A stretch of DNA of 64,000 nt from Mobula hypostoma (Eukaryota), in contig NC_086108.1 of NCBI RefSeq assembly GCF_963921235.1, positions 23,994,001-24,058,000 of the forward strand, written 5' to 3'. The notes under the pieces are model-generated. The model was not told where the DNA came from, did not search any database, and saw only the letters and a list, made by a program, of their open reading frames with translations. A program made the position numbers and the translations under genes. Positions 1 to 64,000 of the stretch are shown here, in pieces (position 1 is the stretch's first letter; every line of letters begins with the position of its first letter).

Positions 1-800
1 CTTTATTAATCCCGAGGGAAATTTGGTTTCGTTATAGCCGCACCAACCAAGAATAGAGCGTAGACATAGCAATACAAAAAAACCCAACAATCAAACACAA
101 AAATACAAACTATGCCAGATGGAAAATAAGTCCAGGACCAGTCTATTGGCTCAGGGTGTCTGACCCTCCATGGGAGGAGCTGCACATTCGATGGCCACAG
201 GCAGGAACGACCTCCCCTGCCGCCAAGTGTTGTATCACGGTGGAATATGGCCGAAGTCCAACAGTAAAAAGTTCAATATCCAGTCTGCAGACACGTTCCT
301 TGATCGTAATATACCCTGGATTGCACCATCCGTTGTTGGCTAGAACAGTAAGCACCCAACTCCTTCACGCTTACCGCTCTCAGTGCACTTCCGGTCAGCT
401 GGAACGGTATTACCCACCGAACTCCTCTTCTCCAAAAGTCTCTGTTGTCTCGACCTGGTCCTCTTTCCTCGGCTTTGTGATCCCCCTCTGTGTGTTTTCC
501 GCTGGATTTCAGCAGGGGTGTCCGCCGCTCTGTTCGCTAAGCCGGCCGGTATTTCCTGGTCCGTGGGATACACAATGCGACCTTGCTCCTGTCCCACATG
601 TCGGGATGTAACCATTTCCAGCGCTAAAGAAAACCCAAATAAAACTCTGTCTACCAGCACGTTAGAGAGGGAGCAGCTTTGACGTGTTACCGTGTAAAAA
701 AAAATACAAAAAATAACGTAAATTAAAAAGTAAGAAGAAGGAAGTAAGAATAAATCAGAAAGGCTGTACCAGGCTGCATGCACAACCAGCGCATGCGCAC
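1..800 (-). mobile_element. Probable non-autonomous LINE-related repeat (Rex1/Babar-like tail), cut by the window edge
   Basis: It begins with a ctttattaatccc-type tail like other minus-strand LINE 3' ends and has a CpG-rich body. It abuts the LTR-like repeat at about 800. No convincing ORF. Confidence 0.35.
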
Positions 801-1403
801 TCCAGCCTCCTGCCAAGCCTCGCCTCGTTTCCTGCCTAGCCTCAAGCCTGAAGATTCCAGCCTCGTCCTGCCTGCCTGCCAAGCCTCGTCCTTGCCTGGT
901 TCTGGGGTACGAGCCAGAGGCAAGACCCAGGTACTGGGTCCTTGTCCAGTCTCTGGCTCGGAGTCCATCCTACCTCCTGCCAAGCCTTGCCTATAGCCTC
1001 AAGCCTGAAGACTCCGGCCTCTAGCCTCTAGCCTCTTGCCAAGCCAAGCCAAGTTTCTAGCCTCTAGCCTCAAGCCTGAAGACTCCAGCCTCCTGCCTCC
1101 TGCCAAGCCTCACCTCTAGCCTCAAGCCTGAGGATTCCAGCCTCATCCTGCCTGCCTGCCAAGACTCGTCCTTGCCTAGTTCTGGGGTCCGAGCCAGAGG
1201 CAAGACCAAGGTACTGGGTTCTTGTCCAGTCTCTGGCTCGGCGTCCAAGCCCGCGTTCCTAGCTGTCTTTTCCAGTCCTGTTCCAGGTTCCTGGTTTTCC
1301 TGTCCATGTCCTTGCCATCGCCCTGTATCCTAGTCCTGTCCCTTGTCCTTCAGTGTCTGTGTCTTGCACTTGGGTCCGTTCCCAGCCACCCCGCCTTATG
1401 ACA
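801..1403 (+). mobile_element. 3' part of an LTR (same family as 13832-15213) inserted in the Gypsy pol gene
   Basis: It ends ...gtcttgcacttgggtcc...TGACA at 1403, homologous to the minus-strand end of 13832-15213, and shares ggttctgggg...ccagtctc(t/g)ggctcggagtcca. It has an internal ~130-bp duplication (837-968 / 1116-1247) and short cctcaagcctgaaga repeats. Confidence 0.7.
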
Positions 1404-3825
1404 AGGAAGGAATTTATAGAGGAACAAAATAAAGATCCTGAAATTGTGGCCATGTTAAAGGAGACAGCTCTCACAGAAGAGGACGTTCAGGAAGAATCAG
1501 TAGGATATTATCTGAAAGGTGGGGTGCTAATGAAGGACCCTCACCCTAACCCTAACCCTACTGTGCTTGCAAGTGAGAATTGGGCCATTGAACATCAAGT
1601 AGTGGTTCCAAAAGTTTACAGGGCTGAAATTTTAAACATGGCTCACAGTATGCCTTTAGGTGGACATTTTGGAGTGAGAAAGACAGTGAACAGGATTACG
1701 AAAGATTTCTACTGACCTAATTTAAGAAAGGATGTTGTGAATTTTTGCCGGATTCGCCATACCTGCCAGGTTGTGGGGAAACCTAATCAGGTTATTCAAG
1801 TAGCACCACTTAAACTGATACCTGCTTTTGGTGAACCATTTTCCTAGGATCATAGAGGATTGTGTTGGCCCATTGCCAAAGACTGCAGCTTGTTATCAGT
1901 ACTTGTTAACAATTATGTGTGCTGCATCTAGGTTCCCTGAAACTGTGCCTCCCGGAAACATCCAGGCCAAGACTGTGTTAAAAGCACTCATCAAGTTTTC
2001 CACACTGGTAGGCCTGCCCAAAGAAATTCAATTTGTCCAGTGTAGTAACTTTACTTTGAGAACATTCCAGGGGATAGTTGGAGAATTGGGAGCTAAGCAC
2101 GTTGTGACATCTGCATATCACACAGAGTCTGAGGGAGCCTTGGAATGGTTCAACTCCACTGTTAAGACCATGATTAAAACGTATTGTCTGGAAAGTTGAA
2201 AAAACTGGGATGAAGGGGGTTCCCCTACTCTTATTTGCTGTTTGGCATTCAGTTCAAGAAACACTGGAGTGTAGTCTGTTTGACCTTTGAACTTGCTCAG
2301 AGAACAGTGGTCTGATCTGAAAATATACGTCAGTGTGCTAGGTTATGTTTTGAAATTCAAAAATGCTTAACAAGATTTGTGTCCTTGCAAAGCAGAGTTT
2401 GCAGAATGTTCAAATTAAAATGGAACATTGGTTTGATAGGATAGCACTTGTGGGTACTGTTATGAAAACAAATGGAGTCGTGAAGACTGGTAATCAGATA
2501 CCAGATAGTTTTAACAAGCTGAATATACAAACTTAGTATCAACAAGATTTAAGAATTCCATTGTTTTGAAAAATATTACTGACAAGATCCATCAGTTGGA
2601 GCCTATACAGCAAAATCAATTGAAAGAATTAATTAGCAAGTATAAAGATTTATTCTCTGACATTCCAAGATGGAGCACAGCTGCAGGGCATGACATCATT
2701 GCAGGCTCAATAAAGCCGATCAAAGAGCATCCTTACAGAACGAATTTAGAGGAAAGTAAAATGGTTGAGCAAGAAATTGGAAACAAGAAAGAACAAGGAA
2801 AGAGAGTGGATGACTGTACTGACAGAGTGGGAAAGCCTAAATACCTTACAAAGAATGACCTGTTAAAAGGATATTGGTGTGTTCCTTTGGCAGAGAGGGC
2901 CAAAGAAATATTTACATTTGTGACACCATCTGGACTGTATGAGTACAATGTTTTACCCTTCGAGATGAAAAATGCTCCAGGGACATTTCAAAGAATGATT
3001 AATTCTGTAATTAGAGGTTTAGAAAACACAGAGGCTTATATTGATGATTTAGTGGTCTGGAATGACACATGGGAAGAGCATACTGCCGCAGTAGAAGAAC
3101 TATTTGACAGACTTTCCAAGGCCAATCTTACCGTGAACCTTGATAAGAGTGAGTTTGGACATATCTGGGCTATGTAGTAGGCCAGGGCCAACTGGCTCCG
3201 TACAGGCCAAGGTTCAAGCTATTGCTGAGTTTCCTGTTCCGACAGGCAAGAAAGCTTTAAGGAGGTTGTTGGGAATGGTTGGGTATTATCGTAAGTTATG
3301 TAAGAACTTCAGGGACATCGCTCTCCCCCTAACGAAACTCCTAGGGAAGAGTGAAAGATTTGTATGGAGTGACCTTTGGCAGGAGGCATTTGAACGCCTG
3401 AAAACTGTCCTGTGTTATCATCCTGTGCTCAAAACACCTGATTTTAATGAACCATTTTCGATCGCGACAGACGCTAGTGACGAAGCTGCTGGGGCAGTAC
3501 TGTTACAGAAGGGTGTGGATGACATTGAACACCCAACAGCTTACTTCTCAAAGAAATTTAATGTGCACCAGAAAATTATTCCACTGTTGAAAAGGAGTTG
3601 CTATCACTTATTTTGGCTTTACAACATTTTGAAGTCTATGTTTGTTTTGCCCAGAAACCACTTGTGGTTTACACGGACCATAATCTATTGGTGTTTCTAA
3701 ATAAGATGAAAGATAAGAATAGAAGGTTATTAAACTGGAGTCTGATCTTGCAAGAATATGACTTAAAAATAAAACATGTGAAAGGCACTGACAACATTAT
3801 AGCTGATTGTTTATCTAGGTGTTAA
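1404..3825 (+). pseudogene. Decayed Gypsy (Gmr1-like) pol: integrase, then RT, then RNase H
   Basis: Integrase zinc-finger (AHSMPLGGHFG...) and core (DCVGPLPKT...SAYHTESEGALE) lie at 1404-2300. RT follows (DLLKGYW, YIDD; 2566-3177), then RNase H (TDASD, YTDH, ADCLSRC*; to 3825). Multiple stops, frameshifts and internal deletions. Confidence 0.92.
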
Positions 3826-3948
3826 GTTAGAAATTGTACACATTTTGCTCTATTATCTGATGATCATACATGTATTGTTTCAAACTTTGTAATTTACAGT
3901 TAAACTAAAAATTTTGATACATCAAAATTTTTCCTCAAAGGAAAGGGC

Positions 3949-4768
3949 TGTGATGGGGTCCTGAATTATCCCTATGATCTGTGCTTTTACAAAGAGAGAG
4001 AAAGAGTTGTTCAACACAAGCACCTTGTTATTAAGAGAGAGAGGGGCGAAGACTGCTCACAGTTTGTTTGGAATTTCTGCAAAAGGACACTGGCAGCTTC
4101 TGAGTTCCTACAGAGAGAGAAGGGAGGAGCTACTTGATGGACAGCTGGTGTTCAGCACAACAGTATTCAAACCAGTGTAATTCCTTGTTTCACAGGACAC
4201 GCAGACACATTAAGGTGTGGTGAAGTTACCACTATCCTGTTCAGGTGCCCACGAGTGTGGGACTGAGGATCGATTCTGAGGGATCGATCTGTGATTGTTA
4301 GTGCGTGAAAGAGCGCCCCTGTGGAGTCTACTAGTGTATCCAACCTTTGTCTGGGTTGGTAAACTATCACTTGAAGACAGGGCTCTTAAGTTGGTCAAGT
4401 TTGGCTAACTTGGAAGTTTTGGAAGACAACGGGAAGATCGATGGCATCAGCTCATCTGAAGAACTAAATATCCCTCTCTCTCCATCACTACTCAATTCAA
4501 TACAACGAGCTGAACTGAACTTTACTCATCATTGTAAGACTGTATCCATTTACTCCTAGATTTGAAGAAGCTTGGGGTTTTTCTATTTACACACACACAC
4601 ACATATATATATAAAATCATTGCTAACCTATTTGATTTATCTACATTTATATTTTTATATTACTGTATTGCATAGTTACTAATAAATACCATTAGTTAAT
4701 AACAATACCAGATTCCAAAGTGTTTTCCATTTCTGCTGGTTCTTTAACCTGTCACGGGGTACGTGACA
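3949..4768 (+). mobile_element. 3' LTR of the Gmr1-like element (~820 bp)
   Basis: A polypurine tract aaaggaaaggg at 3937-3947 lies just before TG at 3949. AATAAA is at 4681 and the element ends TGACA at 4768. Confidence 0.8.
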
Positions 4769-5217
4769 GTGGGCTTAAACTTTAAGCCTTGAAGATGCAT
4801 GGGCTGAATGCAGGAAAATGAGACTAGGTGAGCGGGCACTCAAATTAATATGGACTCGTTGGGCCAGAGGACCTGTACATTACTGTCTTGGTCCACGACT
4901 CAAAGACAGTACTCATCAATATTCTATGCAATAGTAAAAAGAAAACAGAGAAACAGTTACTTATTGCCTCAACATGCAAAGCACAGGAGCAACTCAGTGG
5001 GCCCAGCAGTCTCTATGGAGGGGAATGGATAGTCAACATTTTGGGTCAAGATCATTCTTCTGGACTGGAGGAACTCAGTGGGTGATCTGTGGAGAGAAAT
5101 GAACACTCCAGATGAAGGGTCTTGATCTGAAAATTTAACCATCCTTTTCTCTCCATAGTCATAGTCACCATAGTCATTTAATCCCTGTTCTCTTTCCAGA
5201 ATAAAATTGTACAGGAC

Positions 5218-6160
5218 AAGCTCTCAAAATTAACCTTGCCCATCAACTCAATCACAAGATAATTCTGTAAATATGGTTTTCATAAATAATGGCAGGTGCT
5301 GACTCAACAACGTTTTGGTTTATATGCATAAATCATAATAAGTTATTTATTGTATATTAGATCCACTCTAGGCCTACTTTGAGAATCACTGGAATTCATG
5401 GGCTGAAATGGTTTGGAGTAGAAATTCAAGGTGATGGGTTCCATTCCAATTTTCCTCATCACTACATTTTGAAACTTATTAGGTATCAGACACATCAATA
5501 GAAATGTTAACTGTGTAAGATAATCCTGTATCGATAATAAACACAAAATAATAATCATTCATCTGAGGTCAGCTACCATATTATGTGACAGATATTTTGC
5601 CGGTGCTGTTATAACTTATCAGTGAACGTTTTAATGGTATTTCACTGAGAGCCAAAACAATTCTGTATGGAGACACATATATCAGTTTGTAGCTCAGATG
5701 TTATGATAAAAATAACAACAAATATGCATAATTTTCCTTGAAAATATTGACTCATAAACTTTTTGACAGCTCCAACATAATCTCAGAAAACTTCTTAAAA
5801 CATATTGCATCACAGTTCTTGGTTTTGTGATCAGACAACCTTACAGAGGTCACAACAGAATGATGTAAGCACACAGCAGTTTCCAAGGTCCTGCAATTTC
5901 ATGCTGTGCTCAGGGCAAACAATTTGACCTATAATGCAGCATTCCACAGTCCCATAGTGCCAACAAATCATTCTCAATCAAAATGGCCACCATCTTGCAT
6001 CTCACTGAAAACTGGGAAACGTAACCAAAAGCTCTCAAAAGTTAACCTTGCTCATCAACTCAAGATAGCACAAGATAACTTTGTAAATAAGGTTTACATA
6101 AATAATGGCAGGTACTGACTCAATGACATTTTGGTTTATGTGCATAAATTATAACAAATT
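5218..6160. repeat. ~130-bp diverged direct repeat (5218-5345 and 6029-6160)
   Basis: Both copies read aagctctcaaaa(g)ttaaccttgc.catcaactcaa...cataaataatggcaggt.ctgactcaa...ttttggtttat.tgcataaat. Confidence 0.85.
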
Positions 6161-6309
6161 TGATGCAAAATCACTTGAAATAATTCTCCATCATTCTGGT
6201 CATAATTTTAAGTATGCACTTTCTATGGGACAGCTGATCATTAGACCTGACAACCACAAACTATAATTCTTTTTGATATCAAATCACTCTTTCTGATTTC
6301 AAGACGTAC

Positions 6310-6498
6310 CTTTGCTGATATCTTGGTATTCCATCCATAGTTGCTTCTGAACGGAGCGATTTGGAAACCAAATGATACACGTCTCCTCAAATCCATAGAG
6401 TGCCTCTTGGATGTAGTGATTGCCAAATTCCTCGAGCACAGATGCAAAGTCATTCCTCAAAGTGGCTCCATCCAAAGAGTGGATAGCGTGGGTAAATA
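6310..6498 (-). CDS. ASTN1: Astrotactin (ASTN1-like) internal coding exon, 189 nt, MACPF domain, phase 1-1
   Basis: The minus strand reads ttttctttttAG|TATTTACC...AGCAAAG|GTacgt, translating to (V)[62 protein letters not shown](G). This matches recalled ASTN1 HSLDGATSRADF...[17 protein letters not shown]...EYEDISKG. Confidence 0.95.
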
Positions 6499-6704
6499 CT
6501 AAAAAGAAAATAATGCATACTTTAAAAAAAGAAACAAGCTTATACATGTCCATAGCAAAGAGCAAACAATACAATTAACATAGAGTTTAGAATTACTGCA
6601 GCTGAAGCTGCGATTTACATCTAAACCAGTTATTACACACGATGCTCAAGTACACACCTTGCACACTTCCCATCCATGCTGGGTTGAGCATCAAGCTAAC
6701 AACT

Positions 6705-7025
6705 TTTTAGATTATGAAGACACGCAGTTCTCTTTTATTGTCATTTAGTAATGCATGCATTAAGAAATGATACAATATTTCCTTCAGTGTGATATCACAA
6801 AACACAGGATAGAGTAAGACTGAAAAAAAACTAACAAAACCACATAATTATAACATATAGTTACAACAGTGCAACAGTACCATAACTTGATGAAGAAGTC
6901 CATGAGGACAGTAAAGTTCAAAGTCTCTCAAATGTCCCACATCTCAGGCAGACGGAGAGAAGGAAGAAAAACTCTCCCTGCCATACCTGACCACAGTCCG
7001 ACTCTGAGTCATCCGAAAACTTCGT
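6705..7025 (-). mobile_element. Non-autonomous retroelement fragment (same family as 33680-34175)
   Basis: It shares ctccctgccata and ctgagtc...catccgaaaacttcg with 33770-33860 and has a ttttattgtcatt tail. Confidence 0.5.
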
Positions 7026-8280
7026 AAAAACAGTCAAGTGCTAAGAAGGGGCAAAAACATGCCACCCGATGCACCACAAGGCACTAAAGGGTACAACTGC
7101 AAGTACAAATAAGGGTTGGAGCTTCAGGTTTATCATTGCTGCAGAGTTCAAATGGTGCTCTTTTGCACAACTGGAGTTACATGTTAATACTGAACGGTAT
7201 TAATGGGTTTGTGAAGCCGGAGATCATTCAGTATGATGGCATGTCAGAACTCGTGCTTATTAATGTCTCACTCTGGTTGTACACAGGGTTTGAATAGTTG
7301 CTTCTGAAGCTCTGAGCAGTCTGAAATGTCAGCTTTATTGGCTAGATTATAGGTTGATAAATATATTGAAAAAATAACCTAATATTCTACATTCATTATC
7401 TTCACTTCAGAGGTTGTCAGTGTTAAAATTATGCTAGCCTAGTCAACTCATCAAGTTAGCAAAAGAATGAAGAAGCAGGAAAGCGCTCCCCATCTCCACC
7501 ATCTGACTACCTTTCTCACTTTAACTGGTTATCAAACTAACCAAGCAGACCAATTTCCAAACCAATCCTTGCATCTTTACAATGAAATTCCAGCCTAACC
7601 CTCACCCCCCATTTCTAATCAGACAGCTTCACAGAATTCCAAAAGACTGACAGCTGGGATAACTCCTCTACTTTCCTCCTCGATCTCCATCTGGGGCTAT
7701 GATAGAACAGGTTACTCTGCAATATGTTCGAATGGAGCCGATGGGCTGTACGGCCACAAAAGTGAACATGATTGTAATCATCTTATGATTCAATTTGCTG
7801 GTTTTCAAGAGTAAAAGTGGTCAAATATTTATTTATTTATTGATTGCAAAGTTTTGTGAAAAGGACCAGTTTTCCACTAAGAAGTAGCAATTCTTCCAAA
7901 CTTTCCACTTCATTAAATTTAATTTCCCAAATTATAACCATTTCTATTTCATTATTTCTAACTCCATACATTTATAACTAATTGCACCCATTGTTACAAT
8001 TAAATTTTCACCTGTGATGCTTTGGTCATTTTCTTATTTTTGACAATGCTCAATTTAGTTAAAGGACACAATTCCAAAGCTTGATGGTGCATTATTGCTC
8101 AATAATAAACCTGCAAACTGAAATAAGGTGACATATAACCATAGATATTGCTATTCTGAGACACACACTTCAGGATCAAACATTAATCCCTTTAATTAAC
8201 AGAGCTGAGTCTTAGCTGTGGATTGAAAATTTGTACCCACACATCAGAGCTTGAACAATTTACACACAAGAGATATAGTA

Positions 8281-8675
8281 ACACAGACAGAATGCTGGAG
8301 GAACTCAGCAAGCCAGTCAGCATCTATGAAAAAGAATACACTCGGCATTTCTGGCAGAGATCCTTTAGCAGAATAGCAATTTTCTATTAAAGACCCCCCT
8401 TCTCCAGCCCCGTATCTTTTTCACCAATCAACTTCTCAGCTTTTTACTTTACCCTTCCCCATCCATGTTTTACCTATCCCCTTGTGTTTCTCCCTCCCCT
8501 CCACCCCACCTTTTAAATCTACTTCTCTTCCTTTTTCCCCCAGTCCTCCAGAAGGATTTCAGCCCAAAACGTCAGCTGTACTCTTAATTTCCTTAGATGC
8601 TGCCTGGTCTGCTGAATTCCTCCAGCATTTTGTGTGTATTGCTTGGATTTCCGACATCTGCAGATTCTCTTGTTT
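8281..8675 (+). mobile_element. Penelope-derived fold-back mini element
   Basis: Inverted copies of the pseudo-LTR (aatgctggaggaactcagca.../...tgctgaattcctccagcatt) flank a pyrimidine-rich tail. A degenerate hammerhead motif lies at about 8541-8580. Confidence 0.75.
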
Positions 8676-9100
8676 GAGAATAATAGTAAGTTTGTTTGTT
8701 TGTTTGTTTGTTTATTTATTTATTTATTGTGATACTGTGTGGAATAGTCCCTTCCAGCTATGCTGCCTAGCAAAACCTTGACTTAACCCTAGCCTAATTT
8801 ACAACCAGATAACGTATCAATCGGTATGTCTTTGGACTATGTGAAGAAACTGGACCACTTAATGGCCTGTACCTGGTGACCAAGACTCCCTCCTGTATCT
8901 CTTCATCAGGAATAGATGGAATTATGTTCTAGTGAACGGCAGCTTGATTTTGAATTAACTCATAGATGCTTGGAAATCTCAGGTTGCTCAAAAGCAACTG
9001 TTGGAAAGGCTCAGCAAATCAGGCAGCATCTGTAGAGACCACTTTAGGTAAATGACTGTTCAAGTTCCAATGAAAGTTTATTGACTTGAATCGTGTATTC

Positions 9101-10389
9101 CAGAGGTCCCCAACCACCGGGCCGCAAAACATGTGTTACCGGGCTGCGAGGAAACGGTATGATTTGGCGATATGAGTCAGCTGCACCTTTCCTCATTCCC
9201 TGTCAACTCGTTGAGCTTGCAAATGACGGTCGGCTGAAAATTATGTTTGACATAACATCTCTGCTGGCATTCTGGATCAAAGACAAGGCTGAATATCCTG
9301 AGATAGCCACGAAAGCACTGAAAACGTTGCTTCCATTTCCAACATATTTCTGCAATGAATGCAACGAAAACTAAATTGTGGAATAGACTGGACATAAGGA
9401 ACCCCCTTCCAGTATCGTTGTCTCCCGTCACCCCTTGATGGGACTGTCTTGTTGCAGGGAAACAAGCCCAGGCCTCCCACTGATTCAGCGATATTGGTGT
9501 GTTGCAATGATTTTATATGTTCATACAGGGAAAATATGTGCTGCATGTTTAATATCCAAACATTACTTAAAATGTTATGATGCTATTGACTTATATAACC
9601 ATAATTACAGCACAGAAACAGGCCATCTCTGCCCTTCTACTCCGTGCCGAACGCTACTCTCACCCAGTCCCACCAACCTGCACTCAACCCATAACCCTCC
9701 ATTCCTTTCCTGTCCATATACCTATCCAATTTTTCTTTAAGTGATAATATCGAGCCTGCATCTACCACTTCTACTGGAAGTTCGTTCAACACTTACTTCA
9801 AGCTCCCCTGTCCTCCCCTGATAATTGACTTATCACTATATTCATGCGAGGAAAATATGCACTGTGTGTTTAATATTAAATTCGTTACATAAACCCTTTT
9901 AGAAAAGAAATTGAGTGGATTAGCCACTTAAACAACAGGAATTCTGCAGATGCTGGAAATTCAAGCAACACACATCAAAGTTGCTGGTTAACGCAGCAGG
10001 CCAGGCAGCATCTGTAGGAAGGGGTCTCGGCCTGAAATGTCGACTACACCTCTTCCTACAGATGCTGCCTGGCCTGCTGCGTTCACCAGCAACTTTGATG
10101 TGGATTAGCCACTTATTACCTATATTCTGGTCGTGATTAGCACCCCCGCCGAACATATTTGCCAAAAACGATTTGTAGAAAAAAATCGGCATGTACACGC
10201 ATGCGCACACAGGTGCCCGCGCAAGGCTTCATGGGCATGGTAGTCTTTCTCGGAGTAAACACAACATACTTGACGGCTACTCTTGTCCGTTGGCAACCCT
10301 ACTCCCCCCCCCCCCCCGGGTCGGCTGGTCCGCAAGAATATTGTCCATAATAAACCGGTCCGCGGAGCAAAAAAAGTTGGGGACCCCTG
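9101..10389 (+). mobile_element. hAT (Charlie/Buster-like) internal-deletion transposon with nested insertions
   Basis: TIRs are CAGAGGTCCCCAAC / GTTGGGGACCCCTG, with a perfect 8-bp TSD GTGTATTC (9093-9100, 10390-10397). A remnant of the transposase C-terminal dimerisation domain reads FWIKDKAEYPEIATKALKTLLPFPTY. Confidence 0.93.
9931..10099. mobile_element. Penelope-derived fold-back mini element nested in the hAT element
   Basis: It has ~50-bp inverted arms and a 16-bp direct repeat GTGGATTAGCCACTTA at 9915-9930 and 10100-10115. Confidence 0.88.
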
Positions 10390-11589
10390 GTGTATTCTGT
10401 TTTTACCATCACCGATGCTGCTTGACTTGCTGGGTATTTCTAACATTTTCTCCTTAACAGACTATTTTGTGTATTTAATATTTCAGTAATATCTGAGCAA
10501 TATTACAGATATATATTTTGGTTAAGCATTGTTTTTTGTTTAAATAATTCTTTATGGGTTATGTGTAAAAGTACATGAATGGTATACATCATTATGTCAT
10601 CAAGTCATACGTGCATGCCTCACTACAGTAAAAAGAAATTACCACATGTTTTCCTGGGCTCCCCATCAATTACTTTTATGTTTTGAAGTTATAAAACTTA
10701 TCAGACTACAATACCTGTAAATAGTTTAATAAGTAAAAGTTGATACAATTAATGTTACATCTTGCTGATGTTTTGCTAAAAGAGTATGAAAATTTGCGTA
10801 TTTTTGACACAATACTATGTGTATTTAATTATTTAAAAACTTTACATAAAACAAACTAGCTTTTGCTTTGAACCTGCTTCTATATCATTGGAATGTCTTT
10901 CAGAATCACTTTCCTTATGTACGAAGCATACCTTTATCTGTAGAAGAGGTAGTGGTTGCAATCCTTACCTCATACAGTCAGTCAACAGAATCACACGAGA
11001 GGTGCAGCAAAAGATGAAGCCATTCAGCCAATCAACTTTGCCCAAATCTAGCTAGCTTCCTTCGCTGCCCTCTCTCCAATGCCTTGAATTGTAGATCCTA
11101 AATTTCCTTACGTTATTCTTGGCACATTATGTCACCTGACTCCCAACTCTTTTACCAATGGAAACTTCCACTTGGGCCAGAGTCTTCATAATAGTGCATA
11201 GTTCTATCAGATCTACTCTCAAACTCTCTTTTCTATGCGAACCCACTCTAGTTTCTCTAGCCTATCCATGAAAGTGAAATTACTCTCCCATTGTAACATT
11301 CTTTAAAATCTTTCCTGTAGCCTCTCTAAGGTCCTAACATTTTCTCTTAAACATGGTGCCCAGAGTAGCACACAGTACTCCCATTGTGTTTTTTTCCCCC
11401 TCAGTATAATTACTTGAGTGAAAATTTCCCTGCTGCCGTGGTGGAATCTACACTTGGGTCCCTGAACCAATTGTTCACGACTCTGGATGCTTGTCCTATA
11501 ACTTAACCACCATGTTAATAGAACAACTCAAATGTATCAGATTGCAAATGATACTGAGTCTACATTAACTGGCATTGGTAAATGATACC

Positions 11590-12070
11590 AGACTTCCGTC
11601 TAGTAGTCTCCAACCTGATGGCATTAACATTGAATTCTCCTCCCCCCGTTTCACTTTCATTCTGCAGACTAGACTCCCTCCTACCCCTTCCCTTTTCCTC
11701 ACCTGCCTATCACCTCTATCTGGTGCCCCTCTTCCTTCCATTTTTCCCAGTCCTACTGTCCTCTCTAACAGGTTCTTCCTTCTACAGCCCTTTACCTCTT
11801 CCACCTATCACCTTCCAGATCCTTACTTCATTTCACCTGCTCCTCCTACCCACCTTCCCTTTACCTGGTTTCATCTATCACCTGCCAGCTCGTACTCCTT
11901 CTCCTCCCCCTAACCCCCCCCCCACTTTCTTACCCTTGTTTCTTCCCCCTTCTTGTCTAGTCCTGATGAAGGGTCTTGTCCTGAAATTCCTCTCCATAGA
12001 TGCTGCCTGACCTGCTGAGTTCCTCCAGCACTTGTTGTGGATTTCCAGCATCTGTAGCATCTCTTGTGTT
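11590..12070 (+). mobile_element. Penelope 3' fragment (end of GIY-YIG ORF plus pseudo-LTR)
   Basis: SSLQPDGINIEFSS matches the end of the ORF at 50691-51101, followed by a pyrimidine tail and agtcctgatgaagggtc. Confidence 0.8.
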
Positions 12071-13831
12071 TTTGGAAAATGCTAATTTTTTAAATATTGT
12101 TACATGTACTGAGCTACGGTGATAAACTCATGTTTTGAATGCCATTCAGATAGATTATGCCATACATAATGACACTGAAGCGATGAATGCCCAATTGGTG
12201 CAGTCTTTCATTGGCTCCATTATGGTTATAGGATCTAATCAGCGCATCCGCAGAAAGTGAATCTCTGTGTTTTATATAGTAACATATATGTTCTTTCGCA
12301 ATAAACCTACTATGAACTTTGAAAAGAAAACAGAATATGCTGTTGCAGTTACAGAGAAAATACGTAGTAAGTCAATGCATAAGGTGCAAGGGGCACAGTG
12401 AGGCAGGCTGGGAGATCAAGAATTCATTATTCAGCATGACAAGAGTTTCATGTCAGTGGAATAAAGCTGTTCTTGAGTCTGGCGACTCATGCTCTTGGGC
12501 TTTTGTATCTTCTACCTTACTTTGACTCATGAATATTTAGAGGAGAATTCCAAAAGCTATGGCATTAGTATCCTTCATTATAATCAGACACAGGTGTCCT
12601 TCTTTACAATAATTTAACTAAAAGTCAAATACAGTTAAGGATCAACATGGAGTCATAAAAACTCAATACTGATGTAACTTATAGTAAAAAGAAACCAAAT
12701 CTATTTGGACATTGTGGTCATCACTACTTCTAATGATCCTACTGCACACCTCAGGACTGTCCATAATGACTAATTGAATGTAGCAACCTTATCCTAATAT
12801 ATCAGACATATCAAATTGGCAAACAGCTACTGTTCCGCGAACAAGAACAACACACTTAGCGAGCCAAGCTCCAGGCACTCTGCGACAAAAATGCCTCAAA
12901 GGAATACAATTAACCTTAGGATGCTTACATTCTTTTTTGTTTTATCTTATCTTTGAAAACAGTTGTGCATATTAAATGGTGTCATCTGGTTGGACTACTG
13001 TGAGAAAGCTGAATGTGAATTGGGAATGGAACAAGCTGAAATTATCCTGTCAGTCGATGCCATAACCACTTTAATGATAGCCAGATGGTAATTATACATA
13101 GCTTCTGAGGAACCAATAAAATAGCAAAATAATGCCACTAAATGAAAACATTTTCATAACAATTGGATTTAGGAGATTGGTCCAAATATTCCATTGACAT
13201 CTCAAGGGTACCCAGCTGTTTTGCATGCCAAGCTAATGCCAGTTGTCTGCATTCCTGCGGTTCTCCATTCAACACGCAAACAGTTCCTCGAGTTAGCTAA
13301 ATATCAAAAACAGAATGGCATGTTCGTTGTGCAACTCACCTCAAATGATAACGGGTAAATTTCAGAGCACCGGTCATTCCACTCATCTAGTTGGTGGCCA
13401 AGTGCATAAACAGAACAGAATTGTTTGTCTACAAAGTGTTTTCTGGTCACTAACAAGAGAAATCTTTCAAAAACAGAAGCATAAATAACTGCTTAGTGAC
13501 AGCCGGGAAGCATTGTGTAACAGAGGATTGTGCAAAGTCTGATGCACCCCTACTTGTTAAAACTTATGAAGGATTTTATTACTTTTATTTGATTTAAATT
13601 CCTCAATTTGCCTCTCGCAATCCTTGCTGTGTTCCTCCTACCATTCACCCAATAGAATCTTCTCCCTTCCCCTCACTCTACTGCTCTTCTCACTGCCACT
13701 CCCCACCCACTTCACCCTTCTTCTCCCTACTCCCTTAAAGCTGCCTCTCTTCTCCCCATTCCTCACTCTGCTTCTTCCCACCCCCCTCCCTTTCCACTCC
13801 CCTCTCCTTCCCCATTCCTGCATCTTCCTCT

Positions 13832-15213
13832 TGTCACAATGGTGGGGGCATTGGGAGCAAGGGTGGACCCCAATGCAAGACACATCTTGTGAGGTTACTT
13901 AGATTTAGTTTATTGTTCGATACCAGGAGAGCAAGGCAGGAGCAGGAGTAGCGAACTGGACGACTCAGGACTACTACTAGGCTGGGACTAGGGGTCTGGG
14001 CTAGGACTCAGAATTGGACTCCAGAACTGGAGGAGACATGAAGAGGCTAGGGTATGGACTCCGAGCCCGAGACTGGGCAAGGACCCCAGAACCAGGCATG
14101 GACATGGCATGGGCTAGGGAGAGGAGGAACATGGAAAAACAGAGCCTTGGTCTCAGGAGAGCAGGTACATGGAACCATGGACACATAAACAGAACACAGA
14201 GTCGGGACCCCTCCTTGGGAACAGGACACTGGGCCGGGACTCATGACTCCCCCGCAGGGCAATAGCAAGACGGCCCAACTTACCCCACGGAGGTGAGGAC
14301 AAGACAAGGCAAACACCAAAGAACAACACAGTTCCTATCTAGCTCCAGCGATAGAACTAGACCGAGGTGCAGGCGAGGGCTACAGACGAAGGCTAGAGGC
14401 GAGAAGGGCAGAGAAGAGATTCAGACAGGGGGGGTAGGACAGGAATCACAGACCGCCAGAGCCAGGACTTGACTAGGTACTTGGATGCCGTCAGGGCCAG
14501 GACTTGACTTGGTACTCGAATGCTGCTAGGGACAGGACTTGACTTGGTACTCAGATGCTGCCAGGGAAAGGACTTGACTTGGTACTCGGATGCTGCCGGA
14601 GCCAGGACTTGACTTGGTACTCGGATGCTGCCAGGGCCAGGACTTGACCTGGTACTCGGATGCTGCCGGAGCCAGGACTTGGACGTGGTACTTGGATGCC
14701 ACCAGAGCCAGAACTTGGACGTGGTACTTGGATGCCGCCGCAGCCAGGACTTGGACGTGGTACTTGGATGCTGCCAGAGCCAGGTCGTGGTACTTGGAAC
14801 CTCCCAATAGTGGCGAGTTCTAAACTCGGCCCAGGAACAGTAGACAGCAGCTTCTGATTCTCTCTGGCGGGTTAACTGACGGACCCACCTTGATGAGGAA
14901 ACTTTGCAGGCTCGCTTCGGCAAGGTAACTGGACAGGGTTGCTCCGGTGAGGAAGGGCGAATTACCGGCACTCGCTTCGGCAGAGACTGGGCTTGCTACA
15001 GCCAGATGACATTGGCACACCGTACCTTTGATGACTTTGCAGATGCTCCCGCGCTGAACAGCTGAAAGCCAGAGACTATAAATTACCGGTTCAGCCGAGC
15101 GTTAATTGCCTCTAATCACCAAAGCCGAGGGATACGGGAAAACAGGGAATCAACGGTGCGGATCGTAACATAAACAAGGTAAATTTAAAGAGACCCCGAT
15201 CCAGACCATGACA
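13832..15213 (-). mobile_element. Solo LTR (1382 bp) with internal minisatellite
   Basis: Termini are TGTCA...TGACA with a perfect 5-bp TSD CCTCT (13827-13831, 15214-15218). There is a minus-strand AATAAA near 13910. Confidence 0.88.
14455..14800. repeat. 35/36-bp minisatellite, about 9.5 units
   Basis: The unit is gccaggacttgacttggtactcggatgctgcc(a/g)g(g/a). 35-bp units start at 14461, 14496, 14531, 14566, 14601 and 14636; 36-bp units start at 14671, 14707 and 14743; a partial unit starts at 14779. Confidence 0.95.
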
Positions 15214-15474
15214 CCTCTCCCTACCCCATCCTTAGTCTTGCCCTCCCTTTTCCTTTCCATTTGGGGGCTGCGGGGCTGCGGGTAGGAAGTGCAAGTACCA
15301 CTACGGGAATAACCAAGCTCCAGTTCAGCACTTCAGTACTTCCACGTGGGTAACTCCTGATAGAGACTCTGGCCCTACCATAGACCATCTCCCCTTAGCT
15401 CACCAGTCATGAAGCTGACAATATTCTTGCATTACATTTAGACTGACAACAAAAGCACTCTTCAAAATTATTTA

Positions 15475-15625
15475 CAAACAAAAAAAAACATCTGCAGATG
15501 CTGGAAACCCAAGCAACACAAACAACAGGACTGCTGAAAGGTCTTGGCTTGATACGTCAACTGTACTATTTTCCATAGGTGAGGCCTGGCCTGCTGAGTT
15601 CCTTCAGCATTTTGTGTGTGTTGCC
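15475..15625. mobile_element. Penelope-derived fold-back mini element
   Basis: The left arm atctgcagatgctggaaacccaagcaacaca and the right end tgtgtgttgc are inverted, with a degenerate hammerhead between them. Confidence 0.7.
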
Positions 15626-16389
15626 TGAAAAAATATTTTCCTAGCCAAGTCTTGAATGTCAGTCTCTGGGCTATGGGCCAGTTTTGCCAAACTTCGGGGA
15701 CTCATCTGGAACAGCCATCAGCAATGATTATTTCTAAGTGTCTTTAAGCACTGTTTAATAGTTAAAAGTATATTGTCCATGAATGAAAGGTAAATGACCA
15801 ACAATTACTCACCATACATATGCTTTCTAATGAGGTATGGTAGAGAGGAGAGCGGGGGTGTTGGTGAGAATGTATATCAAACAATGTACAACAGGTAGCC
15901 AATGGCTAGGGAGTGGAGTGAGACTTAACGGGTGATGTGAAGATTATTTTATGAAGAAATAAAAACAGAGTTGGGAACCGTGAGTAAAACTGGGTATTAA
16001 GAAATCCCCCCAAGATTGATTTAAACCTCTTATCTTTTCATGTCCAGACATCTTCAGCCAGAAAAACTAAATGGATCATCTAGCTTGACCTCTTTCTGAA
16101 GTCCCCACTGCAGAAGCGAGTCATTCTTCAGACAATCTGATGCAATTCAATTTGTATTGTGATGTAACTAAATACACTAGATGTCACAAAGTCAATTGAC
16201 TGCACTATGGTTGGACTGAAGACATGTCCAACACTTCCTGCTGCTCTGACAAGCTTTGTAATAATACTGGCATCAACCTGACAAAGAGAAAAATATAGGC
16301 ATGACTTCTTCAAAAAAAAAATCAGAAGAAATCCTATTAAAGCAACTATCACCTCATCATTTTAGTTCTAATCTTACTCTTTCTTCATG

Positions 16390-16750
16390 GCTTCTGTTAG
16401 GATTGAGATGATGCGCTTTCATTACAGTTCCTTGCATCTGAGGTGGCTGGTGAAGTCTTTCTGTAATCTGCAGATTCTGCCACAGGTGGGGCAGTAGATT
16501 TCTGATCTGGCAAGCCATATGGGAGATGATGCTGTACTTCCATCTGCTTTGCTGGGATCCACACAGCCTTAAAGAAGAACTTCAATGTCATTCCAGATAC
16601 TCCTCTTCTTTGGTTGGTCATAAGCCAATGAGTATTTCACATTGTTTCATAGAGGCTTTGACAAAATCCTTAGATCTTTGAATAGTTTCCTCTTCTATGT
16701 AGATTATCTCTTCCTGTGAATTAGCTGCTTCACGAGTCTGTTTTTGGACA
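16390..16750 (-). mobile_element. Old RTE-like LINE 3' remnant
   Basis: A minus-strand frame gives a C-terminal CPTCGRIC...FTSHLRC zinc-finger-like motif, typical of RTE ORF ends. Confidence 0.45.
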
Positions 16751-16819
16751 TGTGAATAGTGTATGTATCATAACATGACTCAGTACATTAAACTACCAGA
16801 ACTTCTTATCCTTCAAACT

Positions 16820-18900
16820 CCTTCTTGGTCCTTAATCAATTCCTTGCTCGTTGTTGTTGTTGCGACACCTCTCAACCAGCTGATCTATCTCACTCTTGTA
16901 CGCCTCCTCATCCCCATCTGAAATTCTGCCAACACTTGTTTTGTCATTGGCAGATTTATAATGGTGTTTGAGCTGTGCTTAGTTGCACGGTCACGGGTGT
17001 GGAGAGCAGAGCAGTGGGCTGAACATCCATCCTTGAGATGCACTGGTGCTGGTTATTCCCGATCCACAACAACTGTGCTCTCTGATGAGGAAGTTAAGGA
17101 TCCAGTGGCAGAAGGAAGTGCAGAGGCCTAGGTTTTGGAGCTTGTTGATTAGAACTGAGGGTATGATAGTGTTGAACATTGAACTGTAATCAATAAACAG
17201 TAGAATGACGTAGATATTGCTATTGTCCAGGTGATTCAAGGCTGAGCGGAGAGCCAGTGAGACTGCATCCATTGTGGCAATTAGCAAAATGCAGCAGGTT
17301 CAGGTCCTTGCTTAGGCAGGAGTTGATTCTGTCCTTGACCAACTGCTCAAAGCACATGATCACCGTAGATGTGAGTGCAACTGGGTGATGGTCATTGAGG
17401 CACTGGTATGATTGTCACCCTTTTGAAGCAGGTGGGAACATCTGACTGCAGCTATGGGAGATTGAAGATGTCCTTAAACACTCCTGCCAGATGGAAGGCA
17501 CAGATTTTCAGGGCCCTAACAGGTACACCATCAAGGCCTGATGCATTGCGACGGCTCCCCCTCTTGAAAGATCTTCTGATGTTTGCTTTTGAGACAAAGA
17601 TCACAGTGTCACCAGATGCTGCAGGTTCAGTTTTACCCTCCTTTTCAAAGTGTGCATAAAAGGTGCTGAGGTGGGAGTGAAGCAACACAGCCATTCATGA
17701 TGTTAGGTTTCACTTTGTAGGAAATAATGCCCTGTAAACCCTGCCAGTGCATCCGATTCCATCTCTAACTTCAACTGAAATTGTTTTTTTCACTCTTAAA
17801 ACAGCCTTCCGTAGATCATACCTGGAATTCTTGTATAGTTCTGGATTACAGGTCTTGAATGCCACAGATCTAACCCTCAGCAGATTACAAATCTTGTGGT
17901 TCATCCACCATTTTTGGTTTGGGTTTGTATGCTATGCTGTCAAAGGCACACACTTATCCACACAAGTTTTGATGAAGCTGCTGACAATTGTAGTGTATAC
18001 ATTCAGACTCAAAGATGAATTCCTGAAACTTGTCCACCGTCCCAAAGTAGTCTGGTAAATGCTCCTCCACCTCCCTTGGCCATACCTTCTTGGTCCTCAC
18101 CACTGGTGCTGCAGTCTTTAGTCTTTGCCTGTATTCCAGGAGTAGAAGTACAGCCAGGTGATGGGACTTGCCAAGGTGCTGAAATAGCTGTCACTGTAAG
18201 CAGTCTTGATAATGGTATAACAGTGGTCAATTGTGTTGGCTCCTCTGGTTCCACTGGTAATACATTGGTGGAAGTTGTTCAGAGACTTCTTCAAGCGGGT
18301 CTGGTTGAAATCCTCCACAGTGATAGGGAAAGCAGCAGAGTGTGCTGTTTTGTGACTGATGATTATAGTGCTCAGCTCCTCCAGTACTTGCCTGTTGCTG
18401 GCCAGAAGTGGAATGTACACTGCTATCAGGATGATGTCGAAGACTCTCCCAGCACAAAATGAATGACACTTGACCGCTACGTGTTCCAGGTTGGGTGAGC
18501 AGGATTGAGACAGAACAACCATGTCTGTGCACAATGATCAGTTAATCATAAAGCATACTCCACCTCCTCAAACTTTAAAAGACTCAGATGTCTTGTCTTT
18601 GTGGTAAATGGTGAAACTCTCAAGCTGCAACGTTGCATCCGAAAAAGGTGTGAGCCACTTTTTCATGAAGCAAACTAAACAGCAGTATCTGATGTCCCTT
18701 TGGTACTGGAAAATTGCTCTGAAGTTTTCAGTTTTATTTTCCAGATACTGTACAGTCACTAGCAGGATAGTTGGAGCGGGTGTCTAAGGCCTCTGCATGT
18801 CAAACATACTTGTATCCCAGCATGCCTTCCACACTTCTGTTTTCTTAAAGGGGAACTGCACTCGTGATCTATGTCTGTGTAGTCTGCTGATTTTAAGGAT
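16820..18900 (-). mobile_element. Rex1/Babar-type LINE, decayed (endonuclease plus RT)
   Basis: Motifs include YQRDIRYCCLVCF, IAVYIP, TRGANTIDHCYT, ASGLDGVP and [15 protein letters not shown], spread over broken frames. Confidence 0.85.
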
Positions 18901-19044
18901 AGATACATTTTTTACATGTCTTAAAACAATATTGTTTACTGCAGTATCCATGGCTCTGATCGTGGATTTCAGCCGTAGTTGTCCTTAACAGGAATATTTG
19001 ATGATTCCCATCAGAGCTTCACTCAAAGAGTCGCCACTTATCAG

Positions 19045-19500
19045 TGCCATCCTGGATAGGTCTTTTATGTTGCATCTTATTGAATGCCTCCGAAAATTCA
19101 ATAATGCAACATCCACATGTCCCCCTCAATCCACAGCACTCGTTATATCCTCAGAGAATTCCAGAAAGTTTGCCAAACAGGATCTGGCCTTCACAAATAC
19201 ATGCTGAGCCTCCCTGAGAGAACTACTTCTACCCTGATGTCTTACTAGTTATTTCTTATTGATAGCTTCAAGCATTTTGCTGACAACAGATGTTAAGTTA
19301 ACTGGCCTATGGTTACACATCTTTTGCCTACATCCTTTTTTAAACAGTGGTTTGACATTCACTGCCTTCCACTCTGCTGGGACCTGCCCAGAGTCCAGAG
19401 AATTTTGGTAAGTTATCACAAATGTGTTTACTACTTTCATTTACTTGAGCACATAGGAATACATCCGATTAGTACTGGGGGACTTATCTACCTTCAGGTA
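19045..19500 (-). mobile_element. CR1 LINE RT fragment
   Basis: Translates to QNSLDSGQVPAEWKAVNVKPLFKKG...HRPVNLTSVVSKMLE. Confidence 0.85.
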
Positions 19501-19744
19501 TCTGTGGAAGTAAAGGGATAGTTGATGGTTTGGATCAAGAGTCTGCATCAAGACAGAAATGGCCACTGCAAAAAAGGTGAGGGGTAGGGCTGAGAAAGGA
19601 GCTGGCATGCGAAAGGTGGATCTAGCAGAGGAGAGCTTAATGGATTAGATGAGCCAGGTGGGGAAGGGGTTGGGACAGTGACAGTGGCTGTGGGGAGACA
19701 GATGGAGACAAGAAAAGGCTGCATATTATGGAATCTGATGAGTG

Positions 19745-20642
19745 TAATTGAGAATGTGACTAAACATATTGATGAAGGTAGAGCAGCAGATGCAGTGTAT
19801 ATGGATTTCAGCAAGGCATTTGATGGTACCACATGCAAGGCTTATTGAGAAAGTAAGAAGCCATGGGATCCAAGGGGACATTGCTTTGTGGATCCAGAAC
19901 TGACTTGCCCACAGAAGGCAAAGAGTGGTTGTAGACAGGTCATTTTCTGTATGGAGGTCGGTGACCAGTGGTGTGCCTCAGGGATCTGTTCTGGGACCCC
20001 TACTCTTCATGATTTTTATAAATGACCTGGATGAGGAAGTGGTGGGATGCGTTAGTAAGTTTGCTGATGACACAAGGATTAGAGGTGTTGTGGATAGTGT
20101 GGAGGGCTGTCAGAGGTTACAGTGGGACATTGATAGGATGCAAAACTGGGCTGAGAAGTGGCAGACTGGAGTTCAACCCAGATAAGTGTGAAGTAGTTCA
20201 TTTTGGTAGGTCAAATATGATGGCAGAATATAGTATTAATGGTAAGACTCTTGGCAGTGTGGAGGATCAGAGGGATCTTGGGGTCTGAGTCCATAGGACG
20301 CTCAAAGCAATTGCACAGGTTGGCTCTGTGGTTAAGGAGGCATATGGTGTGTTGGCCTTCATCAATCATAGAATTGAATTTAGGAGTCGAGAGGTAATGT
20401 TGCAGCTATATAGGACCTTGGTCAGACCCCACTTGGAGTACTGTGCTCAGTTCTGGTCGCCTCACTACAGGAAGGATGTGGAACCCATAGAAAGGGTGCA
20501 GAGGAGATTTACAAGGATGCTGCCTGGATTGGGGAGCATGCCTTATGAAATCAGATTGAGTGAACTCGGCCTTTTCTCCTTGGATCGAGAGAGGATGAGA
20601 GGTGACCTGATAGAGGTATATAAGATGACGAGAGGCATTGAT
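19745..20642 (+). mobile_element. CR1 LINE RT fragment, truncated at both ends
   Basis: Motifs include SGVPQGSVLGPLLF, KFADDT, LVRPHLEYCAQFWSP and RGDLIEVYK. Confidence 0.92.
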
Positions 20643-21538
20643 GTCCCCACCAGTCATGTATCATCTTGGGTGCAAAAATTGACTCAGAGCATAACTAGAA
20701 CAGCCACTGTGGCAGGTGAGTACTTGAGTCCTCTATGGTAAAGGACTGGATTTTCACTTATTGTGCCCACGGAGCAGATCTAGATAAAAGATTATAGTCA
20801 GCTCCTCCAGGAGAGGAAAATATTATGCTAATTAAAATACATGATCAGCAACATTTCCTCATGCTATTCCAGAATGAAAATGCTTACTGGTGCTTTCCTT
20901 TATTGAGATGAATCAAAAACAAACTTATTAATAATTGCATGCAAAAAAATAAGTTTCCTTATTATTCTATTTTAAACAGTTCTTAAATTTCAGATATGAA
21001 ATGTGAGCGAGTTGCATAACTAAGTTGAATGAACTTTTATATCCACTTATCTTTCCATCAAATCCTCATATCTTCTGCTTTGCCTGGTGAACCACAGCCT
21101 TTCACTCTCAGCCTTCAATATACTCAATAACTGAGCATCCACCACCCTCTCTGACCAAATGAATGGTCTTAAAAATCTGACTGTATCCTGTGAGTCTGAT
21201 CTTTGTTCCTAGAGTCTTAAGCAGAACATTCACTAATTTAAATGAACAGGTGCCAATTTTTTTCAAGGTAGGCTGTGCATATGGATTATAATGCAGGCAT
21301 CGGAGTGTTCCAGCAGTTGAACTGAGAAACATCAGTCAAAGTGCATTTTGTTCTTTCAAGATTCAAGATTTAAGACAGTTTAATATAATTTCCTGTACAC
21401 AAGTATAAAGAGAATGAAATAATTGCTACTCTGGATCTGATGCAGCACAAAAAACAAAAAAAGATAAAGAACACAATAATAATAATAATAATAAATGCAC
21501 GATAAATATGAATACATAAAGATAGCTAATACAGAGTA

Positions 21539-21743
21539 ACAAACACAAAATGCTGGAGGAACTCAGCAGGTCAGGTGGCATCTATGGAAAAAAGTATAGT
21601 CGATGTTTCGGGCCAAAACCCTTCAGCAGTCCTGAAACATTGACTGTACTTTTTTTCCATAGATGCTGCCTGGCCTGCTGAGCTCCTCCAGCATTTTGTG
21701 TTTGTTGCTCAGATTCCAGCATCTGTAAACTTTCTCTTGTTTG
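21539..21743. mobile_element. Penelope-derived fold-back mini element
   Basis: It has ~70-bp inverted arms and an imperfect TSD taatacagagta (21527-21538) / taatatacagta (21744-21755). A minus-strand hammerhead-like motif reads ctgctga-agggttttggccc-gaaacatc. Confidence 0.85.
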
Positions 21744-21984
21744 TAATATACAGTACTCTATGTCCATAAGGTGATGCTAGGCCATAGATAGGATGACTGA
21801 AGGGAAATAATTAAGTAGGGGTGGAGATAGTGGATGGAGGTGTTGATCAGCCTTACCGCTTGGAGAAAGTAACTGTTTTTAGCATGGTGCTTCTAGCATG
21901 GATGCTACATAGCCTCCTCCCTAATGGGAGTGAGAAAAACAGTCCAAGACAGGTGTTCCCTTCAAGTTGAAAACCATCTCATTT

Positions 21985-22535
21985 GTCTTTTTCTTTCTTT
22001 TTCCAATATTTTAATTAAATTTATTAAATTTCATATACATAAATACAGAATTCACAAGGATACTTATTATAAATCAAAATAAGGTAGCACATAATGCACT
22101 ATATATAAATCACTCTGATACAATCACGGTATCCCATATTCGTGATTAATCAAATAAAATAAATCGAATTATGAAATACAATAATATGGTTAATTATAGT
22201 ATTTAAAAAATCTACACCCACTACCAAGACAAAGCTGGTTGATTAAAAAAAAACAAAAAAAGAGTACTTTACCATATAGTGTTTTATAATAATAGCCCAG
22301 ATCTATATTTTAATAATTATAACAATTCAAAGATTTTCAAAATAGTTCAGAAAGGTTCCCCATAACATTTGAAAATCTTGATTAGAATCATAAATCGAAC
22401 AACGAATCTTCTCTAAATTTAAACATGACATAACATCGCATAACCATGAGCATGTGTAGGGGGGCAACCTCCTTCCATTTAAGCAAGATCGCCCTCCCAG
22501 CCATAAGAGAAATAAAAGCCAGTACCCGCTAATAA
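21985..22535 (-). mobile_element. L1-clade LINE 3' end
   Basis: The minus strand encodes PPTHA...DVMSCLNLEKIR-like ORF2 end residues, followed by an AT-rich UTR. A similar UTR lies at about 61115-61490. Confidence 0.55.
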
Positions 22536-22544
22536 GGAGGCTCC

Positions 22545-22830
22545 ATCATTTGTCTTTCTGACATTAAGGAAGTGGTTATTTGCCTGGCTCTGGGCCTCAA
22601 GCTTTTCCACCTCCTCTTTGCAGGTCATCTCATCGTCGTTGGCGATGAGCCCCACCATTGTCATGTCATCAGCAAACCTGGTGATGTGATGCTTGATTAT
22701 GCAGTCATGAGTGAGCAGAGTGTACAACAATGGGCTCAGTTCCAGCTCTGGGGGACACCCATGTTGAGGGTGATGGGGAGGGAGGAGCGGTTGGTTGTGC
22801 ATCTTGTCTGAGGTCTGTTTGTCAGCAAGT
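22545..22830 (-). mobile_element. Rex1/Babar-like RT fragment
   Basis: Translates to LSPLLYTLLTHDC...FADDMTMVGLI. Confidence 0.75.
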
Positions 22831-23060
22831 CCAACACCCATTTGCAAAGCATATTTAATTTTCTCTTTATTGCAAAGCCAGAAGAATGTCATACACAAGG
22901 AAAGCAGGAAGAGAAAGTAAGAGATTTAATGATAATAATGCAGATGTACTTCAGTAGAAGAATCAATGACTACTTTTAGTGTATGAATTTCAACTGAAGA
23001 GTTCACAAGTTCTGTGTGAGAAAGTGCTTCACAGTAAAGAAACATCATTCTCCCTCACAA

Positions 23061-23654
23061 TAGAAACATAGAAACATAGAAAATAGGTGCAGGAGTAGGC
23101 CATTCGGCCCTTCGAGCCTGCAACACCATTCAGTATGATCATGGCTGATCATCCAACTCAGAACCCTGTATCAGCCTTCCCTCCATACCCCCTGATCCCT
23201 TTAGCCACAAGGGCCATATCTAACTCCCTCTTAAATATAGCCAATGATCTGGCCTCAACTGTTTCCTGTGGCAGAGAATTCCACAGATTCACCACTCTCT
23301 GTGTGAAGAAGTTTTTCCTCATCTCGGTCCTAAAAGGCTTCTCCTTTATCCTCAAACTGCAACCCCTCGTTCTGGACTTCCCCAACATCGGGAACAATCT
23401 TCCTGCATCTAGCCTGTCTAATCCCTTTAGGATTTTATATGTTTCAATAAGATCCCCCCTCAACCTTCTAAATTCCAGAGAGTATAAGACTAGCTGATCT
23501 AGTCTTTCATCATATGAAAGTCCTGCTATCCCAGGAATCAATCTGGTGAACCTTCTTTGTACTCCCTCTATGGCAAGAATGTCTTTCCTCAGAGTAGGGG
23601 ACCAAAACTGCACACAATACTCCAGGTGTGGTCTCACCAAGGCCTTGTACAACT
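23061..23654 (-). mobile_element. Young CR1 LINE 3' end (same family as 53483-55136 and 62231-63416)
   Basis: An open 164-aa frame YKALVRPHLEYC...GIRGYG followed by a (ttctatgt)n tail. Confidence 0.95.
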
Positions 23655-25362
23655 TATATATGCATCAATTTATGTAATAGTTTATATAGCTTTTTGCAAG
23701 ATGCCTACAGATTATGAAAGTGCTTTATTGTATATGTTCTAATGATGGAAACAATGTATGTTGGATTAAGTTGCACCAATTTTTCAATTTTAAGTGAGGT
23801 CAGACAATACACTTCCTCCTAGTAGCCAGCTAAGTATACCTCACATCTTCAGCTGCCTTCTTTTTGTTAATTCCAATGCTCTTTTTCCACTTTTACATTC
23901 TAGTTCATGTTCCAATAAAAATGCTCGTAAAAATAAATCATAAATCCTGATGCTTTATGGAATGATGTGATAATGAAACAACCTCTTCATGTGGTTTGCC
24001 TTAATGTGTCATTATTATGCTGTTTGACAGCTCATTAAGTCTTCTCCTGAAGCCCCAGGCCTAAATAAAACTAAACCAAAAAAAGGGAGTTGTTAAAATT
24101 ATTACCTCAGAATCTAAGAAAGGTTATGGACATAATTATGAATGTAAATCGTTGGTTTTAATTGGGAAAAAGAGTATTTTTCATTTATGCAGATGAAACA
24201 ACACTTCTCTGGCATTCTGCAAAATGAACTCTAATCTTAAATCTTTAATCCTTAATCTTTGTTTCAACGACCTGCTTAAAACAAAGATATCTCACTTCAG
24301 TAAAATACACACTTGGCATTTTTTTCATGAATAGCATATAGTCACTCTGTCATAGACCAGGAGGTATCAGGTTTGATCAGATTCAATCCAATATTTTCAG
24401 TCTGGGTTTAAAACAAATTGATCACAATCCAGCCACATCTATTGAATTGGTGAACATGGGCAATTATGAGTAGCTGCATGGGTGAATGTTGGCATGGATG
24501 CATGTATATCCCTGTGTGTGGACTTACATGTGCTCAATAAGGCATTGGCATTGAACAGGACTTAAGTCATAATGTTACTACGACTTAACTCTCCTCAAGG
24601 AGGGAACAAGCTATCTGAAAATTAGATGCCATTTACTGTGGAAACCCAATAAAGACAGGAGATTCTCCTATTGGTGGTGTTACTTTATCAGAATGTCCAC
24701 TTTGTACAATTGCCCTCTTGCTATTATAAGTAAGATTAAGGCTAAAACTACTGCTGTAAATGCAATTCAGAATACACTTTGAATGGAAGGACATTGACAT
24801 GAGTGCATTGACAGATATATTTTCAATTAAGAGAAAGGTTGCTTTACCACGGTCACTTTATTTTAGTTGCTAATCATGTAGGTGAATTAACGAGCCATGA
24901 GTAGAGGCAAGATTTACAGTTACTTAATGTCTACAGTGAGCTCAAGGGTGCAGTAAATAATAGAGGTTCTTGTTTCAGTTCTTCAGTGTTTTTTCTGCTA
25001 TTGTCCTGCTACTTTTAGATGGTTAACAGCACAGACTTGGAAGGGAAGGGATTCTTCTCTACATTCCTGCTCAGTTTCAGGTGATATTACAGTGAATTCG
25101 GGCGGTGTGGTTCACAAATATCCAACCAAACAGAATTTCCTCCATTTGTCCTTCTCCCCTGCCATTAATGAACATTGCCTCTTATATCTCCTTTTGTTAT
25201 CTCATTTTACCAGCTGGAATATGGTGGAGTTGAAATTCCCAGGCGATTTTCACCCCAATTAATACTGCTTGTTGAGATTTGACTGGAAAATTATGACAAG
25301 TCCTATGAAGCTGTGATCTAAACTTGATAGTTATTTTAACACACTATGTGAATAGGAATTTG

Positions 25363-25522
25363 ACAACACACACAAAATGCTGGAAGAACTCAGCAGGCCA
25401 GGCAGCATCAATAGAAAAAAAAGTACTGTACTTTTTCCATAAATGCAACCTGGCCTGCTGAGTTCCTTCAGCATTTTGTGTGTGTTGCTTGGATTTCCAG
25501 CATCTGCAGAATTTCTTTTGTT
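25363..25522. mobile_element. Penelope-derived hairpin mini element
   Basis: It has ~60-bp inverted arms (25364-25425 / 25428-25487) with almost no loop and a TSD taggaa(t/c)ttg at 25353-25362 and 25523-25532. Confidence 0.88.
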
Positions 25523-25604
25523 TAGGAACTTGGCTAGCTTTGTTGGGTCAAATGTCCTGCACTTGTCAAAAACTTCCTAATGTTCTAATAAAGACCTTCT
25601 TGCA

Positions 25605-25955
25605 ATGGGGCTTCGGGCAAATGGGGCTTGTCAGTTGAGGGTGCAGATCACCTAGAAGGAAAGCTCTGATCTCAAATCACCTCTGCCTTGCAACTATGCC
25701 CACTCATGGGGAAGACTCTGGGAGTAAACCCCTAGCTGGAGTCCCTAAAGCCGTCAGCAGTTCAGTGCTGACTGGCAACTCCTGTGACACTGCTGGTTTC
25801 CAACTGTATCAGTCTCTGCCGTTCTTTTGGATTCATCAGCTGCACGGAGAGGAGAAGCCTGCTGCATGGGCAACAGATTGCCCTCCATATTGTACTGCCC
25901 TGGTCTGCATGTCATGTGGACAGCTAGGACATAATATCCACAGTCGACCCTGACC
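25605..25955 (+). mobile_element. Partial copy of the non-coding repeat seen at 32211-32757
   Basis: Shares ctctgatctcaa, tgggagtaaaccc, gctggagtcccta and gactggcaact. Confidence 0.7.
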
Positions 25956-26169
25956 AATGGAAAACCTCAAATGCAACCAGCTACAATGAAGGATAGCCTT
26001 CAAGCCTGCCCTTAGGGTCTGGAAGGAGACAAACGTGTTATGCAATTCCAGACTTAAATGACACCCTGATATTTCTCTAACATGACTGTTTAATAAATAC
26101 AACAGACTGGAATTTCTCAGGTATGGCTCTTCTCTGCACTGGTTGCTGAGGTACAAATTAGCTGCCTGT

Positions 26170-26690
26170 TTAGAAACAGAAACATAGAAAACCTACAGAA
26201 CAATACGGGCCCTTTGGCCCACTAAGTTGTGCCGAACATATCCCTACCTTAGAAATTACTAGGGTTACCCATAGCCCTCTATTTTTCTAAGCTTCATGTG
26301 CCTATCCAAAAGTCTCTTAAAAGACCCTATCGTATCCGCCTCCACCACCGTTGCTGGCAGCCCATTCCACACACTCACAACTCTCTGTGTAAAAAACTTA
26401 CCCCTGACATCTCCTCTGTACCTACTCCCAAGCACCTTAAACCTGTGCCCTCTTGTGGCAGCAGTTTCAGCCCTGGGAAAAAGCCTCTGGCTATCCACAC
26501 GATCAATGCCTCTCATCATCTTATACACCTCTATCAGGTCACCTCTCATCCTCTGTTGCTCCAAGGAGAAAAGGCCAAGTTCACTCAACCTGTCTTCATA
26601 AGGCATGCTCCCCAAACCAGGCAACATCCTTGTAAATCTCCTCTGCACCCTTTCTATGGTTTCCACATCCTTCCTGTAGTGAGGTGACCA
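26170..26690 (-). mobile_element. CR1 LINE 3' end (same family as 19745-20642)
   Basis: Translates to ETIERVQRRFTRMLPGL...IEGYG, with a tagaaac-type tail. Confidence 0.93.
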
Positions 26691-28154
26691 GATCTGATCC
26701 TAACCTGGCAGTTTGAACATGTTGATATGTCCTCAATGTTAAGGCTTTGCTTGGTGTCAGAGCTGCAAGATCTTGCATAATACCACTGCTTTGCTGACAT
26801 GTCAATAGCCCAGAATTAACCATGCCAATAAAATGACTTAAGCAAGCAGCTGGCAAAACCAAAACTACCGAAGACACAAATTAAAAAAAAAATAATGTTA
26901 AGAAACCACAAAAAGATCAACAACTAAAAAGTTATCAAAGACAAAATGGTTCCAAATCTTTCGAAGTAAATTAAAGACACTAACCCAAACACAGTTAGTT
27001 AAAAATGGATGCCTTAATCTGACCTTTCTTTCTGCCTATACAATTAATGGGCTTTTGGACTGTGCACCAGGTTTGATGCAGCGAGCAACAGATTCCTCTT
27101 GTAAATACTGACCTTGTCGGACTGCTGATAGTTTCAGGCATATTAGATAGCCTACAGATTTTTAACAGGTGCAGTATAACTTGCCTTCTTTTTGCAAATG
27201 TAATTTATTAATGGATCTTCATGTTCAGCCCAAGTAGGGTGGGTGGAAGAACCAGTTTCTGTGTCTTATGATGATTCCAAAGCCGAAGGAAAAAATATAA
27301 GCCTATGTCGGCATTCAAGTATCTGAGAATGTGTGTAATTATGTAATTTGTTGAGAAGTAAGCAAATATTATGTCTTCCAGCATTAACTATGCTACATCA
27401 GAGATTAATATTGAAGATAGAGCTGTAGAGTTTTATCATGAAATTGATTTCTCATCATTCAAAATGAGCAAAACTAGATTAAAATCTAAATTATATTACC
27501 AGTTAAAATTCTTATCCTCCACACCAAGGTCTGATAATCAACCATAAAAGCAGCAATATTAAATGAGGCTACAAAGATTGGAACAGGCAAACCAAGGCTC
27601 ATGCCTGAACAGAGATTGTGCTGTATTTGTGATTGGAGAATTTTCCACAGTTCCAGTTTCTGTGGGATAGGTTGGACTATTAGCGTGACAGCACATATGT
27701 ACAGCTGCCGCTATGGAAAATAAAAGCATAAGAAAGGGTCTTTGGCCAATATTCTGAGAATAGTAACATATAAAAGAATGGTATTAATAGAATGCGTGAC
27801 CTTTTTAGATTTCTGGTTAGATGCTGTAATGCAATGATTTAAAATCTTTGGTGAAAAAACACACGAGCTGTACTTTCTCTATCTTTGTCTTGGCAACGTA
27901 CAATCACAAGGAAAAGATTACTCAACTAGACATTTCACCATTTTATTATTTTGCTTCCAAGACTTAGCAGATGAATGGCCTTTCTCAGATGGCATATTCC
28001 AAAACAATACCTTGAGATGTCTACTTTTAAGACAGGAATCAGTAAAACAATAAATCAGTCATGATCAGGATTCAAAACAAGATATTAGCTGGGATTTAAC
28101 CTTTTTTTTTGAAACAGTTCAAAAATGATTTTCTTTTTGTTTTAGAAATACATA

Positions 28155-29279
28155 CACTCAGTGGCCACTTCATTAAGTACCTCCTATACCTAATGAAGAA
28201 GCCATATAGTGCATATTCATGATCTGCCACTGCTGTAGCCCATCCACATCAACATTTGACATATTCTACATTCAGATATCCTCTTCTGCACACCACTGTT
28301 AATGTGTGGTTATTTGAGTTACTGTCAACCTTCCTGTCAGCTTGAACCAGTCTCGTCATTCTCCTTTGACCTCTCTCACTAACAAGGTATTTTCACCATC
28401 GGAAATGTCACTCACTGGATTTTTTTTGTTTTTTGCACAATTCTCTGTAAACTTTAGAGACTGCTGTGCGTGAAAATTCCAGGAGATTAGCAATTTCTGA
28501 GATCAGAATCAGAATCAGGTACTGTATAATATCACTGGCATATGTCATGAAATTTGTTAATATGGCAGCAGTACAGTAGAAAACATGATAAATATAGAGA
28601 AAGAAACTGAATTACAGTAAGTATATATATCTATTAAGTAGTTAAGTTAAAATAAGTGCAAAAAAAAGAAATAAAGAAAGTAGTGAGATAATGTTCATGG
28701 GTTCAATGTCCATTTAGAGATCAGATGGCAGAGAGGAAGAAGCTGTTCCTGAATCACTGGGTGTGTGCCTTCAGGCTTCTGTACCTCCCTCCTGATGGTA
28801 ACAATGAGAAGAGGGCATGTTCTATGCGGGGGTCTTTAATGATGGATGTCACCTTCCTAAGGCTCTGTTTCTTGAAGATGTCTTGGATACTACAGAGGCT
28901 AGTACCCATGATGGAGATGACAAATTTTACAAGTTTCTGCATCTTACTTTGATCTTGTGCAGTAGCAAACCACCACTCCCCCCCCTCCCCGCCAACACCA
29001 AGCTATAGCAGACGGTGATGCAGCCAGTCAGAATGCTCTCCATGGTACATTTGTAGAAATTTTAGTGTTTCTGTTATTGAACTTGTCTGTCACTGACAAT
29101 CGTTCCAAGGTCAAAGTCACAGATCACATTTCTTCCCCACTCTGATGTTTGGTGTGAACAACAACTGAACCTCTTAGCCATGCTTTTATGCATTGAGTTG
29201 TTGCCACATGATTGCTTGATTAGATATTTGCATTAATGAGCAGGTGTACAGGTGTACCTAATAGAACGGCCACTGAGTG
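28155..29279. mobile_element. Tc1/mariner-like non-autonomous element with a nested Rex1/Babar 3' end (~28503-29070, minus)
   Basis: TIRs are CACTCAGTGGCCACTTCATTAAGTAC / GTACCTAATAGAACGGCCACTGAGTG, preceded by TA. The nested piece has an (atcaga)n tail and SIIKDP...LFSLLPSGGRYRSL. Confidence 0.8.
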
Positions 29280-32210
29280 CAAGTAAACATTTATCTTTTA
29301 AAAACAGGATTCTTAAAGTTTCAGAAATGATTTTTGATTTGCCTTACTCTGCTTCCCTGTGAAACAGGCAACCATGATACTTTGGCTTTAAGGGATAGTG
29401 TCACTTTCGTCATTCTTGATTATTTTTCTTCCTTAGGTCCTACTGAGTTAGCATTTGTACTCTTCTGGGGATTATGCTATTATCAAGGAAGGAAACTGAG
29501 CTCCTTTTATTCCCAACCAACTGTGTTCCTGTTCTTTGTTAGGAAATCTATCTCCGACTACAAGGAATCTATCGAAATTGCTTGGGCACAGTTTTATTTG
29601 TTTAAGCAAGCATGGAAGGTCACAAGATTGAGATAAACAATAAAAGCAAAATAATATAGCTCATGCTTGAATTAATTTTGGTCAGGTATCTGTTCTTTAA
29701 AATATCATCAATTGATGCCCTGGTATCAATGACTTAGTAACTGGATTGTGTGCCACTGTACATTTTGATGCAATGTGCTAGACATTGATTTTACCTAATC
29801 ATGCTATCACTTCCGGACGCTAATGTGCACTATCTACTTTCACACACTTGACAATTTCCCTGCATCAGGAGCACATCTAATTCTTCATTATTTTCATAAT
29901 GCACATTTATGCCTTTACCAATGCAAATCGAAGCTCAGATCTCACACTGTTTTCTTGTTTTTCATGCTATTTTAAGGGAGGAACAGATGACATCGGAAAA
30001 ACCTGACTGGGCACCCTCAGAACTAATAACAGACTGCTCAATCACTTTCCCACATCCATAGTGTCCGCTCAAGCTAACGAAGGGTTGGGGTGGGGGTTGT
30101 AAAAATGCTTTTTTTCCCTAGTATTTCACTACTGATGTACTCTTCGAATGGAAACCTCAGTGGTAACACTGCTGACAACACTCCATCACTGCTGGTCAGG
30201 TGCCTCACAGTAAGAAGTATACACCCATCCACAAAGAGCCTATTCCCATAGTTTCAAGAGACATCTCTTCCTACCAGGATACATCTTCTAATCAGTGTAT
30301 TTATGGACTCAGTTATTCCAAGCTTAACCACAACAGATAGCTGTCATTAAGCAGGAAATATCTGCTTTTGCAATCTGGTTCCGGAACATCTCCTTCAGTG
30401 GTGCTCAAGTGAAGAGCATCTCTCAGTTTCCAGGCAGCCAGGGCAGGCCCATGCCATATTTCTGAACTTGCTTCACAAAACATCTTTGGAAAAATCTCCA
30501 AGATACTCCAAGCGCTGTGCTCCCAGAGCAATAAATTCTCTCAGATTTCACTTCATAGGCTGGAATCCCTAGCGTTGGGATCTGCCGCAACAGCTTGATC
30601 CCCATTAGTGTACACAACAATGGGCAATATTCAGGTGTCTGTCAGGGTTTCCATTCCCCCTAAGAATTTAGATAGTGTTTACTAGTAATAGTTACTCTTT
30701 AAGGCAAAACAAAACAGGAAAAATCCCCTACTATACATATCTCAAGAAATTAATTCGGAACTAAATCAGAGGCAAAGATTGTAACATTACAAAAAGTAGA
30801 CATAAACTTCAAAATTGGGAAACCTTCAGAATTTAGCAAAGCAATTTGTTCCTTTCCATCATGGCCACCACTCAACAACCTCACCCCACCCCACTTCAAC
30901 TAGTGTTTAACCACGTGAAGAAAATCTGGGTCCATTCAATAGTCCCTCATGGCTCTCATGACTCATTCTTCCTCAGTCTTCACTTTCTGGAGGGATGGAT
31001 CTCAGTGACAAGAGCTCCCCACATTGGTTCAGTCTCCAGCAGCAGCTGAACATCATTGGATGAGTGAACCTGAAGTACCCAGGGCATTTTGTGGAAAATA
31101 CCCTAAATTTCCTAAAGATGAGGTTCCATTGCTTGGTGCAGTCCAGGAAACCCTGTGTTCATTTCAGCTTGTGCAGAGACTTCCCGGCAGTGAGCTGGAT
31201 GCCGGGTGACATTATCAACCACAAGCAGGCATGCATCTGGAATAAAGTGACTGACAAAGCGCAGTCCTGAGTGTCAGGAGTCACACTTTCAAGAGCGGCA
31301 GGAGGAAAAGCAAAATTAAGTGGAAGGCTGTAAGGAAGTGTGTAGCTGAGTAGAGGATGGGTTGGTACAGTCCGAAAGAAAGATGGCACTGGTGAAAAAC
31401 AATGATGTGTTGCAGGCAGTTTACAGAATTTCTAAATATACTTCTTCTGAGCTAATCTCACTGCAATCTGCAGCCTGTGGTTTCCCTTTAAGTAATGTAT
31501 TTTTGAACTGTCTTAATAAACTCGTGAATTTATGATCTTCTAAGCATTTGGTGTATTTAACTCTCAAGCTTGGAGGTACAGCAGGCATCTTTAAGTTGAT
31601 GAAGGTACATCACCATGGCGAAAAGAGAGGGAGGATGGGCGGACTGCAAGACAGCCTAAAACATCAAGGAAACAAACTTCCTCTACTCAGCATCGTGTTA
31701 GCATATGTATAGTGGCTGGAGAAAAAGACTGAAGACCTAAGAGTGAGATTGCTGTATCAGGGGGAAATGAGAAATTGCTGCATTGTCTGTTTCAAGGAGG
31801 CATGGCTCATTCTGGACATGCTGGATATGTTGGTAAGACCCAAGGACCTCTCGATACATAGGATGGAATGGATTGCTGATTTGGAGAAGGCAAAAGGTAG
31901 GGTCTGGGTTCCATGATAAATTCTAAATGGTGCTCGAACACAGTGGTTTTGTTGCACTCTTGTTCCCTGAGTTAGAGCACCTAATGATTAAGTGCCAACT
32001 GTTCTACTTACCGAAAGACTACTCCTCTATGATCATGACCACATTTTACGTATTTCCAAAGGTCAATGTTAAGCAAGCACTTGAGGTACTGAGTACTACT
32101 ATCAACAAACAAGAAACAGCCTACTTTGACGCCTGTCAGGTCATTGTCAGGGGCTTCAATTAGGCTTGTTTGAAGAAATCTCTGCCCAAGTATCATCAAC
32201 ACATCACCTG

Positions 32211-32757
32211 AAGTGGTTCCTTAAGGTTGTTATAGCCGGGGCTGGTAATGGGGACAAGCTCCCACTACATATTAAATGCACCCAATGGTATGCACCTCAG
32301 ATAGCCTCTGACAATCAAGACCAGCTCCTGGCCTTCGCGATTGGCTTAGCTACGGTGGAACTGTTTCTACAGACAGGAGAAGGGGCGCAGTTGGGCTACT
32401 GGCACCTAAAAACTAGTCACTTTGGGTAGATGGGGCTCATTGGTTGGCAGCTCGTCTTGGAAAAAGAAAACTCTGATCTCAATCCTCCGCTGCCTTGCGG
32501 CTATACCCACTCAAGGGGAAGGCTTTGGGAGTAAACCCCGAGGGGAAAATCCGGAGCTGGAGTCCCTAGGTCAGTTCTGCATTGAGCTCAATGTTGACTG
32601 GCAACTTCTGTGATGCTGCTAGCAGCAGTTCATCAAACGCATGGAGAGGGGGAACTTGCTACATGGGCAACAGCTTGCTCTCCATATCATACTGCCCAGG
32701 CTTGTGTATCCAGACAGCCAGGATGCAATATCCATGGTCAACTCTGAACGACGGAGA
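32211..32757 (+). mobile_element. ~550-bp non-coding insertion (RTE-related non-autonomous element?)
   Basis: It interrupts the Rex endonuclease sequence, with atcacctg duplicated at 32203-32210 and 32764-32771. A second partial copy lies at 25605-25955. Confidence 0.65.
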
Positions 32758-34763
32758 CATCAGATCACCTGCAGGACCAAGGGTCCCAATACACTCGACT
32801 ACTGCTATACTATGATTAGGAATGGCTGTCATTCTATGCCTAGACCACATTTCAGAAAATCAGATCACTTGGCTGTCTTCTCCCTATCTGGATATAGGCA
32901 GAGGCTAAAGACCAAGACTCCAGAGATTAGAATAACAAACAGGTGGTCGCAGGAGGGAGAGGAACAGCTACGGGATTGCTTCAAGTCAGTGGACTGGGTA
33001 GTGTTCAAAGACTCATCTGTGGATCTAATGAATACATCACTATTGTCATGGACTTTATAAAAACAGTTACAGATGAGTGTGGCCCAACAAACTCTTTCAG
33101 AGTCTTCCCCAGTCAGAAACCCCGGATTAACCATGAGATCCACAATCTGCTGAGGGCTAGATAAATGGCATTCAGGTCTGGCGACCAAACGTCCATATAT
33201 GATCCTCAAAAAGCCATCCCATGTGCGAAGTGGCAATTTGGACCAAACTTGAAACACTGAAACTTGAATCTGTGGCAGGCCTTGAATGCTGTCATGTCAT
33301 ACAAAGAGAAACCAAATGATATAGGTGACAATAAGGCTTCGTTCCCAGATGAGCTTAGTCTCAGAGGTTGATATGAGAGCACCCTTCAGGAGGGTAAATC
33401 CATTGAAAGCATCTGGCTCAGATGGGATATATGGCTGAGTACTTAAGACCCATGCTGATCAACTGGTTGGAGTGTTCATCGATGTCTTTAACCTCTTGAT
33501 TCAGTAGTTGTACTGGTGCCTAAGAGGAATATGGTAATCTGCCTCAATGACCATCATCCAGTAGCACTTACATCCACTGTGATGAAGTGCTTTCAGAGGT
33601 CGCTGATGAAACATTCACTTCTGGCTTAGAAGCAACTTGGATCCGCTCTAATTTGCTAACCATCAAACAGGTCAAGAGCAGATGGCATTTCATTACCTCT
33701 TCCTTCAAAGTCCCCGAGTCGATCAACTCCTGAGTCCCCGATAGCAGGCGGCAAAAGGGAGAAACTCCCTGCCATAAACCTCCAGGCACCGTCAACTTGC
33801 CGATGCCTTGGAAGCAGCTGACTACAGCCGACACTGAGTCCGTCCATCCGAAAACTTCGAGCCTCCGACTAGCCCCTCCGATACAGCCTCCTGAGCGCCA
33901 TCCTCTGTCGAGTGCCTTCCACCTAGCCCCGGCCGCTGAAACAAGCAAAGCCAAGGATTCAGGGCCTTCTGCTCCGGAGATTCCGGTTACCACACAGTAG
34001 CAGCAGCAGCGAAGTGGGCATTTCAGAAGTTTCTCCAGATGTTCCTCTGTACTCTCACGTCTGTCCCCATCAAATCAGAATTGTGCACGGTCCCCTACTT
34101 GACAGATTACAGATATCATTCACCAGAGAGGCCGCACGTGCTGCCGTCGCGTCACCATCCTCTCCTCCTCCTCCTCTTAGAAGTTTGTGAAGATTTAACA
34201 TGTCATCTAAAACTTTGACAAACTTCTACATATGTGTGGTGGAGGGCATATTGACTGATTGCATCATGGCCTGCCTTGAATGGAAAAGCCTACAAAAAGT
34301 AGTGGATACAGCCCAATCCATCACGGGTAAAACCCTCCCCACCACTGAGCACATTTACATGGACCACTATCACAGGAGAGCAGCATCCATCATCAAGGAC
34401 CCCCATCATTAACTCCTCACTGTTGCCACCGATGAGAAGGTACAGGAGCTTCAAGGCCCACATCACCTGCTTCTGGAACAGTTATTATTCCTCAACCATC
34501 ATGCTCTGGAACCAGAGGGGATAACTGCACTCAACTTCACTCGCAACATCACTGAACTGGACTCACTTTCATGGACTCTTCATCTCATGTTCTTGATATT
34601 TTTGTATATTTATTACTTACTATTAGTTTTTCTATTTGCACAGTTTGTTATCTTTGTCTCTTTGGCTGTTTATCTGTCCTGTTGATTGCAGTCTTTCATT
34701 GTTTCAATTGTGTATCTTGTACTTACTGTGAATACTCACAAGGAAATTAATCTCAGGGATGTA

Positions 34764-35228
34764 CAGTACTGTATTTGTCAACATGGAGTGAAGAACGAGT
34801 TTGTGATCTGGCAGGAGCAAAGGATGTTGGGAATGTTGAAGGTGGAGTACCCCATGAGGCAGTGGGATAGGTAGAAGAGAAGGAAAGTCAGAGAAGGGGG
34901 ATGGGTGTAGACACACCCAGCCCTGAGACACCAGGCAAAGTCATTTGATTCCAAATAACTGGTTTATTGATCATTACAGAATGTTTCTCTGGTGCTTTCC
35001 GCTCCCTTCCCCTTTTCCCAACCATGATTCCCCTCTGCCTGCGCCTTTCGACTCTTAGTTCACAATACAGACCCATATCAGAATCAGGTTTACTGTCACC
35101 CACACGCCATGAAATTTGTTTTTTTTTTGGTAGCAGTACAATGCAATACATAAAATTACTACAGTACCCTGCAAAGGTCTTGGGAACTTTAGCTATTTAT
35201 ATGTACCTAAGACTTTTGTACAGTACTA
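34764..35228. mobile_element. Composite MITE-like insertion bounded by CAGTACTG ends at a TA site
   Basis: It splits the Rex UTR motif ctcagggatgTA|tatggtgaca. It begins cagtactgt, ends acagtacta+TA, and contains a ~67-bp imperfect palindrome at 35162-35228. Confidence 0.6.
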
Positions 35229-37745
35229 TATATGGTGACATAAATGTATTTTGATAATAAATTAACTCTGAACTTTGACCCAATGAAAAAGTGATTACCA
35301 AAGGAAGCTTGCTAAGTCACCAATCCTCAGTGCCAAACAGGCGATCAACTTCAAACTTAACCTCAAAAGTGTACTTCAGTCAACAAAAAGCCTGGAAAAG
35401 ACAGATGGTCCCTAAAATCCTCTCATGTCATGATGTGCAGATCCATATGTACTAGATATAACATATCAGTGAATGAATCCATGATGTATTTACTTCAAAT
35501 GGCTTGCTGCTATATTGTTTGTGTCTAGAGGGACGGTGTTGAAAAATAGGGAAGTATTTTAAACTATATTGAACCTTGACTGAATCTTGGAGTACTTAAG
35601 AAGCTGAAACAGGCTATTCACCCTTGTGTATGCCCTGTCACTCTATATGAACATGGCTAAACCCTAGCTTGTCCCTCATTAGTTTCTCCGTATACTAATC
35701 TCTAAGGTCAGCACTTAACTAGTTCATAAATGCATCCTCCACATTATTACTGCTGATCTGGTTTGTCTAAGCTGTACATAGAGTCAAGCCCACAATGATT
35801 ATCATATTACCCATGTGATGCATGCTTCTAATTTTTATTATGTTTCTCAGCCTTACTTTCCCAAGCTGAGTGCCAAATTTTTTGATTCTCTCAATATCTA
35901 AAAAGCTTTAACTGCAATTTACCCATTGACTGAGTCTCCATGGCCCTGTTGGATACTGAATTCAGGAGGATTCATGATCCTCTGAGTGAAGAAATTTGTT
36001 CTAGTCTCTGTCTTTAATGACACATAAAAAGAATATGTCAAGCTGACAAAAATAAATGGAATACAGAGAAAAGAGAAAAAGCTGAAAAGTCAAGTTGCAG
36101 TTTCGAAAGGAGCAGCAATCTGCATGCATTTGATGAAAAATCTGATCATGAGAGTGACACAGGACTGGATGGCCCTGAGATTTACAGTGTGAAAGCAGGA
36201 AACAATCAATATGGCTTACACCAGAAGTGAACGTCAAATTAATTAAAATGTAATTAGACACTGGCTTGGCTGTTTCGGTCATTCCACAAAATGAGTTTGG
36301 GGGGCATTTCAAAGATACTCAACTGAAGCCTGTAGATATCCAAGTAAATATGTCATTATTTATCTTTCTATTATGGGTGGGATTTAAAGAATGAAGGTGG
36401 CACTGCATGCTGCATGTCAATAAAACTTTGCATGTGCCACCTAAAGGATACATGCCATAGGTTACCACCCCTGCAAACAATGCACTGCATCCACTGTTAC
36501 TTTCCATCTGAAGCTGATGTAGAAGGAGGCTAAAATGCTTACAAAAGTGAATAATGAAGCCTTGTCAATTTTTTTGTTCTATTTTAGAAAAATAGATACA
36601 GAATAATAAAATTATCATTGGGCTTTACAAAGCAATATTTCAACGAGTAGGACTTCCATATTTTCTTTAAGGAATAATAAAAATAATTATTAATTAAAAT
36701 TATTTTCATCCAGATTTATTGTGGTGGAATTCCTCACAACTGTTTTTAAATCATTGAACTCAGAGTTTTCTATTCCTGCATAAGGAATTTTTAATGCAAT
36801 TTAGATTTCTCTGCTCTCACTTTTTTCCGGTAATTTCATTGTAAGTGAATTGCAATTGCTTTAGTCTACACATTTTATTTTCAATCATTTCAAATCAAAC
36901 AAAATTATTGAACAAAGGTCTGAAAGGCATTTATGGAAGATCTGAATATATAACCTCAGTGCTCTCAAATCAAACTTCTACACTTTGAATGATAACCCAG
37001 CTTCAATAAACCTTTGTCTAATCCGTGATAAACCATTGATTCTACTGGAACCAAAAGTCTAGCTTGATCCCTGTCTGTTTCATATATGTGTGTGTCCTGC
37101 GTCCACTGTGTGATTGAGGGACCTCAATCTAAAGGCATGTTCATTTACTGCTAGTTCTGTCAACAGTTTAAAATAAAAACTGCACAACATTTTGGCTCCC
37201 TTTGAGACTTCTTATCCTTCAAATCACGAATGGAATCAGATTTTTTAACCACAATTGTCAATCGTAAAATAGATTTGCCCAAATAAATGATGCAACCTAG
37301 CCTATTCCTACTAAAAAAAAAATCCTGCACTAATACCATTACTCCAAGCGTGACTTATACATCTTCTATGAGGAGCTTTGCTGAAGCCGTTTTGAAAGTA
37401 TAAACACGGATATCAATTTCACTGCACTTGCTAACCTGATATAGTGTACATTTAGTAATGCATTATGGGGCTGAAAACAGCAAAATTGTAAATGTATTCC
37501 TTATAATAACAGATTTTCATTACTGTGAGCACACAATCTCACTGTCATGCTTATTAAATTTGATTTCTTGACACCAAGGAACGATTGCACTGCAGATCAA
37601 TGAAGTACAAAGTAGAAAAAGAAAGCAATTTGTGATTATATTTGATAGCACAAACCTTAATCTGCTCTTAATGCTGAAATAGTTCAAGATTTGCCCAGAA
37701 TTATTCAAAGCAAACACAATTTCTAAAGAAATCAAGCAAGCAGAT

Positions 37746-38700
37746 AAACACAAGAGATTCTGTAGATGCTGGAAATCTAGAGCAACAATCACAAAATGCT
37801 GGAGAAACTCAGCAAGTCAAGCAGCATCTATGGAGAGGATTAAACTGTCTACTTTTCAGATTGAGACCCTTCATCAGGACTGGAAAGAAAGTGGAAGAAG
37901 CCATAAATAGAAGGTGAGTAGAAGAAGTCCAAGCTGGCAGATGATAGGTGAAACCAGATGAGGGGGAAGGTAGGTGGGTGGGAGAGAAGTAGTGAAGTAA
38001 GAAGCAGGAAGGTGGAAATGGTTAAGGGCTGAAGAAGAAGGAATCTGATAGGAGAGGAGAGTAGACCATGGGAGAAAGGGAAGGAGGAGGAGGAGACCCG
38101 ACATAGATTGGGAGGACTGCTTTGGTCAGCATCTTAACTCTGTCTTCCACAAAAGGTGGGCTTTCCTGGTGGCTACATATTTTAAGCCTATTTCCCATTC
38201 TGACATGTCAGTCCATGGCTTCTTCTACTGCCCCATTGAGGCCACCCTCAGGGTGGAGAAGAAACGCCTTATATTCCATCTGGGTAGCATGATGGCATGA
38301 AGATAGATATCTCTAACTTCTGGAAATTTCACCACACCCCTCACCATTCTCTTTTTTCGATTCTTCATTCAGGTTCCCCTCTTACCCCTTCTCTTTTCCT
38401 CCATCACCTCTCTTGGTGCCTGTCCTCCTTTGGCCCACTCTCACCTCCTATTAGATTCCTTCTTCTTCAGCCCTTTACCTCTTCCAATTATCACCTCCCA
38501 GTTTCTCATTTCAATCCCACTCCTCCACCTACCTACCCTCCCCCTCATCTGATTTATCCTTAATCTATCCTTGTCAGCTTGTACTCCCAACACATCCCTG
38601 CCTCTAATTCTGGCTTCTTACCCCTTCATTTCCAGTCCTGATGAAGGTTCTCGACCTGAAATGTTGACTGTTAATTCCTTTCCATAGATGCTGCCTGACC
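37746..38700 (+). mobile_element. Penelope 3' fragment with inverted 5' pseudo-LTR
   Basis: A minus-strand pLTR and tail at 37746-38095 is followed by plus-strand GIY-YIG end remnants, the tail, and cagtcctgatga...gaaatgttgactg. Confidence 0.8.
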
Positions 38701-39129
38701 AAGTAAGAGGTAACTACAAAGATGATGTCTGGAAATGGTTCACACTTAACTATGTATATGACTAAAGATTCAAAAATCCATGGTAAATTGCATCGTAGGT
38801 CAAAAGAGGTGCCATAAGCAAACATACAATGACTATTGCCCTTCCATCCAAAATCCATATCCAGAGCAGATACAATCCAAGTGTCCTTTGTCAATATAAA
38901 GCTAACTAAGCTTGGCCAAACTTTAGTCTAGTCTCTCATTTGAATCCAGGGTGACGATCTGCAGATTCCTCCTGGAGTTTATTGTAGAAAGTGGGTGTGG
39001 ACACTGGAAACGTCACATCAGTTGGTTACAGACGCTTTTCTTGAGGTAGGATTTATGGTCCATTTTTGGCACAAAGTGAAGGCAGCTTGCAGTTCTTTAA
39101 GTATTGAGTAGCACCTCTGCTACCTAAGT

Positions 39130-39760
39130 AGTCTGCAGAAGATCTCGCATGACATCTAAAACTTTAACAAGCTTCTATAGATGTGTTGTGGAGAGTGTAT
39201 TGACTGGATGCATAACGGTCGGGTATGGAAACACCAATGCCTTTAAATGGAAAATCCTACAATAGAAAGTGGTTTTGTCCCAGTGTACATCACAGGTAAA
39301 GCCTTCCCAACCACTGAATACATCTGCATGAAACTCGTCTTAGGAAATCAGCATTCATCATCAGAGATCCCCACCATCCAGACATGCTGCTTTCTCACTG
39401 CTGCCATCAGGTAGAAGTTATAAGAGTCTTAGGACATGAACCACTAGGTTGAAGAACAGTTACTTCCCCTGAACCATCAGGCTTTTGAACAAAGGGGATA
39501 ATTATACTCACTTGCTCATCCATTGAGATGTTCCCATAACCAATAATCTCTCTTGAAGGACTCTATCTTATCACTTGTTCTCATTTATTGCTATTTACAG
39601 TATTTATATTTGCATTTGTACAGTTTGTTGTCTTCTGCACTCTGATTGATTTTGTTATAGTTACTATTCTATAGATTTGCTGAGTATGCCTGCAGGAAAA
39701 TGAATCTCAGGGTTGTATATGGCGATGTAGTTGTGCTTTGATAATAAATTTTACGTTACT
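39130..39760 (+). mobile_element. Rex1/Babar-type LINE 3' end
   Basis: Homologous to 34180-34760 and 61900-62225. Confidence 0.75.
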
Positions 39761-40412
39761 TCTGGCTAAAGTAGGGAAGTATTCTGTATCTCAACAGAAG
39801 TGTTGAAGTTGAGACGATTAAATAATGAAAAAGACAAAAAAAGTCCTGATATCTAAAGGGAACTCAGAGATGCAGTGGATGAAGCAGTCTTTTGGTTTGG
39901 ATGAGAGTGACGTTGTAAAGAGCAAGGAGCTCTAATCATCCAGACAAGTTGACCAGAGATCTGAATTCCAGTGTAAGGTGAAAGTAACTGCCTTGATATT
40001 ATCTCAGCATTTGATCACATACGACATCAAGGAGCCTGGTAAAATTAGTCAAAGGACATAAAGGAGAAAACACTAGTGGTAAGAATCACAACATGCTCAA
40101 AGAAAGATGGTTGTGGATGTTGGAGGTCAATCATCCCACTTCTGGATGTTGCTGTAAAGGTTCCTCAGGGCAGCGTCCATCCATAGCTGCTTCATCGATA
40201 ATCTTTCTTCTACCATACAGTCAGAAGCGGGGAGATTTGCTGATGATTATAAATGTTTAGTGCTGCTCTCAACTCCTCAGCAACTGATGCTGCACATGCC
40301 TGCACTGAGCAAGACCTGGACAACTTTGAAGTACAGGCTGTTAAGTGGTAGGCGGTACTGTATTTCCATTGCAGCAGCGGCAGGTAATGACTATGAATAC
40401 AATAAGGTACTT

Positions 40413-40700
40413 TAGTGGTTAGCAAATGTTTTAAGGTGTTAACGATCTGTTTTCAATTCCTGCTGCTGTCTGAAAGGAGTTTTTATGTTCTCCCTGTGAA
40501 CGCACAGGTTTCCTCCAGATGCTTCAGTTTCCTTCCAACCTCCATTGATGTACGGGTTAAGGTAACGGAATTGTGGGCAGGCTATGTTGGCACCAGAGCC
40601 TGGCAACACTTGCTGGCTGCCCAACACATCCTTGGACAAATGACACATTTTACTGTATGCTTCGATGTTTTGATGCACAATAATTAGCGAGCATCCTAAC
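40413..40700 (+). mobile_element. tRNA-derived V-SINE-like element
   Basis: It has an A-box-like tagtggttag and the V-domain-like ggagtttttatgttctccctgtgaacgcacaggtttcctccagatgcttcagtttcct. A reverse copy lies at about 46680-46975. Confidence 0.6.
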
Positions 40701-41059
40701 TTCTGACCCTGTGGTGCAAGGAAGGTCATTGATAGAAGGGCACTGACTGAAGATGGCTGGTATTAGGACAAGTGATAATCTGGGTTGAGAGGATTAACCT
40801 CCAACAACTAACAATTATGTTTCTTAATTTGATTTACTTCTCCAATCAGTGGAATTGCACTGTGGATGCACATACATGACCTGCCCAGCTAAAAATAATT
40901 GCAGATGGGGATGCAGATACAGTAAGAATGTTACCAGAACATTCTAAGATAGAATCGAGACGTGTTTCTGAAATGGCAATGTAAAACATCAGTTCACTGT
41001 AGTATTTTAGAGACACAAACCTCAAAAGCTGTGCACACATATTTCAAATGGTTCTCAGC

Positions 41060-41300
41060 CTTGGCTCCAGCTCAGTCTCATACCCAAGGTTTGAGCTATG
41101 GATTCAAGTCCAATTCCTGATATGAGTGCACATAATTCTAGGCTAATGCCCTAGTGTAGTACAGAATGCTGCACGTTTAGAGGTGGCACCTTTCAAATGA
41201 GACAAATATTCACAAGTCTATCCTCCTTTCAAATGAATGAAAAATAAATATTTCACTCATTCATAACTAATATTAACTCTTAGTTAACAGCATCAACAGA
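41060..41300 (+). mobile_element. Ancient Deu-domain SINE remnant
   Basis: ggattcaagtcc (B box-like) followed by ctaggctaatgccctagtgtagtac...tgctgcac...gaggtggcacctttcaaatgagac resembles the Deu-SINE core. Confidence 0.5.
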
Positions 41301-41567
41301 ATAAGCAGATTTATTTTTGGTTCAGATTGTTGGGCTCTTTTCCCATTAAAATTATATGATAAAATGAGCTGTTATCAGTTTTAATTAAAAATAGTTTGAG
41401 GCAAATGTATCAACTCTTGGTTTCAATAATAAATTGCAACAAAATTAGTAATGATGTTAAATGATACCTGCACATTCAATCATTCATATCCCCTGTCCTT
41501 TTACCAGCCTGGGCTTTATCCCCCAGGTACAGTAGCCCAGTTACATTATTGACTGACATGTTCAATT

Positions 41568-43160
41568 ACACTGGACAGCCAATGTTTTCAAAGGTATTGC
41601 TTCTTCAGAATTTTTTTGTGGTTATGATAGACCGCTTGAAGTTGAACACAATTATAATTTCAGCCTACTGGTACCATGTAGAAATTTGGAGAAACAAGAA
41701 ATTAACCTATATTGAATGTAACGCTCTTAATTGCATAACTGTGCTGACACTTTGCCATATTTTAACTAAACTAAAAATGTTCTGTTGATGGTTTTCATTG
41801 GTACTCAGTGGCTGAGGCTTCTCGCTTAAGTGTCCAATAATAATCTGCAAGTTGCCCTGATACTGTTTCTCCATGACCGCAATGTCCTGGTAAAACCTTT
41901 CACCATACTTGTCACTGACAGCTCCAAGATTAGCAGGGAAGAGGTCTAGATGGGAATGCAGCAAATGAATCTGTAGTGACATGTTGCACTCCATGGTTTT
42001 GTGTGCTTGAAACATGTTGTCAGCCAGCTGCATGTAGTTCGGTGCTCTGTAGTTACCAAGAAAATTTTTAACATTCTTGAATGCCTCCCATTCAATTTTC
42101 TCCGGTTCCACTAGAAGTTCTTCTAATTGCCTGTCCTTGATGATGTGCTTGATTTGTGGAATAATAAAAATACTGTCCTTAATCTTGGCATCAGTTATTT
42201 TGGGAAACAATGGTCTCAAATATTGAAATCCATCATATAAATTTTTGTGCCTGGTAACATCTTTGCAGTCTTGAACATAGTAATTATGCATTTACCCATG
42301 ACAAGCCCAAGTCTCTGATCAGATCACAAACAAGAGAAAAATATGCAGATGCTGGAAATCCAAGCTTGTTGTGTGATTGAGTTAGCAAATAAGGCAACAT
42401 AAAGGGATGAAGGGAGATTGGGGTATTCAATAGATTTCCTGATTTTAGTAGTGAAACCAGACACACTGGTCAGATAGATCTAGCAGTCCGTCACGTGACC
42501 CTTCTGACCTTGCCATATCATTGGAACAGTGAATTGCATTGACTGCCAAGTACCTCTGAGCGAAGTTCTAAGATCGATAGTGCATGTTGCACAACAAATG
42601 TGAAGAGCCCAGTCTATCCCTTGGTCATCAATTTTACACCAAAAGTAGAGCTCATAAGCTTTCTTAATAAAAGGAGTCATGTTCCATCTTTGAGACTAAA
42701 TGTATACTCTCCACAAATATAACAGAAATGAACCTATATTGACTATAATGCACATAATCGCAGCTGGTAAAATCCTGAATATACAATTATTTGATTATAA
42801 TGAGTACACACAATACGCTATGTGCGTAGAGCATGTACATCAACATCATTGCAAACTGATACACATGTAAAAGCAATGCATAGAACAGTGTGTGTGCGAT
42901 GCTTTTATAGCCTTTCTAAAACTCTCCCTGCCATTCAACATCTGCCCTGCCTAAGCGTGCCCAGGCATGTTTGGACAAGATAGAAGACTTCTTAGCTTAC
43001 GTTGTGGATAACATTTTAATTGACTTGAATTATGAAATGAAATAACAAATGTAGGTAATACGTGATAGGGATATTTCATGGTGATTTTCATGATCAGCAG
43101 CACAAAATCCATAAGATACACCCAAAAGTATTCAGGAAGCAATATTTTTGTGGTCCAGTA
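41568..43160 (-). mobile_element. DNA transposon deletion derivative, probably Sola1-type
   Basis: Transposase remnants include FCYICG, YELYF...HICCATC...VPMIW...HVTDC and CNMSLQIHLLHSHLDLFPANLGAVSDKYGERFYQDI. Imperfect termini (ac)actggac / gtccagt are flanked by AATT and ATAT. The superfamily label is from memory. Confidence 0.7.
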
Positions 43161-43344
43161 ATATGTTTCTAAAAGCAAATATGATTGGTCAGTGGTCTTT
43201 GCACATTTTGAAAGCAACATTCTTAAAGCAAGATCCATGGTGAACAACGTAAAATATGCTGCCGGCACTGAGCTTTATCCACTCAAAAGCTAAAAAAAAA
43301 TTAAATATCTTAAAAGGAAATCACGGACATTCTATTCACTTCTT

Positions 43345-46080
43345 ATATACTTCAAAAATAGACCTTTTTCACAATAAAAATATACAAAAAAATTAGTGCA
43401 AAACTTCTACATTCATAGTCATTCCATTCAGTAGTGTTATTTTTTAAAACCTTAGCACCATGACCACGTACTGTATGTGCCCCCTTTGGGTGATACACCC
43501 TTTAGTTGTTTAAGTGACCTCCTCATCCAATTTGGGCCCACCGTGTGCAGTATTGGAAGGCGACCGGATTATGGTCCTTCCCACTGAACATTTGCATTGG
43601 CTGCACCAAGGTTTGCTTCATCCCTCAGCACATGCCCTTGTAGTCAGGAATGTGCCAATAGGCAACATTCCCTTTTGGACATCTTGCTGTGCTGGAAGAC
43701 CAACAGGTTTCAGGCAGATCAAAGTGCCTGCTCTGTTATGAAGCTGGAAATGAACCGGGATCTAGACCCTTGTATCCTTCTCTACATCGCTTAATAAATC
43801 CACAGTCTACAAAGGGATGGGGACTGCCTCTGCCCTGCCACGGCCTTTACAAAGGCAGTGTGCATTGAGGAAGATGTGTCATCTGTTTACGAAGGAGTTG
43901 ACTGTAAGGACTCTCTCACTGCCAGCCAGGTGAGATCTTGATGAATTCTAGTGATGAGCAGTAGATTTGGATAGCTTGCTCAGGGAACCACTTACAGTAT
44001 CCATAGAGTCCCTGTTTCGCAGTGTCTGCAGGGCATTCCATGCTGACCACTGCCAGATGGACTTGTGGTCAAAGGTATTTACTTGGAACAATTCTTCCAC
44101 AAAGGGCAGGTAGTCTGGCAACATCCAGCTGACCGCGGTGTTGTGAAGCAATAAGGGCAGACTTGTTCTCACAAAACCGGGGACAGGAAGAACCTTAGCA
44201 CAGAGTGGCACTTGGTGTCCGTGTACTTTGGATCAATGCAACAGCCACACATGAAGGTGGTCATCAGGATGAGGGCAACACTGGGCACAATGTTGCTCCC
44301 TTTCTCCGGGGATTTGTACATCATGATCCTTGGGACTTGCTCAATCTCAGACCTGCTGGTGAACTGGATGGTGGTTTGGGTGATCACTGAAGGAGGGAAA
44401 GAGGAAATGGGCCACAGCAGCCCTGAGAATACATTCACCTGATAACTAAGTTCTTCCCAGATACTGACAGCGAATTCCATTTCCATAAACCTAATTTTTC
44501 TTTGACGTTCCCAATTCACTCCAGCTTTTTACTTTTTACAAAGCTCAGCCTCTCAGAACTATATCCCTAGCACCTTCAGGTAGTCAGACCTGATGGTGAA
44601 GGGGGACTTTGCATCGGCCAGGACTATTGCTGAAGATTGGGGCCTCACTCTTGCAATGGTTAACTCAGGGCCCTGATGTCAATTCAAACTAGCTGCAGGG
44701 ATGAAATGAGCATTGGCTCATGCAGAAGAGGGTGACATTGTTCATTACAGGGAGGTTTGACATGATAATATCACCAGTGCCTGATAATATCACCCCCTCC
44801 CCATGTTCTCACTACTCCAGATGGATTCAGCAAAGGGTTCCATGCAACATGTAAACAGGAGAGAGGAGACTAAACAGCCCTGCCTGACTCCAGGCCTGGT
44901 GAGAAAACTTTGTCTCTAACCCATTGATTTGAATTGCACTATGGATACTTGTTTACTGCAGTTGGTTCCAATTTCTGATTCCCTCCCCTAAAGCCATTTT
45001 GGACAACACATGTGTCATGTATATGTGTGATATCCTGTCAAAGGCTTCTAATCAGGCAGTCATCCACCCATCTGTTGTGCACATATGTGACAGTATACCT
45101 GTGCAACACAAGACTACCGAAGATTTTCTTGCTAGGTATAGCAAGGCTTAGTCTGCACAGATCACCTGTCTCATAGAAGACTTGACCCAGTTGGCTATAG
45201 CTTTGAATAGGACCTTACAGTCTACATTCAAAACTGAAATGGGTCTCCAATTCCTCATATGCTCCCTCTATCCCCTTCTGTTTGTTGATGACGATAATGA
45301 AGCCCTTCCTCATTGAGCCTGCTGTGGTATGGCCAGAATCATAGCATTGTGCATGGCCGGAATCACAGCGTTATGCACGGCCGGAATCACAGTGTTATGC
45401 ACGGCCAGAATCACAGCATTACGTACGGCCAGAATCACAGCGTTATGTGTGGCCAGAATCACAGCGTTATGTACGGCCAGAATCACAGCGTTGTGCACGG
45501 CCAGAATCACAGCGTTGTGCACGGCCAGAATCACAGCGTTATGTACGGCCAGAATCACAGCGTTGTGCACGGCCAGAATCACAGCGTTATGTACGGCCAG
45601 AATCATAGTGTTATGCACGGCCAGAATCACAGTGTTATGCACTTCCAGCACATCTGGCCCCATCAAGTTGCACAGAGTCAAGTACAACTGTGTCGGTAAG
45701 CCATTGCTTCCGGGAGTTGTATTCATGCCAAGGGAATGGATGGAACCAGTCAGCATCTCCAGGGACTGTGGCTGATCCACACTTTCTTGCTCCTGGGCTC
45801 TCTGTGGTCCTTCTGTCATACAGACTGACATAGAAGAGTCTGCAGATCCTCAATATATCTGTGTGCCAGGATGGTACTGAGGTATTCTCTTCCTTAAGGC
45901 TATCACAGTGCTCCTCCATGAACCTTTTGGAAGGAACAGCATGAGAAGATTACATCCTGCTCCACAAAACAGACTCTGGATCTGAAGATGATTCCAAGAC
46001 AAAGAGCACAATTTGACAGCTCTTCACCTCTCAGAGTTCTGCTCTCACATCCATCTCTCTTAAATGCAGAATCAGTTGCT
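43345..46080 (-). mobile_element. Tx1/L1-clade LINE ORF2 remnant
   Basis: Contains TPGSNGLP, a WRPIS.LNVD.K-like motif (~45190-45255), C-terminal Cys/His region remnants and an AT-rich 3' end. Confidence 0.7.
45329..45642. repeat. 24-bp minisatellite, about 13 units
   Basis: The unit is ggccagaatcacagcgtt(a/g)tg(c/t)ac, which gives the repetitive ORFs (AVHNAVIL)n. Confidence 0.97.
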
Positions 46081-47989
46081 GTAAGTCTGCATTTTTAAAA
46101 ACTTACGTGGATAAACTCTCCACGATACACACCCCATCAAAACCTTTACAGGTACCAAGTTCTTGAGCACCTTCATACAAATCACTTGAATGAAACACTG
46201 GGAGTTGCAGAAGTTTCAGCAGTCTAAAGAGGACAGGTCTCAAGGATAGTGTTCAATAACATAATACTTGTGAGTTTATCCTTAGAAGTGTCCTCTCTCA
46301 GCAATTTTCTGCACCTCAAGTACCTTATTTACATAACCTGGACGAAATTTATGAGCAGCTTGTGGTGCTGTTACTAGTATCACATTTATGTGGTAATCGA
46401 CCCTGTCCATTGTCATTCTAAAATAAGCCTTTTTAACGTAAAATCAATGTTTAATTCTATCTGCTCACAAAGTGAGCCTCTGTTTCTGCTTGTTTTTACT
46501 TCCTCACATCAATTGTTTTTCAATCATGTTTCAATCATGCTCTTTTGTTCAATGACAATGCTAATATTTTTTTAAAAATGAAAAAAAAACCTTGAAAATT
46601 CTTCAATACAATCCTGATGACCATTCTTACCAAATTCTGATTCAGAGATCAAAACTATCCAAGAATAACTCAAAGATAAAAACAAATTAGCTTTATTGTT
46701 CACATATACATCGAAACATCCAACTTAAAAGTGAAATGCGCGTTTGCGTCAGTGACCAACACTGTATGAAGATGTGCTGGGGACAGCCTGCAAGTGTGGT
46801 CATGGTTCCAGCGCCAACATAGCATGTCTACAACTTAATAACTCTCAGCCATACGTCTGAGGAAACCCGGAGCATCCGGAGGAACATACAAACTTCTGCA
46901 GCCAGTGGTGGGGATTGAACCCCAGGCTGGCTCTGTAAAGAGTTATACTAACCACTACGCAACGATGCTGCCTTCCTTCCACTCCATCATCAGATTTCTG
47001 AACACTCCATGAGTCCATGAACCGTAACTCTGATTGGGGTCGTGGTTGTCTCTATTTGAGTGACTGTGAGGACCTCACCCCGGTGGCACCCTCTTCTGGA
47101 CTGTCCATGTGATCACTGGCCCACCACTGAAAAGGCCCAGCTCATTTGTACTCACTCCCTATGCAGGCTGGGGTGACTGCCTTCAGATGCTGTGCGTATT
47201 TTCTTTTCTTTCTTAGTCTGCCAAGCCATCGAAGTTGTGGAGCCTGATGCCTCTGTGTAACTCGGATCCCTTCCCAGCTGCTTTCCCCAAAACCTTTTCT
47301 ATTCTGAATATTACAAAGTTCAAAGGTGCAATTTAATGCTGGAGAAATGTATGCAATATACATCTTGAAATGCTTTTACTTTGCAACCATCCACGAAAAC
47401 AGAGAAGTGCCCCGAAGAATGAATGACAGTTAAATGTTAGAACCCCAAGGTCTCCCCCAGCTCCCCCCTCCCACACATAAGTGCAGCGAGCAACAATACC
47501 CCTTCCCTCCACCGGCAAAAGAAAGCATCAGCACTGTCACTCAGCACTCAAGCATGAGCAAAGCTACAGCAAAGACATAGACTTGCAGTTACCCCAAAGA
47601 CTTTGCGTTTCACCCAGTATTTGACAAAACCACAGGTTCTCTCTCTCCCTAAACATCTACCTTCATCAACCAGCCTTTATGACAGATGATAGTTACCATT
47701 ATATTTTAACATGCTGCTCACGGCTTGCTGTCGCAATCTCGTGCTGACTTCTGCATTTGTATTTGTTGTGGTCTGCTTCCATCAGGAGATGTAATGCAGC
47801 AGGATGGTGTTCATCACTTAGGTTCCCTGCAAAGACACTGTTACAGGGCACACTTGACCTTTCACTCTGTCTGTGAGGGCGACAAGAAGGCGAGTGCAGA
47901 GTTTTGTTGGGACTGTACACCAACACAGGCGACACTCATCCGGAGCACCACCTGTCGTTGTATCTTGTATCCACCCGGGAGAGAAGCTG

Positions 47990-49970
47990 TCTTTTCAGCC
48001 AGGTCCCTTATCATGACTTTGTCACCTGCCCTCTACTCTCTCTGCACCAATCCCAACCTCACCATCAAACCCGCAGACAAAGGGGGTGCTGTTGTAGTGT
48101 GGCGCACTGACTCTGACTTTGTTGTGGCGAGGTGGCAATTCTCGGACACCTCCTCATACCTACCCCTCAAAGAGGATGCCATCTCCAGACCATCAGGAAA
48201 CTGTCTCCGACATCATCACTGACCTCATCCACTCTGAACTCCCATCCACTGCCACCAAATCCTTACCCCACACTGCACGCTTCTACCTCCTACCCAAGCT
48301 CCACAAATCAGACTACTGGGTAGGCCTATTGTTCTGCCCACTTTTGCCAAACTGGACTCAGGTCCTCATATCTCAATTCCATTCTATTCACCTTCGTTCA
48401 GTCTCTACCCACATATATCTGCGACACTTCTCACGCCCTCCATCTTCTCAGTAATTTTCGATTCCCTGGCCCAGACTGACTCACCTTCACCATGGATGTT
48501 CAGTCCCTAAACATTCTGTCCCCATCAAGAAGGCCTCAAAGCTCTCTGCTTCTTTCTTGATAAAAGAACCAACCAATCTCACTCCACCACCACCCTCCTC
48601 CATCTGTCAGAACCGGTCTTCACCCTGAACAGTTTTTCCTTCAGCTCCTCCCACTTTCTCCAAACTTGAGGAACAGCCAAGGGCATTTGCCAGAGCCCCA
48701 GCAATGCCTGCCTCTTAATTGGCTACGGAGAACAGTCCATGTTCGAGATCTTTATATTCTCCCGCTTCCTCCACTACATTGGCACTACTTCGTGCACCCG
48801 TGCTGAGCCTGTCAATTTTATCAACTTTGCCTCTAACTTCCATCCTGCCCTTAAGTTCACTTGGTCCTTCTCTGACACCTCCCTCCTCTTTCTCCATCTC
48901 TGGAGACAGACTGTCTACCAACATCTTTTATAAACCTACTGATTCCCAGTTATCTGACTATACCTCTTCCCACCCTATCTCCTGTAAAAATGCTAATCCC
49001 TTTTCTCAGCTTCTTCACCTCCACCGCAACTTTTGTCAGGAAGTGGCATTCCATTCCAGGACATTGAGATGTCCACCTCCCTTAAATAACGGGGTTCCCT
49101 CCCTCCACCCTTGATGCTGCTCTCACCTGCATCGTCCCCATTTCCTGGAAATCTGTGCTCACCTACCATCCTATCAGCCTCAACATCCAACATATTATCC
49201 TCTGCAACATCTGCCATCGCCACAGGGATCTTAACACTAAACATACCTTTACTTTCCAACCCCACATTCTCTGCTTTCATCCCTCCCAACTAATTTCTCT
49301 CCTAGCACTTATCCAAGTGAGGCAACACCTCGCCTACGAATATGCTGGGGATACCTACTGTGTCAGGTGCTCCCGATGCGGCCTCCACTTCATTGGTGAG
49401 ACCCATTGTAAATTGGGGGACCGCTTCGTCGAGCATCTCCACTCCATCCACCATGTGGGACCTCCCGGTGGCCAAACATTTCAATTCTGATTCTTATTCC
49501 CATTCCAACGCACCAGTCCATGATGTACCAAGATGAGTTCACCCTCAGAGTCTGGGTACCTGCGCAACACAAGACTATTGAAGGGTACCCTCCAGCCTGA
49601 TGGCATGAATATTGATTTCTCCTTCCGGTAAACAAACTTCCCTCTTTCCCTGTTTCCCACTCTGTTCTTTTACCTCCTCTCACCTGCCTATCACTGCCCC
49701 CTGGGTTCCCCCTCCTTCCGTTTCTCCAATAGTTCACTCTCCTCTCCTATCAGATTCCTTCTTCTCCAGCACTTGACCTTTCCCACTCACCTGGCTTCAC
49801 CTATCACCCTCCAGCAAGCTTTCTTCCCCTCCTCCCACCTTCTTATTCTGGTGTCTTCCCCCTTCCTTCTCAGTTTTGAAGAAGGGTTTCTGCCCAAAAT
49901 GTCAACTATCTAGTTATTTCCATAGATGCTGCCTGACCTACTGATTTCCTCCAGCACTTTGTGTGTGTTC
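47990..49970 (+). mobile_element. Penelope-like element, decayed RT plus GIY-YIG endonuclease plus pseudo-LTR
   Basis: Contains LTIKPADKGGAVVVW, ARFYLLPKLHK and YCVRCSRCGLHFIGET...RFVEH, then a pyrimidine tail and a degenerate hammerhead at about 49871-49910. Confidence 0.9.
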
Positions 49971-50553
49971 CTATGAAATACAGCAGCCTGTATTGGGAAT
50001 TTTATTATAGAGACAACTTTCAAGTCACTTAAAGACTTTCAGTGCAAATTCACAAGGATTTGTCAAGGATTGGAAACTAATTATGAGGAGAAAGTTGAGA
50101 TACTAGCACATTTTCCACTGCAGCAGAAAAATCAATAAGGATTTAATGGGCATTTTCAATAATGAAAATATTTTGGTTGTGAGTAGGGAAGACACAACTT
50201 CATCTCAAAAATCAGCAGGTTTAGTTATGTCAGTAAGCAGCAGCATGCAGCGTAGCATGGAGAAGATTATTTTATGCAGGATTGAATTGTTTCATTAAAA
50301 TGACTAGAAGTCAAAAAAAACTGACATTGGAGAAATAGAACCACAATGAAGAAATATGACTAGATGAACTCAAGATAGCAAATAAAATTTTAGTAAACTG
50401 ATTGACTTGGAAGAATGTGCAAATGGAATTTAGATAAGAGGATTCTAAGGAGGAATATGTTGGGACATCCATCTGATACTCTCAACCTCAAATCAGAATT
50501 GAGACTGCAATTCACTCAGAATAAGAAACCGAGTTATGTACCTCCCAATTCTA

Positions 50554-51358
50554 AACACAAAATAATCTGCAGATGCTGTTGTCAAAGGAACACTCACAAT
50601 GCGCTGGAGGAACTCAGCAGGTCAGTCAGCACATACGCTTACAGGAATAAGTGCCGGGTGGGAGATCCGTGGGGATGGACATGCGGATAAGTGAGTCGCG
50701 GAGGGATCGATCCCTACACCTGTCCCTACATCTCCTCTCTTGCCACCATTCAAGGCCCCAAACAGTCCTTCCAGGTGAGGCAACACTTCACTTGCGAATC
50801 TGTTGGGGTCATCTATTGCATCTGGTGCTCCCGGTGCGGCCTCCTCTATATCGGTGAAACCCGACGCAGATTGGGGGACCGCTTCGTCGAGCACCTCCAC
50901 TCAGTCCGCCATAACAGACAGGATCTCCCGGTAGCCACCCACTTCAACTCTGCTTCCCATTCCCATTCAGATATGTCCATTCATGGCCTCCTCCACTGCC
51001 ATGATGAGGCTAAACTCAGGTTGGAGGAGCAACACCTCATATACCGTCTAGGTAGTCTCCAGCCCCTTGGTATGAACATAGAATTCTCCAACTTCCGGTA
51101 ATTCCCTCCCCCTCCCTTCCTCTATCCCTATTTCATATCGCCTCCCTCATAGTTCCGCCTCCTTCTACTATTGTTCTCCTGCCTCCCCTCCCCCACCCCT
51201 TTGTCTTAAAAATTACTGTTTTTTTCAACTACCAGCATTCTTCAAACCCTCCCCAAAGTTCTTCCTTCGGTCCTGACGAAGGGTTTCGACCCAAAACGTC
51301 AACTAATCTTTTCTACTGATGCTGACTGACCTGCTGAGTTCCTCCAGCGCATTGTGAG
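50554..51358 (+). mobile_element. Young 5'-truncated Penelope element with an open GIY-YIG frame (50691-51101) and inverted pseudo-LTR
   Basis: The frame reads VIYCIWCSRCGLLYIGET...RFVEH...VATHFN. The TSD tgtacctcccaa(t/c)tcta lies at 50537-50553 and 51359-51375. An inverted pLTR piece is at the 5' end. Confidence 0.93.
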
Positions 51359-52719
51359 TGTACCTCCCAACTCTATCAGATGTCCTAAGGATGATCTTGC
51401 CTCGGTAGAAAAAAATCGTTAACTTGTTGAGTTACAGGCCTTAGGATTCCAACTGCACAGTTACTTGAACATTTTCTATTTGTAAGTTACTGATATTTGT
51501 CACCTCATTGCTGAACATCTACTTCTTACACAATCGATGATGGTTTGCTGAATAAAGTTGCAACAAGATGTCTTGCTGCAAACTGATGCCTAGGTATAGA
51601 TATTTTGCCATTTAGTTTTATTTAAACAGGGAAAAGGAACATTGGTCGGGATATCGAAGGAGCCCATGGGATCTCAGAGGAGCTTGCTGGGATGTCGGAG
51701 GGATCAGGTTGGATCTGGAGGAGCAGATCTGGCTGCAGACCGTGTTGCTGCTGCTACTCGGAAGCATCAGAGATAGTATAGTATAACCGTGGGAGATTTC
51801 ACTTGTGATCGCAAGATTCTGTTGGACAGTGATAATGTAAGCTGTCATAGAGCTGTTAACCTTGTCTGAAGGAGGGACAGTCGACATGGGAGCTGTGTAG
51901 CCTCAGTTGTAGCAGGAACTAGGCCGCAAACCACGGGCTTGCATGCTGCTGTAGACCAGGTGAGAGTACTACAGTGTGGTTGAGCTCGGCTGGGGCCTGT
52001 CCTATCCCTTCAGTGCTGCCCTCCCACGTTCGAGCAGTGGAATGCCAGGCTGGATTGCATGCATCTGTACACTGCTGGGAGACTTTACCATCAATTGCAG
52101 GGCTTTGTTGCTCAGGGTCTTGGACTATATATGTGTTTTGAATGAATGTTTCTTTGCTCAATATTTTGAATTATGTTACTATTTTGAAAGTTTTGCACCT
52201 TGGCCCCAGAAGAACACTGACTCATTCCATTGTATCTATGGTTTGAATGATTATTAAACTTGATTTGATTTAAAAAATATAAACACTTTTCCACAGCAGT
52301 TGAGGAAGGTGGGCAATTGGAATGGTATTCTGTAGAGTGTACACTAGCCCAACTATAGTAAGTTAGCAGAAAATTAAGACGTAATTCCCCTGCAATGGTG
52401 AGGGTGTCTGAGGTGGTGGCCAAAGTGAGCCTTCATCTTCACTCTTGGATGGATGTAGAAGTCAGGTGCTTGGAGAGCTTTGGCTAACCTCTTACCCAAC
52501 ATTGCTAACATATGTTTTCTGCAAATTAATGTGAAACATTGTGTGAGAGTTGATATTTCTGACCTGTGGTTCTCATTTCTCACGCAATAACAATGTTCAG
52601 GCACACAAATCTATGTCATAGCATAGGATTCCCTCCCCTCAATACCCTCACCAATCCCTCTCCACTACACCACATCTTTTTCATTATCTAACTTTTCCTT
52701 AAGTGTATCTGTGTTATCT

Positions 52720-52822
52720 GTCTGTCCCAAAGAAAGGTCATGGCCCAAAACGTCAACTGTTTATTCAATTCCATTGATGCTGCCTTGACCTGCTGAGTTC
52801 CTCCAGCATTTTGTGTGCGTAT
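52720..52822 (+). mobile_element. Penelope pseudo-LTR fragment
   Basis: Reads ggcccaaaacgtcaactg...gatgctgcc..gacctgctgagttcctccagcattttgtgtg. Confidence 0.75.
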
Positions 52823-54452
52823 GTGTGTTATTTGCCTGATTACTCCATGTGGTCCCATTATCCTCAGTCTAAATGTCCTTCGGGTATAGAAGCTTTTCCT
52901 AAAGTAGCTACTAGATTAATTAGTGACTAAATTCTATATAGGGGCCCTAATTGTAGTTTCCACCCAACATAACATTCTCACTGTGTTTATCTTTTCAACA
53001 TTTTAAGAGCTCCATTAGTTCACTCCCTGGCCTTGCTTTTTGTTTTTATTTCCAAGAATTATAATCACTTCTTTCTGGTATTATCCTTCTGAATACTTTT
53101 ATTCTGCACGTTTCCATTGCTCTGCATCATTTTTTTTTAAAGATCACACCATGCAGGACACACTGTTGACTTTCTGAGCTCTAGGCCTTCATACAATTTG
53201 GTAAAACCGCTGTGTCTCACACCTGTTGCTACGGAGATGAAACTATGCACTTAGTTATCATATGTTATGCTTTTTTCATTTGGTGATACATTTCACCATT
53301 TTCGTATACTTGTAAGCCCTAGCTTCCTTTGCCTCTTAAACAAATTTTAACCTTATTTTCTAAGAATCATAAAACTTCCTGTACTCTCTCAAATTGAGCT
53401 TAATCCAGTTTAAATCATGCCAATATGCAGATCAGCTTGGCAACACCAGTACTCAAGTTGCAGTCAAGCCGTACATAATCACATGGGATTTAATTTTTCA
53501 AAACTCTTTAGATTCTGGATTAGTTCCTGAGGATTGGAGGGTGGCTAATGTAACCCCGCTCTTTAAAAAAGGAGGGAGAGAGAAACCGGGGAATTATAGA
53601 CCGGTAAGCCTGACATGGGTGGTGGGGAAAATGCTAGAGTCAGTTATCAAAAATGTGATAACAGCACATTTGGAAAGCGGTGAAATTATCGGACAAAGTC
53701 AGCATGGATTTCTGAAAAGAAAATCATGTCTGACGAATCTCATAGAATTTTTTGAAGATGTAACTATAGAGTGGAGAGGAGAGAACCAGTGGATGTGGTA
53801 TACAGTATTTGGATTTTCAAAAGGCTTTTGACAAGGTCCCACACAGGAGATTAGTGTGCAAACTTAAAGCACACGGTATTGGGGGCATGGTATTGATGTG
53901 GATAGAGAATTGGTTAGCAAAGACAGGAAGCAAAGAGTGGGAATAAACGGGACCTTTTCAGAATGGCAGGCGGTGACTAGTGGGGTACCGCAAGGCTCAG
54001 TGCTGGGACCCCAGTTGTTTACAATATATATTAATGTCTTAGACGAGGGAATTAAATGCAGCATCTCCAAGTTTGTGGATGACACGAAGCTGGGCAGCAG
54101 TGTTAACTGTGAGGAGGATGCTAAGAGGATGCAGGGTGATTTGGATAGGTTAGGTGAGTGGGCAAATTCATGGCAGATGCAATTTAATGTGGATAAATGT
54201 GAGGTTATCTACTTTGGTGGCAAGAACAGGAAAACAGATTATTATCTGAATGGTGGCCGATTAGGAAAAGGGGAGGTGCAACAAGACCTGGGTGTCATTG
54301 TACACCAGTCATTGAAAGTGGGCATGCAGGTACAGCAGGTGGTGAAAAAGGTGAATGGTATGCTGGCATTCATAGCAAGAGGATTCGAGTACAGGAGCAG
54401 GGAGGTACTACTGCAGTTGTACAAGGCCTTGGTGAGATCACACATGGATATT

Positions 54453-54486
54453 GTCCTGACGAAGGGTCTTGGCCTGAAACGTCGAC
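54453..54486 (+). ncRNA. Minimal type-I hammerhead ribozyme motif in a Penelope pseudo-LTR
   Basis: The motif is GTC-CTGACGA-AGGGTCTTGGCCT-GAAAC-GTC^GAC: core CUGANGA and GAAA, stem II AGG/CCU, palindromic ACGU stem III, stem I GUC/GAC. Predicted cleavage is after 54483. Activity is untested. Confidence 0.72.
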
Positions 54487-54584
54487 TGCACCTCCTCCTA
54501 GAGATGCTGCCTGGCCTGCTGCATTCACCAGCAACTTTTATGTGTGTTGCTTGAATTTCCAGCACCTGCAGAATTCCTGTTGTC
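54455..54584 (+). mobile_element. 130-bp hammerhead-bearing Penelope pLTR insertion
   Basis: A 10-bp TSD TGGATATTGT lies at 54445-54454 and 54585-54594, inside the CR1 RPHLEYC codons. Confidence 0.9.
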
Positions 54585-55406
54585 TGGATATTGTGTGCAG
54601 TTTTGGTCCCCTAATCTGAGGAAAGACATTCTTGCCATAGAGGGAGTACAAAGAAGGTTCACCAGATTGATTCCTGGGATGGTAGGACTTTCATATGATG
54701 AAAGACTCGATCGACTAGGCTTATACTCTCTGGAATTTAGAAGATTGAGGGGGGATCGATTGAAACGTATAACATTCTAAAGGGATTGGACAGGCTAGAT
54801 GCAGGAAGATTGTTCCCGATGTTGGGGAAGTCCAGAATGAGGGGTTACAGTTTGAGGATAAAGGGAAGCCTTTTAGGACTGAGATGAGGAAAATCTTCAC
54901 ACAGAGCGTGGTGAATCTGTGGAATTCTCTGCCTCAGGAAACAGTTGAGGCCAGTTCATTGGCTATATTTAAGAGGGGGTTAGATATGGCCCTTGTGGCT
55001 AAAGAGATCGTGGGTATGGAGAGAAGGCAGGTACATGGTTCTGAGTTGGATGATCAGCCATGATCGTACTGAATGGCAGTGCGGGCTCAAAGGGCCGAAT
55101 GGCCTGCTTCTGAACATATTTTCTATGTTTCTATGTTAATGGTCAGGAAGTCATACAAAAACACTGCGAAGAATATTGGAGCAGATGAGAAAATAAGTGT
55201 TTAGCTCACACCTCTTCCTGCGCTCTCTTTATAATTCGAGAGTATTCCATTGGATGCCCAGCAGTGTTCTGCCATGTCACTGCTGGCTCCAACATCATTC
55301 CTGCTTCCTTTGTGTGAAGGAAACTTTAAAGGTGAAAATGGTTGTGGTCTCACTGTTAGAGATCATTCTGGGTTATGAAATTATGGGTAGCATAATTATG
55401 AATTAA

Positions 55407-56090
55407 GATCAGAAGATATGAGCAGAATTAGGCCATTTGGCCCATCGAGTCTGCTCCAGCATTTCATTATGGCTGATCTATTTTCCCTCTCAACTCCAAT
55501 CTCCTGCCTTCCCCCTGTATCCCTTCATGCCCTGACTAATCAAGGATCAATCAACCTCGACCTTAACTATACCCAATGACTTGGCCTTCACAGCCATCTG
55601 TGGCAATGAATTCCACAGACTCACCACTCTCTGGCTAAAGAAATTCCTCCTCATCTCTGTTCTAAATGGACATATCTCTATTCTGAGGCTGTACCTTCTG
55701 GTTTTACACTCCCCCACCATAGGAAACATCCTCTCCACATCCACACTATGGAGGCATTTCAACATTCAATAGGTTTCAATGGGATCCCCTCCCCCTGCCC
55801 CCACACTCATTCTTCTAAACTCCAATGAGTACAGGTCAAGATCCATTAATGATAAGAACATAAGAAATAGTACAACATAAGGAGCAGGAGTAGGCCATCT
55901 AGTCCGTCGAGCCTGCTCCGCCATTCAATAGCTGACCTGACCATGAACTCATCCCCACCCATCTGCCTTTTCCCCATAAACCTTAATTCCCCTCCTCATA
56001 AGATAAGCCTATCAATCCCAGAATTATTTTTGTAAAACGTACTTGAACCCTCTCCAATATCAGCATATCCTTCCTTAGATAAGGGGCCCC
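55407..56090 (-). mobile_element. CR1 LINE 3' fragments (two tails)
   Basis: Translates to VDVERMFPMVGE...RNFFSQRVVSLWNSLP. A second ataagaac-type tail starts at about 55850. Confidence 0.85.
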
Positions 56091-56112
56091 AAAAGACTGG
56101 TTCTTATTTTAA

Positions 56113-57752
56113 CCCTTACATACTGTTCAGATTTTATACCTTCCCACTATGGTCAGGGTCAATTTTGACCCTAGCCCAAGAATCCCCCTATAACAAGGGT
56201 CTATACCAAATTTTGAGCCACTGATGTATTTACAATGTCAAAATAGCCTATCTGACATTAATAAAAGTGTGATTAATCCTTAATTAATGTATCAGAGATG
56301 AGGGACAGTGTATTTTTTAGGTTTTGCACCACTCGCCATTGGAGAAAAAACATACAGTCACACAATATAATGTCCTATTTTACCTAAGACATGAAAACAT
56401 AACAGCCATAAAGAATTAAATATATTTTATTGAAACTGAAAATGGCAAGAACATTCTGGAACTGTGGGGTTTATTATATAACCATTACAACCAGCAAACA
56501 CTGTCCTCACTGCTATATCATTAAAAAAATCCTACTACCTACTATCTAATTATAACCATTAACTATTAATTCAACATTAAATAACATTTAACCAACAAGC
56601 TAAACAAAAAAGTAGTTGCTATTTACAAACTAGTCCTTGCATTCAAAGCCGTAGTGGGAAACCTTGCGTGTGTGGCCCTTGCATATGAGTCTACCACATT
56701 TGCTGCAAGTAGCCGATGTTTTGCAGTCATTCTTTGCAGGGCAGAAGTTGCATTTCCTTCTTGTTGAGCAGGACCAGGTTCAGATTGCTGCACTGCCCTT
56801 CCCACTGCTGCTGAGAATGCTGCGCGGGGAAGGTGTTCTCGCCTTTGCATAGAAGGAGTCACAAGGGCCTTTCTAAGCTCCTCCAAAAAGAACCTCCTCC
56901 AGTTTCTCTTGCTTGCCCTCCAGGTAGGGCTCAGGTCACTCTGGATGACAAAGGCATTGTAAGTGGAAATGTCAATGATGTTACCAAATATAGCGAGAGG
57001 CCAGTGGGCTGTTCTCCTCTTGCAGCTGTATGTGCCTGTAACTTTGTCAAGGTTGTCAACCCCCCCTTTGTTGGCATTGTAGTCCAGGATGCTGGCTGGT
57101 CTTCTGCCCCCTGATCACGTACCTCTGCAGCCTTATGTAGAGTGCTCATGAGGATCTCATTCTTGTTCTTCTTTGCCATATACAACATAACTATGGTGTC
57201 ATGGGTGAACACAAACTTAGAAGACAAGACGTCTCTCCCCCTTCTTTCAGTCAGAGGAGGTGGCAGCTCCAGCTTGTTCTGCCTCACAGTACCCACCATT
57301 GTGATTTTCTCCTTTAGGAGTGCCTGACCAAGCTCATGAGATGTGAAGAAGTTGTCACAGGTCACGCTGTGTTCTTTCAGCCCTTCTGTCATGTCCAACA
57401 CGACGCGCATACCATGCTTTCTCTCCGGGCCTCCCACAGCTGGCTTCCCAGTATACACTTGCATATTCCAAGCATAACTGGAACGCGCATCACAGGCTGC
57501 CCATATCTTTATCTCATATTTCCCTGGCTTGCAATCAGTATGGGTAAACTTTGACCCGGAACATCTTCAGTGTTGCAAAAATCGTAGCACCTGTACAAAA
57601 GTTTAATTTTTAAAAATTTTTTCATTTTTGCTTATTTTGGGTCACTTTAGGAAAAGTCATAACAATTTGGCAGGAAAAAATGGCATTTAGGGAGTTATCA
57701 CTGTGGTCAAAGGTCAAAAAGGGTCAAAATTGACCCGAACAGTATGTAAGGG
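56113..57752 (-). mobile_element. piggyBac internal-deletion element (PGBD4-like transposase remnant)
   Basis: TTAA lies at 56109-56112 and 57753-57756, and the perfect 16-bp TIR is CCCTTACATACTGTTC. A subterminal gggtcaa(t/a)(t/a)ttgaccc palindrome occurs at both ends. The transposase remnant (MQVYTGK...TCDNFFTS...VGTVRQNK) is frameshifted and lacks its N-terminal half. Confidence 0.95.
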
Positions 57753-58369
57753 TTAACAAAAGTGAGAACCAGTCTTCAGGAAATAAAACTTGTACACAGC
57801 CTAACTTCCAATGAAACCAATTATTCTGATTCTGTCCCATTGAAACGGCACAGGGGAAGACAATAGATGTATGTTCCTACCATTCACACATTGTGAATGA
57901 TGTATCGATGCCTTCAGTACTGTAACAAAAGGGGTATATTTGGAGTGTCTGTCTTTTGGAACACCAGTATTGAAAATTCAAAGAGGTTCCGCTAGTTGGG
58001 ATGTGCTACAGTTGCAAACATGCAATTCTGTAAATTTACTTGAATATACGCCAGATATTAAATTACAGCATTTGAAACTATCGGTAATTGGTTATTGTTA
58101 CCTTTCTGTTGAAGAATACTAAAACATTGTGTCAAAAGCGTAAAGTACTCTTGGGTTCTCCTGGATGCTTTTTTTCTCCTCTGTAAATAAAGACTTCTTT
58201 GTTTCCCAGTTACCTTTTCCATGTGTCTCAGTTTAAGTCACACTCACTGTTTGTGTTTCCTGGTCTTGATGCCTCCTCTGAGTCCATCCGGCCTCATACT
58301 TGCAGACCATATTGTGACATAGGAGAGCTGTTGCCTCATAGCTCCACTGACCCAAGTTTAATCCTGACT

Positions 58370-58998
58370 TCAGGTGCTGCCAGTTTACCAACCCAGAAAG
58401 CCCATAGCCTTGTCAAAGCTGGAGTCCAACATCAGTCTCAGTCTGGGTCATCAAACAGGCTTTCTCGTCATGGCATCTGACTGGCAACTGAAAGTCGATC
58501 TTGGCAAGCAATTAAAGTACCTTGTCTTCATTGCATCATCATCCCTGAGGCCTGACATGGTCCTTCTGTCAGAAACCTCAAAGCAGGTGGTCATGGTAGA
58601 ACTGACAATTCCTTGCTAAGATTCAGGAGGTGTTTGAACGTAAGAAAGCCAAATACCAGGAGCTGGTAGAGCACTGCAAGGGACAGGGCTCGCGGGCAGG
58701 ATGTGAGTTTGTAGAGGTGGGATGTAGACATTTTTGCTGGCTGCTCACTGTGCAGAACCTACTCTCTCCTAATCATTATTGGGGTTGTAAAGAAAAGAGC
58801 CATCAGGATGTCGCATAGGCCGCTGAGTGAGCCTCCAGACAGCTACAGATCAAGAGATGTGATCCGTGGACTAATGCTGTTGAGACACAAGCCATGGCCT
58901 GATCAACCCTGGCTGGATCACCCGGGCGAGGGTGTTTGATGTCGAAAGACCCAAGACACCCAATAACCCCAAGTTACATCACTGATGATGTATCTCAG
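58370..58998 (+). mobile_element. Hero-clade (restriction-like endonuclease) non-LTR retrotransposon 3' end
   Basis: Translates to DWQLKVDL...LRPDMVLLS...VELTIP...ERKKAKYQEL...VEVGCR, a PD-(D/E)xK-type endonuclease. The 3' end reads acatcactgatgatgt. Confidence 0.8.
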
Positions 58999-59002
58999 CA
59001 TC

Positions 59003-59270
59003 ATGTGGAGTTTGCATGTCTCCTTGTGACCATGCAGGTTTCCCTTGGGTGATCTAGTTTTGTCACATATCCCAAAGGCAAATAGCTTAGTAGATTAATC
59101 AGTCACTGTTGATTACCCTCAAAGTGTAGAACAGTGATAGAATCTAGGAGAGAGTTGATGGGAATGTACGGACAATAAAATAGGTTAGGGTAGGATTAGT
59201 GTAAAAATGGCCATCTGATGGCTAGAATTTACCTAGCAGGCTGAATGGACTGTTCCTGTGTTCTATTTCT
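59003..59270 (+). mobile_element. V-SINE (HE1-like) with CR1-like tail
   Basis: The V-domain reads tgtggagtttgcatgtctcc.tgtgaccatgcaggtttcc, and the tail reads ggctgaatggactgttcctgtg. Confidence 0.65.
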
Positions 59271-60599
59271 CCAATAGTGAACCAACCTGACGAGAATTCC
59301 CTTTATTCCTTCCCACTTTCCTCTGGAAGTTGCAGGCCCTGCAGAGGTACCACTATGCCTTAAAATTCTCTCCAGCACTTCACCTAACTGAATCTTTTCA
59401 GGATAAGTGACTGCAGACTGAAACTTCCTGTGGGAGAAACGTGATCCAAAATAATCCTAACCCTGTGTCTCCTACCCTCAGGAGCACCCGAGGCATGAGA
59501 GTACAAATACATTTTCAAAAAGACTTCACTGGTTTGAGAGAGGAAAGGGGATTTCTGGGTGATCTCTCTTTTCCTTTGCTCAGGATTCCATGAGCAATTC
59601 AAGAAGTTTAATCAATTCTCCTGACCAGATCAATCGGCTAAGCAAGGATAAAACATTGAGCACCTGGATACTTAATGATTTATTTGCAGATTTTTTTCAA
59701 TGTTATGTAAGGTGGTGTCTTTACAGCAGAACTAACGTGGGTGCAGTCCTGAGAAAGTCATGCTTTTGGTCTGAAGACTAGTACTCCAGAATTCAATGCA
59801 CAAGGGGAAATTACATTTTATCTTTTTGCATGAAAAATAATGCAGGTTTACTATGCTTGTAAATGACTTAATAAAACTGAATTTAAATGATTTGGTGCTT
59901 CCTTCTTTCACTTTATATTCACAACCAGTGAGACACTGTGAGATTCACAGCTCCCTTTCCAGTCAGAAATATCCGTGTCTTTTCCAGTGCAGTGTCCCAG
60001 CACAAAGCGCTATTTCTCCCAAGCTTATAGTAACTGCAGGTGCTTTTACATCTCATTATGTACTTAGTAAGATGGATCAAATGAATTGCTGAAACAGAGT
60101 GAAATGAAGTATTTGGAACAGATGGAATCATGGTGTAGGAGAAGACTACACTTTTAATTGCTTACTGTACTGCTGGACTTGGCTCAACGAGCTATGCCTT
60201 TTATAACCACAGACAAGCTTAAAAACCACTAACCCAGATACCTTTTATACATTTTTCTTGTGTAAAGCCTCCTTTGTACTTTCAACTTCCATTTGATCTA
60301 AAGACTTGATGTGTAACTAAATGACTAAAATTACTTCCCTTATAGTCTGAAATAAAATTCCATTCCTCTGAACTATGTGTTCAGGCTTTGTAAGAAATTA
60401 ACTTTAAAGGTTACTTTATAAACATTTTATTCAGTTTCTGAATTGATTTTTCTCTCATTGACAGAGTTAACATACAGGAGAAGACACAGTACATAAAAAC
60501 TCATGCAACACATAAAAACTCATGCAACACATACAGAAGGAAATAATTAAATGGACATAATGCTTCTCATGAATAAAAGTGCATCACGCCAAAGACATA

Positions 60600-60850
60600 C
60601 ATACAATATGTAATCAATGTTAATAAGGCCATCCAGTTTGCTCACAGCAAGTCCAAAAACCCTCAGTGAGGAAACAGGTGATCTATCTCAAGTGATGCTG
60701 GTTGAAAGATTAGGTCTTGGCTCAGCTCTCAGAAGACTTCCCTACTGCTTCGAGAAAATGCCACTGCATCTTTCACAGGTTAAATCAGGCTTCAATTTCA
60801 TATCCTAGTTTCAAAATGGCACCTTTACCAGTGTGGCATATTCAATTTTA
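60600..60850 (-). mobile_element. Ancient Deu-domain SINE remnant
   Basis: The reverse complement resembles the Deu core (cactggtaaaggtgccattt...aaagatgcagtggcattttctcgaag...caaccagcatcact). Confidence 0.45.
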
Positions 60851-60978
60851 CATCATCTCATGATAAGATCCTGACAATACAAATTTTGGGAAAAGGAAAA
60901 TGACATAGCTCACGGGAGGAATGGAAGGTTACCCATTTACTATATGTGACAATGAGGTCCAGCAGTGATGCTGCCTAC

Positions 60979-61083
60979 CTGTAGAAAGTGTGCGTTGGTT
61001 GAGCTTTACACGGTATTGGGTTGATTTCAGCTTCCAATGCTGTACCATCGGATACCCTGCCACTTCACTGAAGTTCACCATTC
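60979..61083 (-). CDS. ASTN1: Astrotactin (ASTN1-like) internal coding exon, 105 nt, phase 1-1
   Basis: The minus strand reads ttcttgtcttttgcAG|GA ATG GTG AAC TTC ... TCT ACA G|GTaggc, translating to (G)[34 protein letters not shown]. This resembles the astrotactin segment NFSEVSGYPVLQHWKVRS as I recall it. It has a polypyrimidine tract and canonical splice sites, and its phase is compatible with the exon at 6310-6498. It is absent from the ORF track. Confidence 0.93.
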
Positions 61084-61639
61084 CTGCAAAAGACAAGAAC
61101 AGAAGCAGTGTAAAATTTCTTTCTTTTCCAATCTTTTTATTAATATCAAAATGTTAAACATAACATAGTATTAATACAAAGCTATTGGGATTTCATTGTT
61201 AATAATTAGCATATATAAGTATAAACTCAGTTAACACATGGATATTAAACCTCCCAAAATCTTACAGAATACGAATATAAGAAAAAAAATGCAGAAGTAA
61301 CATAGAAAAAGAAGAGAAAAAAAAACAAAGTACCCCAAAATAAAAACTAATCTAAACAATACTAATCAACCAAACTAAAGAAAAGGACATGGGTTTTTGT
61401 GTCACGTCAAATAGAAACATTAGTATCATTAAGTCCGCTCCTCTCTCCATATATTTGAAAGTAATAGAATAGGTTTGGAAAAGGTAGCAGTTTAAAATTT
61501 CATTTATAGGAAGTACATCAAACAGTTTAGCATTCCTTTATTATCAACATTCCCCTTGAACAGTATTCTGCAGTGTAAACCTGAAATACAACAGGACTTT
61601 ATATGCTGACACCATTGTTGGCCGAATCAAATGTGGTGA

Positions 61640-63715
61640 TCAATCAGCATCTAGGAGGGAGACTGGAAATCAGGCTGAGTGGCGCCACAACAGCAATCTC
61701 TCACTCAATGTCAGCAAGACCAAGGAGATGATTACTGACTTCAGGAGGATGAAAGCAGAGGTCCTTGAGCCAGCCCTCATTGGTGATCAGAGGTGGAGAG
61801 GATCAGTATCTTTACATTCCTCAGTGTTATCATTTCAGAGGACCTGAACTGGGCCCAGCACATAAGTGCAATTACGAATAAAGCACGGCAGCACCTTTGC
61901 TTCCTTAGGAGTTTGTGAAGATTGAGCAAGTCATCTAAACTTTTGACAAGCTTCGATAGATGTGTGGTATTGACTGGCTGCATCACTGCCAAGTATGGAA
62001 ACACCAATATCCTTCAATGGAAAATCGTATAAGAATTAGTGGGTACAGCTCAGTCTATCACAGGTACAGCCCTTCCCACCATTCAGCAGTTCAACAGAAA
62101 ACGCTGTCACAGGAAAACAACATCCATCATCAGGGACTCCCCCCACCCGGGCCATGCTCTTTTATCACTGCTGCCATCAAGACTCACACCAACAGGTTCA
62201 GCAACAGTTATTATCATTCAATTGTGAGGTTCGATTTTCAAAAGGCTTTTGACAAGGTCCCACACAGGAGATTAGTGTGCAAACTTAAAGCACACTGTAT
62301 TGGGGGTAAGGTATTGGTGTGGGTGGAGAATTGGTTAGCAGACAGGAAGCAAAGAGTGGGAATAAACGGGACCTTTTCAGAATGGCAGGCGGTGACTAGT
62401 GGGGTACCACAAGGCTCAGTGCTGGGACCCCGGTTGTTTACAATATATATTAATGACTTGGATGAGGGAATTAAATGCAGCATCTCCAAGTTTGCGGATG
62501 ACACGAAGCTGGGCGGCAGTGTTAGCAGTGAGGAGGATGCTAAGAGGATGCAGGGTGACTTGGATAGGTTGGGTGAGTGGGCAAACTCATGGCAGATGCA
62601 ATTTAATGTGGATAAATGTGAAGTTATCCACTTTGGTGGCAAAAATAGGAAAACAGATTATTATCTGAATGGTGGCTGATTAGGAAAAGGGGAGGTGCAA
62701 CGAGATCTGGGTGTCATTATACACCAGTCATTGAAAGTGGGCATGCAGGTACAGCAGGCGGTGAAAAAGGTGAATGGTATGCTGGCATTTATAGCGAGAG
62801 GATTCGAGTACAGGAGCAGGGAGGTACTACTGCAGTTGTACAAGGCCTTGGTGAGACCACACCTGGAGTATTGTGTGCAGTTTTGGTCCCCTAATCTGAG
62901 GAAAGACATCTTTGCCATAGAGGGAGTACAAAGAAGGTTCACCAGATTGATTCCTGGGATGGCAGGACTTTCATATGAAGAAAGACTGGATGAACTGGGC
63001 TTGTACTCGTTGGAATTTAGAAGATTGAGGGGGGATCTGATTGAAACGTATAAGATCCTAAAGGGATTGGACAGGCTAGATGCAGGAAGATTGTTCCCGA
63101 TGTTGGGGAAGTCCAGAACGAGGAGTCACAGTTTGAGGATAGAGGGGAAGCCTTTTAGGACCGAGATTAGGAAAAACTTCTTCACACAGAGAGTGGTGAA
63201 TCTGTGGAATTCTCTGCCACAGCATACTGTTGAGGCCAGTTCATTGGCTATGTTTAAGAGGGAGTTAGATATGGCCCTTGTGGCTACAGGGGTCAGGGGG
63301 TATGGAGGGAAGGCTGGGGCGGGGTTCTGAGTTGGATGATCAGCCATGATCATAATAAATGGCGGTGCAGGCTCGAAGGGCCGAATGGCCTACTCCTGCA
63401 CCTATTTTTCTATGTTTATTCAGTCCATCACTGAACTGTTTCCATAACCTATTGACTCACTTTCAAGGACTCTTCATCTCACGTTTGCGATATTCATTGT
63501 TAATTTATTTATTATTATTAATATTTCAATTTTTTCTTTTGTATTTGCATAATTTGCCCTTTGCACACTAGTTGTCCACCCTGTTAATGCATTCTTTTAT
63601 TGATTCTATTATCGTTATTGGATTTATTGAATATACTCGCAAGAAAAGGAATCTTGGGGTTGTATATGGTGATATATATGCACTTTGAAAATAAATTTAC
63701 TTAAAACTTTGATTT
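61640..63715 (+). mobile_element. Rex1/Babar-type LINE 3' part, split by a CR1 insertion
   Basis: RT C-terminal remnants at 61640-62225 include SIIRDSPHPGHALLSLLPS. The UTR resumes at about 63425 and ends aataaatttacttaaaactttga. Confidence 0.8.
62231..63416 (+). mobile_element. Young CR1 LINE, 5'-truncated, nearly intact RT frame
   Basis: The frame DFQKAFDKVPH...KFADDT...GVRGYG has a single TGA at 62677-62679 (CGA in the 53483 copy). It ends with a ttctatgt tail. Confidence 0.96.
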
Positions 63716-64000
63716 ATTTTTATTGCTTCTTGAGATGCTGGCAGTATAGTCAAAACAATATTCCTGAAACCAGTGTGCCTAATAACTTAAGAATCTCCCT
63801 AACTTAAACTAGTTAGCTCAAGGATTAGGGAAGGTTTCCTTTCTTGAGCTTTTTGTAACAATCTGTTCTTCCTGATGCTAGTTGATAAATTTATCCATTT
63901 ATATGCAGAATCTCCCATGATTTGAAGGGTAAGGCCTTTATAGATCAAAAATTTAATGTCATACTATCAACTTGGTGAGATAAAACAACCCAGTAATGAA

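Follow-up and report, generated by a model that had tools for sequence, protein, structure and literature searches.

A 130-bp insertion in a CR1-type LINE, analysed within a 64-kb stretch of ray DNA (Mobula hypostoma; hereafter the window), is probably the old, dead terminal hammerhead-plus-tail portion of a Neptune-type Penelope-like element (PLE), its start set by a preferred reverse transcriptase (RT) stop at the hammerhead's 5′ edge. That it derives from RNA of an autonomous PLE family is very likely. The copy duplicated its target, extends across the predicted hammerhead cut site and terminates close to the long 3′ end of its family, a high-copy one in which long members have GIY-YIG. It is mostly ordinary, a common relic; its non-random start is a moderately supported lead.

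The insertion and its parent family

The inserted PLE 3′ terminus occupies 54455-54584 on the + strand and comprises a hammerhead motif, a spacer, a stem-loop and a tail, opening with CCTGACGA-helix II-GAAACGTC^GAC. It is flanked by the 10-mer TGGATATTGT at 54445-54454 and 54585-54594 (both +), which occurs exactly twice in the window; the right copy is defined by this repeat and by comparison with paralogues. The host is a CR1-type LINE fragment (53500-55137, + strand, start approximate), recognized by RT pieces, a TTCTATG tail and paralogues 90-95% identical to it (95% for one paralogue upstream of the insert, 90-92% for two downstream). In all three paralogues that were aligned over this site the 140 bp are missing and the sequence is TGGAGTATTG/CT; the empty site with its G is also found in public contigs. 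That G is absent from both copies of the target site duplication (TSD), a private 1-bp deletion. Since both copies lack it, it was a locally mutated target that became duplicated, and the deletion together with the empty paralogues confirms that the insertion is genuine and younger than the local CR1 deletion. The CR1 copy split by 130 bp within a 10-bp TSD, as originally predicted, is thereby borne out by the 10-mer pair, the paralogues and the contigs.

The TSD may be 11 bp long: at 54444 the left copy has A, where the right copy and two of the three paralogues have C. The insert boundary is uncertain by one base on the right and by 2 nt on the left, the latter because GT closes the TSD and the element has AGTCC there. 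This final GT of the left TSD, a 2-nt microhomology with the element, supplies two of the three base pairs of helix I in this copy. The original prediction held that the insert has no coding sequence. One reading frame is in fact open through it, yet there is no sign of coding, and a 2-nt indel that separates the subfamilies in a profile alignment of window copies argues against one conserved frame across the hammerhead-tail unit.

The family of the insert is represented in the window by 24 arms from about 15 insertion events (counted by hand). The arms come from 25 profile hits, with two upstream of 51273 merged and the arm 5085-5106 added by eye; the search profile included some antisense GIY-YIG sequence from one seed. 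Seven of the arms run far upstream through a pyrimidine-rich pseudo-LTR, some into GIY-YIG. A hit at 51266 was counted as long, and shows that differing upstream sequence can mimic a 5′ end.

The GIY-YIG domain at 50691-51101, upstream of a related pseudo-LTR, scores 24.8 bits over 50691-51098 against a Pfam cut-off of 22.6 and has 17 longer relatives, the top ones being Hypanus and Mobula proteins at 75-88% identity. The named relatives carry RT motifs, a cysteine linker (CxxxCxxC or CxxxxCxxC) and GIY-YIG at the C terminus. The linker, as CX2-5CxxC before GIY-YIG, was found in P0001-P0004 and P0010; the RT motifs of P0002 and P0003 were seen by eye, Pfam giving GIY-YIG only, and below cut-off, for these two. 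This layout of RT, cysteine linker and GIY-YIG is described as the mark of Neptune/Nematis (PMC8557442). The domains point to an EN+ PLE of Neptune/Nematis type as the parent family, an assignment drawn from sister subfamilies and from a linker common to Neptune and Nematis.

Other PLE traits agree. The copies have inverted 5′-truncated arms and TSDs of 10-20 bp, a convincing TSD being found in 4 of 11 insertion events tested. Among related contigs the 3′ ends form two classes about 40 nt apart, at ~54549-54551 and about 7 nt beyond the insert end, and the segment of the insert between the short and long classes (54552-54583, +) is taken as the PLE tail, which in PLEs is optional and 30-40 bp long. 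Two such classes about 40 nt apart are typical of PLEs, and for the Anolis element PAc two internal RT start sites one tail apart have been shown (PMC11167929). The alternative in the original prediction that the insert is a very short Penelope copy thus stands, both by the 3′ end classes and by kinship with arms that reach pseudo-LTR and GIY-YIG.

Three copies in the window are most informative. A second copy of the insert's own subfamily (9931-10099, no strand assigned, ~92% identical) consists of two head-to-head arms within a 16-bp TSD. A solo copy of a related subfamily (52724-52820, +) has the same 5′ boundary as the insert, the short 3′ end and a TSD of about 20 bp with three mismatches. 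A long copy of a sister subfamily (50555-51361, +) includes an inverted short arm, GIY-YIG, pseudo-LTR and a hammerhead at 51273, with a 17-bp TSD. Both window copies of the insert's subfamily are short, and the window holds no long one. In run X1, 42,165 contigs aligned to a 231-bp stretch that included CR1 flanks. Letter differences are usable from 54483 on, earlier positions being too near contig ends; steps in contig depth, which short contigs produce at their edges, were excluded, and no contig reaches across the whole locus. The insert differs privately from most X1 contigs at 54495 and 54523, and thus ranks as a decayed copy within a large subfamily. The family, though not demonstrably this copy, also appears in contigs of runs X15 and X17, whose label as RNA is our guess.

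The window contains further mobile and repeated DNA. Pieces of a decayed LTR retrotransposon at 1263-3700, which we take to be Gypsy-like, have integrase before RT in the list of open reading frames, and short repeats at 800-1250 adjoin them. A long decayed PLE copy at 47700-49977 has RT-region and GIY-YIG remnants in several frames. At 56623-57566 (−) lies a broken piggyBac-like transposase with a match to PF13843, and at 41707-42291 (−) a 194-aa open reading frame that by eye resembles a DNA-transposon protein and has no Pfam match. Minisatellites at 45331-45642 (24 bp × 13) and 14455-14784 (35 bp × 9.3) each lie inside open reading frames.

The hammerhead motif

With the numbering of PMC4209133, the core CUGACGA (C3-A9) lies at 54456-54462 and is followed by a bulged A at 54463. 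Helix II (54464-54475) has 4 bp and a tetraloop, its closing pair 10.1-11.1 being G-U. The GAAA core, palindromic ACGU and C17 follow at 54476-54483; helix III could form only in a dimer, and cleavage is predicted at 54483/54484. The 3′ strand of helix I is at 54484-54488, with three bases paired in this copy (all features on the + strand). The insert therefore has what minimal hammerheads share in the core (CUGANGA, GAAA and UH), palindromic 15-16 and the bulged base, and departs from them in having G-U in place of G10.1-C11.1 and 3 bp in place of 4-5 bp in helix I. Where a complete minimal hammerhead core had been claimed, the core is indeed intact and the ribozyme is incomplete.

Twelve window copies were aligned over the motif. 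Their majority letters give a clean minimal hammerhead with a full helix I of 5 bp, a 4-bp helix II and the palindromic ACGU; G10.1-C11.1 is present in 4 of the 12. The 10.1/11.1 dinucleotide is TG in five copies, CA in five, CG in one and AG in one, the pattern of CpG decay, from which the G-U closing pair of the insert probably arose. Only in the insert are the core, the exact palindrome and C17 all intact.

Structural tests lent the motif no further weight. The covariance-model search proposed with the original prediction was negative: Rfam gave no hammerhead match at E≤10 in either the 9 kb or the 201 bp searched. Covariation among the 12 copies was not above that of shuffles, and the insert fold was no more stable than shuffled sequences (z −0.93). 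In the minimum-energy fold of the monomer the core is paired with the palindrome. Relative to the co-fold minimum, a double-hammerhead fold costs 20.6 kcal/mol; as the figure for three other copies is 17-29 kcal/mol, this energy does not discriminate. A 19-nt motif search found one locus in viral contigs, by eye unrelated, and 114 loci in metagenomes; these 115 loci were rejected as copies of the insert, since BLAST against it gave matches of only 21-28 bp.

The predicted cut site is 28 nt inside the insert. A start that far upstream implies that the boundary was not made by cleavage and that the template was uncleaved. Single minimal hammerheads failed to cleave in vitro (PMC4209133), and the Anolis PAc hammerhead needed protein for cleavage (PMC11167929). 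The lone hammerhead of the insert is probably a passenger that does not cleave.

Clustered 5′ ends and their explanation

The 5′ ends of the arms were called by hand, in small numbers, and measured from C3 = 0. Of 24 arms, 14 reach the hammerhead start; seven of these stop at −7..0, none stops at −8..−100 and seven pass −100. When 8 stops in 1742 arm-bases serve as background and a 20-fold correction covers the post hoc choice of interval, the cluster at −7..0 has p 2.5e-5, or 2.5e-4 without the insert and 2.5e-3 without the insert and the second arm of one event. At four of the seven clustered stops one arm is joined to another, and microhomology is visible in most of these joins. The solo insertions by themselves, two of five that reach C3 stopping there, are not significant after correction. 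A weaker cluster of four arms at +28..+34 (25423, 25435, 10025 and 5085-5106), at or just after the predicted cut, has a corrected p of 0.037; these arms could record either cleaved templates or microhomology joins at helix I, three of the four junction arms being readable as the latter. The original prediction had proposed that randomly scattered 5′ ends would indicate ordinary truncation. The outcome is intermediate: the ends do cluster at the 5′ edge of the hammerhead, yet roughly half the arms reaching that edge extend past it.

At 4979-5160 a compound insertion has three short arms, two of which meet head to head exactly through complementary helix I strands. Two independent inverted insertions, at 21625-21637 and 15526-15536, have a common 11-nt junction at the hammerhead start.

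Public contigs give a mixed picture of the same edge. Before 54453 there are 468 loose ends in the DNA run X1 and 390 in the DNA run X5, the largest pile among the 24 of 732 rows listed; the pile pools all ends at or upstream of 54453 with their position unresolved, and counts contigs, not copies. Agreement within the pile is 0.37-0.44, with 0.39 and 0.37 for the two DNA runs, against 0.60-0.82 in homogeneous controls from the same table. Simulation, which assumes that agreement is the mean majority share per column, put unrelated flanks at 0.30-0.38 and contigs that all enter the pseudo-LTR at 0.60-0.90. Close to the junction the consensus of the pile resembles pseudo-LTR, and beyond that it is rich in A; the median loose length of the pile is 30-51, compared with 255 at most 3′ ends. 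From consensus and length the pile is read as a mixture, up to about half of it true junctions within some 20 nt and the remainder continuing into repeated DNA. The contig table of molecule starts lists no place where many molecules begin.

The preferred reading, a favoured RT stop, has one serious competitor, which accepts the same PLE origin and takes the start as coincidental: plain 5′ truncation, with clusters produced by microhomology joining of head-to-head arms, for which the helix I strands and recurring CAG/CTG words would be the best partners. We consider this distinctly possible, at well under even chances. Arm-to-arm homology of 4-7 nt is present at junctions 5062, 5109, 15531, 10018 and 25423, such joining also covers the +28..+34 cluster without invoking cleavage, and extensive 5′ truncation is normal for PLEs (PMC8557442). 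When the insert and the four arm-to-arm joins are dropped, two stops are left (p 0.06, uncorrected) and the significance of the cluster is abolished. Against it, the two TSD-bounded solo copies (the insert and 52724-52820) begin at the same base with target homology of merely 1-2 nt, and the heterogeneous contig pile has letters unlike anything in the insert.

The clustered ends could also suggest a self-propagating non-autonomous unit, with its own and possibly circular RNA, mobilised in trans by PLE protein; both window copies of the insert's subfamily are short, and animal retrozymes have been proposed to stem from PLE pseudo-LTRs (10.64898/2026.07.22.740005). We judge this improbable, and the retrozyme-like half of the original prediction is not supported. 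The insert is monomeric: at least two tandem units each with a hammerhead, as in retrozymes, were not seen in the 64-kb window, where none of eight tandem-repeat rows is this unit. Nor is its hammerhead canonical type I, having no helix III stem and no Rfam match. Two Pol III box patterns (A and B) matched nothing in 54401-54600, and the TSD abuts the hammerhead directly. In three of four runs related contigs have a pseudo-LTR-like consensus upstream, no go-back joint occurs among the 15 of 47 contig joints listed, and a unit without a full helix I would have no way to restore its ribozyme from a linear copy. Less probable still, and to our minds very remote, is a boundary cut by the hammerhead itself or a copy retained as a working ribozyme. 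Its motif is uniquely well kept among the 12 copies, but the 28-nt offset from the cut, the private changes at 54495 and 54523, the G-U closing pair, the 3-bp helix I, covariation no higher than in shuffles and the in vitro inactivity of single minimal hammerheads all speak against it.

Under the preferred reading, the element's GIY-YIG would nick the target and RT, with uncleaved RNA as its template, would prime at the distal internal start site, two steps modelled on PMC11167929. Synthesis would then stop preferentially at the hammerhead 5′ edge, the foot of helix I, as we propose here, and the cDNA would join the target through 2 nt of microhomology. There are two candidates for the stop: an RNA 5′ end at the foot of helix I, where cDNA made on the upstream pseudo-LTR would run off, or a polypyrimidine-AG site immediately in front of helix I that may block RT on unspliced RNA. 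Such a site precedes helix I in five of six long arms inspected (one shifted by a base), the long arm at 51273 lacking the AG, and also in the contig consensus of three of four runs. The intron of D. virilis Penelope, which follows a first exon of 45 nt (PMC2377424), runs up to the 5′ end of helix I (PMC4209133). Run-off on spliced RNA is disfavoured, because an upstream exon is missing from both solo copies. A shared spliced leader was considered as the source of the insert's start and rejected.

More tentatively, the short hammerhead-plus-tail copies may form a distinct class of PLE product, like strong-stop DNA, in which RT runs from the internal site of the upstream pseudo-LTR until it meets a fixed landmark on the RNA, located at the foot of helix I and formed by either the transcript start or an occupied splice acceptor. 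If so, the 5′ ends of short copies map that landmark in vivo, the class accounts for the abundance both of lone minimal hammerheads and of inverted short arms, and the weaker cluster at the cut site is a record of self-cleaved templates. Should the 5′-end cluster hold genome-wide, the ray copies would be a fossil read-out of PLE reverse-transcription stops, which bear on open steps of the PLE cycle: the origin of pseudo-LTRs and inverted arms, and whether the hammerhead cuts its template in vivo.

Comparison with known systems

The literature covered, which for PMC11167929 and 10.64898/2026.07.22.740005 means main-text portions, yielded no account of PLE copies whose 5′ ends gather at helix I; the portions consulted of PMC4209133 do not describe such clustering, and those of PMC11167929 report no 5′-end cluster for Anolis PAc.

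Non-LTR retrozymes (PMC7229834; 10.64898/2026.07.22.740005) resemble the insert in being short and apparently non-coding, with a type I hammerhead, PLE pseudo-LTR kinship and a long TSD. They are tandem units, each with a hammerhead, and have circular RNAs, whereas the insert is a dispersed monomer with a minimal motif; retrozyme hammerheads are described as canonical in PMC7229834 (2020). D. virilis Penelope (PMC2377424; PMC4209133) and most long ray copies have a splice-acceptor-like site directly before helix I. In Penelope the start at 371 and the intron at 416-491 have been mapped, while the ray site is predicted from sequence.

The Anolis Poseidon element PAc (Frangieh et al. 2024, PMC11167929) has in common with the ray family two 3′ end classes downstream of the hammerhead and an uncleaved template. 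The ray family differs in its Neptune-type cysteine linker, and at the place of the PAc start AUG the ray subfamily reads ACG.

Closest to the insert are the minimal hammerhead ribozymes of metazoan PLEs (Cervera and de la Pena 2014, PMC4209133), which have the same type I core, bulge between 9 and 10.1 and palindromic 15.2-16.2, a short helix I, and mostly occur as single motifs on truncated copies. The insert differs from those described there in its 4-bp helix II, in G-U at 10.1-11.1 and in a helix I of 3 bp. It behaves like a by-product of a PLE and belongs to the PLE minimal-hammerhead kind, with the last two features degenerate.
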